Positions 1-64,000 of a stretch of 64,000 nucleotides of DNA are shown here, piece after piece. The notes beneath the pieces were generated by a model. That model had not been told where the DNA came from, did not search any database, and saw only the letters and a program-made list of their open reading frames with translations. Both the position numbers and the translations under genes were made by a program. The stretch is from Lytechinus pictus (taxonomy: Eukaryota): positions 20,832,001 to 20,896,000 of the forward strand of contig NC_087251.1 in the NCBI RefSeq assembly GCF_037042905.1, written 5' to 3'. Position 1 is the stretch's first letter. Each line of letters starts with the position of its first letter.

Positions 1-1754
1 ATAGTGTACTCTCTATTGATTTTATTTTGTTTACACAAGTGAGGCATTGTTTCCACCAGTAGGAATATATACTCCAGTCAGGATTATAATGAGAATGTTC
101 ATTACACTACTTTGTTTACGTTAATTTGCTTAGAGAAATAAATTGTAGCAGGTATAGGTCTACTTTTCTGAAATGTGATTTTGCATTTGAGTACTGGTAA
201 ATAAAAAATAATAGAGACTACATGCATTTTTAACATATTTTACAGTGTACACACAATCATATTTCATTAATGCCATCTATTTTTTTCACTTGAGGCTGAT
301 ATACATCATACAAAATTTGTATGAATAAAACATTTGTTGTACTCATAAAGTTCTGTGTACTCACAAAATGGTGCATCTGTTGTGAAGAAAAAAATTCTCC
401 ATTTTACAGCAAGTGACTGGATTTAGCACCCATTGTTGGAAACCACAAGTTCCTTCTCTTATAGGTAGCTTAAAACTGTTGGGTTTTTTAGGATCAGGTG
501 TGAAATCATTTGTGTATTGATATGCTGAAGGTACAATAAAAATCATTTTTAATTTTTTTAGAAAATGAAATTTCATTGTTTTTTTTAATATCATACGATA
601 TGTACATGTATGTATGTACTTGTAGGAAGGCTGTTCTCATGTTCTGTCACAAATCAAATAATTCAAATAAATGGATTTTCCTCAAACCTTTGCCAGTATT
701 TTTATTATTTTATCTGCTACTTTTACAATAAACATTTTGTCAGTGTTAACTTCCCTTATAGAGTTCACTGTACTCCTCCAACCTGGTGTTTATGGAAGCA
801 CCCCATCCCCATGTATCCTCTCCCTGTATAATTCTAAAAAGTCTGTACCCTTTAGGCAGTAAACCCCCCTTTTCATCTATTTTCTTATAAAACTAGTTGG
901 GTAGTGGAAATCAGTTTTGTAATGGGGATGCTTGAAGCAGTCTTAGAAGCGACTTGGAAAACAACCTCATGATGTGGTTTGAAGACAGAGCCATTCTTTG
1001 GGAAGCGATTCTCGCACATTTTGGGCGCGCATCTCGGTACCCACTGTGCATAAAATGCATACACTGTGGTTTCAAATGTTAGGTGAAACATGTGACCCCA
1101 CTGAGAGTTTTCCCATAGCAACAAGACCACTTTACATGGAGTGATTCTGAAAACCAGTTCAGGAGAAGGTGATGAGAACGCTAGCAAAGCGATCTCCTAT
1201 GAAGTTGGTCTCCTAAACTGGTAGGGAAACCATTTAAAAGTAGACGAGAATGGAGTTTATGATCTGAAAAGCTTTTTGTCCAACTACATATTTTTTCAGT
1301 CGGATAGGCTAGATCTGGGAGTTTGTCCTGCTCTGCTCCATTACCCTTTTCTCACAATTTTTTTAAACCGTGTCCGGACACCCGACCCCTATCCTATAGG
1401 GGATTACAGAATTTTATGTGAAAATATTTCCTCAGCCTAGTTTGAAGGCACAGACCCTGATTGAAACTTTGATCAACAAGTGGGTCTTCACACAAGACTA
1501 GAATGGCATTCAGTACACAAGTCATTGTAGGCTGCATATTCAGATCACTTAATAACTCAAGCAAATGGTTTGCACAGCAGAATATCCTTAGCTGGTGTTA
1601 GGCAGAAAATTTGGTTCATCTTATTAGAATAAAATTTAGTATGGGATAAAGGATAGACCCAGGTTATGAAAGTCCAGGGTTAAAAAACTGTCATGTGAAA
1701 ATGCTTTTTTAGCATACAGTTTCAAAGCAAACTGTGTTTGTGCGCAATGTGGGT

Positions 1755-1960
1755 ATTTGGCTCAGTGGTAGAGGGGCTGCTTGATGAATGGATCTACGGG
1801 CTCAAATCCCAGTTAAGTCATTCTGAGAAGTAGTAAAAATGGAACATTCTGTCTTTGAGCTTGGCACTCTTCCTTTTCAAAGGGGTATGTTATCTAGGGC
1901 CTGCTGGTAAAGCAGCTTTATTACTGAAGTGCTAGCTACTCTGTGAAATAAAACAGTTTT
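1755..1960 (+). mobile_element. Degenerate tRNA-derived SINE
   Basis: tggctcagtggtagag A box, gggctcaaatccc B box-like, aataaa tail. Confidence 0.55.
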
Positions 1961-2229
1961 AATATTACATGTATAATTAGTCTAAACCAGACAATGGAAA
2001 ACTGATTCTTGTGTCAAGTATTTATAGCAGGTTTATAACCAAAACCTCTCTCATTTGACTTAAAAAAAAAGACTTGTTTTTCCTCATCTTTTGTGTTGTT
2101 TGAAAATAAGTGGAATTATATTCTATATTTCTTATATTTTATTGTTTTATGTTGCGAGGCATATATAGTCACCCACTCGAACTACTCAGTGACAGTGTGG
2201 AGAAATCACACGTTCACTAGCATTCGCAA

Positions 2230-2677
2230 TAGACCAGTTCGTTGTTATTTCATGGACAATTTTGGTCAAATGACCTTTCATTTTTTCATTATGATAGGCA
2301 GATTTCAAAGCAATATATTACGTAAGCTTGCCTTACATAGCAGGATGAAGAAATTGAATAGACCAGGTGACTAGAATAGCACACCAATGAACACTTTATG
2401 AAGGCATTTGTTGGATTCCTACTTTGAATGCATATCATAGCATGTTGCACAATGTACTTGGGAAACTGTGAAATACCAGTCGTTAGTGGACGCATTGTTT
2501 TTTGTGGATGTAAACGAAAACCACAATTCAAAAGAATATATGAATAATCAAGACATCAAAGTTGGTGCTTATCTCATTAGATTTTAAACCACCGTGTCAC
2601 TTTAGTACAAATGACCTTCCTCTGATCATGCGTAGAATCTTTTGATCATGCGCAGAAAGGAACTACGAACTGGCTTA
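2230..2677. mobile_element. MITE with TAG-like termini
   Basis: tagaccagttcgttgtt / aactacgaactggctta. Confidence 0.6.
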
Positions 2678-3417
2678 TAGGATTTGCACGCAAATGGAGC
2701 TTGATGTGGGAGAGCCAATCACGTCTCTGGTACTCATACACATCAAATTTGAGTCAATTCAGAGACCGATGCGACTCTGCGAGGCATTTTAGTGCTTTTT
2801 AATTGGTGATTTCCATCTTGTGTATTATTTTGGTTATTTTCAAATGGCCTAATGATAATCCCCACATTATTACCTTTCCATTGATATATAATAAGGCCAT
2901 ATGTTCAAAATCAATATATTTCTCCTTTAAAGTTGGTGTGGGTGAAATGAACATGCAACGTTTGTTGCATAGAGTTTTATTTATCTACAGACAAAACTTT
3001 GATTCATACATGTGTGATGGAGGGAAGGAATATTTTATGGTATACTCTTATTGAAAAAACAACATGCTACATGTATGTACATGTACATGTACCCCAATTG
3101 TGGATTTATGAGTTAGACAGATACATAATGTACTTTATACTCCACATGGTAATATTACAGGTACCTTTCTGGTTCTGGAGTAGTACTTGAGTTTTCTATT
3201 CATCAATCTGTTTCACAGATGTTTAGTTGAAGCTTGTCCACATAATTTATAGAAAGTATTAATACAGTCTCCCTGTAGCTACATGAATGTATGAAAGTTG
3301 TATTGAAATTTATACTTGTCTGGAATCTCGGATCTTTCCTCACATGTTGATGATCTCACAAAATTTCAGTCTTCAATAGTTGATATATATATAAATTATA
3401 TTCATTAGAAATGTGAT

Positions 3418-3850
3418 TTTTGTCTCGCCTGCATAGCAGAGCAAGACTATAGACGCCGCTTTTCTGACAGCGGCGGCGGCGTCGTCAACATTGAAATCTT
3501 AACCAAGGTTAAGTTTTTTAAATGTCCTCATATCTTAGAAAGTATATGGACCTAGTTCATGAAACTTGGATCTAATTAATCAAGTATTACTGAACATCCT
3601 GTCTGAGTTTCAGGTCACATGACCAAGGTCAAAGGTTATTTAGGGTCAATGAACGTAGACCATGTTGGGGGAATCAATATCGAAATCTTAACCAAGATTT
3701 TTTGTTGTTGTATTTTTGTTAGTGAAAGAATCAAACATTTACATAGAGAAGAAAAACATCCAAGATTAAGTTTTTGAAATGTCGTCATAGACCTAGTTCA
3801 TGAAACTTGTACATACATGTATAAAGGGTGATAGTGTATCACTGAAGATC
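3418..3850 (+). mobile_element. 3'-truncated copy of the same HINE-like family
   Basis: tttttgtctcgcctgcatagcagag..gcggcggcgtc..gacctagttcatgaaacttgg; colinear with 32786-33200. Confidence 0.8.
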
Positions 3851-4244
3851 AGTCAGTCGGCAGGTCCCAAGAAAGTGGCTTCTTTCATCCAAGTGATATT
3901 CATGACTTGAGAAGTTTTGCATAGTTAATGAGCTTGATGCGGACCAAAACACCTCTTTTCATTCGGTCATTGCTACTCTATTATTGCGCATCGAATTTCA
4001 TGATTTTGGTATCATTGTAAAGAAGAAGAATCATTCTTTTATGTTATGTGTTTGTATTTATTCACAGATTTTGTAATATAGGTTAAAATTTTGATCTAAA
4101 ATATGCTACAAAATAATTATTTTCACCTGACAAAAGCTGCTATTTTTTACACTTTATTTTTGTTTGAGCCCAAATGATTTTTCGATCATGATAAAGCTGA
4201 ATATATATGCTTTAAAATGATATAGATTTCAAAATAAGAATTGG

Positions 4245-4540
4245 TTTAATCGGGTCAAGATCACACTTTTCATTGGCCAAGTACATAAAGCAGCTTGAAA
4301 ACAAGAATACTGCACTCTGATTGGTCAAAGAGACCACACACTGGCAAATTCCAACAGTTCCTGTGCCTGGGTTAATGGGAAGGTCACACTTCCCATGTGA
4401 TAATCTCCTCAAATTACCCGCGCCTGTTGTTCTGTGAATCTTATCCAGCCAATCAGAACTCTGGATTTCTTGCAAGTACAAAATTTCAGAAATCTCGTCT
4501 TGTACCTTGGTGGGAAAAGTGTGATCTTGACCCGATTAAA
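4245..4540. mobile_element. Inverted-repeat element (26-bp perfect arms)
   Basis: tttaatcgggtcaagatcacactttt / aaaagtgtgatcttgacccgattaaa. Confidence 0.7.
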
Positions 4541-4601
4541 AGGTGCCGCATATCAAGAGTGGCATTGTGAGAAAGTACAGAAGTTCAGCTTTATGGTGAT
4601 A

Positions 4602-5150
4602 TACAGTGCGTCCCAGAAAAAACGAAACCGAGATTTATTGATGATTTATCACAAATACAATAGACAAGTGACCTACCATTGTAGAGCTTAGAATCTCCTC
4701 TATCATGTGAAATTACTTAGATTATTTCTCATTTACGCATGAGTGAGCAAAAACAATTTGAAGAGGGGATGCCAAAAAGTCACTTGCAGGCTGTATCTGG
4801 GTTTCAAAAGGAAAACCACATTAAAAAAAAAATTCTTTCTTTGTTCTTATTCTTTGATTTTTCTGTTTCGACACAAGCCTACTTATTCCAAAGGTTTCAT
4901 TCCCCTTTAATAATCACCTACTTTTAACCCTGCAATGTAGCCTTCAAATGCCTTTGTCCATTAAAATTTGTTTCTGTTCGCTGAAATCCATGTGGGACAG
5001 TTTGTGGAAACCATAATAAATTGTACAATTGCGCTCAACAATAAATCTATGGCAAACCATGTAAAAAAGTTGCACTTACGAATAGGAATATGAATTCACT
5101 TTAAAAATTACTGATACTAGTATATAAAGAATGGCCAATGAATTTACAAT
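4602..5150 (+). mobile_element. Tc1/mariner-type MITE left end (right end not seen)
   Basis: TA|CAGTGCGTCCCAGAAAAAACG terminus. Confidence 0.45.
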
Positions 5151-6881
5151 TACAAAATTGCTCATATGTATTAATCTTGTATAATAAAGTTGGTCTCACT
5201 CCCTTGCTTCACTGAACATGGCTAAATTTCCCTACCAGAGAATACCTGGCAGTCTCGAACTTCAAGGCAGTCTGAACTGAGTGAACTCTGAATACGCCTT
5301 TTATAGGCTGCCTACCATACATGTACATGTAGGTTGTTGCTGAAAGCACAGCAAGTATACTTTTTGGTTGTGTGTTTGTCCCTCTTTTTTTTTTAAGTGT
5401 TAAAGAAATGTTTGTAAAACGTTATCCAAGTGTACATGTATATATATATAGAGGTGTGACAATGATAATTCATTTTGGGGACTTCATGGTTAAAATATCA
5501 GTATGTTTTATTACAATAATAAAAGAACCTTTTGAGGAATCAACTTCAAATTGGCTCATTAGGTCAAAGGTCACAGCCTGGTGAAAATTTTGAAAATGTT
5601 AATATTGCAATCAGTGAAGAACCCTTTTAATAGTGTGCAGTATACCCCGGTATGTGTCTGGGAATAGCAGAGGAAGTAGATTTTTGATTGCCCAGTTATA
5701 ATAAGAAGTTATCTACGGTAATTATAAAAAAACGGTAATATAGGTTTAAGAGAAATGTGTTTAGTAGTTTCTGCACAATAGCAGTGTGTGATTGATGGGT
5801 GGGGTTTGGAAAAATTATTATTGATCTCTGATTGTGGCAGCTCTCTCTCTCCCAAGTTTAGATAGCATTTCTTGTCAAATATTTGATTATTGTACAGTTT
5901 ATTTGAAAAGAAATATGTACATGTAGGCATACAACATGTATATTATTTTGATTAAACAATTGGGACTCTGTAATGTACACACAAGGAGTCTTTGATTATT
6001 GTAATGTACACTTCACTGTTGGTCTACTATAGAATTTGTGATACGAATTGGGTGGTAATTAGTTGGGGTTTGTATTTGTTCAAATTTGATTGTACTTGTC
6101 AATTCTAAATTCAAATTAGCTTTATCAATGCCATGCTGTATGTATCTCTATGACTAAACAAGTATTTTTAATCATCTGCAATATTAATTTAAAAACAAAT
6201 ATTTTTACCCATAGAGATGTATTTGATATTGGATAGGGCTCAAGTCCTTACTAAGTAATGCTCTTCTTTAACATTAAAAACATTTGTTTACATTTGGTTT
6301 GAAGGTGTGAATGGAATTTGGAACCTGGTACTTTTACAACATGATAGATATGAGCACTATGTCAAGTGGCCATTATTATTGTTATCATTTGAAATAACTG
6401 TTTTGAAATTTGAAGAATATATCTTTTGTTAGGTTTCCAGTCAACAAGTGTGTAAAATCTTACATACACATAGTCTGTACATGTATGTACATGTTGGTTT
6501 CTATCGTCACCTTCATGTGTTTGTCATTTTCATTGTGTCCTTCCCACTCACACTATTTTTTTCTGCAGTATAGGCCTATGTACATGTAGCTCTTTATTAT
6601 TATAACCCATTTTAGACATACATGTACATGTTGGAAAGGCATTTAAGTGCTACTTTTATCATAGCACTATTTTCTAATTTTAGGCAAATTTTTTATAATG
6701 CACAGAATTTCATCATTTCTTTCCGGATCAAAATGAAATTGTTAAAGATGCATGTTAAAGCAGTACATTCAGTATGTGACACTGATCTGATAGTGAGTCT
6801 ATGTGGTGATAAAGAGTAATATGCCTGAACAAATTACCACTTTTTGATCATTTTCTGTGAACTACCTTTTTCACTCTGCAG

Positions 6882-6912
6882 CCCAGATACAATGTTGGCC
6901 ATCCTTGGAATG
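6882..6912 (+). CDS. Possible upstream micro-exon of the BTB gene (ATG 6892, MLAILGM)
   Basis: Pyrimidine-rich ctctgcag acceptor; 7 codons then gtaaca donor in phase 0; would join the open frame at 7448 (SEQRVPHLGHR-MMPV). Confidence 0.35.
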
Positions 6913-7480
6913 GTAACACAAACAATGTTCCTTGTCATTTCTTGAACTACTGGGTAGTATGCAACTTACAACACCTCGGCTATGGTCATCTGATACCTCT
7001 GCATTTGCCATCGAATTAACTTACCCTCTCTCACAGTAGCCTGCTGAAATTGCTGCATTCAAGCCAGCCTAACTTCTCATTTCCCCAAGAAGTTAGACCG
7101 CCCTAGGACCACTTGTACCTTTTAAGCTAGCGGTTGGACCTCCCTCGACCCATTCCTAAAACAGGTTAATAACGGTTGCCACTGTCACTCAAAAGCTTGC
7201 AATGGCCCAATTTTTGGTTTATCACAATCATGAGTTTAGGCAGCCTTGATCTTGAAGTGTAAGGTTGAATTTTCAGAAGAGAAATAATGTGTATCAAGTC
7301 AAAATAGAAATTTATTATTCCAGTATACATGGAGAGAGAGAGAGAAAGACTGGGAGAGAGATAAAGACTCTTTGAACTGTATCATGAACTTGACTATGGA
7401 TTGAGAAGTTATTTTGATAATTTAATTTTCTATTCATTCACTTTCAGTCTGAACAGCGAGTTCCTCACCTGGGTCACAGG

Positions 7481-7921
7481 ATGATGCCTGTAGCTGGTGT
7501 ACCCGGAGCCCAAGGAGGGGGTAATCCTGGACAAGGTGGAGCCCTGGCTCCAGGACAACCAGGGGCAGGAGGTGCAGTTGGAGGGGGTGCAGCAGGAGCA
7601 AACCAAGGTGGAGGCAATGAGATCAGTCCACTTCAGGCCTTTTACTTTGCCGTGATTAGCCAACCGCAGCCACCCATCATGATATCTGCTGTTCCAGAGG
7701 ACCTAGACAAAGATTCGGTTCCACAGGGACGAGTCGATTGCTATGGTAATGAAAGGAAGGCTCTAGCGGACATGACACGGTTCTATAATAACCCTCAGCT
7801 GAGTGATATTAAACTGAAAGTTGGCTTTGAAGAGTTCAATGCTCACAAGTTGGTGTTGGTCAGATGCAGTGAGGTCTTTGAGAGAATGTTTAGCGCAGAT
7901 TGGTCTGGGAAAAACAAGAAA
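7481..7921 (+). CDS. BTB-BACK gene coding exon A (Gly/Ala/Pro/Gln-rich N-terminus + N-half of BTB)
   Basis: Acceptor ctttcag at 7441-7447; ORF open from 7448; ATG 7481; donor gtgagt at 7922. Confidence 0.88.
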
Positions 7922-10900
7922 GTGAGTATTTTTTCAACAAAATCGTACATACTGGTATCAATTGTAGGTACAATCATATCTTCTTGTTTGTCTGGCCACC
8001 TCAGGAGTAACCCTATCATTAACTTAAATGGCAGGATAAAGAAAGTTGCATAGTGGGACACCATTGAACTGGAGATTTATAGGATAGAGGGGCTTATTGT
8101 TGTAGATTGTCCATTTTTTTTTTTTTTTTTAAGGATTCTAGATTATTGATTATGTAATTTCATTTGTAAGATATGAAATTACATGCAAAAACAAATTAAA
8201 ATTTGAGGTGGAAATTGATAATGTTTCTAGCTTTTTTCTGCGTATGTTCAGTATAGACGTACTATTATGCGGGATACATAGCAAGTTTTGTCCTGAATAA
8301 ATGAAGGCCAGAAACAGGGTTGAACCATGGATCTACATGTATTAGAGATGGACATTCAACGCTATCATTTCTTTGATCGAACGAGATCTGCCACCTAGTG
8401 ATCATGTGCATCTTAATGAGAACATACAGGTGTTTTGACAAAATTTTGCGACTACCAAGGCGTATCTGATTATTTCCAAAGGCACAGCTTCGCTGGTTTG
8501 GGTTTTGTTGGCTGATGCCCTGTCTTAGAAAATGTTTTTTTATCAACATGCTTTAGATTTGAAGCAGCAAAATTAAGAAGCAGACGATTTTGTGACATAA
8601 AATATGTTATTATTTGATCCGCACACTTCCGCATGCACATACATGTAAGGACCTCAATAACATTAAGAAATAAACGCTCTCTACACGATATGAGCCATGT
8701 ATCTCTGGAATATTAAGAGGAAATTTTGAAAAATGGGATTATAAATAATAGACAATCAATCACAATATTGCCTCTATCTTAAAGGACAAGTCCAACTCAA
8801 CAAAAAGTTTATTTGAATAAAAAGAGAAAAACCCAACAAGTATAACACTGAAAATTTCATCAAATCGGATGTCAAATAAAAAAGTTATGACATTTTAAAG
8901 TTTCGCTTAATTTCACATATTGAATAACAGTTAAATGCACATCCTGGTCGGTATGCAAATGAGGAGACTGATGACGTCATCCACTCACTATTTCTTTTGT
9001 ATTTTATTATATGAAATATGAAATATTCTAATTTTTTCCTCATTGTCAATTAAAACAATGATAATTCCTCCCTGAACATATGGAATTTGCATTGTTTAAT
9101 ACTATATGGTTCAGTCAAGTTGGTCCATATTGTCAAATTTGTAAAAAAAATTAAATATTGTATAATTCAAACAATAAAAAACAAAAGAAATAGTGAGTGA
9201 GGGACATCATCGACTGTCTCATTTGCATGTCACTGAGTTGTGCATATCACTGTTTTTTTGAAAAACTTTAAAGTGTCATAACTTTCTTATTTTACATCCG
9301 ATTTTGATGAAATTTTCAGCATTATGCTAGTTTGATTTTTCTCTGTTTATTCAAACCAACATTTTTCTGGGGTGGACTTGATCTTTAAAATATGCATACA
9401 TTTTCCCAAATAAAACACATGGAACTAAGATTGCCAAAGGTAAACCAGAACTGCACATCAATTTTCCAGGATTTAAGTGATTTATCATCTTCTGCACATA
9501 CAGTTTGTGCAATATCAATGTCTAATCACAAATTTCTTTCAACTCATGGCCTAATTGACAGCGGAACGCAGTAGGATGAAAGTAGACAAATATGAAGAGA
9601 ATATTATGCCAACCACAATGACAGTCACATGTTTGTGAATTCATTAACTACATGTATTCGATGAGTGTCTATTTCTAATAGGTCCATGGTTGAACTGTGT
9701 GATATTTGGAAATATGTTGCATGTACTGTATTTGCATGTCTTAATAATGCAATGATGTTCACCTGTTATAGTTTATCCTTGATAGAAAATAATGTTTTCA
9801 CAAGTATCCTAAATCATTTAATCTAATAATTTTGAATTTTCTTCCCTATCACTTTTTAATCCATTTCTCTTATTTGTCCTGAAAGAAATGTATGAATATG
9901 TCCCGAGTACGGTACTGGTATTTTCACTTTTTAGTTTCAGTTTCATTATGCCTGACATTTTTTATAACTGAGTTTTTTTTTTTAAACATTGATCAATCAT
10001 ATATATATATCTGGTACCAATCTTTGAAAGTCACCTTCCAAATGACAATGTTGTAATCCAGAATAGAACTTAGAAGAGTATTTTGTCCTTTGATATCACT
10101 ACATTTACATGTACATACCCATACTAAAATAGGGGGCTATTTTTCCACTTCTGTGTATATCAAATTATTGCTAGTATTGAATCCAGTGGTAATTTATAGC
10201 CCGTGTTGTTTTGTAACTCACCTAATAGGCTATTGCCTACAGCCTCCTAAGTACGGGATAGTCAAAGCCGACTAATACTACATAATTTGAACAAGGAGAA
10301 AGATCTTGATATGGCCTGAGGGTTGAGAAGTATCAAATCAGTGCTTTTACTTTGAGGAATCATTATTAAACATCTTTACAATTGTCGCATGATTTGCACA
10401 TTCATTGTCCTGTGATGTCAGCACGTACGAGATTGATTGGATTGATAATGTCTGTACAAAGTTGACTACTACATTGTACAACTGTTGAATATTATTCATG
10501 AGATTCAGAGGGACATGGGGAAAGACATCGCTCTTACACTGGAGTACACCTTCGCATCTGTTTTTTCAGAGTGCAGTTTGAATGTGACGCACACATGATG
10601 GACATATGTAGTATTCTGTACATTTGTGTTTGTGAGGAGTATTATTTGATTCTTTGGGAGACATAATGGATTGCATCATGTCTACATTGTACAGTGAGAT
10701 GGATGTGCATCAGTTATTTTTATTCCTTTTCACTGTGGCGTGTCAATGTATGATACATGTACCTACAGATGAAAAGAGTAAGTCAGATCTTATAGTTTTT
10801 ATTCAGATATATTCTGACAAAAATACATGTACAGTGTACATGTATTTCTTGTTCCTGGTTTGTTTTCTGGATTTCAGCTTTTAGTACTTTATAATATGGG

Positions 10901-13900
10901 GCCAAAAGATGAAGTTCCACTCGTTTCTCAAAAAGGTTTATTTCCCTATTTTTGAAAACTAGTGTAACCAAGTTGTGTACATTAGATAATGTTGGCGATA
11001 TAGTGGACTAATGTTCTGTAAACCTTGTGAATGTACTTGTACATAGGCCTGTGTGTGTTTTTTTTTTTTGGGGGGGTATCATTGTACATGTAAGCCTACA
11101 TGTATGATACTACTATAGGACCATATGATAAAAATATTTGTGAAAATGATGATGGTTACTGAAAAATCCACCTTGAACAAGACCATCGCAAGCGTTCAAA
11201 CTTACATGTACCCCATATCGGGGTAAGTTAGAACATGGTATGGGGAATAAAGTTGGAACACTGCATGGTCAATTAAGAATTATACTAAAACTACTTACAA
11301 CCGTAATATTACATGGTTTTAGCCTATGGATTTGCTTTATTTTTTTCAAGTTCAAAATATTAAAAGTGGATTTGTTGAACTTTATGTTTCCTATTTAATA
11401 TACAGCCACTAATGCAAGCCAACTGTGTGTAGTAGAATTCCGCTTATTTGTGTGCGTTTGACTTTACATGCAATTACTAAGTGTATCAGCAATTTCATGT
11501 ACTTCTGCATCAAATTTACATGACAAAAAGTAATTGTTTATATTTGCCCTAAATTTTGAGGGTTTTTTTGTATGTTTTTGGCTTTAACTCTATTTATTAA
11601 GCTAGTAGAATGCTAATTTTTGGTGAGAGTATCAATTTTTAACTTTATAACAAATATCCACAAAAAATTGCAAAAAATATAATTTCTTATGTATTTTTTT
11701 TGTTGTTGTATTTCTTTGTTTTTTCGAACCTTTGTTTTTTATTGTTTTTCTGATGAACTTTGTCGGGGACACTTTTGCGATCATAAATAGCATAAAATAA
11801 ATCCATTTCAATCAACAAAAGTAAAAATAATCATACATTTCTGATTTTTGGTTGAAAAACACAATAACATGGAATCACGTATTTGAGAAATTTTGGGTCC
11901 GGCACGCACATACAAAATGTTACGTAATTTCAAAACCGCGCACCTAGGCATTGCAAATTTGGTCTCAAAAGATGCGCAAGACTTGAAAGTAAAAAGTCAG
12001 CAAGCGGTGGGGTAAAAAAAATTCTCGCGACGTGACAAAATTTGTCGAGGGGGGGGCTCAAATTGACCCCTTCCCCAGTTTGATAACGGTTAATATTGCA
12101 TTAGGGGCCTACAATAGGCCTTAAATGCACACTCAGACCTAACTGAGAAACAAAACAAGCATGGTATACAATACATGTTCAGAAGAGTGTGAAATACTGT
12201 ATACATTTTTTTCTCATATCCAGTGTTTTTATTCATAATTATGTTTGGGGTAAGTTGAAACATGTTCCAACTAGCCCCGTCAATTTTGTTCCAACTTACC
12301 CCAGAGGCCCATTTTGTCATTTATAAGCTTATAGCACAAAAAAGGGACTTCACCATGGCATATTTTGTAGCTTGGTACAAGTGTACACTATATCCCCAAA
12401 CAGGCCAACTTGATCTATAAACTTATCTGAGATAATACAAAATTTCTGAAAGAGAAAAATATTACTCAGAAGGTGAAAAAACAAAAATTCCTTTCTAACT
12501 TCACCAGGTTTGTTGCACATGTGTTGTCTGTAATATGGTGGATGGCTGTTGATAATAGCAATAAATTGAGGGCAGTAAATATAAATTTATTTAAAGGCGT
12601 TAAAGAAAATTACAATGTTTCAACTTACCCCGCGTTCCAACTAACCCCGATCTCCTCTACATGTACATGTATCTGTCATCACATCATTTTGAAAGAGGTC
12701 GTATGCCCCATCCTTGGACATATTGACATGTTTTTCATGTCCATGGTTTTTTATGTACGGTATTGTTGTCTTTAGTAAGAGGTAGCAATTGATTTCATGC
12801 TATTTAAGTATTCATGACTGAAATAGTATTGCAGACTATAAAAAAAAGTTTAAAAACAGAAACAGAATGTATATATGACAGTGGAATGGCCATCTAGATC
12901 AGCTGATCTCTCCCAGCTCTGTTTTTCACACTTGGGGATGGGGGGAGGTGGGCTCCCATTTGACCAGGGCCCAGCTTTAGTTGTCACGGATCACATCCAA
13001 AGGGCTCCTGTCTGTTTACCAAAATGCTCAAGAAAAATGAACTACATGTATTTAATTTTCAAGGTCACATGATCTGGTGGCCCAATAAACTTAAAATTGA
13101 TAAGAAATGTAAAATTTTCCCTAACATATCAACTCTGGCATTGAATTTATTAGCTTCATTGGATGACTTGTCTACGGAAACATATTATATTGAATTGATC
13201 AACACGAAAATCACAAAAACTAGATACTGAACATTAAAGTTATTGCTGAAATGCACTCAGAGTCTCAGACGTGCCCATATTTGGCCCATGTGTGGCCACG
13301 CCCATCCAGATCCGATTTTTGGCCCGCACCTCATTTTTGGCTGATTTCAATAAAAATGAAGTCAAAATGCTCAGGAGATGCACTGCATCAAATAGAAAGG
13401 CAGTGCCCTGTTTACATGTATATAGGAATTTGAAAAATCACTTTTTTTAACCCCAGTATAGCCCACCTCTACTCCAATGGTGTTTTTTTTTTTTTTTTTA
13501 CTTCAAATTATTTTTTAGTGGGAGGGTTTAATAAAATTCAATGAAAATGATTCAGACTACATGTATGATGTATAGAATTTTCAATCTAAAAATCGGTGGC
13601 ATTTGAGCAAGAATGGTTCAGAAATGCTATAAACATAGCTTGAATTATTAATCAAAGGTCTTTGAAGGCGTTACCATGGATGCCCAGAATTTAATTGTCT
13701 CAATGCATTGATCATTTAATATCCTTGGAATTTGTTTTGCTCTTTTTATCCCCCCCCCCATTTGCACTATACCATAATATAGAAATGTGCCGTACATGTA
13801 GATGAAAGATGGGCTTTTCTAAACTGGATTGAAGTGAGGATTTGCTTAGAAACACATGACACTAGTCACAAAACTAAACCACAGATACCATCGATTAAAA

Positions 13901-16241
13901 CCCCTTCTTTACCTTCACACCTCTACCCCTGTGCTTGGAACAATCCCGGGGGGGGGGGGGGGGGCACTTGAATTGACGTGTGGATACCATGCGCGACCAA
14001 AAAAACACGTAAAAAGGATGTCTATTTCAAGATTGGGCACATTACGTACGTAACGTAATAAGGGTGTCAAAAACACTAAAATAATGAAAAAAGGGTATCT
14101 ATTTTCGCTAGGAAAGCTATGTGATTAGGGTCAAATTTGCGAGGGTGTGAAAAATTAAGACTAAAATGTTTTATAAAGGATGTACTTTTTGCCCCAAGAG
14201 TCAATACTACGTGTTTAGAGTACGATTTTGTGGGAGGTGGGGCTGTACTAAACCCAATCAGGTAAAGGTAAAACCGACGACAGTGATATAACAATGAAAA
14301 TATCGCTGTACTTGTTTAGGGGGTCAATTCAGGGAATACATGTACTTGCCAAGAGTATCATTTTGTTTCCAATACTTGTTAAGGGTAGGGTTTCACACAC
14401 CAATACTTGTTAAGGGGTGCATTTTCAGAATATGGAAAATACATGTTTAGGGTGCTTTTCGAGACCCCATGGTCGCGCATGGTATCCACTCGTCAATGGA
14501 AGTGGCCCCCCCCCCCCCCAATCATAGTTGGCATGATGTACTACCCAGATTGTAGTGGATCATGATCTTCATCAGTGTTTACTTTGACACCTCTTCTATT
14601 GTGTTTGTCACACCCATTTTTCTCGCCTTCATGGATTCTGTTTGTACAGAAATGTACACCTCAAAATCAACCACAATGAACAAAATACTGTAAATTTAGT
14701 GTTAAAATTATATAGAGCTTTATTGTGTAGTCTGAAAACAAACTTTGAATGAATTTCAATATTTAGTTCTATATTTACATGTACATGTACTCGTGTAAAA
14801 ACATGTACCGTACCTGTCCTTGTGGAATATCATTTGCAAATATTCAAGAGAAATTTGTTTTATAAAAAAATCGAATTACACTTGATGCTCTCTTTGAATG
14901 AATGTCATGTTTCTTTCTATTTTCAGCTTTAGGGATGGGAAGCGTGCATGAAGGATCTCTTTTTTAATTAAACTCTTGTGAAGATCAGACATTTTCCATG
15001 TCATCATTGTCATGCGGCCCATCATGGTTTAAGTAACGGTAATCTTATTTAAAAGATATTATGTATGGATGGCTGGCTAAGAATCTGTAATAACATATTT
15101 CTTGATTCTTTCCACATATCCCCCCCCCCCCCAGGAAATTGAGCTGGTAGAAGAACCAGAATGCACAGAGGTATTTCCAGCATTCCTGAAGTTCCTGTAT
15201 TCTTGCCACATTGTCCTGACCATAGAGAATACACTTCCAATCCTGATGTTGGCTGATAAATACAATGTCTGTGATCTACGCAGGGTCTGCATTGAGTTTG
15301 CTACCAACAACATCATGCCGAAGTTGCCTCTGAAAGATGTCTTCCATGTGTGGTACCAGTATGCTACAAAGTGCTATCATCAAGTACTGATTACAGCTTC
15401 TGTCAAGGCACTCTCTCCTAAAGCTGATGACATAATGTCATTGCCAGACTGGAGCGGGGAATGGCTTGCTCTCGATAGAGATCAGCTCGTTCAGTTCTTG
15501 AAGAGCTCACATCTAACTGTCAGGAATGAACTGCTTGTCTTCAGGGCAGTCATCAAGTGGATTGAATCGCCAATGCATCCAGAGCGAATGCAAAAGATGG
15601 AAGATCTTCTGAAGGAGATACTCCCACATATACGATTTCCTATGATGACCCCAGAGCAACTGCAACAACTAGAGAATCACAGGGTTGTTGAACAATTCCC
15701 GGGACTGTTTTCAACCCCACTTCTACATGCATACAAGTTCAATGCACTTCCTTTGGAGTCAAGAGCAAACAACCCAGACTTCTCCTCTACAAGTTACCTT
15801 CTGAGAAATTACACTGATCTGAGATGGGACAAGAGAATCGTCCTGTCAGGGTATTCACAATTTAACAAGCTACAGGAAGTGATGCCAAGGTTTTCAACAA
15901 AATCCTCATCATATCCTCACTCCAGTTGGGATTGGGAACTGAAGATCTACCCCAAGGGATCTTCGTCAAGCAATGATTCTGCATCAAGCAACTTCCGCAT
16001 GATCCTATATTCCAATGTGGTCCTGGACCAACCTAGACCCATTGAATACATAGTTCAGGTTGTGAATGATTCCAAGGTTCTTGCTGTCACAAGTGGCAAG
16101 AAGAACTTTACTAAATCTCGATATCACATCGATACAGACATTGATAAGAAAGTTCCTTTGAATGATCTTTTGGCACCATCAAGTGAGTATATTGTTAATG
16201 ATGAACTTGTTGTTCAAGTCTTTCTCAAACCCTTACAGTGA
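7481..16241 (+). CDS. BTB/POZ-BACK domain protein with C-terminal MATH/TRAF-like domain (BTBD17-like); coding exons 7481-7921 + 15135-16241, about 515 aa
   Basis: Exon A encodes the BTB start (FYNNPQLSDIKLKVG..FNAHKLVLVRCSEVFERMF) and ends AAA|gtgagt in phase 0. Exon B follows a polyC-cag acceptor and continues EIELVEEPEC..FLKFLYS (rest of BTB), then BACK (WLALDRDQLVQFLKSSHLTVRNELLVFRAVIKW..ILPHIRFPMM) and a MATH-like WDWELKIYPKG segment, ending at TGA 16239-16241. Confidence 0.88.
8783..9384. mobile_element. Non-autonomous DNA transposon (MITE), TTAA TSD, AGG..T ends (Kolobok-like)
   Basis: TTAA|AGGACAAGTCCA..TGGACTTGATCT|TTAA with long imperfect subterminal inverted repeats; related copies at 17447 and 40808. 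Confidence 0.85.
11217..12659. mobile_element. Old DNA-transposon remnant with repeated ggggtaagttg/caacttacccc motifs, containing a nested fragment ending ggttaa at about 12093
   Basis: atcggggtaagttag..(internal copies at 12247-12302)..caacttaccccg..ctaaccccgat. Confidence 0.55.
13945..14519. mobile_element. MITE with polyG/polyC termini
   Basis: cccg(G)n-cactt..tggataccatgcgcgacca / tggtcgcgcatggtatcca..aagtgg(C)n. Confidence 0.8.
15135..16241 (+). CDS. BTB-BACK gene terminal coding exon B
   Basis: 1107-nt open frame after the ccccag acceptor; in frame with exon A. Confidence 0.9.
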   Translation, partial: EIELVEEPECTEVFPAFLKFLYSCHIVLTIENTLPILMLADKYNVCDLRRVCIEFATNNIMPKLPLKDVFHVWYQYATKCYHQVLITASVKALSPKADDIMSLPDWSGEWLALDRDQLVQFLKSSHLTVRNELLVFRAVIKWIESPMHPERMQKMEDLLKEILPHIRFPMMTPEQLQQLENHRVVEQFPGLFSTPLLHAYKFNALPLESRANNPDFSSTSYLLRNYTDLRWDKRIVLSGYSQFNKLQEVMPRFSTKSSSYPHSSWDWELKIYPKGSSSSNDSASSNFRMILYSNVVLDQPRPIEYIVQVVNDSKVLAVTSGKKNFTKSRYHIDTDIDKKVPLNDLLAPSSEYIVNDELVVQVFLKPLQ

Positions 16242-17446
16242 TATGGACTTCTTTCATTTGCCATGGACCAAGCTATGACTGAAAATAAGGGTATTGATTC
16301 ATCTAACTTTCATATTTTGTAGATTTGCTTTAATAATATATTTATGTCAACACGCAAAATGCTAGAGATTGTCAAAGAGACTTGTTGGTTTCGAGAAACT
16401 GTTACCAGAACCCAAAATGGCTGTACATGTATCCCGCTATTCCTGGCCCCAGCCCCTGTCGTGAATATGATTGCATTCCATATTTTATTTTACACTCTTC
16501 CATGATGGAAATGACATGGATATTTGATGTTCAACCCATTGGAATTGCCTGCTTTGGATTTGATTGTGCACCATGTGAAGAGTATAAGTATAAAATTTTG
16601 AACTTACACAGGTAATTATTACATGAAATGATCCACTGTTGGTGTTTGTTTTATTTCCCCCCCCCCCTAATAAAAGTAAACACTGAATCAATTTTCTAAA
16701 ATCTTTGAAATGCTGTACAATTTAGGCAAAATTTTCATTGAATTTTGCCATTTTGGATTTAATTCATGAGATTTAGTCTTGGAGATGTGACATGGGGTGA
16801 ATCATATGGATGAAGCACCTTCGGTTGTGCTAAAAATTTACAAAGGTTTATAAAAACGCATGCATGTCTTGTCCAAGATACATGTATGTTAGAAACATGA
16901 GTTGAGACATAACATTTATGCCAGAATCATGTTTCAAAATATTTTCTGAAAAACTGTGTGACACAAATATCTAAATTACATTTTCCACAATTTTATTATG
17001 AGGAGGACCTATCCTTTTGGGTCTTAAGAAATACAAAGCACAATATTGAAAACTCTTGAAGTGGTAGTAGATACATATATTTCCCACACATAACAGAAAC
17101 AGTACTTACATGTAGACAAACCTATTTTTTATAGGCGCTATATAAATATTGAATTATTTTTATTATTATTAATTTTAGAAGTGTTAGGATGTAACATGTG
17201 TATACATGTACATTATGTATGTATTATTATTATTATAAAAGCAGAACATTGAAATGTAGGATATAACATGACATCAGCATAATTGTTATGGCTTATGCTC
17301 TGTTTTGTGTCATATATCTCACTCTCCCATACGACACATGCATATATCTTAAAACTTTTTCTTAACATATCCAAAGGAGCCTTTTCCATCATCTGTTATC
17401 AAAAGAAGTGATAAATTTGATGATAAGAGTCATTTCTCACCTTTAA

Positions 17447-18047
17447 AGGTCAAGTCCATCCCAGAAAAAAGTTGATTTGAATAAATAGAGAAAAATCAGA
17501 TAAGCATAATGCTGAAAATTTCATCAAAATCGGACGTAAAATAAGAAAGTTGTGACATTTTAAAGTTTCACTTATTTTTCACAAAATGTTAGATGAACGA
17601 GTCAGTTACACGCAAATGAGTGAGTCGATGATGTCACTCACTCACTATTTCTTTTGTTTTTTATTGTTTGAATTATACAATATTTCATTTTTTACAGATT
17701 TGACAATAAGGACAAACTTGACTGAACCATATAATGTTAAACAATGGTAATTCCACATGTTCAGAGAGAAATAAAACTTTGTTTCACAGGACTATGGGGA
17801 GAAAATTAGAATATTTCGTATTTCATATAATAAAATACAAAAGAAATAGAGAGTGAGTGATGTCATCAGTTCACTCATTTGCATACCAACCGAAATGTGC
17901 ATATAACTGTTTTGTTAAATGAAGCGCAACTTTAAAATGTCATAACTTTCTTATTTTACATCTGATTTTGATGAAATTTTCAGCATTATGCTGTTGGATT
18001 TTTTTCTTGTTATTCAAATCAAGTTTTTGTTGGGGTGGACTTGTCCT
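17447..18047. mobile_element. Same TTAA MITE family, opposite orientation
   Basis: TTAA|AGGTCAAGTCCA..TGGACTTGTCCT|TTAA. Confidence 0.85.
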
Positions 18048-19514
18048 TTAATACCTATGTACTCTCCCAGTCTGATGAAATACAGCAAACTGCTTTAAAC
18101 ATTAGCTGGCATAATTCAAAACAGACATGAAATAGATTTAAAACCAATAGCCTGCCAATGACAATTTATATTTACCATCTACTTGCTATTTAGGGGACAC
18201 TTTGCAAAATATGAAAGAAATAAACTTGTGAAAGTATGGAAGTTGTACGTAATGACTGTAGATTGTAATTAATGAGTATTACAAACAGGTGATGTATATC
18301 AGTAGGTTATTGGTTTGGGTGAAAATGATTTTGAATTTCAGTCATTAATTAGCCTCAGATGTTGAATATTCAATTTATGAAGACTTTACTTTATTTATTG
18401 TGTACTTTGTATTGTACACCCTTGAAGAAGTTTGAAATACCATTCCAGAATACGTGTATTCTTTCATTATCTGATACTCTAAAATTGCTTTTGTGTTAAT
18501 TTATAAAGCTTTTATAAATTTGCACATTTTTTTACCATTTCCTACAACCAAGATTCCAATTTCCATTTCTGAAAAAGAGCAAGTCTAGGTGTTAGTGATT
18601 AAATTAGTGCATTCCAAAATCTGATCATTGTATGATAAAAAGGTATACACTTGTCTGAGAGTATTTTATAGTGTTTGAACTATACATGAGAGTATTAAAA
18701 AGCATCGCTAATAGTGTGTTGTTACCCATTTCCTGTTCGATTATTGAATCTATGAGAAATTACCTAGTGAAATGAAACATTAACAAAACAAAATCCTCAT
18801 AATTTTACTTATTTTATAAAAATTTACTTTTAAAATAGTATCTTCCCCCATCAGGGGCAGGTCCGGTGTAAATTGTTCAAAACGTTATGGTTTTGAAATG
18901 TGAATGAAATATTAACTACGTGCACATGTACATATATGTGGTATTAATATTGAGCAAACATTGATGGTATTATAGTATAGCTTATCAAACAAAAACTGAA
19001 AGCCATAGTTGCCATACAGATCAAATGGATTAATAATCCCTCATGAATGATAATCTTTTTTTATGTTGCTGAACATTACAAAATGTTGCTGTTGTATATG
19101 ACAAGATGCATACCATGTACACGCTTCTCTGAGCTCAGATTTGCCTGTACATGAATGGCAATGTCTGTGGTAGTCAGTATGTTGTATTAGAATAAACTTT
19201 GAATATAAAAAGTGCAATAGTTAAACAAAGAATGCAAAGAATTGTGATTTAATAGTATTAGTGTACGGTATTTAAATGCAGTGCGCACACTTGATTCTCT
19301 AGTATTGTGGTACATTATGTGAACAAGCTGCTACAGTAGGAAAATGACGAGTGTTCTAGAAACCATCTCAAAACCAAGCTTTAATACTTTAACAAATAAT
19401 AGGTTATATGTAATTATATTTTTGTGTATTAACTTGAAAGTCTCAATATCACCATTTAGATATACAGCTAGCTTAAAGCCAGCATATAATTTTGATTGAA
19501 AAAAAATCAAACCT

Positions 19515-19683
19515 GGTGGGTGTTTCATAAAGCTGTTCGTAAGTTAAGAGCAACTTTAAGAACGACTGGTGAGTGGTGATCCTTTCTTATGGCGAATGGT
19601 ATATTCATTAGCGATGGTTTTGCGCGTAAAAAAAGGATCACCAGTTGTTCTTAAAGTCACTCTTAACTGACGAACAGCTTTAT
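19515..19683. mobile_element. Same short MITE family
   Basis: gtgtttcataaagctgttcgtaagttaagagc..tcttaactgacgaacagctttat. Confidence 0.75.
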
Positions 19684-22600
19684 CAATGAAGCTTATTTCT
19701 TCTATTTGCTTTTCAAAGACCAAATAACTATTTTGGCTATTAATAGAGAACCTTCCCTGGTGACTTATTGTTGGTTTGGGGGTTGGCTGGTCACATATTC
19801 CAATTGTGCGTGTCTGCGGAAATGTGAAATACCCCGTTTTCTTTGCTCAACCTTTTGTATGGTAGTGATATGCAATGCATGAAAATTAAATGCTGAAGAC
19901 AATTGGTGTTACTTGTTGGAATGTTTGAACAAGCATAGATTAGAGGGTACTAGTACGATGCTCATTGCTATTAGTCTAATAGATGATGCACAAAGTCACA
20001 ACCTGCCAGGCCTATAACCCGCCATACACCTGAATAGAGAATTTATTGATATACGTGTATTTGAAACTGCCTTTCTTCATGTTATTTTTGTTCTGATGAT
20101 TGAGGTCTGTGACAAACCTAGTAACAAAAAGTTAGAATTGTATTGTAAGAATTGAGTGGATCCTTTATTATACACCCCAAGATGATGTATTATTCATGCA
20201 AAATAAGCCCCTCCTACACACAACCCCTCAAAAACCCAACCAGAACACAAGACATCACCTCATCAGGCAATTCTGTTCTTTGATACAATAAATTGAGTGA
20301 TTATTATGAAGTGGTTATATATCAGTGAATAGATAATTTGACTGTTGACATGTATGTATTCATCCATTAGATTCGATTCAATTCAATTTTATTTACATCC
20401 ATTTTAATCTTCTTGGTATTCTGTACATGTATACTATGCTGAGAGTGTGTTAGCGATAGAATGTATTCGCAGTTTGGCACTGTTTGCTATAAAGTAACAA
20501 CAAGTTACAAGCTCTTGACATGGTGCCATATGATTGGTTGAGAAGAAAAAATAGTAATCAAATGTATTTTACAGCACAATTTTATGAAACAAGGCACTCG
20601 CTCATACAATTTGGAACAATGCAATTGCTATCATTATCAACAACAAGTTACAAGCTAGTCTTACAAGCTACTATTGTATTTACTGACATCAAATTTGTTA
20701 TAGATTTCTACTTAGAAATAGGGCTCATGTTAATTCTTTCATCATAGGCCAAATCCATCCCCTTTATATTTATAAACCAGTATGTTAGTAGATCTTTGCA
20801 ATTCAATGATATTGTATCCAGAAGACATAATGAAATTATGTTTTTCTGTGCATCCAACATTTAATGTGAAAATATACTTCAATCTCTAATTTTATTTTGA
20901 TATATGCATTTACATGTATCACCTGTCACCCATGCTATTTATTGGTATATTTTTCATGAATTTGTTCATCAAATAAATGACATATATTGAATGTGTAATA
21001 GAATATGTGAAAGTGTGAATGAAAATAGCTGCTTAATTGTGTGAAACTACATATGTATTTGTATTTTATTTCACTGTTCTGCTGCATTTGAAAAAAAAAA
21101 TGCCACAGAACTCTAAGTAGATGTATGTGTTGGTATTAAGAAGGAAAAAAAGTTGAACTTTTTGTCAACATTGCCAATGGAAATTGAATTGTGGGAAAGT
21201 GGCATCACATTAATTTCATACTTTAGAATGCGGTAAGAATGTAATACCATCTGCTTTAGTCATGAATGAAAATGGGCTGTGCAAGTATCCAATCCTTTTG
21301 CAAGTACAATTAATTGATATTGTAAACTCAATTGTCTTAAATGATATACCAAATCCTTTTTATTTATATGTGTTTGCCCGTGTCTGTATAATATTGTTAT
21401 TTGTTTAATGTAATGTAACCAATTTGGGTATTTCATTTCTACTTGTCCAAGTGACTTGCCTTCAGTTAGTTGCAAAATCAGTGAATAAATCTGGTTTAAA
21501 CTAAATCTCTATAAAGATAAAACACTATTTGACTGTATTCATTATTGTCTACACTGAGTTATGCCTTGGTATGTGTGTAGAGTAAAAGTGAAATGACTTA
21601 CTAAAGGACATTTTCATGGTTTTCATAATCTATTGTGACGGTGTAAAAACAATCATTCAATGATAAAAAGATGAACTGCAGAATTTTGTACACATAGATA
21701 ATCCAGAAATTTATTTGAAAAAACATAACATGTTTTGTAACAACTTAAAATAGTAATTACAGTTCTAAGTGAAACATTGTTAGGCACACTCAGCTCAGAC
21801 AAAGCCTATTTCTTGTTTAACAAAACAAATAACATCAAGGATGAGAATAGAAATGTTATGAAGATAATGAGTTTGAAGGAAGATTGAGTTATAAAAGGAA
21901 AGAAGAAGGAAAGAAATTGATTGGTAGAGAGAGATGGTGGGGAGAAGAGTGAGCAAGAAATTCTAACAGAGAGAACAGGTGAAAGTGCTTAAATTGAAAC
22001 AGAAAGCATGAGGAATAATCCAGGAAGATATACAAACTTATTAGTTAGAATATAATGCCAACATAAATTATCAAAGAAAGCAAAAATAAAACATTGACTT
22101 GGTTTGAAAAAATTTACCAAAAAAAAACACTTATCACTGCAAAATGTAGGTCATTTCGGTCCAGAGAAATTTGGCAAGTAAAAAGAAAAGAAAGAGTTTC
22201 ACTACAAAATGGAAATCATTTTGGTTTCTCCATTTTGGCACAGCTTACACAGGGTGCTTCCTATGAAGAATAACACGCAGCACCCCCCCCCCCCACCCCC
22301 AATGGGAAATGATTGTGAAGATCGGCTTGAATTCATCACCAACTCTTTTGTTATTGAACAGTTGAAAGAAAAGGAAACGTAGTTGTGACAGAAAGAGACC
22401 ACAAATACATGTGCCTGGGCTTGGTGGTGATGGAGGGGGGGGGGGGGTGGGCACTGCACTCGTCCATGGAACTAAATAAGGACCCTATGTGGTTGCTTGA
22501 CCTCAGAGTACCCCAACAAGTATTTTTTTTCTTTAAATGTCTGTCTCAAATATTCTATTTTTATTTTCATGATGAAATTCCAAAAGCATGCGCACAAGCT

Positions 22601-22948
22601 AGGCTGTTGAAAATGTGAAATGGTATAAACTCCCCTTTTCGTGATTTTGTTGATTTCATAAAATTTAATATCCCTTTCACAGTACGGACGTATATCGCCT
22701 GATGGTGAAAACAAACAAAACGCTTTTAGGTGCTTTTGTGGTCGAGCATGGAGTCTATCTTTAAGTGCCCCCGAATACAAATTAAATAGAGAAGGAAGGA
22801 TAATAGATCGAGGCCAATGAATGAAGGCCACAAAATATCAAAAGTCAATGATAGACTCATACATGGACATGACCTGAGAAATATATATATTTTTTAATAA
22901 ACCTTTTAACTGAAATTCCATCTTGCTATTTAGAAAGCGTGCTATAAT

Positions 22949-23346
22949 CCCGGGGGTGGGGGCAGTCAAATGTTTTTTTTTTTTTTTACAGTTTTGGACG
23001 CGGGCCGCGCGTGCACTCGTTGAGGGTATAAAAAACACGCGATTTTCAAGAAAAAGGCTGGTTTTGAGAAACTGGCCAATGGTCAATCGGCGGGCTCAAA
23101 CGTATTAAGGGCATGTTTTTTTTCAAAGACTAGCCAAACATGTTTGGGGTATGTTTTTCCCCAAGCTTTTCTCCGGGGTCATATTCTTGAGACAACTGTT
23201 TTAGGGGCCAAAATGTGTAAATGAAGCCCGCAAAGAACTTGTTTAAGGGGGTATTTGCATACAGAGAAAAACTTGTTTAGGGGTGTTTGGAAATAATTGG
23301 TCATGTGTACAGCAATACATTTGACTCCCCCCCCCCCCCACCTGGG
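22949..23346. mobile_element. Related polyG/polyC-ended MITE
   Basis: cccgggggtgggggcagtcaaatgt / acatttgact(C)n-acctggg; shares cttgtttagggg internal motifs with 13945-14519. Confidence 0.7.
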
Positions 23347-23979
23347 CATTTAACCTTCCTTTCATTACCGTCATCTGAGATCACAAGATTTCATACTGGG
23401 AGAGAGGCCAATGCAAGGGATGGGGTACTCACCCCTCAGGAAGGGAAATACAGTGTATATCAATATTATTTAAAAGTATTCTGTCAGGGGAGGATTTGTG
23501 AAAGCATGATTATTATCATAAAAAGAATTGTTTGAAAACCAAGAGATCGCAATAAAGATGAAAGGAGAAAATACTATAAAAAAGAGATAGAGAAATTAAT
23601 CCGGGTGAATACCTCTAATTACGTCCTCTATCATGTAGGAGGTGGCCGCGAGAGAGGGGGGGGGGGGTTAGAACCCAGTGAGTTGCAGATTTAAAGAACT
23701 TGCCAGATGCCTTGAGAGTGATGACCCTGAGGGGCCGGGGCTTGTCAAATATTTATGGACAAACGCTCCTTTCCCTGTGCTCTTTTTTTGTTTTCTTCAT
23801 ATTTCATTGAACTTCATTAGTTCATACAGTAATTCCGTGATTATTGTAAAGAAGTAAATTATAAGCCTATCAATGAAACTTTGGATTCCACTCGATCCTT
23901 TCCTTACTTTCTTTTCTTCTTCTCGCTCGTCACATTTAGCCTATTTTATCTTTCCTTCAAGTCCATTCACACTATCTCC

Positions 23980-24360
23980 CCTCCTTCTACGCTCTCTCTC
24001 CGCGGGACGGGGTGCAAACATGCAGTTGATTCATTTAAATTTGTAATTTACCCGGCGTCTCGCCGCCCCAAACCTATACTTTCATTTTCCTTTTCTTGTC
24101 TTTTTATTCGGAAAATCAATTTAAGTGTATTTTCTTGTCTTATTGTTTATCTGAGATCATTATTCAATACTTTATTTCTGTACTTTTTCCCTATAAGAAA
24201 ACAAGTAATCTTGACTTGTTTCTATTTTACTACCCTTTTTTCATATTGAATAAAGGTGATATAAAAAAATAGTCTATATTTTTTATCACCGCTTTTTCTA
24301 ACTTGATTTGTAACAGAATTGTTCAACTACACCATACCGGCTGTATTAACGAATTCACGA
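23980..24360 (+). promoter_or_regulatory. Putative DNAJC17 promoter/5' region
   Basis: CpG-retaining sequence (cgcgggacgggg, cccggcgtctcgccgcc) upstream of the ATG; CpG richness continues into intron 1. Confidence 0.35.
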
Positions 24361-24425
24361 TGAACGTTTCCGAGCTTGATTTGTACGATATCCTTGGGAT
24401 TCTACAAGATGCTGATCAAGATGCG
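24360..24425 (+). CDS. DNAJC17: DNAJC17 exon 1
   Basis: [25 protein letters not shown]|gtgagt. Confidence 0.88.
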
Positions 24426-27400
24426 GTGAGTGGATGTTAAGAGCAGTATGAAATTACAAAAATCTTCTGTTTCTTAAGGATTAATTTGATGTAGTGGCCT
24501 AGTATAACCAACGTACCATGATCAGTAGCACTCGAGCAGCGATCAAGCTCAGCTCAGACTGAGCATCGGCTAGAGCCGGCGAAGGCAGCCCAATGAAGCC
24601 CCGCTCGTGATCACCTACCTCGAGCGAAGTTCGTGCAGGCTCCACTCCACTTCACTACCGCTACACTACGCTTCACCTACCCGAACTTCGAGACCATGAA
24701 CTCGATCGGATATTCCAAGTGACAAAAGGTGGGATTTTATGGGGAGAAAATACACAATTCATGCAACATCACGATCTTTAAAAACAAGTGCAACTAATAT
24801 TCTTACTTTACACAAAGTTTCACTTCTTTTCCATGCTTCTAAGTTCTATCAGTCTCAAAATTGATGATTTAGAGCCAACATGAAGTTCCTCACACGTATA
24901 AATATGAATGCGCTGCCGACTTCAAACATCGCATGCGGGAGGTACCGGGTCTGGTCCGAGCTCGGACCCTTGCGCGCATGCGATGTTCTGAAATCGGCAG
25001 CGAATTATTACGTGGAAAAGAAGTGAAACTTTGTGTAAAGTAAGAATATTAGTTGTAGGGCCTAGGCCTACTTGTTTTTAAAGATCGTGATGTTGCATGA
25101 ATTTTGTATTTTCTCCCTATAAAATCCCACCTTTTGTCTCTCGGAATATCCGATCGAGTTCATAGTCTCGAAGTTCGGGTAGGTGGAGCGTAGTGTAGCG
25201 GTAGTGAAGTGGAGTGGAGCCTGCACGAACTTCGCTCGAGGTAGTGATCACCTAGACAGGAATAACCGTCGTTTCTGGGGATTTATTCAACAATTTCTGA
25301 CATTTTACTGTAATCCCCATTTACCGACGGTAGGGTGTACGTGTGGGCTCGCATGTGTTCTCATTCCCTCCCTTTTGTCAATTCACAGTCCAAAGTTTGA
25401 TGTAATTTTACACATCGAATTTACACTCTAAGGATGTAAAAACAACAAACTTTTAAAACTTGATATTCCATTATTAAAATACTTTAAACGATATAGATGA
25501 AAAGGCATGAAAATTATACTTTACCGATGTTTAATTGGGTTGAACACGATAAAAATGGTCAAAATGGCAGCCAAATATGAAATATTTACAAACGAACGGA
25601 GAGGGCGTCAACAATCACGAATGTGATATCGATATTGCTTTCGATATTATACGATCTGCTCCATATGTCCATATGCGAGCGAAACCGAAGATGAACGATA
25701 CTAGTTATACTAGTTATAATCGCGATATATCGAGACATTAAAAAGTTAATAACGATAATGACGTCATTCAAGATGGCAACTTGCAAGAAAAACCTTCAGG
25801 TCAGGTGAAAATGTCAGATTTCTCAATCATCCAGAGGATTTTTTTCAATAACTCCGGCCCAAGGTATGCAATTACTTAAGTTATTTATATTTCCCTGATA
25901 ATGGAAACCATGAAACTTTTAATTTTGCTTAAAAAACAGTTTTAAATCGTGATCTATAAAACGCTAGTTCACTATACGTTGGCTGTAGGTACGGGCCCCC
26001 ATCCTCTTCAGTCTATGTATGGTGAGTGGAGCCAACGTAGTTCAGCGGAACAACCAAAATACAGAGACTGAAGCTTTTGGTCTAGTGATCACCATGCTCA
26101 CAGCTGCCGCAGTCAGTCCAAACTTCGCGTGTGTCCACTTCGCGGACGGTCATTATCTAAAAAACTAGCCAATATCCTTAAAATCTGACATCATCAATGT
26201 GAAAAGTGACCTAAAATTACCCTTTGGTGTAAGTTTCTTTAGGAGGAGTTCAGTATTCATGAATCTACTTCTAGTACCGTAATCATGTAATGCTTACTCT
26301 CCACGGGCACAGAGCGCGTCCCATTCACGTGCGTGTACCACGAAAAAAATATAAAAACCCGAAACTTTCGCCCCCGAGATTTCTACTTTCCTTCTAAAAG
26401 ATCTAGCCCTAAATCATGTAAATGGGATTCAACTTCATTTCCGACATTTCTACGATATTATTGATTTCATTTTTAAACAATTCAATTAAAAAACAAGAAA
26501 AATATGAAAAGATGGGGAAAACTTGCCACCGTGTTTACGTCACCATCTTGATTTCTTTGTCTTTCGCCAAGGATACAGGACGCATATCGTGATATGCGTT
26601 CTGTATCCTTTTTTTGTATCAGTCACTTGGTGCAAGGATGTAAAATTATTACATGAAAAAGTGCTTCCTAAAAAGGTCTGGAAAACTATTACCTGGTGTG
26701 TCATGATGTTTTCTAGATCTAGTCTATAAAAATATGATGATAATCATCCTGCATGTTTTGACAAATTGATTATTGATTATCTTCTTCATTTTGAAGCAGC
26801 ACTTACTGACCTCTGGAAGAAGAAGAATATTGAAATCTTACTTTTTCACAATATGCATGACAAAAAGTTTGTTTTGGGGGAAAAGGCCAAGCCCAAGGGT
26901 CTTTATATCCTGGTTAATATTGAGAACAGGACAAGGTAATGGACATACCTTGCTTCTTTTGATAGTTCTTCCTATAAGTTCTTTTCCATGAACAAAAACA
27001 TTCAATGTTGGTACCAGCTCGCCCAATCAAAAACTTGCTCAACCTGTAAAATCTAGACAATTTATCCATGCCAAACAATTTCCAAACTGTCATACAACAA
27101 ACATTATTAACAAGACAAATGTCAAAAAATTAAAGTGTGACACTTATCAATTTTTGAAGTATAGGCCTTTTTGATGATTTGAAAGTAATGAAATCTAATA
27201 GTTTATTAAATTGTAACATGTCTAATTTCAAACTTTTCATTGTTTTTTTAAACAGATTAAGAAAGCGTACAGGAGAAAGGCACTGAAATGCCATCCAGAT
27301 AAAAACCCAGACAATCCTCAAGCTGGTAAGCTTACAATATTTGTACGAATTTGTTAATTGTTAATCCAAGTTTGTACATATATGTTACAACTTACATGTA

Positions 27401-29358
27401 GGTTTTGCATTAATCATAATGTGTATTTTTTCAAATTTTCTTTTCTTTATTTCATAAGATGTTTTTCTTTAAAGCACTAGAATTTATAGACACCATTCAT
27501 TGTTTCGCTTTCAATATCAACAATCAAGTTTGTTCCAAATAAAGTTTTGTCTACAAAATTAGCATCGGCATTCTTTCAAAATGGAATACATGAAATCTTA
27601 TGTGTGAAAGTAGAAAATAAGTCAGAGTTAATCTTGAAAGTTTGAAAAAAGTTGTGGTCATTTGAAAAATGAGATCAATAAGACTATATAAATGTCAAAT
27701 TGGCAACTTGAAAGGATAGGGGCGACAGATCCCATCTGTCCTGTACATAATTTATTATAAATTTGTGCTTTCCTCAACTTAGCACCTTTTCCCTTGGGCA
27801 ATGATCAAGATAACATTAAAAGAGTATTGGCATGACCTTTGTCCTTATAAATGGAGGAGGAGTAGTCCCTTCCCAACATCACAATGATGTAACCTTTGCC
27901 AACAATTTGAAATCTCCATAGTCATATGCATATATGCATAGTGATTACAACTTTTTTTACCCCCCCCCCATTTATACAGGTTGTCTGGTTCTTTTTAAAC
28001 TCTCACCAATCCCTTTTTCTAATTTTCTTTGTACTTTTGAATTAACTTTCCAATTATGTTGTATTCTCCTTTCATTCCATTAGCTGTATGATAAATAATA
28101 ATGCCATATGTTTTTTTTTCCATTTTTCCTTCCAGCTGCAGAGTGGGAGAAGCTTGCCAAAGCTTTAGAAGTACTAAGTGATGAGGATGCAAGGGTCAGT
28201 ATTATGCATTGAGTAATGTTTAGTGGATAACAAGGCTCTAGCAATCTGACTGTCTTTAGTTTAGAATGACAAATTTATGTAATACCTGTCAACACTGCCT
28301 AGAGACAACTATGCATTTTATAACCTTTTACCAAAGTAAAAGTTTCCTGTGATCTATTGCTTATTTTAGTTCTTAAGATTTTGTACTAAATCCTAATTAC
28401 TTATTTATTTAGTTATTGAAATATATTACACTGCCATCCTGTGACATAGTAAAATAAATAATAAAAATCACAATTAAAACGCGCAGAAATAATATACGAT
28501 CAGTAATAATAATGACAAAGAATACAAATATCAGACCTCTTCTGTAAATGTAATTGTGAACTAGCCGTAATTCCTAAACTGTTACCCCAAACTGATATGG
28601 CATAAGCTAAACATTGAAAAATATTAGATTTATACAGCCTATTTAACAATGATTTATTTAGAAAAGATTGAAGTTTGCCTAGCAAAAATACCTTATAGGC
28701 TAACAACTTTTTTTTCCATCTTATAAAAGACCATGACAAGAATGAGAATCTATACCTGGACTAACAATATTGTTCTTATTTCTTTATTATATTTAAAGAC
28801 GTGTGTGGGTAAAAAGCAATGATCTATTTCACACCCTTTTTTACTTTTTTTGCTGAAATTTGTAATTTTCCCTCTAAAAAAGTACTATTTGTTTCAAAGT
28901 TGAAAACAATGTGGTGGGGTTAAGGGTTATGTAATGGGTCATCAATACATTACACCACCATAATGTCTGACTCATTTATTATTGGCCTGGGGGTGGTGGC
29001 TCAACTTGCCCCTATGCTCAACTTACCCCGCCTTCCCCTTCTGTTATGGATCTGGATGTGTACACTGCTGGACCAATTTGTATGAATGGATAATGATTTT
29101 CTCATATAAATTTGATGATTAAGTGAATAATTTGTTTCTGTATGACACATCTTTTTAAAATGATGTTTATCGTTGTGATGAAATTATTTTAAGTGAGCAA
29201 TTTCTTGTATTTTGTTTCATTTTAGGCCACTTATGATAAGGTTCTCAAAGCAAAGAAGGCAGCAGAACTCAGGAACAAAGCACTTGAGGGAAAAAGAAGA
29301 AAAATTAAAGAAGGTACGGTGAAATGATTTTATCAGCTTTTTTTTTTCATACATTTGG

Positions 29359-29391
<33 letters not shown>

Positions 29392-32300
29392 GGGGGGGGG
29401 GGGGGGTTCTGCTCATGTAGCAATAGATCAGTCATTCTTCTGGTTCTTGTATTTTTCCCACGCCTACAAGTATGATTATTTATCAGTCATTGAAGCCTAT
29501 GTCATAATAGCTTAATGAAGTAAAGAGAATAGAACAGACTTGAATATTAATGGTTTTATGCTTCATTTTTTTTATTGTTTTCTAATATCAGGGGATATTT
29601 GCCAGTGGTACAACCAATGTGGAATGACTACCATTTTGATAATATTGCCAAGATCTAAGTTTCACAATAGGCTTTCCAGGATTTGCAAATTGTTATTGAC
29701 CGATGAAGATCATTGTTGTATGCACTTCATGATAGCATATGTCAGAATTGTTTGAAATTTGTAATTGATTACAAATATATATGTTGTACGTACCCCTGGG
29801 GCGATTTGATTCAGCTGTTCATAAAGTCATGGATTACTTTGAAAATATCAAGCCAAATGGGATTCTTAATCAGGTTTATTTCCATCAAGTGCAATTTGAA
29901 TATGAATTCATTTTAGATTTATGTCATAATTGCATAAACCATTTTATTACAAAATGTATTATGACATAATCTACTTAAGACAGTTGCTCTAGAAACACTA
30001 TTACACTTTGCTAAAAACCCAGTTACGCAATGCCCACATTGGGATAAACTTTAACATCTTGTATAGCTCTTCAGATGCTATCCACCCAAAACTTTATGCT
30101 TTACTTTAGAAAAGGATTTACGAAACACTCCAGCTTCATATAATAAAAGCTTCCATTTTGATTATATGCTTATCCTTTACTTTTCAGACCTTGAATCAAG
30201 AGAAGCCTCATACAAGAAAGAACAAGAAACTTCTACAACTGATATAATTTCCTTGGAGGAAAAGGTAAGCACATGTAATCATAAATCAGGTTATTGGACT
30301 ATTACTGCAAGACAAGTGTTAGATAAGTCAGGTTAACCAAACCAGACTTGTACCACAGATCAAGGCCACAGGTTATTGAATTTTTTGCCTTTTTAAAATC
30401 TTGTTCATTTTCTTAGTTAGACCAAAATGTATAAGAATTTATTCATTAGTTTGATGGAATTCATTTCGGTATGAGACCACTTCTCAAACTAAGAATAGGA
30501 TGAAACTTTCAGGATGCAATCTTATTTATAACTTGTTTTATATACAAGTACTTTCTTGGTAAAATACACATTTATAAATGTTTAAAGGGTCTACCGAAGG
30601 GCTTCTATTAAGAAAAACAAAAACATTATTTAGAGAGGACACAACGCTATATTAAAAGAAAAAGTCAAATTTTCATAAAGTGTCAGATAGAGATTCCAGA
30701 GAAATCTGAATGTACACTTGGCTTTGAAAGTTATATTGTCCAGATACTGCTTACACAGCTGATGATACATGATGCCATGGATTTTATGTTGTAAAATCAT
30801 AGTTCTAATGGGGCTTCTTTTCATCACACCGTAGATCAAGCGATTGAGGGAAGAAGGATCACAGACATTGAAGAAAGAACAAGAGCTTCTAAGAAATGAA
30901 CTCCATTCTGCTCTTTCTCCAGATGAAGGTAACTCTCCACTTCAATTTTCCTAATATATTACAAACACTTTTTTTACATTAAAGAAAGCATCTTCATTAT
31001 TGAACTACAGGTATTTATATTTTTGCAGTTTGCAGGTTTTTCATTGTTTGTTTGTGTGTGCATTGTAAATTTTGTAATTGGTGTGGCAAAGAGGATTTTT
31101 TTTTTAAATTAAAATTAAAATTTTTTAAAATTCCTCTCATGAATGAATTATTTTTTAAAGTATGTTGATTTTCCAGACACGAGTCAATTTCCTTTGAATG
31201 TTGGATTTAAAAAAAAGAAAGAAAGAAATTTTATTTCAGAATAATCTGGTCCACTACATATATTTTTGTCCTCCCCATCACTTCTAAACTTGAGTTATAT
31301 GTTTACAATTTATTGTTTTCCACTTACTTTTACCATACATGTCCTCTTCAGATACATCCCCTAAATTGAAGATCAAATGGAAAGCACAGAAAGGAGATGT
31401 ATCGAATGGAGGATATGATTATGCTTTCTTGAAACGCATTTTTGGAAAGGTGAGCTATTACATCAGTTGGTTGTTAGAATGTTCTATCTGGGAATGGCGA
31501 CTATGTGTAATTGCCATATGAAGCTTATGATTTGGAACCCTGTATCTTTTGATAAATGAAACTTGAGAAGTCTTTTCAATATAAGTTGTCATGACTGTTT
31601 AGTTTTAAACCTTGTTTTCAAATTACATAAACCTGTTAATAGAATGAAATATTACACAAGTTATGAAAAGAGTTATAAAATATTGTGAATGCTGCATAAT
31701 TGAATCACACAGTCCATGCAGGACCGTAAGAGGCTTTGTATTTGTTTTCTTAAGACAGGGTATTGTATTCATGTATTTTTTATTTCAATTGATAAGTAAA
31801 TATATGATTTTATTACATAATATTTTTAATCATTGCATATCACCACTCACAAGATGAACCTCAAAGATATACAACAAGTTGTATTGTTGTCGTTTGCATT
31901 TGGTCCAAATGTGATACAGATATTTATGTTTCTTCTTATCTTTCTAATTTGATTATTCTCATTTTCTCTTGCATCTTCTCCCCCTTCATCTGCTCATTTT
32001 CAGTATGGACAGGTCAAGAATTTGATATTGTCAAGCAAGCGGAATGGTAGTGCTATAATTGAGTTCTCATCTGCTGCTGCTGCTGTAAGTTTAAAAGATT
32101 AATGAAAAATGTAGAGGTTATATCTACATGCAGAAATTAGAAAGAATATAAAATATATAAAAAGGCTACCATTCTATGTGCAGATGTTTTCTAAAAGACC
32201 TTTTATGGTCATATTAATTAGTTTTTTTAAGCTAATATCCACCAATTTGGTTTGTTTTTATAAGCAGAAATGTAGTACACATGCATTTATTTTTTTACGC

Positions 32301-32841
32301 AAGTTTTTGACAGGTGTGAATATTTGAAATGAAATCTGTCACAATATTTTCAAATTATCAGTATAAAGTCATCGCAAATTCGGCTGAGTTGGCTTGGGTG
32401 ATTCGGGAATCAATCTAGCTAGATTTTCGCTGTCTTTTCTGTTTTATATTTCACTATAGCCCTTTAAAGGGTATGAGTTATGCCCATTCATGAAGGATGG
32501 TTTTGAGACTGAAATTTCCATACATGCTGTATGCTGTACAAAGGCTATTGCTTAGAAACTGAAAAGGAATTATTGTCTTCCTGACCTGGGGGCCGTTTCA
32601 TAAAGCTGTTTGTTAGTTAAGAGCGACTTTAAGAACGACTGGTGAACCCTTCTTACGTGCTAAATCATCGTCAATTCAATATACCATTTACCACAAGAAA
32701 GGATCACCAGTCGTTCTTAAAGTCGCTCTTAACTTACGAACAGCTTTATGAAACACCACCTGGCAGTTAGTGTTTTAGATTTTAATTTTTGTCTCACCTG
32801 CATAGCAGAGTGAGACTATAGGCGCCGCTTTTCCGACGGCG

Positions 32842-32884
<43 letters not shown>

Positions 32885-34992
32885 CGGCGGCGTCAACACC
32901 AAATCTTAACCTGAGGTTAAGTTTTTGAAATGACAGCATAACTTAGAAAGTATATGGACCTAGTTCATGAAACTTGGCCATAAGGTTAATCAAGTATTAC
33001 TGAACATCCTGCCTGAGTTTCATGTCACATGACTAAGGTCAAAGGTCATTTAGGGTCAATGAACTTAGACCATGTTGGGGGAATCAACATCAAAATCTTA
33101 ACCTAAGGTTAAGTTTTTGAAATGTCATCATAACTTAGAAAATATATGGACCTAGTTCATGAAACTTATACATAAGGTTAATCAAGTATCACTGAACATC
33201 CTGCATGAGTTTCACGTCACATGACCAAGGTCAAAGGTCATTTAGGGTCAATGAACTTTGGCCGAATTGGGGGTATCTGTTGAATTACCATCATAACTTT
33301 GAAAGTTTATGGATCTGATTCATGAAACTTGGACATAATAGTAATCAAGTATTACTGAACATCCTGTGCAAGTTTCAGGTCACATGGTCAAGGTCAAAGG
33401 TCATTTAGGGTCAATGAACTTTGGCCAAATTGGGGTATTTGTTGAATTACAGCCATAAATTTGAAAGTGTGTTGGTCTAGTTCATAAAACTTGGACATAA
33501 TAGTAATCAAGTATCACTGAACATCCTGTGCGAGTTTCAGGTCACATGATCAAGGTCAAAGGTCATGTAAGGTCAAAGAACTTTGGCCACGTTGGGGGTA
33601 TTTTTTGAATTGCCATCATATCTCTATAAGTGTATTGGTCTAGTTCATAAAACGTGGAAATAAGAGTAACCAAGTATCACTGAACATCTTGTGCGAGTTA
33701 TAGTAGTTTTCAAAATCAGCACTGCTGCTACATGTATATTGAATCGCGTGATGCAGGTGAGACGGCCAGAGGCATTCCACTTGTTACATTATTTTATGAC
33801 TCAAATTATTATGAAAAAAAGATGTTAAAGCCCAGCGCACACTATGCGATCTGATGCGACATGATTTTTTTAAATAAATCACATTTTACTCTAAATGTGT
33901 AAGGTCCAAGAAGTAAAATTATTTAATTAGTTCTGTATGATGTTAGAATACTGAAATCATAATTTTGCTTTGTGGCAAGCCCTGTGGTTGGAGTGAAGTC
34001 CAAGTTGGTTTCAACTCGAACCTGAGGATGACATCATTACGATTTTGAATTGAATTGCTTCTATTCCTACAGGGAGGCTCGAACTAGACTGAATTTTGTC
34101 TTCAGAAGTCCTACCACTATTCTGAAGTCTGATTCCTAGATTTTTTTTGGTTGGAATGTGCATATCAAAATGTAATTACAATTTCTTTGAAATTCAGATC
34201 ACAATGAATTGTATAGTGTGCGCTGGGCCTTAGTATTTTTTTCATCATTTTCTGTGAAATCCTTTTTTTCCCATCATTTTAGGAAATGGCTGTCTCAAAT
34301 GAATTTGGTCTACCTAACAACCCATTGCAGCTAACCTGGCTGTCAGGAAAGCCAGAGAAAAAGCCTGAAGAAGTGGTGCATATGGTAAGATATGCGAATA
34401 CTCTAACATCAGCACTACTTTAATCTCTTTGAAACACAGAATGCTCTTCTCAACCTAGAAATTCACCTTAGAGAGTGTAATTGACACATGTGCAGTATGA
34501 TGTATAACTTGAACTTGTGCCACTATATCATTATTAACTTGTTGAGCATTATTCCTGAAATAATTCAGACTAAGGTCTTAAAAGAAAGTGCATTTCACTG
34601 AAATCAAATGTTAAATGGTATAAAACAATATCAGTACACTAATATTGCTGATCTTCGTATGTGTGTGTGTTCATATTAATCAAACTGAACTGTTGTGTAG
34701 AATACAAAGAATTATAATGTAGTACATGTACCATGGACATCATGAATTACCAATACATTTTAATTTTTTTTTTACCCAGGAATCTGCTGTGGAAAAACAG
34801 TTTGAGGAAGATGTCTTGCAGCTTCTTCTCCAAGCAGAAGCCAACAAACAAAAACAACAGCAACCAACTTGCAAAGAACAATCCAGTGAAAGCTCACATC
34901 AAAACAGTGAAGATTCAGAGGTTGAGAAAGACCAGTACTATGAACATTGTCCTCCATCCTATTTGAATGAAAAAGAAGGGGATGATGGATGA
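24360..34992 (+). CDS. DNAJC17: DnaJ homolog subfamily C member 17 (J domain + coiled coil + RRM); 10 exons, 948 nt, 315 aa
   Basis: Spliced translation [146 protein letters not shown]. It contains the HPD motif and the DNAJC17/Cwf23-type RRM. All junctions are GT-AG with consistent phases. Confidence 0.93.
24615..25244. mobile_element. Foldback-type MITE with ~220-bp terminal inverted repeats and 7-bp TSD TGATCAC
   Basis: 24615-24835 is the near-perfect reverse complement of 25011-25244; flanked by TGATCAC at 24608-24614 and 25245-25251. Confidence 0.88.
27256..27325 (+). CDS. DNAJC17: DNAJC17 exon 2
   Basis: aacag|[23 protein letters not shown]|gtaagc; HPD motif. Confidence 0.93.
28136..28194 (+). 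CDS. DNAJC17: DNAJC17 exon 3
   Basis: tccag|[20 protein letters not shown]|gtcagt. Confidence 0.9.
28440..28780 (-). mobile_element. Decayed LINE (CR1/L2-clade) ORF2 fragment
   Basis: The - strand translation [28 protein letters not shown] resembles the post-RT LYxxxxxxxLxYxxxVWG..LQKR motif. Confidence 0.6.
29226..29313 (+). CDS. DNAJC17: DNAJC17 exon 4
   Basis: tttag|[29 protein letters not shown]|gtacgg. Confidence 0.9.
30188..30264 (+). CDS. DNAJC17: DNAJC17 exon 5
   Basis: ttcag|[26 protein letters not shown]|gtaagc. Confidence 0.88.
30835..30928 (+). CDS. DNAJC17: DNAJC17 exon 6
   Basis: cgtag|[31 protein letters not shown]|gtaact. Confidence 0.9.
31352..31449 (+). CDS. DNAJC17: DNAJC17 exon 7
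   Basis: ttcag|[33 protein letters not shown]|gtgagc. Confidence 0.92.
32004..32084 (+). CDS. DNAJC17: DNAJC17 exon 8
   Basis: ttcag|[27 protein letters not shown]|gtaagt. Confidence 0.92.
32589..32759. mobile_element. Short palindromic MITE, CTG TSD (PIF/Harbinger-like)
   Basis: ~55-bp TIRs gtttcataaagctg..gactggtga / tcaccagtc..cagctttatgaaac. Confidence 0.8.
32786..33785 (+). mobile_element. HINE/Helentron-like non-autonomous element with (GGC)n microsatellite and internal tandem core repeats
   Basis: Subterminal inverted repeats GTCTCACCTGCAT (32791) / ATGCAGGTGAGAC (33751); T-rich flanks; (GGC)n near the 5' end; several ~160-190-bp core repeats containing aaggtcaaaggtca. Confidence 0.8.
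33828..34230. mobile_element. MITE
   Basis: TIR gcccagcgcacactat / atagtgtgcgctgggc. Confidence 0.7.
34283..34384 (+). CDS. DNAJC17: DNAJC17 exon 9
   Basis: tttag|[34 protein letters not shown]|gtaaga. Confidence 0.9.
34780..34992 (+). CDS. DNAJC17: DNAJC17 exon 10 (terminal)
   Basis: cccag|[27 protein letters not shown] (TGA 34990-34992). Confidence 0.82.
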   Translation, partial: ESAVEKQFEEDVLQLLLQAEANKQKQQQPTCKEQSSESSHQNSEDSEVEKDQYYEHCPPSYLNEKEGDDG

Positions 34993-35050
34993 TGAATTGT
35001 GATGGACATAAACATCAATATTTCTATCAGCAGGAAAGACTCTTATATTT

Positions 35051-35406
35051 AATAGTAATAATCCGTTTTTTATATAGCGCTTAATATATCGGAACGACGT
35101 GTCTAAGCGCTTTACAGATATATTATTACCCCGGTCATCGGATTCAATCAGTCATTCCCGCACACAATGTGTGCACATCCTCCACTCCCTGGGGAGTATT
35201 CCAGTCAGTCGCCGGTGAGGCGCACACAGTACTGGACAAGCTACAATGACTTTCACATCCTACCGGGTACCCATTTAGCACCTGAGTCGAGAGTGGCAAA
35301 GTGTGGATTAACGCCTTGCCAAAGGACGCCAGACCGCGGTAGGATTAGAACACACGACCCTCTGTTTACAAGGCGAGAGTCAGAACCACTACACCACGGC
35401 TCCTCC
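35051..35406 (-). mobile_element. tRNA-derived SINE, antisense, just 3' of the DNAJC17 stop
   Basis: On the - strand: A box (gtggtgtagtgg), B box-like (gttctaatcc), conserved core ctcgactcaggtg..aaatgggtacc, LINE-like tail aagcgctatataaa + (atta)n. Confidence 0.8.
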
Positions 35407-37729
35407 ATTTTACATCACTTGCCTGTGAAGGGTGTGAAGGATATATCGCTCTTTCTATTCACTCAACTACTATGCTGCACTGTGTACACAAATACAACCA
35501 GGAAAACATGGTAGTTTTTGCTGGTTGAAACATGAATACCCACATGAGGCATTTAGGTTTTCAAAAATGCAAAAGTGTTTAGAGGCACAAAATTGTATGT
35601 TTCTGGACTTTGCCCAAAATTGGTTAAGAAAGTTTTTTTTCCTGAATATGTCTAAACATATCTACTGGTAAGTTATCTTTTCGCATTGTTAATAGGGGCT
35701 GCGGTATTGTTATATGGTACCATTGACAAAGAAATTAGATGGAACTCTGTGAAGTAGGAATGGATCCGACTGGACAAAAAAAATATATGCTCCTTTTTTT
35801 CTTTTCACACAACCGATTTAATAAAACATGCTTGATCATTCAATCTTAATGTAGAAACTTCAAAATTTAAGAGGTTTAGTTATTAAGCAGTCATGGATCT
35901 GCTTGAAGATAATGCTACAGCTTCATGGCCACCTCATCTAATATCAGTTGGTCTAGTTCCTTGATCTAGACCAATTCCTTTTATCAACTTTGATGTATAA
36001 TAATTTTTATTTGATGATTGATTCACTTCATCTTGTTATATTTACCATCTTGAACCTGTTTATATAAGTGGGAATAAAAAAATGTCAGACCAAGAATGGA
36101 TAGTGCATGGAATGGATAGAACCTATCAAATTCAGATTGAATGGTTGATGGACCAAGGGGCAACCAGATTTAATGGTCATTAGACAATTTGTTGTTGACA
36201 AAAAGATGGGATCATTTGGGGTGACACCAAGCAAGCATAATAAAAATGGGAATTGATCAGACCCGGGGCAACACTAATTCAAACAAAAATAATAAAAAAG
36301 AATAATAGTAAGAAAAGGGTGTAAGATAGAAAAGGAGTATCAAATTGAGAGATATTAGTGATGTAACTCTAATGCCCCTATTATGCAATTGAGAGGAGAA
36401 AATATGTCACTTTCAGGTCATCTTACCCCCTTTTGCGAATGCATTGGTACTGCCCATGTGGTGAAGTGGTAATGTGGAATGTCATAAAGTTGCCTGTTTG
36501 TGTTTGAATAATTATAACTTTAAAAGTATAGAAATTAGAAGATGTCGGGCAAAGCACAATGTTTTTTTTTTGCTAATTTTTTTTTAAAAAGAGAATCTAG
36601 TACATTTCATGCTTTAGGGGGCTGTTTAATAAAGGTGTACATGACTTTTAGACATGACATTTGAACAACCGGAACATAAAGTGCCGAAATAAAGTATCTC
36701 ACAAACTACCAACAAACAATGACTGTATCTCAGATGATTTCGTTCTTTATTGGGATAACAATGTGATTTTACCCTGAACATATTTTTCAACAGTTACAAT
36801 TTGACTAAACACCTGCATGATTTAACTTCAGCTACTAGGTTTACTTTACAACACACATTCAACTTCATGAACAGCTTAATGAAATGACGTCCAGGTGGCT
36901 GTTTTCAGAGAGTTCTACTTGATCTAATCAATTATGACTATTCAAAGCAAACAACAGTATTTTTCAATCTGTTCTGTAGAGCCACAGTACGAATACTCAT
37001 GCATGAGTAAAGGAATGTACTTGGATAATAAAAATGAAAGAAAATTATCAAACATACTATTGTGAATTTCCTGACACAAAGCAAATAATAATATGCATGT
37101 AAAGTTTACTTGGTTTTGTGAGATATATCATTTTATAAACCATTTTTCTAGGGAGGGGATAATGTATGGTATCAGCCTTTTGAATAAATTCTTTTGATAT
37201 CCAATCACTTTCTGGAAGAGTCTTTTGGTAAAACTTGATGTTTTCTTTTTTTTTTAACTGGCTCAGCACAGTTATGATTTCTGCCAAACTCAAGTTAATA
37301 GTTATTATCTTGGAAAGTTTTCTTGATTAGATTATGGACTTGTTGGAGTCATACAATGTCAAAGGTGTATCCTCTTTCAAAACTACTTTGTTATCATGTC
37401 CGTTTAATGTATCAGACTTGCCCAACGACGACTGAATTGCCAGTTTTTGGATTATGACATACAAATAATGCACAGGTAAGGTTGTATTGATGGCAATGCA
37501 TCCAAATGCACGGTGCTGCATCCAGAATGCATAGCTGGAGGGTTGTGGAAAATTAAAGTGTAAACATGTGACTTGCATATGCATTTAGCATTGGCTAGAT
37601 TCTTGAACTTTTTTATATATCGGACAGGAATTGTGAATAACATTCTGCATACCACATTGAGATAAATGTCTCAATGCAGTGATGAGAGAACGTAGGATCT
37701 GTGTTATTGTCATGAACATTTTTTATCAG

Positions 37730-37888
37730 GTCCCTGTAACACGAAAGGTTAGCAATTAATCGCTAATTTGAAAGAACAATTCAGATTGGTTCCTAGTCAG
37801 TCTACAAGCAAAATGAGCCTACAACGATGATATTAATAAGCCATTTCATTATATAGCGATTAATTGCTAAACTTTGTGTTACGGGACC
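37730..37888. mobile_element. Short MITE, CAG TSD (PIF/Harbinger-like)
   Basis: gtccctgtaacacgaaaggttagcaattaatcgcta / tagcgattaattgctaaactttgtgttacgggacc, flanked by cag. Confidence 0.75.
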
Positions 37889-38504
37889 CAGGAGTGAATA
37901 GTTTAGATATGACATGAGATGAATGAATGATGAATGATGGCAACGAAAGATAAACTTTGGTTAGAAACCCTAGTTTTCTGTGATCACTCAATTCAGCGAG
38001 AACCCAGAATTTATGGTAAGCACAATTTTCAGCCCCCTCAAAAAAAATATTATTTACCAAATTTACAGTGAAAATTAAAGCAATATCCAATGAAACAAAA
38101 CCATGTATAATTAAAGGTAAATTCTGTCTATTAAACCTGTTCCCGGTGTTAAACATGCGTTTACCCAGCTTTACCTGCATGGAAACTACTGTCTTTTTCT
38201 GAAATTACATCATCATATGTCGTGTACATGTCACTGAAGAACACCAAATAACACATGGGGCAATTTACTGGGAGACTGAGGTCTCTCTATCCTATGGGGT
38301 GTGGATGTTGCATAAAACTTATTGAAAATCAGTCGCTAATTTTTTTACTTCGAATTTGAATGAATTTATTTTTTTTTATAAAAGATTTGGCTGCAAGTAA
38401 TAGACAATGAATCAGTGGCAGACTTGCAATTGATAACATGACTTATGATTAAATATGGGACCTAAAATTAACTAGCGATTGATTGGAACTTTCTTGCAAT
38501 GCCC

Positions 38505-38945
38505 CATGAGAGGAGATCAGGAGAGAATTGTGTGAAAATATATACAAAAATAGAGAGGGAGTTGAAGAAAAATGCAAGGAAAGGAAGAAAAAAAAGGAAA
38601 ACTATAAGAAGAAAAGGGAGAAAAGGAATAGAAAAGAGGAAGAAAAATAGGAAAGGACTAAGGGAAAGTGAAAAGGATAAAGAAAAGGGGAGGATCAAAG
38701 GAAGAAAAAGAGGAAAATGAGAAGAATGGGAAAAGGGAAGGAGAAATGGACGAGAAAAGTACATAAAAATGAGGGAGAAAAGTACTGTTAAAGACTGAGA
38801 AAGAGAGGCAGACGCCGGGGGGCAGACGTAAACGAAAAAATTCCTAAAAATGAAGGAGAAAAGTACTCGAGAATCGGAGAGGCAGAGTGCCGTGGATGAG
38901 GGAGGATCTCGTGAATTGGAAGAATGGGGGAAGGGGGAAGGAAAA
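38505..38945. repeat. Purine-rich (GA) low-complexity tract
   Basis: Strongly A/G-biased + strand. Confidence 0.7.
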
Positions 38946-39346
38946 TCCCAACGCATCCATTATCATCCCCGGTTATCGATTATCAGATGCCTGTTCATGA
39001 ACTTTATTTTGAATAAATCAACTTGTCTGGAAAATGGAATCCTGATTAGTCCATCTTTGTCAGAAACTATGGTCGCAAAAACGGGGTAATAATGACATAA
39101 TGTGGGGCGCCTGTGTACACACATAACGAACAAACCGGATCTTACCACCAGCAGAGCGAGGGGCTAAAAGAGTCTACTGCCCGCTGAGGGGTAATAATAG
39201 AGCTCCAGTGAAGTATCCAACGCGAAGCTTGGTGTTACCAACGAAAGAAAGGAAGCAGATTATCACATTTTACGAACATATTCTGGAATAATATGGATGT
39301 ATAAAGGATCATAAGTGTTGTTACATACATCGAGAACATCGAAACG
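38800..39346 (+). promoter_or_regulatory. Putative CpG-rich promoter and non-coding first exon of the TPC-like gene
   Basis: Local CpG enrichment followed by a good donor (acg|gtatgt at 39346/39347). The coding exon at 46796 has an acceptor and so needs an upstream exon. Inference only. Confidence 0.35.
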
Positions 39347-40807
39347 GTATGTATATTTGATTCATGATAATGTAACGTCATGTAAAATCGACCACTAATT
39401 TCATTCGCAGAAACTTGTTGAGTTTAAAAACTTCACTCTTGTCCCCCATGTAATACCCGGTACCGTACATGTACGAAGTACAGAGGAAAACACGAGAATG
39501 GGTTTATATATATAGCCGGTATGTCAATGTGTTCTGTGGTGTGAGGAATGCTCTGGTTGAGCACAGAGTTTTCTTCTTTTAATGTTGGCCTATATTCATG
39601 GTCTACTTACATTTAAATTCCCTGTCTGCATGCTGTTTATGTTGTTTATTGCTTTGAATCCTGCTCTTTTATAGATATAAAAAGAAATCAAGTTTGTGCA
39701 ATTAAACTAAAGTTTTGCCGCATTTTCCCTTTCAATTTTCATTCGCACTGTGACTGCAAACATGACAAAATCAATGTGTCTGTCACCTAATCTTTAGGAC
39801 TCCATGATGATGTTTTTTTAAAAGATTTTGACATACATTTCTTCATCATGGATCTATGAACCTTCAGGTGCCTAATGCGTATAAAGGGATAAAAATTATT
39901 TCACTATAAATGGTAAATGAGACGTTTCTTACCAGACCCGATCTCCCGTAGATCCCTCGATCCGTTTGTCAACAAAGCAAAGACAATAGACCTGACCCTT
40001 GAACCGCTTCGTGATGACGTACTTCCGACTAGCGATGCCGTTTTGAAGAACAATTTATAGATAAACATTATTATTTCACAAATACTAAAATTCAATACAT
40101 GATTATAAATAATTAGTATATAGGGTTTCCTAGGGAAATCCATCTTTGTGTACATGTGTCTCTTTGGGCCAATTCGGTTTGAACTTTGACAAATGGACAA
40201 CCCCTCAGAATAGTTATATAACTTATATTTGGTTTGACAAAAATTTGTTGACATCAGGTCACCCCCCAAAAAAAAAAATAATACAAACAATTCACAATTA
40301 AATGGATGTGCACTTCTTAAAATCCAAAACAGTGACAACATTATTGACAAGCAAAAACAATTAGCCAGTTTTGACAAGTAGTTTGACTTTCCATAGACAA
40401 TACATTAGATGATCATAAAGTGAGGAACTACATAAATTGTGAGATTACAGTGTAAGTCCACCCTGACAACAAATTGGTTAATACACAGAAAAACTGAAAG
40501 AAACGGGCATATATGTTAAAGTTTTGACATATTCTTTGCTCATATAAATTTCATAACTTTTAATGTTTCTGTGGTTCATGCAGGTTCATGTCAAGAAAGC
40601 ATTTTGCACAGAATTAAACTTTCAAATGTATAAAATAGTGTGTCACCCTTAATTTTCTGAGAAAATGATGTTTTGGCCTTTTGGGGAATCTATGTCACAC
40701 AGGACATATAATGGAGCTTCTCTCATGTGACATTACAAAATAAACTTACTCTGTCGTATTTATGAACCTAAAAATGTTTCTCAACATTGATTTCCCCCAT
40801 AGCTTAA

Positions 40808-41405
40808 AGGACAAGTCACACCCCAACAAAAAGTTGATTTAAATAAACAGAGAAAAGTCCAACAAGTATAACACTGAAAATTTCATCATAATCTGATTTA
40901 AAATAAGAAAGTTATTATATTTTTAAGTTTTGCTTAATTTCACATAACAGTTATATGCACATTCTGGTCGTAATGCAAATGTGGAGACTGATAACGTCAT
41001 CCACTCACTATTTCTTTTGTATTTTATTATCTGAAATACGAAATATTCAAATTTTCTCCTCATTGTTAGGTGAAACAATGTTTGATTCCTCCCTGAACAT
41101 GTGGAATTAGCATTGTTAAAATACTATATGGTTCAGTCAAGTTGGTCCTTATTCTCAAATCTGCAAAAAATGAAATATTGAATAATATAAACAATTAAAA
41201 ACAAAAGAAAGTGAGTGAGGGACATCATCGTCTGTCTCATTTGCATGTCACGAAGTTGTACATATCACTGTTTTGTGAAAAATAAGCGAAACTTCAAATG
41301 TCATAACTTTCTTATTTTACATCCAATTTTGATGAAATTTTCAGCGTTATAGTTTGATTTTTCTCTATTTATTAAAATCAACATTTTGGGGGATGGACTT
41401 GACCT
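40808..41405. mobile_element. Same TTAA MITE family
   Basis: TTAA|AGGACAAGTC..GGACTTGACCT|TTAA; colinear with 8783-9384. Confidence 0.85.
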
Positions 41406-41413
41406 TTAAAATA

Positions 41414-42028
41414 AATGGGTACTCCCGGCTGAAATGATTATATCTAAATAAAATAAAAGTCACCAAGCAAAACACTGAAAATTTCATCAAAATCTGATAA
41501 CAAGTAATAAAGTTATTGAATTTGAAAATTTAATTTAGCATATTTTGTGCCATTACAAATATTAATTAGGTGGGCCGATTATGTCATGTCCCAACTTTTC
41601 TTTTTTCCTTAACATTTCATGATTATTTCATATTTTTGTACATGTGTCTATGGTACGCGGAATTCCCTTTTAACAAAATACATGTAAGTTACAGCTATGA
41701 TTATCTTTGTCTAAGAGTTAGATCAGTAGTTAATCAATTTTCTTCATTCTTGCCTGGGAAAAAAGTTGATTAATTTCATATATACAAAAGAATAAGTGGG
41801 CATATGACATCATCAGCTTGCTCATTTCATAATCACGGAGACAGAACTGTTTCACCAAAATAATGCAGAGCTTTAAAATGTCATAACTGTTTAATGTTAT
41901 CCAATTATGATGAAATTTCAGTGTTTTGATTGTCTTACCATGGACCCTACCACAAGGGGGTAGGGTCCATGGTCTTATTTTACTTTATCTGTTTGAATCA
42001 TATTATTTTCACCTTGGAGTGCCCCCTT
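41414..42028. mobile_element. Related, older TTAA-type MITE directly adjacent to the previous copy
   Basis: Shares the ctgaaaatttcatcaaaat / tgatgaaatttcag subterminal motifs; degenerate ends gggtactcc..ggagtgccccc. Confidence 0.6.
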
Positions 42029-42134
42029 TGAACACCAACTTGACATCTGGGGGACGTTCCCTTTAGGGAAAAACAGAAGAAAATCATAAATCAATCAATA
42101 ACATTAAATTTTCAGCTAGTTTTACTGTCATTGA

Positions 42135-42498
42135 TACCCCTTTCATAAACCCAATAAAACATATCCTCCAATTCAATAAAAATTGCGTTCACAAACTCCG
42201 AAAATTATTTTTACGAGCGCCCGTCCTGAAAAAGGCGGATAATCGTCATGACAACTGGACACGCCCCCTCCGATGCGGTTGTGTTGGAAAAGGGTGACCT
42301 TGTGACCGCACCATGGCAATTATCCGCATTATTTGGAAATACGTTCATAAACTCAAAATCTTGTCCCGATGCCGCTATTATGCGGATAATAGCAGCATCA
42401 GAATAATGCGGATAACTCTTGTCCTCCTCTGATCTTACGACCAAATTATGCTGCTATTAGCCGCATAATTGGGTTTTATTGGGTTTATGAAAGGGGTA
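42135..42498. mobile_element. MITE, CpG-rich (probably young)
   Basis: Perfect TIR tacccctttcataaacccaataaaac / gttttattgggtttatgaaaggggta. Confidence 0.8.
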
Positions 42499-42846
42499 AT
42501 AGCCTTTCTTTTCTTTTTCTTTTTAATTTGTCTATCTTATAATGTGACAAAAAGAAAAATTACTATTTTTATGAATTTAGATAATGAATCTATATCAGTT
42601 AGTATACACGTGGGATATTGAAAATGTAAATGCAATATGTAAAAGGGGGAAAACGGAAAAGAATTGTGAAAATGTAAAGAAAAAAAATTGGTCAGGAATG
42701 ATAAAGTCAAAGTCATTTGAAAATAATGAGATCACTCGGACTATCTCAAACTGGCAATCTGGTATAAAGAGGATTGTGAGAAAGATAGGAACAACTTGCC
42801 CCAATTGTTTTACAAACTTATCAAGAATTCTGGTTTTCTCCAAAGC

Positions 42847-43548
42847 ATTTTTATACATCCGTCCTAGACGGGACATATTATGGTACCACGTAATTAGTAC
42901 CACGCTAGGTGTCCATCTGTCCGTCCGTTAACTTTTCTTTGTAAACGCGATAAATTCAGTTTGATTTAACCTAGGCTCATGTAATTTGGTGTGTATGATA
43001 CGAGCATAAATCGCAGGAAGCCTATTGATTTTATTGATTTTGCGGAACGAAACGAATAAATAAAAAAATAAAACATGTAGGCTCATATAACATAGATCCC
43101 AGGAAGCCTATTGATTTTGAGGTCAAAAGGTCAAAGGTCAAGGTCACACTGACATGTTTCCATCTTACCCTTCTGAAGTCCTTGTAAATGCGATAACTTT
43201 AGTTTGACTTATTCTAGGCTCATATGATTTGGTGTGTATGATACTACAATGGATCCCAGTAAGCCTATTGATTTTGAGGTCAAAAGGTCAAAGGTCAAGA
43301 TCTCAGTGACATGTTTTCATCTTACCCTTCTGCAGTCCTTGTAAACGCGATAACTTTAGTTGAACTTAACCGAGGCTCATATAATTTGGTGTGTATGATG
43401 CTAGCATAGATCCCAGCAATTCTATTGATTTTGAGGTCAGAAGGTCAAAGGTGAAGTCGCCACCTTCTACTTTTCTTGCTTGACCAATATCTCCATTTTC
43501 CGTGTTACAGGCGGGCGTATTATGTGCTCGCCTGAGCGACACTCTCAT
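42847..43548 (+). mobile_element. Second HINE/pearl-like element family with (GTCC)n and ~157-bp core repeats
   Basis: 5' hairpin tccgtcctagacggga; gtccatctgtccgtccg microsatellite; 3-4 core repeats (gtaaacgcgataa..cctattgattttgaggtcaaaaggtcaaaggtca); 3' end ggcgggcgtat..ctcgcctgagcg. Confidence 0.75.
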
Positions 43549-44097
43549 TATCCTTTCTTTTGTAATTAAGCTCGAGTACTTTCTGAGTTAACATTTCGAA
43601 AAAGATTTTAGATAGCCATTTCAAGCCAGTGGGGGTTCCATCCAAGCCCCTAAAATTATCAAAAGCAAGAAAAAATGGGCAGAAAGTGAGAAGAGAAGAG
43701 ATCAAACCCCCAAAGTGGAAGCCCTGGCTACGTGCCTGCATTTAAAAGCGAATAGAGGAGGTCTCCCTATCTTTCATGTACATCACAATGAAATTAAAAA
43801 CTATTCAAACTTTTGTCAATTACGGATTTAAATGGTGATTTATATCAAATTACAGTGATTTTGAAAAAAAAGAAAGCTATTAATAATTCATATACTTTCA
43901 GCAGACATTAACAAATATTTATCTCTCCTTTTTTCTTTATTAAATTTCATACCCACATTTCATAATGACAATATTAGCTAAATAAAGCTTAAAAAAAACC
44001 AAAGTTTGGTTAAAACTGAAAACTTATTTTCAATTTGGTACAAATTGTTTGTATTAATTTTTTGTCAATAGTCTGTATTTTTTAAATTTTATAGTGA

Positions 44098-44372
44098 GAG
44101 TGTCATGGTCTAGTGGTTATCTAGTGGTTATCTTGTCTTTCAATCTGAACAATGTGGGTTCGATTCCAAACTATGGCATGTTTTCCTTCAGCAAGAAATT
44201 TTCCCCACATTGTGCTGCACTCGACCAGGTGAGGTGTATGGGTACCCGATAGGAAGAATTTCCTTGAATGCTTGAGTGCCTATACGGCGGCTCGGCTACA
44301 GCCGGGGTAACAATATGATACCGTATCAAAAGAGTTTAAAGTGACTGCGCTATATAAATGTTCTACAGTATA
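44098..44372 (+). mobile_element. tRNA-derived SINE, related core
   Basis: tggtctagtgg A box, gggttcgattcc B box, ctcgaccaggtg..tgggtacc core, gcgctatataaatg tail. Confidence 0.75.
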
Positions 44373-45561
44373 TTGTTATTTGATTTGATTTTGTGTAGAT
44401 GATAGTAATACTTCTTAGTTATACTGTATGTTCTTATTACAGGTTGAGTAACAGGGTGGAGTCCTCCAAATACTGTACACTATCTTATAATGCAGCTACA
44501 GTGTATATAAAATGTTATTTTTTGACATTTATTGACCCACATCCTGTTATCGAGCTATCTCTCTGTCCTTCTTACATACGCACTTGTCTGCGTTGTTGTG
44601 TATCCAAGAAACAGCTTACTGATCTGTTGGAGTAAAGTTCTAAAGGATTCTTCTTCAGTCCAGTGATCACAATACGGGACTGTGTGCTCAGGGCTTTAAG
44701 TCCTTGGGATTGTGTGGCTATTGTTGGAGGTAGAAGAATGAAAGGGGAAGGGGGGAACACAGACAGTTGTAGGGGTAATTATCTATCAATGTACGCACAA
44801 TAACATGTACTTGTAGGCTGCATGCTTGTGCGGTGAACAAATATTGTACATCAAGCCCGGTGATCGAGAGATTGAAGATGGCCCTTTCTAAGTTTCCTAA
44901 TTGATTTTGTACAGTACATCAGCCTCTAATGTGCAACCTCGAATGTGCACAAGGGGATAATTGTTTTTACGTACATGTTACATAAGAAATCAAATTCAAG
45001 ACAAGATACAACTTACATGCTTACATGTAACTCTACTTTTCTATAAACAAAGCCCCAAACTAGTGAACCCAACAAGAGAATTTACGGAAAGCTGTTAAAA
45101 ACAAAAAAGTTTGATAATTTATTTATATTCATACTACATTGTACATGTACATGGCATGTGGGAAAGAAAGTTTTTATGTGGTAAAAAAAAGTAGTCCTGA
45201 GAATATTGATCAGATTTGCCTATCTGTAAATATGGGCTACCTACATGTATTATTTTTATTAAAAACTTTTTTTGCACATTCTTGATAATAATATTTACTT
45301 ACTTTACTCCAAATTAACTTCTGGGATATATTTACACAATATTTCAGCAAAAAAATATTTTCTTTTTTTAAAAGTCATGTTCACCCCCATAAAATACATA
45401 ATAGAAAAAATTGAACAAGCATAATTCGTTGAAAAAATGAACAAAATATGTAAAAGAAAAAAGTTTTGGTATTTTCAAGTTTTGCCTAAAGATGTTTTTA
45501 ATCCTTATGGAATCTACTGTACATTTTAAAGTATAATTTGTAACTTATTTTGATTAAGTGG

Positions 45562-45667
45562 AGAGTTTCTTTATTGATCTGCTCTGTAAAAAATGAAATA
45601 CACTGTGTTTGTTTAGAGTTTCTTTATTGATCTGCTCTGTAAAAAATGAAATACACTGTGTTTGTTT
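45562..45667. repeat. Perfect 53-bp tandem duplication
   Basis: agagtttctttattgatctgctctgtaaaaaatgaaatacactgtgtttgttt x2. Confidence 0.95.
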
Positions 45668-46936
45668 ATTTTATTTTTATCACTAAGTATTAAGTACACA
45701 ACAATTTGTGAGTTTGTGATGTGATTGGTTTCCTCATTTGCATTGCACCTGTCATTTTTTTAAATAAGCTATATTAAAAAGTGCTATGTTTCATTTCTTA
45801 TTTTACAGTCTGAATTTTATGAAATTATCAGTGTCATGCATAGTCAGTGTTATGCTTGTTACATTTTTCTCTATGCAATGAACTTTTGATAAATTGAAAA
45901 GGTCATTATAAATTCTCGAAAGAGCTTATACAAGGACCAGATATTAAATCAGAATGATAATCTGTTTGACTGTTTCAATATGGAACTTTCTGATTCAGGG
46001 TATTTTTTAAAATAGAATTTAAAATTGTACACTATTTGTACATGTAAGTATCAAATATTAAAATTGAAAGATTTTTTTAAATTATGTCTGGCAAAATGGC
46101 GTACTTCTTTATAAGTGAAATGAATATTTCTTGGATGACACTTTCCAGACTTGCATAGTTTGAATTCAGAGTTTTTCAACATATTTCAGAATAAGAACAT
46201 TTTGGGGAATTTTAGGTGATATGTAGACATTTTTTAGCAGTTTTAAATGGCATCACTGGTGTTTGATCAGTTACAATTTATGAGGTGATCAAAAGAAGAA
46301 GTGAAAATGAAGTTGAAAGGAGGTGAAAGTATTCAATGCTTGTGTGTTGGCCTCCAGAAAGAAAGAGGGAGATGGGGTGGTTCTATCTTCCCAGTGCCTT
46401 TCCAAAATGGTGACTGAAAAGGAGGGATTAAACACATAAAGCTTTGCACATATTTCAATTTTATCCATCAAAATGTTTGTAAGTGATGTTAACGTCTGCT
46501 TTTATCCCCTTCATTCTACTTTATCAACAATGCCAAATTAGCATCCAGTGTTAGAAAATGTTGAGGGAGAAATCCATTCAGACCTCAGTGCTCAGCAATT
46601 ATGCAAAAGCAATTAAATTCTAATTACCCTGCCTATTGCAGCTTCGGTTGTCCTGGATGCTTATCTTTAACAAGATTACATCCTTTATCAAAGCATTTTT
46701 AAATTTGAATAAGAAGTCATTGTACTTTCACTTTATCAAGTAATGTACATAACTGCATCCATGATTGATTTGTCTCTTTTCATTTGCTTTTGCAGAATAT
46801 TCACCAATTGGAGTATTAACATGGAAATGACTTGAGGCTTGACTTTTCTCGTGGATAGATGAATGCATGATCAAGCATCATGTAGTTTGTCTTCTAGTGT
46901 TGGCAATCTCCATGTGAGGTCCATGGACACATCTTG

Positions 46937-47830
46937 ATGAATTATAGTGGAACATTCCAACTAAACCGACCTAAAAGAGTAAGACGGCAAACAGTAAGCG
47001 GGGACATGGATGAAAGTGCGGAGGATGACCAAAAGCAAAGGGAGGAGATGGAGGAGGCGTATCGTAAGATGTTGATGGAGCTTGAGAGTGATGATGATGA
47101 GGAGGAAGAAGGGCCAGTCCAAGTGGAGAAGGAAAGGAAGCCTCAACGAGAGGTGAAAGGGGCGGACGATAAGCGTCCACTCTTGAATGAATCGTTGGGT
47201 GGATCATTGGGGATCTCACTCATAGAGAGACATAGCACTCCGCCTCCACCATCCATCGTCGTGATGGAGGATAAACCAGATGTAACTATTACAGTTGATG
47301 AACCCAAACAGGAGCAACAAAATGTTCTCACTGATGATAGAAAGAACTCTTTACCTAATGGTGGTAGGAATTCTCCTCATGGAAGAACTTCACCTAATGG
47401 GAGGAGCTCGCCAAATGGCCCAACCTCACCAACTTCACCTAATGGTAGGGCTTCGCCTATTAATGGGAGAACTTCTCCTCTAAAGAACAACAGGGTTGAA
47501 CCTATTAATGAGAAACAGTTACCTCATGAAATGCATACCAACAAAAACAACAACATCCATTCCTTTCTGACGGACAACACGCAGGCGTTTGAGAAGCCCC
47601 ATCAGACAAGCAATGGGAAGGTTTCGACTCCTGATAGTGGCGTTGATTCGTTGGGTTCGGAGAAGAGATCCTCTGTAAAAACAATTAGTGATTCCAGTGA
47701 GAAATCCAGAAAATCTAGTCATACAAATAAAGTTTTTGTGAGAACATTCAAGCAGAGAGCTAGTCAAGAGAACTTTGCATTGTATGGACTTCTTACTCCT
47801 GCCTTAGTCCTGGTACCAAAGATCGATGGG
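46937..47830 (+). CDS. TPC-like coding exon 1 (long disordered N-terminus)
   Basis: Acceptor tgcag at 46791-46795; ATG 46937; 298 codons; donor GGG|gtaagt phase 0, in frame with the next exon. Confidence 0.8.
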
Positions 47831-50800
47831 GTAAGTTCACTTGATTGAAGGGCATGTTCACTCATTTTTGTTGCTAGCAGATTATTTGTTGCAATAAAAA
47901 TGGTAATAAGAAGGAGGAGTAGACAAAGGAAGAAGGAAATGGGACAAGAATTACAATTACAGTGATAATTACAAGAGTAACAATGTGTGAGAAATTAATA
48001 ATCTCTGAAAGAGTTTTGAAAACTGGTGTTTGATTAGGTTTTGAATATTAGTAGTTAGAGTGTTTATCAGGGCAAACTATCTGTTGTGTGATTCTGCAGC
48101 CAACCAAATAAGCACCAAAAAAAAAAAGCCCACCTCAATCAGAAAAATATTGAAATATAAAAATCAAGTAGTGGTTTTGTCACATGAATGAGGAATGCTT
48201 TTTGCTTTGAATTCCAGTGATGATGTTAATTTCCTCGAGCATGAAATTTATCCAAATTGTGATGCACTCAAGCCAGGTCAGCCAAAAATATTAATGCCTT
48301 GACTGCACTAAGTACAAGAAACAGCAGCTGGAACAATTAAAGGGATGGTCCAGGCTAGAGATGAATAAAAATAAATCAAAATCGGATAACAAATAATGAA
48401 GTAATTGAATTTCAAAGATTTGCATTATTCTGGTGAAACAGTTCTAGGAATGTCTTTATGAATATTCATTAGGTGGGCTGATGATGTCATATCCCCACTT
48501 GTTTTTTTGTATTTTATTCTATGAAATTAGGTTTATTCAAAAATTTTCTACCAAGAACTAAAACATTAGACACATCATTTTTAATACACATGTATGAAAT
48601 AATGAACATTTATGATTTAATGTAATAACATAAGAAAAATAAAAGTGGGGGTGTGACATCATCAGGCCACCTATTATTCATGACGATGTGCATATAACAA
48701 TTTTCACAAATATTGATAAACTTTAAAATTCAATAACATTGTTATTTATTATCCGATTTTGATTAAATTTTCAGCGTTTTGCTTTGTGAATTTTACTGTA
48801 TATATTTAGATATAAATATTTTCAGCCTGGACCATCCCTTTAAGCTGGGGTATAGTACACCTCTGAATAGGCAACTATTAGATGGTGCTGGAAAGATATA
48901 ATATGTATAAGTGCACTTAGATGTATTACATGTAGCTTTGTAAGTGTAAAATCAGTGTTTATTTGTATGTAATTATGTTTATAGTCATGAAAGTAAAAAA
49001 AATATTATTCATCCGGTCCAAAGTTATGTAGAATTATAAATGATAAAACAACAACAACAACTAAACTTACTGTGAAGATAAGTTCTGGAACAATGCAGGA
49101 CGAGGCACCCGGGAGTCTTCAAAATATTCCACCACTGGTCTTACAGACCTCTCCAAAACTTGACACAATCTCACTCAACCACGTAATAATGATGGATGCA
49201 TCCCATCAAAATACTTACCACTGTGGATTTGTCTTCACATTTTAGTTAAGATTTTATTCCACATAATTCTGTTTATGTAAATCAGCATGATGCCCTGACC
49301 GAGACGTTTACTGAGTTGAAGGGAGAAGATCGTGAATTGAAGCTGGCAGCAGCTCATATTGATGATGCAATCAGTGGAAGGGGAAAATATGGCAAAGCTA
49401 GAGCTTTCTTTAAGTCTAAGCAGGGAAGATGGTAAGTAAATAATGTTCTATTTCTATCTTTATTGTATTAACAATACATGAACAGTAACATGTAGTATTG
49501 AGTAGCAACTACTTAGAGACATGTACCTGCTCGATATTAAGACTTGTGATTTTCGATTCCTATCCTTATGATTAAGCCCAGATTCAATGAATTTTTCATG
49601 GCTTTTTATATAAAAAAGAAACATTTCAAACTGTGTTGCTATATTGATTGAAATGGAAAGAGTCTTCAGCATTTTTAAAGCATGTTTAAAAAAGTCAATA
49701 TGCCTTATCGAGCAATCAGCAATGGAGCCAAAAGATCTGTTAGCTGCAAAATTTATAGAATGACTGTGCTAAAGCTAATTAAATCTCTAAATTTTCTGTT
49801 TATAATTTTTCTAAATTAAGGCCTTTTGAAAACTTATCTTGTGAAGATTTAGGAATTGCATATATCAGACAGCTATACAGTGTACAAAGAGTGTACATCG
49901 TGAAATTATTTCCTTATTTTTTTTCTTGAGAATCGGGTTTTATACACAATTTCTCTTGAGGATCTGACTTTTTAATATATGTATTTTATTTTTAAATATA
50001 ACTCATGAAATTTCAGATTGCGCCTTTCACACAACATGAATTTCAGAACCCTGCATTTTATCTGATAACAGGTTTTATCCAACAAGAAATGATTACAATC
50101 AATCAAAATTTTAAAATAAGTAACTGTTAATTAATTCCAAATACCAAACTTGATGACTTTAAACAAAACATGTAAACTGATGATATTCAAAATCATTTAT
50201 CAGTTATGAGTAAACACCATGAATCAATTTACATGTACAGTTTTAAATAAATAAAAAAAAGTTAATGAATAGGGTAATGGCTGTATGTGAACGTTATAGA
50301 ACTTATGAGCATTAAAAAGAATTTAAACAAAAATTATACTGTCCTTTGTTCCCTAATAGCAGTAAAACAACATAACCATTAAATGATAAAAACACCAGAA
50401 ATCAAAAAAATATATCTTTCATTTCTCTCTATCCTTAAACACAGGTGCTTCAAGATGATCAACAACAAGTATTTCAAGTATCTAGTATTGTTAATGGCTA
50501 CAGTTCATCTTATTCTCACCTTTTTTGAACCACCCTCTTCAATGTAAGTTCAAAAGACCTCTTTGTATTACTAATCCACAATTTACAATCTACTTATTTG
50601 TTTATTTATTGTTTTAACCATAGTTTGGACAATATTTTAGAAGTATTCCTATAAAAAAAGTAGGTTACTCATTTCATTTTCATAAAGATATACTGAAAAG
50701 GGTATGATAAATTTGGAATAGAAATGTGTCTAGATTTAAAGGATTTTAAACTTATTTAATAATTGTTGCATCATTGTAGACATCTCACTATCTTTAATTT

Positions 50801-53800
50801 TGCTTGACAAACCTGAAAGGTTCTATGATCAGAAACCTACACCTTGACACGTTAAAATTAAAATTGGGACAGTTGTTTGTCTCCAACGACGCTTTTATGG
50901 AGGTGAGTTAAGCCCAGCAAGGTTTCAAGGATATGACGTGACTAAAACAGCCAAACTTTTGTGACATTTGAAATAAACAAGGTTCTCGACACCTTAGCAA
51001 CCAAAGAACTTGCTAGTCTGGAGTGGGTCAGTGTTTGTTTTAGTATCACTTTATTAACCCACTCTACTAAATCAATTGTGTGAAAGGGCACTTAATATAC
51101 ACCTGCGTTTTATCTTTCTATTCTTATTCAGACTGCCTGGATATTGTAATGATGCAATATGACATAAATTGGTTATTTCACAATTTGTTTTGAATAATGA
51201 TCATCATATCAATTCAATTTTTGTAATGTACACTGTATGTACTTTTTGAAAGAGAGGTTTTTCTTACCCCACCCATGTCATTTTCTTGCCTAATACTGGG
51301 AGTCGCATGGAATATATATAACTTTATGCAAGACAATAAGTACTACAGAAATTACCTATAATGTATTTGCTCTGTAAATATGTCGCGCTTAATATGAGAC
51401 ATCAATGCAGGGAAGTGCTAGTACTTGTAGCATTTCCCTCATTTATGTATTTGGATAATGTATTTACAATTTAATAGTACATTACATGTCAAAACTGAAT
51501 ACTCTTGTCTCGATCACACTGAAGTTTATCTTTAAAATGGATGGACTTTGAGCTTTGGTGGGCATTTAACAAATGTCCAGTATTTAGTCTTTTGATAGGC
51601 CATACCTAAAAGAGACTTCTTGTGTGCAGTAGTATTGATCAAATAGATTACTTTTAGGTATCAAATTTGATATCAAGAAATTGAGTGGCAGTGAGCTTTA
51701 AGGTCACCCACTGCAGTCTTCATTTGACTCTCATGTTGACTTACTTCATTGCTCATTTTTTAATTAGTCCAATGATAGATAATTGTCAATAGATAACAAT
51801 AGTTTATAGTGGAATAATGAATGATTATTTCTTTTGGTATAATTAATATTACTTTGATGTTATCTTAAATGTGTATTTTGGTAAGGTTAAATGCATGAAT
51901 AGTAATGTTATCTAATTGCCTTTATATAAAACTTCCCAAGTCACTCAAATCATAATGATTGATGATAACATTTCCTCTCATACACAGTAAAGCACAAACT
52001 CCCTTTTATAATATGAATACAGTAGAATGAACTATTGTGTTCTAAACTCTAAAGGTTACACTGTGTTTCCCTTTATCTTATTCAGATTTCTTTGTTGTCC
52101 ATTCTGTTTATGAAATAGAAGAAAGCATGTATTGCCATGTGTAAGGTTTAAAATCAGGTGGAATCATTGGATGTCTTTCAAAATCCAATTATTATTTTTT
52201 CATGTACTTCCACCTCCATTAACCAATGAGAATAATTCACTGTCATAAACCTGCCTGGTATTGTCTTGAAATGTACATTCTTTTCAAATTAGCCAGGGGG
52301 TGTTTCATAAAGCTATATATAACTTGCATGTGACTATGGACCATATTCTGATATCTGGTTTAACTTAGACCATGGCCTAACTCTGTGCTATAATTATGGG
52401 AAGCTAAAATATCAAAACTCAGACGAAAGTTTGTTAACATTGTTTGTTTCTTTTGTCTACATAGTACTAGTACTTTGATCTTTCCTTATGCTGCAGTGAT
52501 GAAGAAAACAAATACAGTTATTATTTCATGACATTTATGAATGAATTTGAGTGTCAAATGAGTTGGTAAATTGTACCTCTTCTATTAGAGGTTCATGTCA
52601 CGGTTAGTTATCCATAGTTAAACCACAATTTTAGATCAGATGTGTACAGCTGATGACGTGTTCTTGTATTATTGAAATGTACCCATGTTTTTCCTAGTAT
52701 CTGAATAAAGTGGGACTAAATTTCCTGTAATCCTCATCAAGTTTTGACAAAATTATAAACTTTGAATTCAAATGTTTGTTAACAATGAGAATTTTATCCT
52801 ACAACTCAAAGATTGGGTTTCAACTTTAGCGAATGAGAATCAAAGGATGGTGAATCAGTCTAAGAACGTATTCCAGTCATGCTTAACTTTATCAAATGTC
52901 AGCCTTTAAAACACCCTATCAGCCCTGGGCAAGAAGGCCAGATCCCCCTTTTAGCGAAGTCACAGGCTGATGATAATTATTATGATTCCTCATAATTTAT
53001 TGTATTTATGTTTTTATTAAAAATCAGATGAAATTACAATATTTACAGTTATTCATTGAGGTTAAAAAATCATAAATCACATTTACAAAGTTTAGGAAAA
53101 TGTCAGAAAATAAGGTTACAATACATAATCTGTACCAAACAGTACCTATGTAACTTATAAAATCTGAGTTCATACACATATACATTATCATTAAGCCATC
53201 AGCTATACAGCAAAATCAAAAGGGCGTATAAAGTATACACTTGATATTGCTCTCTGGACATTTCCTCAGAATTGCCCATAAGATGCTTAAAAGGACTTCG
53301 TACAGAATGACCAGATACATGCTTACATGTATGCACTAGTTAACATGAATTTGGCCCCCAAACAATAATAATTTGTCCCTTTATTTTGCAAAATGGAAAT
53401 TTGAAATCAAATGTCCCTATGAATTATTACTACATGCCCATGTATCTTCAGAGTGCATCCATAGTCCATACCTCTTGAATATAAATTTCATATAGCTCAT
53501 TGTTTATAAGAAAACTGTTTATTATGATAGCTAATAGCCTTAATTTGATTACTCATAATTTTAACCGTTCTGTTTATTTTTTGTAGGTCAACATCACCTG
53601 CCATTCTTGCAATAACTCCATTATGTATCTTAGTCTATGCTGCTGATGTAGGGGTTCATATGGGCTTCTTATCTTGGCCTGTATTTTGGTCATTAGATGA
53701 AAACAGATGGATAAGGTGAGAATTAACAACCTCATATTAAAATTGATCATTATTTCAGCAGATTGTCTGAGAATGAATCATAAGTAAATATAATCAATAT

Positions 53801-56800
53801 ATTACTTATTTCTGATACTTCTTTTTATTATAATATTTAGGAAGGAAAAATTTATTTCAGGACATACATGTATTATTCCTTCATATTTTGATTAGAACTG
53901 TTAGTTGTAATCATTTAGAATCACAAGAATTCAACTGTACATAAACATTGTATTTGAAACTGATTGTCAATATATTTATATTACACACATTTGCAAAACT
54001 GCAACAGCCTGCTTTGATAAAAAGGGAGAAAAGTTTGAGCTGTTAACATGTTGCTGATTGACCTGAAATTAATGCAAATGCAAAATACATAATTGCTTTG
54101 CTAATTTGTTAATTACTTATTGTAAGATCTTTGTTATCTCTAGAGCACTTATTTATTCTAATAGATTTGATAGTAATACAAATCTGATTTGTGATTACTA
54201 CTTTTGTAGATATTGATCAGTTTAATAAAATAGAATTGCATTTTGCTGTGTATTGAATGTATTAATTCTGCTTTGTTGTGTTTCAGGAGAGAGCTTGTAT
54301 TCACCTGTATGTATATCATAGACTATGTGATGTTGGTCACACAAACTTTTGTAGATGTGGTAAGTGTTTACTCTTCCTAAATCTCAGAGAAGTCTTCATA
54401 AGTTAACATTATCACCATTTTTCATATTGTCTGAAATCCTAATTGTTGGCTTGGTTGAAGTATGCACGCACCTTAATGTGTAAGATCTTTCAAATCACTT
54501 CAAAATAGTTGTATATAATACTTTTACAGTAATCAGAGGAAGAGTTAACCTTTTAAATGAATACAAATTTAACTTTTATTTTTTTAAATCAAATAACTAC
54601 CTTGGTTTGTTACAGAAAATCTTGCCTTGCAGTTTTGGAGAATGATTTTCTTTTGCATTACAGTATATTAAAAATGATATGAAAATACAGAAATTGTTCA
54701 ATTATGAATTATGATAAAAATGGCCTTTTCTCTTTTTTTTAAGCGTTTGGCTCAACCATTTCGATGTCTGCGGGCAGCCATCATTCTGTGCAAGCTGAAC
54801 AACGTACAACACATCTGGGATGTTGTTATGTCAATTGTTATTAAACTGGGAAAGGTACTTAAATGTGTTTTTTCTTTAAAGACCTTAAAAAGTTTATCTT
54901 AAGCATATGTTGTAATATTGTGATATCTATAAATATATATGTATATATATATATATATATTGCTACATTCGTATCCATTATGGATGAGGGATGGGCTACG
55001 AACATGTGAATAGATGTGCTACTATAGTATGACTCATGAGGATGTTTCTGAAAGCATTTTGCTAGTGATTTCCACAGGTAAATTTTCTTTTATTCAATCA
55101 GATGGCATTACATATTTCAGTGAATTTCATTGACAAGATGTTCCTTGAAATACATTTGCAATTTCTTTGAGTTCCAAGTGTAGTTAATGGTGGCAGCAGT
55201 GGGATTCGAGTCCCAGGTGTGTTTAATGGCGGCAGCGTTGGGATTCAAGTTCCAGGTGTATTTAATGGTGGCAGTGATACGATTCGAGTCCCAGGTTTAT
55301 TCAATGGTGGCAGTGATGGGATTCGAGTCCCAGGTGTATTTAATGGTGGCAGCGGTGGGATTCAAGTTCCAGGTGTATTTAATGGTGGCAGTGATACGAT
55401 TCGAGTCCCAGGTGTATTTAATGGTGGCAGCAGTGGGATTTGAGTCCCAGATGTATTTAATGGTGGCTGCGGTGGGATTAGAGTCCCAGGTGTATTTAAT
55501 GGTGGCAGCGGTAGGATTTGAGTGCCAGGTGTATTTTAATGATGTCAGTGGTGGGATTGGAGTCCCAGGTGTATTTCATGGTGGCAGCGATGGGATTTGA
55601 GTCCCGAATGTATTTAATGGTGGCAGCGGTGGGATTCAAGTCCCAGGTGTATTTCATGCTGACAGCGGTAGGATTTGAGTGCTAGGTTTAGTTAATGGTG
55701 GCAGCGGTGGGATTCGAGTCCCAGGTGTATTTAATGGTGTCAGCGGTGGGATTTGAGACCTAGGTATAGTTAATTGTGTCAGCAGTGGGATTCTAGTACC
55801 AGGTGTGTTTAATGGTTGCAGCGGTGGGATTCGAGTTACAGGTGTATATGGTGTCGGCTGTGGGATTCAGGTCACAGGTGTATTTAATGGTGGCAGCGAT
55901 GCGATTCGAGTTCCAGGTGTATTTAATGGTGGCAGTGGTGGGATTTGAGTCCCAGATGTCTTTCATGGTGGCAGCGGTGGGATTAAAATCCCAGGCGTAT
56001 TTAATGGTGCCAGCAGAGTGATTCAAGTTCCTTGTATATTAAATGGTGGCAGCGGTGAGATTCGAGTCTCAGGTGTATTCAATGGTGGCAGTGTTTTCTA
56101 GAGTGTATATTTTCAGTTTTTAATTGAGTATCAGGCTTATTAGCCAGAAATCTTTTGATGTAGGTGTACAGTACGTAACACTCGGCTGCTTGGACCTTCC
56201 CCAATTATTATCAACAATACTGTTGACATGACTTATTCCTTTTCAAACACGTACATTGGTTGCCTGGTAACTTGTGATTCTTTTAAACCCAAGGCCACTT
56301 CTACATCAAATTGATATGGTTAAAATGAGAAATATTAAGCAAATGTAAATTGGAATTTTATCAGAGCTACATGTATGAATCCAGTACGAAGTGAATTTAC
56401 ATAAAATGGTCAGTATGCAAATGAGAGACACCATGATATTGTATGTATTCTTTTGTATGAAATTACAAACATCAGCTTTTGTCAATTTTATGAAGATGAA
56501 ACTCAATCAAATTTGATTTACATTGATGATAATTTTATGCATCCTTGAGAAGTCTAACTGTGTTTGGAGGAAATATTGAAATGTTTGAAAAGTCACAAAT
56601 TAAATGTAAGGGGAATAATAAGTGTGTAACATCATCAACTCCACCATTTACTTCAGCTGCTAGCTTTAGAGGGGAGGGGGACAAAGTTGATGGAAACTCT
56701 TGTATTCATCAATGATCATTATTATATGTTACTGTATATATTTTATGTAAGTCTCTAGAGGCTCCTGCATAGCAAATACAGTCCAGTTCCTGGTCTGGTC

Positions 56801-59800
56801 AAACAATTTATAACTGGATTTAATTGATTTCTGTATTCCAAAGAGATCTCGCACTCTAAACATTCACTATGACTGGTTTAACCAAATGATTCAGAACAGT
56901 TCTCTCTGCCAGTGAGTTAATATGGCTTCGGATGCTGTTGCTTCAATTGACATTGTACTACACCCCTATATTAAATCTAATGATATTGTATTTTTTATTT
57001 CTATTAGGTATTTGTCATCATTATTGTATTCATCATCTTGTTCTCTGCTATTGGAGTACATCTATACACAGACACATATCACAACATAGAACAAGAATCT
57101 TCAAACTGTACAGGCAACTCAACAAATGTATATGTTGGGTAAGTTTTTGTTCAAAGTTTTAGCCACAGTGATGGAGAAAATATCATTATTACTTTTTCAG
57201 ATTATGAATATTAGTTTTATGTTACCTAACAGAAATAATGTTAAGAATCAATGTTTTGTTTGTTTGCAGTTGTAGTGAAGTGATGTGCCTTGTTTAAAAT
57301 AAATGATAAAAATGATGATAATATACATGTACTGTACTTATCTAGATCATTTCAAAATCTGTCTCTTTGCACTAGAGATGGAATCAAGTGAAATGTGCCT
57401 GAACGCACTTCCTTTTCTCAACATTGGAAACAGATTTTTAAGTAATTCCTTTCATCAATGTACTCAGAGAGAGAGAGTAAAATGAGAACAGGGCACTCCT
57501 GATATTGGATTCATGTCCATTTTATTAGGAATCTTGTCCAAGCTGCACATGTGTTTGTCCATGTGATGGAGCTTCTCCATTAAAAGTTTATTCATGTAGT
57601 ATATTTTTATTTATTTGATTTATTTAATATTCTTATTTTTGTTGTTGTTGTTTGGGGAAGGGGGATCTACATGTAGCTCTTTACAGTCTCCCAAGGTAGT
57701 GTATTGGACATTGTGAGAAGATTGAATACTGTTTAAGTTTAAAGATTACATTGTGATTTGTGTTTCCATTTTTATGCAGAGCCTTTGATCATGTTGGTAT
57801 TACATCTCTGAGGTTATTTGTGCTACTATCTACAGAGAACTATCCAGTAAGTTTTACACCTCATTTTTTTATATAATTACTATTATGTTAACCGATATAT
57901 CAATAATGATATGATAGACTTAAAATGACAGATTCCTAGGTGTATGGTGTTACACTTCGTCTTTTGAACTATAAACTACACCCAGGTAAGTAATGTGCAG
58001 TGATGTAGAAAAGACTTGCAAATGGTAGTGATGGTAGTGATTTTTTTTACCTGACTGCTAAGAAAAGCATGAATGCTTGTAAGCAAGCAACCAGAGGACC
58101 AACAGCTTAAGGTCTTCTCTGAGGGACCTGGTAATGAGGATTAATGCCTTACCAAAGGGCACTAGCACACCAAGTGGGAATCGAACCTGGGTCAACAGAA
58201 TCCAAAACCCCTGTTCTACCGACTGAGCTATAGTGCCTCCCTAAATCAAAGCCGTATGTTTGCAAAAAACTTTCAAAGTGTTTGTATCAGAGATAGATTT
58301 TAATTAGCATAATTTAAGAAGCTTGGGTCCAGATATATTTTTATCAAACTTTCACTGAATGAACATCATGACCACCAATCAACTTTCACTTTTAAACTCA
58401 ACACTAAAAATGCAATATTCTTGTTTTAATTTCTGTGTAGGATCTAATGATTCCAGCATATGCAACAAGCCATTGGAACTTCCTCTACTTCGGAATCTTC
58501 CTTTTTGTTGGTGTTTTCTTTCTCACTGCCATCATGCTAGCTATCATTGTGGATAGCTACTGGTATGTTAAATATGTCTCCACTATCAAACATGACACCC
58601 ACCACCATCATCCTATGAACTATTAAGTAAAAAAAAAAAAAGGATTGTAGACTGAAGAGAGAGATTTCTTACTTCAAGAGGATTTATTTTAACTTGGCAT
58701 TCGTATGAAAGACACTTGTAGTAATAACAATGGGAACTTAGAATTTCAGACATTGTAATTTCTGAATATGGAAGAAATCGGCCTCAAAGAGTGCAACCTT
58801 AATCAACCAGTCAAGTATACTAAAAGTATATCCTTTTTCCTTGCTAGTCAAGGCTTCATCAAAATACAATGCAGGCATTTAAAAGACTTACTGTTCTTGT
58901 ACAAAATTCCTTTGATTATGTTGATATTGACAAGCTATTATTGCCATTTTCTTTTAGTTCTAGTGAAGTCCAAGAAATCCTCGGTGATTATACCTGAAAA
59001 TGCTACCTGGTTCCTTGCCATAATAGAATTCAATGAAAATACAAATTCAATCCTTTCAAAACCTGCATATTCTCAATTATGATATATATTGAACATACCA
59101 AAGAGTTTTTTCCACCCCATCTACCTTACTATATGGTCTTTACATTCTCCATTGCAGGTCATTCGCCAAGAAGCATGTGAAGAAAGAGAGAGCAAGAGAG
59201 AGGGCAGAATTAGCTAAAGCTTGGAATCTTTTGGATCCTCTTGGTCAAGGGAGTCTCCCAAAGGATGATGGGAGATTCTTGAAACTCCTCAGAATTCTCA
59301 AACCACATGTGAGTCTTCATTTTAGTTTTTTATTTGTTTTTATGGGAGAATACCAAAACATGTTCATCATGCTTAGAGCCTATGTCAAACTACTGCTATA
59401 TCTAGGTCCTGCCTTCTATATATTGTCAATATTATAAGTTTTAGTGCATGTAAGAGATGGTTAACATTGCAGTATTTTAGGAAAATATGATTATCTGGTT
59501 GATATATATCCAACACATTAATACATAGATAGAGTTGGGTAATTTGGGATTGGGAATATTTGTGAAAAATGGCTTCAAAGTTGGTAAATTGGAGTGTGGT
59601 AATTATTATGTGAAGAACAGGTGGTGATACGTTCATAAAACACTATTTTTGACAATTATAACTTACCCCTAAAAAAATAATTTTCTAGTGATATACACTT
59701 TTCTATTATATCCACAGCACACAGAAGAGATGAATCTCCAGCTGATTGACTACTTAGATCATAATGATGATGGTCAGATAGACTCATTACAGTGGACTAT

Positions 59801-62800
59801 AAGACTCAATGAAGCTCTCTCATTTGAATTTGAAGAAGATAAATTTTATGATATGGTAAGAATTCTCATTTTACATCACTCTATGCCCAATATAGATTTT
59901 TAGATTAAATTATTTGTAGCTTCTAATTTATACAGTAATCTGTGAACTGATATGTATATTAAAGGTGTAGGGCTAGCATTGCAAAGAATGCTTTAATTTG
60001 TTATGAGTATTTCATAAAAGCTACTGTTAATGGCGTTATTTTTGCACATAGATTTTTTTAAATTAGAAACTGTTTCCACTCACTATAGTATGCTTAGTTT
60101 TTTAGTCATTATTTTATTATGTTTTATAACATAATTATAATCATTTATGTAGTAAATATATCTTTATTTCTAGAACTTTTTGTTTCTCCTTAAAGTATTA
60201 TTGTGTTTTAAGGAAAAATTCAGTTTATTCCTTAAATGTATCTTGTAATAATTATAACAATTAGTTGATCTACACCACTCAAGCCATCCGTAATTAAGTA
60301 GATCCCTCCACTTTCTCAAATTTTCTTAAAATTCAAGTGAATATATGTACCCCTGTTCCTATTCAAGCAGTGCTTGTAAACATTGTGAATACATGTACAC
60401 CGATATTTGTGTAATGTTGACTTTGAGTAATTAGATATCCAGTAATCATGAATATACTGTCTTGACTCAAGAACAATTCATATTGCATATAAATGTGTCT
60501 TGTCAATTTCTGTTTTACAGGATACCAATAGTTCTAAATATGTGTATGCCATCCAGTCATTCAGCCAAAAGATTGTCAGATCAAGCATTTATTCAAAGAT
60601 AGTGCTTGTTCTCATCCTTCTCCACAGGTAAATCAAATATATTTTGCAGTTATTATATTTTCTTACAATATATTTGATGAAGCCACTTTTTTTCTGAAAG
60701 TTGAATTTTATGCCACTGACTTTAATCAATTCCTCACGTTAAAAGATGTACATTTTCAATTATATTGGTTTAGATCTTTTCATGTTTTTTTTAAATTTAT
60801 TGTTTATTTGAAATATGATGATTTAACTGTAATATGTTTACAAAATTTGTATTTGTGTTTTAGGGCTTTAGGGGAATAATTGATGGGGCAACTCTTACTA
60901 AAAGAACACATACAGATAAAAAAAAACCTGATAAACAATAATAAAAAATAATAATATTTTTGTCTTTACAGTATCCTCTTCTGTTTGAAGTGGCATGACA
61001 TGGATGAAATGGCTCGAATGACCATCCAGATCCTTAAGACTACCATTTTATCCATCTTTGCAGTAAGTCTTTCTTTCTTTCATGAGCTTTACCCATATTT
61101 TCAAAGGTGTACCACCAGTTGCTTTTAGATATAAGTTCAGAATGCAAATTACAGAGATGCTTGCTTTTCAGCTTCCATTACATTTGCTCCGGCGACAATT
61201 GCTCTGCTGCACACATTAATGGAATGACCAACTTCAACCTTGGATTTAACACTATACCCTATCCTAAATTTTACCCTAAACCTAACTTAAACCCCTATTT
61301 TAACCCTAACCGCATATCTTAGACAGAATAAAGCCCAGGGGTGGTATTCTGAGATCCATTTTATCTCAGATAAAATAAAATATTTTATCTCCGTTAAAAT
61401 CAGTGAGATAAAATACCCTTAAAATCTCTCCAAATTGGTATTCTGAGAACAATTTTATCTTCATTTTATCTCTGTAAGACACACCTATTGTTTAATCAAT
61501 ATCCAATTAGAAACGCGCTTTTATAGCTCTCTCATATCACTCAACCAATGGAAATCCATTCCACTAGGAGGTGTGGTGAAGGAGTGAGATTGCGTCAATT
61601 TATTGACTTCAATACGCTTGCACTATACGCTTGCGCGTCTTTACAGAGATTTCTTTTTAACAAAAATGGCAATACTCTCATCTTTTTTTCGAAGTCTATA
61701 TCATATCTTTTCAAGCATCATTTCAAAGACAATATTAGTCAAGAAAAGTCTTATGAAATGCTTCCTGATTGTACAGGAATAACTTTAAGGTGGTGTTCTC
61801 AATGAATATATAATTTTTCTTAATTTTCATGCCAAAATTTGGAGTTGATTCACCTAGAAATATTGACGAAATCAACGTCGCGGAGATAAGATAGCCCCTA
61901 CCCTCTTTTAAGTTTATTTTATTTTTTCTTCAAAGTAACTTGGGCGCAAGCACATCACCCGCGTTGCAATGGCCAGATACGCGATGGCTATGTCTACGCA
62001 GCCACTGCTCTGTTGCGTATCATCATAGATACGCAAAATAAAATTTGTACGCAAGATAAAATTTTTAATTTAATCTGTAAGATAAAATGTCATCTCAGAA
62101 TACCAATTTCATTTTAAGAGATAAAATAAAATATTTTAAAGATAAAATGACCTCAGAATACCGCCCCAGAGCAATTGTCGCTGGAGCAAATGTTGTGTCA
62201 CCACTTTCCACAATAGAGATTTATTTGAATGATTTTTAATTCTTGATAAGGTGATGAGTATCTATGTTGTTGTCAACATCTCTATTATTTTCATGCAGCC
62301 TCAATAATTAAGCAGTACAAATACAGGATTTTCTCTCATCTATTTTAACAAGCTTTCACTTTTAATGTATCAATCAAGGACTAAAATCTCTGAGGATTGG
62401 AAAAAAATATTTGAAAATTGCCCATTTGTATTTTTGAATATTGATTAAATTTTGTTGAGAAAATTTACTACACAACACATAATTCAGATGTAATAAAAAT
62501 TTGCAATACAATTTTTTTATCGTTCTGATCATGTTTCACATGTAATTGAAAGCATGCAATAACTGAGACACTGCTTAAAAATTATTTTGAAAGAGACCTT
62601 TAAATAGAAAAATACAGTCGACCTTGGAAAATTGGCTCTAAGGAAATAAAGACAATTTAATGTGTACTTTGTGGTTTTGATTAACAGGTGGAAGTCTTGC
62701 TTCGCATCATGTCAGAAGGAAAGAACCTGATGCAGGTTGTAGAGATCTTGGATATTATCTTGATTGTAATAGGTTTAGCATCCAACATACCTATCTACTT

Positions 62801-64000
62801 CATACCACCCAACTACTATGGTTTATGCAACATTATTTCCGGCATTGCTGTGACATTCCGGTTGGGCTTCAACTCAGCTCAGGTCAGTTTATCCAGAAAA
62901 CGAATTCCCTCAGTTTAACTCTGTATTATTGCATGGAGAATTCACGATTATTAATTTATTGACACGAAGGGCTTACAGCTTTGAATAGTGTATTAATTCA
63001 CTGAACAGATATTTTGATATGTTTTCATGGAATGGGTGGGTTTATAACAATACCAAGATTCCAATATGCCTGTAATGAAATGTGATATTTGAGGGAACAT
63101 GTACCCACAAAGCCTTGAAGGCCTTTCTTTGGGTTCTCTCATTTAATTTCTTATATATATGTTTTTTTAGTATTATATAATGTGATATTCATATACGGTA
63201 TACTTTGAAAGTATCTTTTTATGGAAATTAAATGAATGGAACCAACAAACAATATAAAAAAATTGTCATTTTTTGCAGTCTTCAAGGGCATAAATATTTC
63301 TATATTTGATGGAAACTTCATGAATAGGGATATTTATAGTGATTGTGTACAAGAGGTGAATAAAATGACAACCTTTATCTTTCTAAATTTGTTAACAGAC
63401 CAAGAAAGTTGTGATCCTCTTCTCAACCAAAGTATTTACTGTCATGTTTGATCTGATCATCCTTGTCTTCATCATTATGTAAGTATTATATCCCATAATG
63501 TTAGGGTCATGTGATGTACTGAATAGGCATAGTATTGAACTGAAGCTGAAATGCGTTACAACCACAAGGTAGTCTAAATCTGTTTTCAGGCTTGTAGGTG
63601 TTCAGAAACACAAATAACATATTAGATATGTCAGTGTGTGCATGGGCTATATGAGCTTATTTACACTTTTTCAGAAGCTCTATGCAAAGATTTAAAATCC
63701 CTTTTGTATATTCAATTATGCATTTCCAATTCTTTATTGGAACATTTTGTAAAAGTGAGTGTGGTAGAAATGAGTGATATGATCAATTAGATTACTTTAA
63801 CATATTTTACTCGAATGATTTCTTTAATTTTGTTGTGCAGCTTCCTTGCATTGGCGCTAGGATAGAAGTAAATCATATGTAAATATGAGTGATATATTCA
63901 GTGAGATTCCTTTAATTTGTCTGATTATAATGAGTGATATCATTTTGTTATACAGCTTCTTTGCATCTGTGCTGGGATGGGAGTTGTTTTATGGTATTAC
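46937..64000 (+). CDS. Two-pore channel (TPC/TPCN)-family cation channel, divergent; 16 coding exons visible, 3' end outside the window
   Basis: Spliced translation shows TPC hallmarks in order: LAAAHIDDAISGR (pre-S1), LTFFEPP (IS1 end), RLAQPFRCLR (IS4), LFVLLSTENYPDLMIPAY (pore I), LAIIVDSY (IS6), EF-hand linker, then a second 6TM repeat up to FFASVLGWELFYG (IIS5). All introns are GT-AG with matching phases. Confidence 0.9.
48341..48839. mobile_element. Related TTAA MITE subfamily
   Basis: TTAA|AGGGATGGTCCAGGCT..AGCCTGGACCATCCCT|TTAA; perfect 16-bp TIR. Confidence 0.88.
49286..49431 (+). CDS. TPC-like exon 2
   Basis: atcag|HDALTETFTELKGEDRELKLAAAHIDDAISGRGKYGKARAFFKSKQGR|gtaagt. Confidence 0.88.
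50445..50543 (+). CDS. TPC-like exon 3 (IS1)
   Basis: acag|WCFKMINNKYFKYLVLLMATVHLILTFFEPPSS|gtaagt. Confidence 0.9.
53587..53715 (+). CDS. TPC-like exon 4 (IS2)
   Basis: tgtag|MSTSPAILAITPLCILVYAADVGVHMGFLSWPVFWSLDENRWI|gtgaga. Confidence 0.85.
54287..54359 (+). CDS. TPC-like exon 5 (IS3)
   Basis: ttcag|RRELVFTCMYIIDYVMLVTQTFVDV|gtaagt. Confidence 0.85.
54744..54854 (+). CDS. TPC-like exon 6 (IS4, S4-S5 linker)
   Basis: ttaag|RLAQPFRCLRAAIILCKLNNVQHIWDVVMSIVIKLGK|gtactt. Confidence 0.87.
55168..56092 (+). repeat. 39-bp minisatellite, about 24 copies; unit contains the reverse complement of the mature tRNA-Leu 3' end
   Basis: Consensus GTGTATTTAA-TGGTGGCAGCGGTGGGATTCGA-GTCCCAG repeated with 39-nt period; lies in the intron after TPC-like exon 6. 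Confidence 0.95.
57008..57138 (+). CDS. TPC-like exon 7 (IS5, turret)
   Basis: attag|VFVIIIVFIILFSAIGVHLYTDTYHNIEQESSNCTGNSTNVYV|gtaagt; NCT and NST glycosylation sequons. Confidence 0.88.
57780..57846 (+). CDS. TPC-like exon 8 (pore helix/filter I)
   Basis: tgcag|GAFDHVGITSLRLFVLLSTENYP|gtaagt. Confidence 0.92.
58021..58241 (-). mobile_element. tRNA-derived SINE (different family)
   Basis: On the - strand: tagctcagtcggtagaaca..ggttcgattccc head followed by non-tRNA body and simple-repeat tail. Confidence 0.75.
58441..58562 (+). CDS. TPC-like exon 9 (IS6)
   Basis: tgtag|DLMIPAYATSHWNFLYFGIFLFVGVFFLTAIMLAIIVDSY|gtatgt. Confidence 0.92.
59158..59308 (+). CDS. TPC-like exon 10 (linker, EF-hand 1-like)
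   Basis: tgcag|WSFAKKHVKKERARERAELAKAWNLLDPLGQGSLPKDDGRFLKLLRILKPH|gtgagt. Confidence 0.9.
59718..59855 (+). CDS. TPC-like exon 11 (EF-hand 2)
   Basis: cacag|HTEEMNLQLIDYLDHNDDGQIDSLQWTIRLNEALSFEFEEDKFYDM|gtaaga. Confidence 0.9.
60521..60627 (+). CDS. TPC-like exon 12 (IIS1)
   Basis: tacag|DTNSSKYVYAIQSFSQKIVRSSIYSKIVLVLILLH|gtaaat. Confidence 0.87.
60972..61062 (+). CDS. TPC-like exon 13
   Basis: tacag|SILFCLKWHDMDEMARMTIQILKTTILSIFA|gtaagt. Confidence 0.85.
61180..62193. mobile_element. Outer MITE with telomere-like (ccctaa) internal repeats, interrupted by 61339-62166
   Basis: TIR acatttgctccggcgacaattgctc / gagcaattgtcgctggagcaaatgt. Confidence 0.8.
61339..62166. mobile_element. MITE with CAG TSD nested in another MITE
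   Basis: cag|GGGTGGTATTCTGAG..CTCAGAATACCGCCC|cag; internal ttttatct/agataaaa arrays. Confidence 0.85.
62688..62882 (+). CDS. TPC-like exon 14 (IIS2-IIS4)
   Basis: aacag|VEVLLRIMSEGKNLMQVVEILDIILIVIGLASNIPIYFIPPNYYGLCNIISGIAVTFRLGFNSAQ|gtcagt. Confidence 0.87.
63399..63478 (+). CDS. TPC-like exon 15
   Basis: aacag|TKKVVILFSTKVFTVMFDLIILVFII|gtaagt. Confidence 0.83.
63956..64000 (+). CDS. TPC-like exon 16 (IIS5, truncated by window end)
   Basis: tacag|IFFASVLGWELFYGI.., matching the S5 consensus FAxxGxELF. Confidence 0.85.

What the first reader, a model, noticed from the sequence alone, without database searches (positions are those of the whole stretch)
55168..56092. Intronic tandem array of ~24 antisense copies of the mature tRNA-Leu 3' end (CCA included): multi-PBS or 3'-tRF target array
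Seen: the 39-bp unit contains TGGTGGCAGCGGTGGGATTCGA (perfect at 55696-55717; matches of 18 nt or more at 55344, 55618 and 55966), followed by GTCCCAG. Knowledge: metazoan tRNA-Leu(AAG/TAG-type) ends ..GTGGGTTCGAATCCCACCGCTGCCA and gains CCA post-transcriptionally. The unit is therefore the exact complement of its last 22 nt including the non-genomic CCA, with looser similarity (gtcccag vs acccac) beyond. The first 18 nt equal a tRNA-Leu primer-binding site of LTR retrotransposons, but the match runs past A58, where PBS copying normally stops; 22 nt is also the size of the long 3'-CCA tRF class. Inference: the unit came from a reverse-transcribed mature tRNA or an extended PBS and was then amplified. 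Because it lies on the sense strand of the channel pre-mRNA, the intron RNA would present ~24 sites for tRNA-Leu or Leu 3'-tRFs (a sponge, a silencing target or a multi-primer RT template). No LTR, gag or pol is visible nearby.
Basis: partly seen in the sequence, partly recalled or inferred. Interest (0 to 1): 0.9.

Follow-up and report, generated by a model that had tools for sequence, protein, structure and literature searches.

The report
Intronic minisatellite from a retrotransposon primer site
A 39-bp unit repeated about 24 times in an intron really does carry the antisense of this animal's tRNA-Leu 3' end with CCA, but it looks like a decaying, probably functionless minisatellite copied from the LTR/primer-binding-site junction of a gypsy-like retrotransposon.

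Summary
Observation confirmed. Window 55169-56091 is a 39-bp x 23.7 minisatellite. Its + strand consensus is the exact complement of the last 19 nt of this species' own tRNA-Leu(AAG/TAG) genes plus CCA (22/22), followed by a degenerate T-stem.

RNA-seq splice joints place it in a 2,153-bp GT..AG intron of a + strand gene.

Origin: units align across the 5'LTR-end / PBS / leader junction of a young Ty3/gypsy-like retrotransposon family found elsewhere in the genome. That family has identical 148-bp LTRs, a PBS-Leu abutting the LTR, and about 28 nt of tRNA complementarity. A sister array on another chromosome (36-bp unit) matches that junction 30/36. So "extended PBS, then amplified" is supported, and a free tRNA cDNA origin is less likely.

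Function is not supported:
- The 22-nt core decays as fast as the linker (0.117 vs 0.107 changes/site, p=0.75).
- CpG positions decay most.
- Only 1/23 units keep the 22-mer and 4/23 the 18-mer.
- RNA depth over the array is about 0.

Best reading: a neutral, TE-derived intronic minisatellite.

Context: the PBS-Leu 18-mer occurs 473 times genome-wide. At least six other minisatellite types carry it, including a family at 10 or more loci built from the last 42 nt of CCA-tailed tRNA-Leu.

The parts
55169..56091 (+). Minisatellite, 39-bp unit x 23.7. Unit = 10-nt linker GTGTATTTAA + 18-nt PBS(Leu) + TCGA + GTCCCAG
   Evidence: TRF; unit register and per-column counts
55696..55734 (+). The only unit identical to the consensus; 55696-55717 is the only perfect 22-mer complement of tRNA-Leu 3' end + CCA
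55344..55361 (+). Exact 18-nt PBS(Leu); the others are at 55618-55635, 55696-55713 and 55966-55983
55569..55606 (+). Unit that best matches the LTR-end/PBS/leader junction of the gypsy-like element L054 (34/38; it keeps the LTR-type ...TTTCA before TGG)
   Evidence: local blastn
54853..57005 (+). Host intron (GT..AG) that holds the array; flanking exons are 54743-54852 and 57006-57138
   Evidence: RNA-seq joints in runs X21, X22 and a transcript contig in X13
56090..56205 (.). About 110-bp dispersed repeat 'R' abutting the truncated last unit. At least 10 other genomic copies all begin at this same boundary, and none is preceded by the array

Best explanation
This is a neutral intronic minisatellite. 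Its founding unit was a 36-40-bp piece spanning the junction between the last ~10 nt of a 5' LTR (U5 end), the tRNA-Leu primer-binding site, and the first ~10 nt of the leader of a Ty3/gypsy-like LTR retrotransposon. That family's PBS complementarity runs on into the T-arm, an 'extended PBS'. The CCA and the tRNA-Leu identity are there because a PBS is by nature the complement of the mature, CCA-tailed primer tRNA. The unit was then amplified at the DNA level by slippage or unequal exchange, possibly helped by the small T-arm-derived hairpin in every unit. It has since decayed, mainly at methylated CpGs. It is transcribed only as part of the intron and removed with it. Shown: the array, the tRNA match, the intron, the junction homology, the equal decay of core and linker, and the absence of RNA signal. 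Inferred: the order of events, the amplification mechanism, and the absence of function.
For: (1) Own tRNA-Leu genes end as the unit predicts and lack a genomic CCA. (2) L054 (C1:38057431-38062894) is a bona fide LTR element. It has 148-bp LTRs TG..CA that are 100% identical to each other, with the PBS(Leu) directly after the LTR end ...GTATATTTCA. A 725-codon open gag-protease-RT frame follows, with Pfam RVT_1 at E=5.8e-25. The family has at least 5 full copies. Its leader continues CTGATCCCGC, the diverged complement of the tRNA T-loop and T-stem. (3) blastn of L054 LTR+PBS+leader against the whole window hits only the array. The hits always cover query 139-175, which is the last 10 nt of the LTR, the PBS and 8-9 nt of leader, with a best match of 34/38. 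(4) The sister array on C9 (36 bp x 30) has the same 10-nt linker as the window unit. It matches the L054 junction 30/36, and 15/18 outside the PBS. It shares with L054 the non-tRNA states GGATCAG where the tRNA has GGTTCGA. Among 61 background PBS sites only L054 reaches 7/8 in the post-PBS stretch. (5) Neutral decay: core 59/506 vs linker 42/391 changes, Fisher p=0.75; without CpGs 0.080 vs 0.107, p=0.18. The CpG columns are the worst conserved. (6) RNA depth is 0-0.5 over the array against 4-20 on the flanking exons, and no RNA run was listed for the array.
Against: No LTR, leader, gag or pol remnant flanks either array, so how a 39-bp junction piece reached this intron is unexplained. No extant element with the window-type extension (PBS+TCGAGTCCCAG, up to 3 mismatches) exists outside the array. 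The upstream similarity to L054 was partly selected for by my own pattern search, so only the downstream 7/8 is an unselected test (roughly p~0.01 after correction). The window consensus is closer to the tRNA at positions 19-22 than L054 or C9 are, which fits a direct tRNA copy as well. The consensus linker ends AA rather than the CA expected of an LTR end; only 3 units have CA. Absence of function is inferred from one genome and two polyA-type RNA-seq runs.
Confidence: 0.6

Rival explanations
1. The founder was a cDNA of a 3' fragment of mature tRNA-Leu (T-arm + acceptor + CCA, about 29 nt) joined to 10 unrelated bases, with no LTR element involved. It would be a tailless tRNA retropseudogene or a template-switch product, later amplified at the DNA level.
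For: The match is 22/22 including CCA, and the 28-nt alignment reaches the T-stem. The genome holds many 5'-truncated, CCA-bearing tRNA-Leu copies outside tRNA genes (L014-L018, L021, L022, L055). It also holds whole minisatellite families made only of tRNA-Leu 3' sequence (42-bp type). The window unit keeps A58 and TCGA exactly as in the tRNA.
Against: The 10-nt linker plus the post-PBS stretch align to the LTR-end and leader of L054. The sister C9 array shares derived non-tRNA bases with L054. The linker shows no similarity to the tRNA variable arm, so the unit is not a shortened 42-bp type unit.
Confidence: 0.2
2. The array is a working RNA element. On the sense strand of the pre-mRNA it would offer many sites for Leu 3'-tRFs, for tRNA-Leu, or for a pre-tRNA/PBS-dependent silencing complex, acting as a sponge, a silencing target or a chromatin nucleator that tunes the host channel gene.
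For: The sites are in the sense orientation in a transcribed intron. PBS-derived sites are validated 3'-tRF targets in mammals (PMC12853362, PMC7472051). A pre-tRNA/PBS complex recruits Su(var)3-9 to nascent LTR transcripts in Drosophila (PMC13537249). 13/23 units are within 1 mismatch of the 18-mer.
Against: There is no excess conservation of the core over the linker. Seed-type targets are intact in only 4/23 units (tRF-3b type) and 9/23 units (tRF-3a type). RNA depth is about 0. The sister array on C9 has no perfect PBS at all. Similar arrays lie at many unrelated loci, as expected of junk rather than of a gene-specific device.
Confidence: 0.05
3. The array is the internal or terminal tandem part of a small non-autonomous mobile element, together with the ~110-bp repeat R that abuts it. 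It would have arrived in the intron by transposition of that element.
For: The last unit is cut exactly where R starts, and at least 10 other R copies share that very boundary with variable far ends. That pattern is typical of a transposon terminus.
Against: None of the other R copies is preceded by array-like sequence. No exact or near-exact PBS 18/19-mer lies near the two R copies on C2 that could be checked against the hit lists. No target-site duplication was found. The C9 array has no R.
Confidence: 0.1

Closest known systems
Retrotransposon-derived tandem repeats and satellites (e.g. Ogre/Tat 3' UTR repeats; Vondrak et al. 2019, PMC7004042; review PMC12628747)
   Same: A short piece of an LTR retrotransposon non-coding region is amplified head-to-tail and found as an array outside any element.
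   Different: The known cases arise from repeats already inside the UTRs. Here the unit spans the U5-end/PBS/leader junction, so every unit carries a tRNA-complementary primer site. I found no described example of that in four full-text searches, which is weak evidence of absence.
Functional PBS of LTR retrotransposons and retroviruses, and extended primer complementarity (Ty1/Ty3, RSV U5-T-psi-C; from general knowledge)
   Same: There is an 18-nt complement of the primer tRNA 3' end with CCA, and the complementarity continues into the T-arm as in the intact element L054.
   Different: The array has no LTR upstream and no gag/pol downstream, has 23 copies in tandem, and most copies are mutated.
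PBS-derived 3'-tRF target sites in host transcripts (Peacey, Steinberg and Schorn 2026 preprint, PMC12853362; review PMC7472051)
   Same: A PBS relic lies on the sense strand of a host transcript.
   Different: The known sites are single, sit in mature 5' UTRs, are conserved and were validated by reporters. This one is intronic, multicopy, decaying and untested.
tRNA gene arrays, tRNA-derived SINEs and tailless tRNA retropseudogenes
   Same: It has sequence identity to a tRNA. CCA marks passage through RNA, as in tailless retropseudogenes.
   Different: Only the last ~28 nt of the tRNA are present, in antisense to the host gene. There is no cloverleaf and there are no A/B boxes. The remainder of the unit is LTR-like rather than tRNA-like.

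Membership tests
TE-derived minisatellite | Head-to-tail tandem copies of one short unit | tested here: met
   TRF: period 39, 23.7 copies, 80% matches
TE-derived minisatellite | Unit homologous to a defined segment of a dispersed transposable element | tested here: met
   Units align to L054 query 139-175 (LTR end + PBS + leader), best 34/38. Sister array matches 30/36. L054 is proven as an LTR element by its LTR pair and gag-PR-RT frame.
TE-derived minisatellite | Array decays neutrally, with no site class protected | tested here: met
   Core 0.117 vs linker 0.107 changes/site, p=0.75; CpG columns are the worst conserved
Functional LTR-retrotransposon PBS | 18-nt complement of a host tRNA 3' end including CCA | tested here: met
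   Consensus and 4 units are exact; own tRNA-Leu genes confirmed
Functional LTR-retrotransposon PBS | Lies 0-5 nt downstream of a 5' LTR ending in CA | tested here: not met
   Left flank is unique and not LTR-like. Only 10 nt of LTR-end homology per unit. Consensus ends AA; 3 units end CA.
Functional LTR-retrotransposon PBS | gag/pol downstream within the same element | tested here: not met
   No tblastn hit of the L054 polyprotein anywhere in the 64-kb window
tRNA gene or tRNA-derived SINE | Cloverleaf or tRNA-model match with internal promoter boxes | tested here: not met
   ARAGORN finds 0 genes in the window. No Rfam tRNA match at E up to 10 in 54500-56800.
CCA-bearing tRNA retropseudogene | Continuous tRNA homology ending in CCA, then unrelated target DNA, with target-site duplication | tested here: inconclusive
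   CCA is present and homology reaches tRNA position ~49. However, the sequence after CCA resembles an LTR end, and no duplication was found.
Small-RNA sponge or target array | Target sites conserved more than spacers | tested here: not met
Small-RNA sponge or target array | Array-bearing RNA accumulates | tested here: not met
   Depth 0-0.5 over the array in X21/X22 against 4-20 on neighbouring exons. No RNA run was listed. Only two libraries were read, and small RNAs were not sampled.
Small-RNA sponge or target array | Cognate 18/22-nt Leu tRF-3 exists and binds | not testable with these tools

The most novel reading that the evidence does not exclude
The array would be one visible member of a genome-wide class of tandem arrays seeded by reverse-transcription products of the tRNA-Leu primer. 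These products would be PBS junctions, primer read-through past A58, and multimers formed at the CACCA repeat that exists only in CCA-tailed tRNA-Leu. When such arrays sit on the sense strand of introns, they would be recognised co-transcriptionally by Leu 3'-tRFs or by a pre-tRNA/PBS silencing complex, coupling retrotransposon defence to host-gene regulation.
Probability: 0.07. Interest if true: 0.75.

Novelty: new member of a known kind. Interest (0 to 1): 0.33.

Why it matters
For this locus, not much: it removes an attractive but unsupported story (an intronic tRNA-Leu/tRF sponge) and replaces it with a documented origin. The wider pattern is more interesting. In this genome the tRNA-Leu primer site and the tRNA-Leu 3' end have seeded minisatellites again and again, with unit lengths of 36, 39, 42, 51, 61, 69 and 82 bp. 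That suggests the PBS region, or the reverse transcription around it, is a hotspot for tandem-repeat birth. This would be a concrete and testable route from retrotransposons to satellite DNA. It would also supply natural multi-PBS substrates for anyone studying 3'-tRF or PBS-directed silencing outside mammals and flies.

Tried and rejected
- Rfam at E up to 10 and ARAGORN over the region found no tRNA model match. Only sub-threshold snoRNA-like hits appeared, outside the array.
- A search for target-site duplications and for inverted or direct repeats around the array found none.
- Local alignment of the L054 LTR and leader to the flanks of the window array and the C9 array did no better than shuffles.
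- The idea that the 39-bp unit is a shortened 42-bp tRNA-only unit was rejected, because there is no similarity beyond the T-stem.
- A DNA-level origin from a tRNA-Leu gene natively followed by CCA plus the linker was not found. The one gene followed by CCA (L029) continues differently.
- A progenitor with the window-type extension does not exist outside the array.
- I read the A58-to-T change in the T-loop of several other arrays as a possible m1A58 reverse-transcription signature. I kept it only as a lead, because those arrays may share ancestry.
I did not try to read those letters by other means.
- RNA search for the array: none was listed.
- Earlier notes of the scan on tRNA-bearing tandem elements concern other element types and were not used.

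Full report
**The observation**

Tandem Repeats Finder reports one array at 55169-56091 with period 39, 23.7 copies, 80% matches and no indels. I placed 23 units in register. The majority consensus on the + strand has three parts:
- TGG followed by the complement of ...ATCCCACCGCTGCCA, which together make the 18-mer TGGTGGCAGCGGTGGGAT;
- then TCGA and GTCCCAG;
- then the linker GTGTATTTAA.

The 18-mer is found 20 times with up to 3 mismatches. All 20 are in the array, and 0 are expected by chance. It is exact at 55344, 55618, 55696 and 55966. Only the unit at 55696 is a perfect 22-mer.

**The tRNA**

The pattern TCGAATCCCACCGCTGCCA has 47 exact places in the genome. These include gene clusters on contigs C10 and C12, which ARAGORN calls as tRNA-Leu(AAG) and tRNA-Leu(TAG). 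These genes end ...GGCGTGGGTTCGAATCCCACCGCTGCCA and are followed by T-rich terminators, not by CCA. The single exception is one gene (L029), whose downstream sequence differs from the array linker. The unit is therefore the exact complement of tRNA positions 55-73 plus the post-transcriptional CCA. With one indel, the similarity continues to the 5' strand of the T-stem, giving a 28-nt alignment.

**Position in the gene**

RNA-seq reads of two runs, and a transcript contig of a third, join 54358 to 54743 and 54852 to 57006, with GT..AG on the + strand. The array therefore lies in a 2,153-bp intron (54853-57005) on the sense strand, between two small exons. RNA depth over the array is 0-0.5, against 4-20 on these exons. 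No RNA run was listed for the array alone.

**What the 18-mer is in this genome**

The exact 18-mer occurs 473 times, against 0 for the reversed control. I cut out 40 consecutive isolated sites from contigs C1 and C2. In nearly all of them the tRNA match stops sharply after 18-22 nt and the flanks are diverse, with some recurring families. That is what primer-binding sites of many LTR-retrotransposon families look like.

One site was examined in full, L054 at C1:38057431-38062894:
- The 148 bp upstream of the 18-mer recur 5.3 kb downstream at 100% identity, and the alignment ends exactly at the base before the 18-mer.
- That LTR begins TG and ends ...GTATATTTCA.
- About 240 nt downstream, an open frame of at least 725 codons begins, with a zinc knuckle, an aspartic protease motif and reverse transcriptase.
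- Pfam gives RVT_1 at E=5.8e-25. The nearest Atlas clusters are K02A2.6-like retrotransposon polyproteins.
- At least four further full copies exist.

Directly after the PBS, the leader of this element reads CTGATCCCGC. This is a diverged complement of the tRNA T-loop and T-stem, so the family has an extended PBS of about 28 nt.

**Link between the array and that junction**

Four results connect them.
1. A blastn of L054 LTR + PBS + leader against the whole 64-kb window hits only the array. The hits always cover query positions 139-175, which are the last 10 nt of the LTR, the PBS and 8-9 nt of leader. The best unit (55569-55606) matches 34/38 and still has the LTR-type ...TTTCA before TGG.
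2. The genome has exactly one other array of this family, on contig C9, with a 36-bp unit and about 30 copies. Its flanks are unrelated to those of the window array.
3. The C9 majority unit has the same 10-nt linker as the window unit. It matches the L054 junction at 30/36 positions, and at 15/18 outside the PBS. It shares with L054 the states GGATCAG where the tRNA has GGTTCGA.
4. Among 61 background PBS sites, only L054 reaches 7/8 identity to the C9 unit in the stretch after the PBS.

I conclude that the unit is a piece of a U5-end / extended-PBS / leader junction of this element family or a close relative. That explains both the CCA and the match running past A58.

The weak points are these:
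- My pattern search selected L054 partly by its upstream similarity.
- No LTR, leader, gag or pol remnant flanks either array.
- No present-day element carries the window-type extension.
- The window consensus is closer to the tRNA at positions 19-22 than L054 is.

A direct cDNA of a tRNA-Leu 3' fragment therefore remains a live rival, at about 0.2.

**Test for function**

Changes from consensus per site:

| Comparison | First class | Second class | Fisher p |
|---|---|---|---|
| 22-nt core vs 17-nt remainder | 0.117 | 0.107 | 0.75 |
| Core without the two CpGs vs remainder | 0.080 | 0.107 | 0.18 |
| PBS 18 nt vs rest | 0.101 | 0.122 | 0.34 |

The two CpGs are the least conserved columns and change by C-to-T and G-to-A, which is the signature of germline methylation. 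Seed-type target heptamers are intact in 4/23 units (22-nt tRF type) and 9/23 units (18-nt type). The C9 sister array has no perfect PBS left.

Each unit can form a small hairpin derived from the T-arm: -4.9 kcal/mol as DNA, z=-2.1. This may favour slippage, but that is an inference.

**The right edge**

The last unit is cut after 11-13 nt, exactly where a ~110-bp dispersed repeat (R, 56090-56205) begins. At least 10 other copies of R start at the same base and have variable far ends. None is preceded by array sequence. R looks like the terminus of another mobile element that inserted at or into the array.

**Context seen on the way**

Other minisatellites also carry the tRNA-Leu 3' end with CCA.

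| Unit | Copies | Locus | tRNA-Leu content |
|---|---|---|---|
| 42 bp | 31 | L061 | The whole unit is the last 42 nt of CCA-tailed tRNA-Leu |
| 61/62 bp | not counted | L053 | About 52 nt of tRNA plus a spacer |
| 82 bp | about 7 | L103 | About 57 nt of tRNA |
| 51 bp | not counted | L062 | Only the 18-nt PBS |
| 69 bp | not counted | L063 | Only the 18-nt PBS |

For the 42-bp unit, the period equals the distance between the two CACCA motifs of the mature tRNA. The 42-bp type occurs at 10 or more loci. Recurrent birth of tandem repeats from the tRNA-Leu primer region is the part of this story that may deserve a study of its own.

**Comparison with what is known**

Satellites and minisatellites born from LTR-retrotransposon non-coding regions are well documented (PMC7004042, PMC12628747). 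PBS relics as 3'-tRF targets in host transcripts are documented too (PMC12853362, PMC7472051), as is PBS/pre-tRNA-dependent heterochromatin in flies (PMC13537249). Four full-text searches found no description of a minisatellite whose unit spans the LTR/PBS junction. I file this as a new member of a known kind, TE-derived minisatellites. Its sequence content is unusual, and nothing here indicates that it does anything.

Noticed in passing
L061 (G000:C2:26785400-26786700); further loci C2:66444339, C2:53690264, C16:11055514, C16:11270660, C16:12745647, C5:5811934, C5:18945845, C5:29077045, C18:16140851: A dispersed minisatellite family whose whole 42-bp unit is the last 42 nt of CCA-tailed tRNA-Leu, joined head to tail. 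The period equals the spacing of the two CACCA motifs in the mature tRNA (anticodon stem and 3' end with CCA). This suggests birth by slippage or template switching on a tRNA cDNA.
   Followed up: partly
L053:9324-10000 (C7:25909323+), L103:243-807 (C2:51411600), L062:204-671 (C3:9982800), L063:135-872 (C3:12328135): Four more minisatellite types (61/62, 82, 51 and 69 bp) each carry the tRNA-Leu 3' end with CCA. Two extend to the anticodon arm (about 52 and 57 nt of tRNA). Two carry only the 18-nt PBS next to LTR-end-like ...ACA or ...TTTTAA.
   Followed up: partly
whole genome G000: The exact 18-nt PBS(Leu) occurs 473 times (reversed control 0). Most sampled sites are isolated, with the tRNA match ending at 18-22 nt, so tRNA-Leu(AAG/TAG) appears to be a very common primer of LTR elements here.
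   Followed up: partly
L054:7432-10000 (G000:C1:38057431-38062894): A gypsy-like LTR retrotransposon with 148-bp LTRs that are 100% identical and an uninterrupted gag-protease-RT frame of at least 725 codons. At least four other full copies are 95-99% identical. It looks recently active and was described only, with nothing rebuilt.
   Followed up: partly
L014, L018 (same downstream sequence); L015, L017 (same downstream sequence); L016, L021, L022, L055: 5'-truncated tRNA-Leu copies of varying length (about 28-55 nt), each ending in CCA and abutting a repeated non-tRNA sequence. Several junctions read ...ACA + 1-3 nt + TGG on the other strand. They are either LTR ends with primer read-through far past A58, or template-switch chimeras.
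   Followed up: no
L061, L053, L063, L062 array units: T-loop position 58 reads T instead of A (TTCGAAT becomes TTTGTAT and similar) in several of the other arrays. This could be an m1A58 reverse-transcription misincorporation signature or simply shared ancestry. The window array keeps A58.
   Followed up: no
window 54300-54358, 54743-54852, 57006-57138: Three small exons supported by RNA-seq splice joints (GT..AG, + strand).
   Followed up: yes
window 56090-56205: A ~110-bp dispersed repeat with at least 10 other copies (74-82% identical) that all share the boundary at the array edge. It is probably the terminus of another mobile element.
   Followed up: partly
window 56514-56646: Sub-threshold C/D-box snoRNA-like matches in the same intron: 56514-56594 on +, 22 bits, E=0.54; and 56565-56646 on -, 25.6 bits, E=0.16. 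Both are far below gathering scores, and RNA depth there is 0.
   Followed up: no
G000:C12:3032959-3066476 and C10:24156267-24159381: Dense clusters of tRNA-Leu(AAG/TAG) genes spaced 0.4-1 kb apart. There are at least 25 hits of the 3' end within 34 kb on C12.
   Followed up: no

Follow-up and report, generated by a model that had tools for sequence, protein, structure and literature searches.

A first-pass annotation of a 64,000-nucleotide stretch of the Lytechinus pictus genome (GCF_037042905.1, contig NC_087251.1, positions 20,832,001 to 20,896,000 of the forward strand; hereafter the window) had claimed an additional two-pore channel (TPC)-related paralogue, distinct from TPC1, 2 and 3, with an acidic, CaV-like filter in domain I. 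Is this glutamate real, and to which kind of channel does it belong? All positions below are those of the window, on the + strand.

The pore-I glutamate

We first read the pore region directly. Exon 57780-57846, with its AG acceptor at 57778-57779 and its GT donor at 57847, encodes ..AFDHVGITSLRLFVLLSTENYP. T-E-N lies at 57832-57840 and the Glu codon GAG at 57835-57837. Exon 58441-58562 encodes DLMIPAYATSHWNFLYFGIFLFVGVFFLTAIMLAIIVDSYW, in which the residue at the usual S6 Asn position is Ala (GCC, 58528-58530). The spliced product is 100% identical over 836 residues to RefSeq L. pictus LOC129264776 isoforms X1-X4, annotated only as "uncharacterized protein", so the Glu is not a splicing error on our part. 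Nor is it likely to be a sequencing error, since the same Glu occurs in 42 of 42 family members with a readable pore I and forms an invariant column of a 23-sequence alignment from sponges to echinoderms. The comparison with solved structures also agreed with the annotation: mouse TPC1 has TTANFPD, human TPC2 has TTANNPD and Arabidopsis TPC1 (AtTPC1) has TTSNNPD, and all three have the IS6 Asn. That is, the observation is confirmed.

Gene structure

The window holds the first 16 coding exons of LOC129264776, comprising 859 of its 1362 codons. All 16 have AG/GT borders and no stop codon. Exon 1 (46937..47830) contains the start ATG and a long low-complexity N-terminal extension, which is covered in a tblastn comparison with the Diadema orthologue and whose first 30 residues equal the RefSeq protein (P0161). 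It includes the acidic dileucine-like motif DKRPLL, found in echinoids and a brittle star only. Exon 2 (49286..49431) encodes a conserved pre-IS1 cytosolic helix (..RELKLAAAHIDDA..GRGKYGKARA..) with several invariant alignment columns. IS1 is encoded by exon 3 (50445..50543), IS2, with the Tyr/Asp that align with the CaV S2 aromatic and acidic residues, by exon 4 (53587..53715), and IS3 by exon 5 (54287..54359). Exon 6 (54744..54854) encodes IS4 (R..Q..R..R......K) and the S4-S5 linker, and exon 7 (57008..57138) encodes IS5 and the turret, matching Ion_trans positions 132-166. Exon 8 (57780..57846) comprises pore helix I and selectivity filter I (S-T-E-N-Y-P), where the GAG codon specifies Glu547 of the full-length protein, and exon 9 (58441..58562) the second pore helix and IS6, where Ala580 replaces the Asn.

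Exon 10 (59158..59308) encodes a basic post-IS6 helix (KKHVKKERARERAEL) and a first, degenerate EF-hand-like loop, while exon 11 (59718..59855) encodes a second EF-hand-like loop, DHNDDGQIDSLQ (59757-59792). Repeat II starts with exon 12 (60521..60627, start of IIS1), followed by exon 13 (60972..61062, IIS1-IIS2), exon 14 (62688..62882, IIS2-IIS4, with a single Arg in IIS4 at 62859-62861), exon 15 (63399..63478, IIS4-S5 linker and start of IIS5) and exon 16 (63956..64000, IIS5), which is cut by the window end. Pore II (TTSNW), IIS6, the SH3 domain and the C-terminal motifs lie beyond the window and were read from P0161. ARAGORN found no tRNA in 45000-64000.

A conserved family of two-repeat channels in animals

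Pfam searches with single exons gave only weak Ion_trans hits. However, a search of representative proteins with a single 40-residue exon found the conserved family to which the protein belongs, with members in sponges, cnidarians, annelids, nemerteans, hemichordates, echinoderms, amphioxus and tunicates, apparently as a single copy. No vertebrate, arthropod, nematode or named mollusc member was returned in our searches, which would explain why the family has escaped study, and we found no description of it in the literature searched. Members are 1000-1450 residues long, with a disordered N-terminus, two six-helix repeats joined by a linker resembling an EF-hand pair, and a long C-terminus with one SH3 domain and two conserved motifs. 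Pfam detected two Ion_trans stretches in the family member P0021 and in five others, together with SH3_1/SH3_2. The SH3 domain is not CaV-beta-like; its best matches are p47phox, intersectin and myosin-I SH3 domains. EF-hand_7 scored 18 bits, below the cut-off of 30. Loop 2 is canonical in most members, but has Gln, not Glu or Asp, at position 12 in Lytechinus and Strongylocentrotus, which may weaken Ca2+ binding in this species.

We then compared the pores and sensors. The family has (S/T)-T-E-N in pore I, where Glu, Asn and Pro are invariant, and mostly T-T-S-N-W in pore II, whereas mouse TPC1, human TPC2, a chiton TPC1 and about 15 protist TPCs have TTAN and VVNNW. The pore-I Glu aligns with the filter Glu of CaV repeats I and III and with the Ala of canonical TPCs, and the pore-II Ser aligns with the CaV Glu and the TPC Asn. 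The ..N-[YF]-P-[DE] frame of pore I and the conserved pore-helix Leu are shared with canonical TPCs. The single Arg of IIS4 aligns with the third basic position of the TPC/CaV S4. In TPCs the PI(3,5)P2 site centres on a polybasic S4-S5 cluster (PMC13578460); where the chiton TPC1 has ..SVRRFARQI.., the family has ..K-LNNVQHIWDV.. and lacks these basic residues.

Phylogeny and predicted fold

A search seeded with P0053, a distant TTAN-type protist TPC, gave one named animal TPC1 and about 15 unnamed TTAN/VVNNW TPCs, but no named TPC2, TPC3 or plant TPC1, which were therefore compared only through PDB searches. In our trees the family was monophyletic at 100 (SH-aLRT) with a stem length of 1.71, and its internal topology followed the animal phylogeny. 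In a domain tree, repeat I grouped with TPC repeat I at 100 and repeat II with TPC repeat II at 89. In both subtrees the family lay outside the canonical TPC clade (93 and 99) and apart from four-domain repeats. These trees used a quick search with SH-aLRT support only, and the family has a long stem. Forcing a clade with the animal TPC1 was rejected (AU p = 0.026).

An AF2 model (pLDDT 76.6, pTM 0.69) placed T-E-N and T-S-N in the breaks between the pore helices, and showed helix-loop-strand-helix twice in the linker. In Foldseek comparisons, ranks 1-18 were all TPCs (TM 0.57-0.71), led by AtTPC1 (7fhn) and HsTPC2 at 0.71, with MmTPC1 at 0.69 and TPC3 also among the matches, while NaV/CaV followed at about 0.5. 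AtTPC1 was also the best sequence match for the IS6 exon, and the nearest protein-language-model clusters are plant TPC1 clusters with EF-hands. With AtTPC1 the family shares the lack of PI(3,5)P2-type basic residues and an acidic residue after ..N-x-P, and perhaps an EF-hand pair in the linker. In contrast, AtTPC1 has the IS6 Asn and T-S-N / M-G-N filters, and appears to have a charged, voltage-sensing IIS4 and no SH3 domain. Compared with canonical animal TPCs, the family is 1.5-2 times longer, carries the SH3 domain and shares only 15-19% identity.

Inferred permeation and gating

We consider it more likely than not (roughly 0.6) that LOC129264776 belongs to a distinct, ancient animal family of channels with a predicted TPC fold, sister to canonical TPCs, and that the following functional inferences hold. 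Like TPCs it would dimerise, so the filter ring would be Glu/Ser/Glu/Ser, with an Asn ring one position later. Two facing glutamates at the position of the CaV EEEE locus should create a divalent-binding site. By inference, the channel is therefore most likely Ca2+-permeable, or at least strongly Ca2+-interacting, rather than a TPC2-like Na+ channel, although this rests on one filter position and only two of the four positions are acidic. Gating is probably not TPC-like: with one arginine left in IIS4 there is no TPC1 or plant-TPC1 type voltage sensor in repeat II, and the basic S4-S5 residues of TPC1 are missing. However, IS4 keeps two nearly invariant arginines, so voltage dependence through repeat I cannot be excluded. 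The EF-hand-like linker suggests cytosolic Ca2+ control, as in plant TPC1, and the SH3 domain suggests anchoring to proline-rich partners. The first-pass annotation was supported in proposing an additional TPC-related paralogue. Its suggestion that the channel might matter for acidic-store Ca2+ release is not supported by our analyses, given the absence of the basic S4-S5 residues.

Alternative interpretations

It is possible, though we favour it less, that the family is real but that the Glu does not make it a Ca2+ channel. It would then be a non-selective or monovalent cation channel in which the Glu pair mediates divalent block or pH sensing. Domain II has Ser or Asn at the filter position, and Glu rings seem also to occur in Na+-selective bacterial NaV channels, so that a Glu alone does not predict Ca2+ selectivity. 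In addition, plant TPC1 is non-selective and is blocked by luminal Ca2+ at acidic pore-mouth residues; D269 of AtTPC1, the Asp of ..NNPD, coordinates luminal Ca2+ (PMC8508871). On the other hand, the Glu sits exactly at the CaV selectivity position and is invariant across all the animal phyla sampled, which argues for a central role in permeation.

More tentatively, the family may be the animal orthologue of the protist TPC-related (TPCR) clade named by Rahman et al. 2014, in which case the kind would already be named and only the statement that animals lack it would be wrong. According to summaries of that work, TPCRs are a separate TPC branch in choanoflagellates, Capsaspora and Thecamonas with a CaV-like filter. 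This fits the first-pass annotation's mention of acidic-filter proteins in unicellular relatives of animals, and matches the acidic pore I and the position outside canonical TPCs found here in trees without TPCR sequences. No named choanoflagellate or filasterean protein came up in our homologue searches, although a profile search meant to reach canonical TPCs and TPCRs, limited by a saturated prefilter, returned only family members and three odd distant proteins. The nearest AlphaFold-DB clusters, including a Monosiga protein, share at most 18% identity. A 2026 review says that TPCRs are not found in animals.

An ordinary TPC1, 2 or 3 orthologue with a lineage-specific filter change is very unlikely, even though some databases name members 'two pore calcium channel protein 1-like' and TPC2 and TPC3 were compared only through PDB scores. 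Besides the separate clade, the AU test, the SH3 domain, the length and the different pore II, the family profile scored 144-161 bits against TPC1, TPC3 and AtTPC1 alike, while a chiton TPC1 scored 766 bits against mouse TPC1, and sea urchins are reported to have TPC1-3 as separate genes. Finally, a pseudogene, an annotation artefact or half of a four-domain CaV/NaV gene, as automatic names such as 'sodium channel protein type 11' or 'P/Q-type calcium channel' might suggest, is contradicted by the clean exons identical to RefSeq, by exactly two Ion_trans repeats plus an SH3 domain in full-length members, by strong conservation across phyla, and by separation from four-domain halves at 100 support, although profile scores per repeat pair against four-domain channels are similar to those against TPCs.

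Implications

Reviews state that animals have three TPC genes and that the CaV-like TPC-related branch is confined to protists (PMC12839299, PMC7312350). A far-reaching but unlikely possibility is that animals other than vertebrates and ecdysozoans keep a fourth TPC-fold lineage, which would preserve an ancestral CaV-like acidic filter and act as a Ca2+-conducting, Ca2+/EF-hand-controlled channel tethered through its SH3 domain to cortical or vesicular scaffolds. In echinoderms it could, still more conjecturally, be the missing molecular identity of a fertilisation-related or NAADP-related Ca2+ current that TPC1-3 may not explain.

This locus shows that sea urchins, the classic NAADP model, and many other marine animals carry a further conserved channel of predicted TPC fold, with a glutamate at the calcium-channel selectivity position, an EF-hand-like linker and an SH3 domain. 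It gives a natural test of how filter chemistry sets Na+ versus Ca2+ selectivity in two-repeat channels, bears on how four-domain channel filters arose, and adds a candidate to the Ca2+-signalling toolkit of eggs, sperm and embryos.

Gene structure of LOC129264776

In a first step, we read the pore region of repeat I directly from the genomic sequence. On the + strand, exon 57780-57846 encodes the end of the repeat-I turret, the pore helix and the selectivity filter, which reads S-T-E-N-Y-P with the Glu encoded by GAG at 57835-57837. After a 594-base intron, exon 58441-58562 encodes D-L-M-I-P-A-Y, the second pore helix and IS6. IS6 reads ..FFLTAIMLAIIVDSYW, and an Ala (58528-58530) occupies the position where S6 segments normally carry an Asn. 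Re-translation of these coordinates confirmed that the first-pass annotation, which had reported an acidic domain-I filter and an IS6 without the usual Asn, was correct in every detail. The intron between the two exons contains, on the minus strand at 58150-58250, a tRNA-like sequence with box A (TAGCTCAGTCGGTAGA) and box B (GGTTCGATTCC) motifs. It was not called as a tRNA by ARAGORN and is probably the head of a tRNA-derived SINE.

A library-wide search with the 40-residue IS6 exon identified 20 proteins, and most of the complete ones are 1000-1450 residues long. Using the Diadema antillarum member as a guide, followed by splice-site optimisation, we mapped 16 coding exons between 46937 and the end of the window, all of which have AG/GT borders and none of which contains a stop codon. 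The spliced product is 100% identical over 836 residues to the four current RefSeq isoforms of Lytechinus pictus LOC129264776, annotated as "uncharacterized protein", and shows 97.7% identity to the L. variegatus orthologue and 85% to S. purpuratus LOC115929441. The window thus holds codons 1-859 of 1362, while pore II, IIS6 and the C-terminus lie beyond 64000 and were read from the identical RefSeq protein. A 300-residue N-terminal ORF (46937-47830) and an exon encoding a weakly charged IIS4 (62688-62882) both belong to this gene. In exon 1, at about 47168-47185 (residues 78-83 of the protein), an acidic dileucine-like motif, DKRPLL, is conserved in echinoids and a brittle star but not across the family, and could be a lineage-specific endolysosomal sorting signal. 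In addition, the intron between exons 54744-54854 and 57008-57138 contains a long tandem repeat (55168-56092) that reads as GVFNGGS-like units in one frame.

An animal family of two-repeat channels

Homologue searches returned a single family, comprising sequences from echinoderms of all five classes, hemichordates, amphioxus, tunicates, an annelid (Owenia), nemerteans, anthozoan, hydrozoan and scyphozoan cnidarians and homoscleromorph sponges, as well as several unnamed transcriptome or environmental sequences. The next-best hits fell to E = 1e-17 or weaker. No vertebrate, arthropod, nematode or named mollusc member was returned, which is suggestive of loss, although the search relied on a word prefilter and was not exhaustive. 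Pfam analysis identified two Ion_trans repeats, SH3_1/SH3_2 near residue 1100 and a sub-threshold EF-hand pair in the linker. The SH3 domain is of the generic p47phox/intersectin type. It is preceded by a basic stretch and followed by two motifs of unknown function that are conserved from sponges to urchins, G.WR..I.GD.TVMN..E...LNKI and GEMP.W..KF.

We then analysed the conservation of the unusual pore features. In a core alignment of 23 sequences, the Glu, the following Asn and the Pro are invariant columns. Across all family sequences analysed, pore I reads x-x-E-N-[YF]-P in 42 of 42, pore II reads T-T-S-N-W in 30 of 38 with the rest being close variants, and the IS6 Asn position is never Asn in 39 sequences. 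An aberrant pore II (SSKWW) in the Clavelina model, and the presence of two different Apostichopus models, one lacking a readable pore II, are probably annotation or assembly errors rather than biology. By contrast, mouse TPC1 and human TPC2 have T-T-A-N and V-V-N-N-W, and Arabidopsis TPC1 has T-T-S-N and V-M-G-N-W. All three have the IS6 Asn, and so do a chiton TPC1 and about 15 protist TPCs. In a joint alignment, the family Glu falls exactly on the selectivity Glu of CaV repeats I and III and on the Ala of TPCs, while the pore-II Ser falls on the CaV Glu and on the first Asn of the TPC N-N pair.

Relationship to canonical two-pore channels

In a two-repeat tree of 51 rows, with halves of four-domain channels as outgroup, the family received 100 SH-aLRT support on a long stem (1.71). 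Its internal order follows animal phylogeny, as expected for single-copy orthologues inherited from the first animals, and the TTAN-type TPCs form its sister group (94). Two distant environmental two-repeat channels (P0137 and P0139) have other filter motifs, T-G-V-N-F-P, and V-V-N-D-W without a recognisable pore-I N-x-P motif, and sit on very long branches near the canonical TPCs. Since the outgroup rooting of this tree is an assumption, we also built a tree of single repeats, in which repeat-I-type and repeat-II-type sequences root each other. Family DI joined TPC DI (100) and family DII joined TPC DII (89). In both halves the family lies outside the canonical TPC clade (93 and 99), and four-domain repeats lie outside both. 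Both trees were obtained with a quick search and lacked TPC2, TPC3 and plant TPC1 sequences, and the long stem of the family calls for some caution. Forcing the family together with the one bona fide animal TPC1 cost 20.9 log-likelihood units (AU p = 0.026).

Profile scores agreed with the trees. The family profile scored 161, 160 and 144 bits against zebrafish TPC3, AtTPC1 and mouse TPC1, respectively, while a chiton TPC1 scored 766 bits against mouse TPC1 and 180-200 bits against TPC2, TPC3 and AtTPC1. The AlphaFold model (pLDDT 76.6, pTM 0.69) matched AtTPC1 and HsTPC2 best (TM 0.71), followed by NaV and CaV structures at about 0.5, and all matches shared 13-19% identity. No AlphaFold-DB cluster was closer than 18% identity, and the protein-language-model neighbours were plant TPC1 clusters with EF-hands.

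Inferred permeation and gating

By analogy with TPC dimers, the narrowest ring of the pore would be Glu/Ser/Glu/Ser, followed by an Asn ring. In the predicted structure, T-E-N and T-S-N occupy the three-residue breaks between the two pore helices of each repeat. Two facing carboxylates at the CaV locus position should bind divalent ions, and we therefore expect Ca2+ permeation, or at least high-affinity Ca2+ interaction, and not the Na+ selectivity that canonical TPC filters can show. This remains a well-motivated inference without functional data, and we assign a probability of roughly 45% to the channel being Ca2+-permeable because of the Glu.

With respect to gating, IIS4, the voltage sensor in TPC1, TPC3 and plant TPC1, keeps only one arginine, which aligns with the third basic position. 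IS4 keeps two nearly invariant arginines, and IS2 and IS3 have aromatic and acidic residues where CaV has its S2/S3 counterparts. The basic residues of the TPC1 S4-S5 linker, where the PI(3,5)P2 site lies (PMC13578460), are replaced by ..LNNVQHIWD... The inter-repeat linker comprises two EF-hand-like loops, the second of which (59757-59792) is canonical in most species (D-x-[DN]-x-D-G-x-[IV]-D-x-x-[ED]). It ends in Glu or Asp in Diadema, sea stars, crinoids, sea cucumber, amphioxus, Ciona, Owenia and nemerteans, but in Gln in Lytechinus and Strongylocentrotus, which may mean weaker Ca2+ binding in these two echinoid genera. Our best guess is a Ca2+-regulated, weakly voltage-dependent channel scaffolded through its SH3 domain, although each of these gating details is more tentative than Ca2+ permeability itself.

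Comparison with described TPC lineages

According to summaries of Rahman et al. 2014, a "TPCR" clade with CaV-like filters exists in unicellular organisms, and a 2026 review states that TPCR genes are not found in animals and that echinoderms have three TPCN genes. Without TPCR sequences for comparison, it is open whether the animal family described here corresponds to TPCR, which we consider possible but less likely than not. Full-text searches revealed no paper describing an animal two-repeat channel with an SH3 domain, nor any mention of the gene identifiers. The proteins exist in databases only under automatic names ("uncharacterized", "two pore calcium channel protein 1-like", "sodium channel protein type 11", "SH3 domain-containing protein").

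Taken together, the proposal of the first-pass annotation that the gene encodes an additional TPC-related paralogue is supported and can be widened. The family differs from the canonical TPCs compared here in the acidic pore-I filter, the pore-II motif and the IS6 position without Asn, among other features, while the two-repeat architecture is shared and the predicted fold best matches those of TPCs. The gene is not an echinoderm oddity but belongs to an animal-wide family with its own filter, in which the pore-I Glu is invariant among the members analysed, its own linker and its own C-terminal module, and is of clear interest for TPC/NAADP research and for channel evolution.
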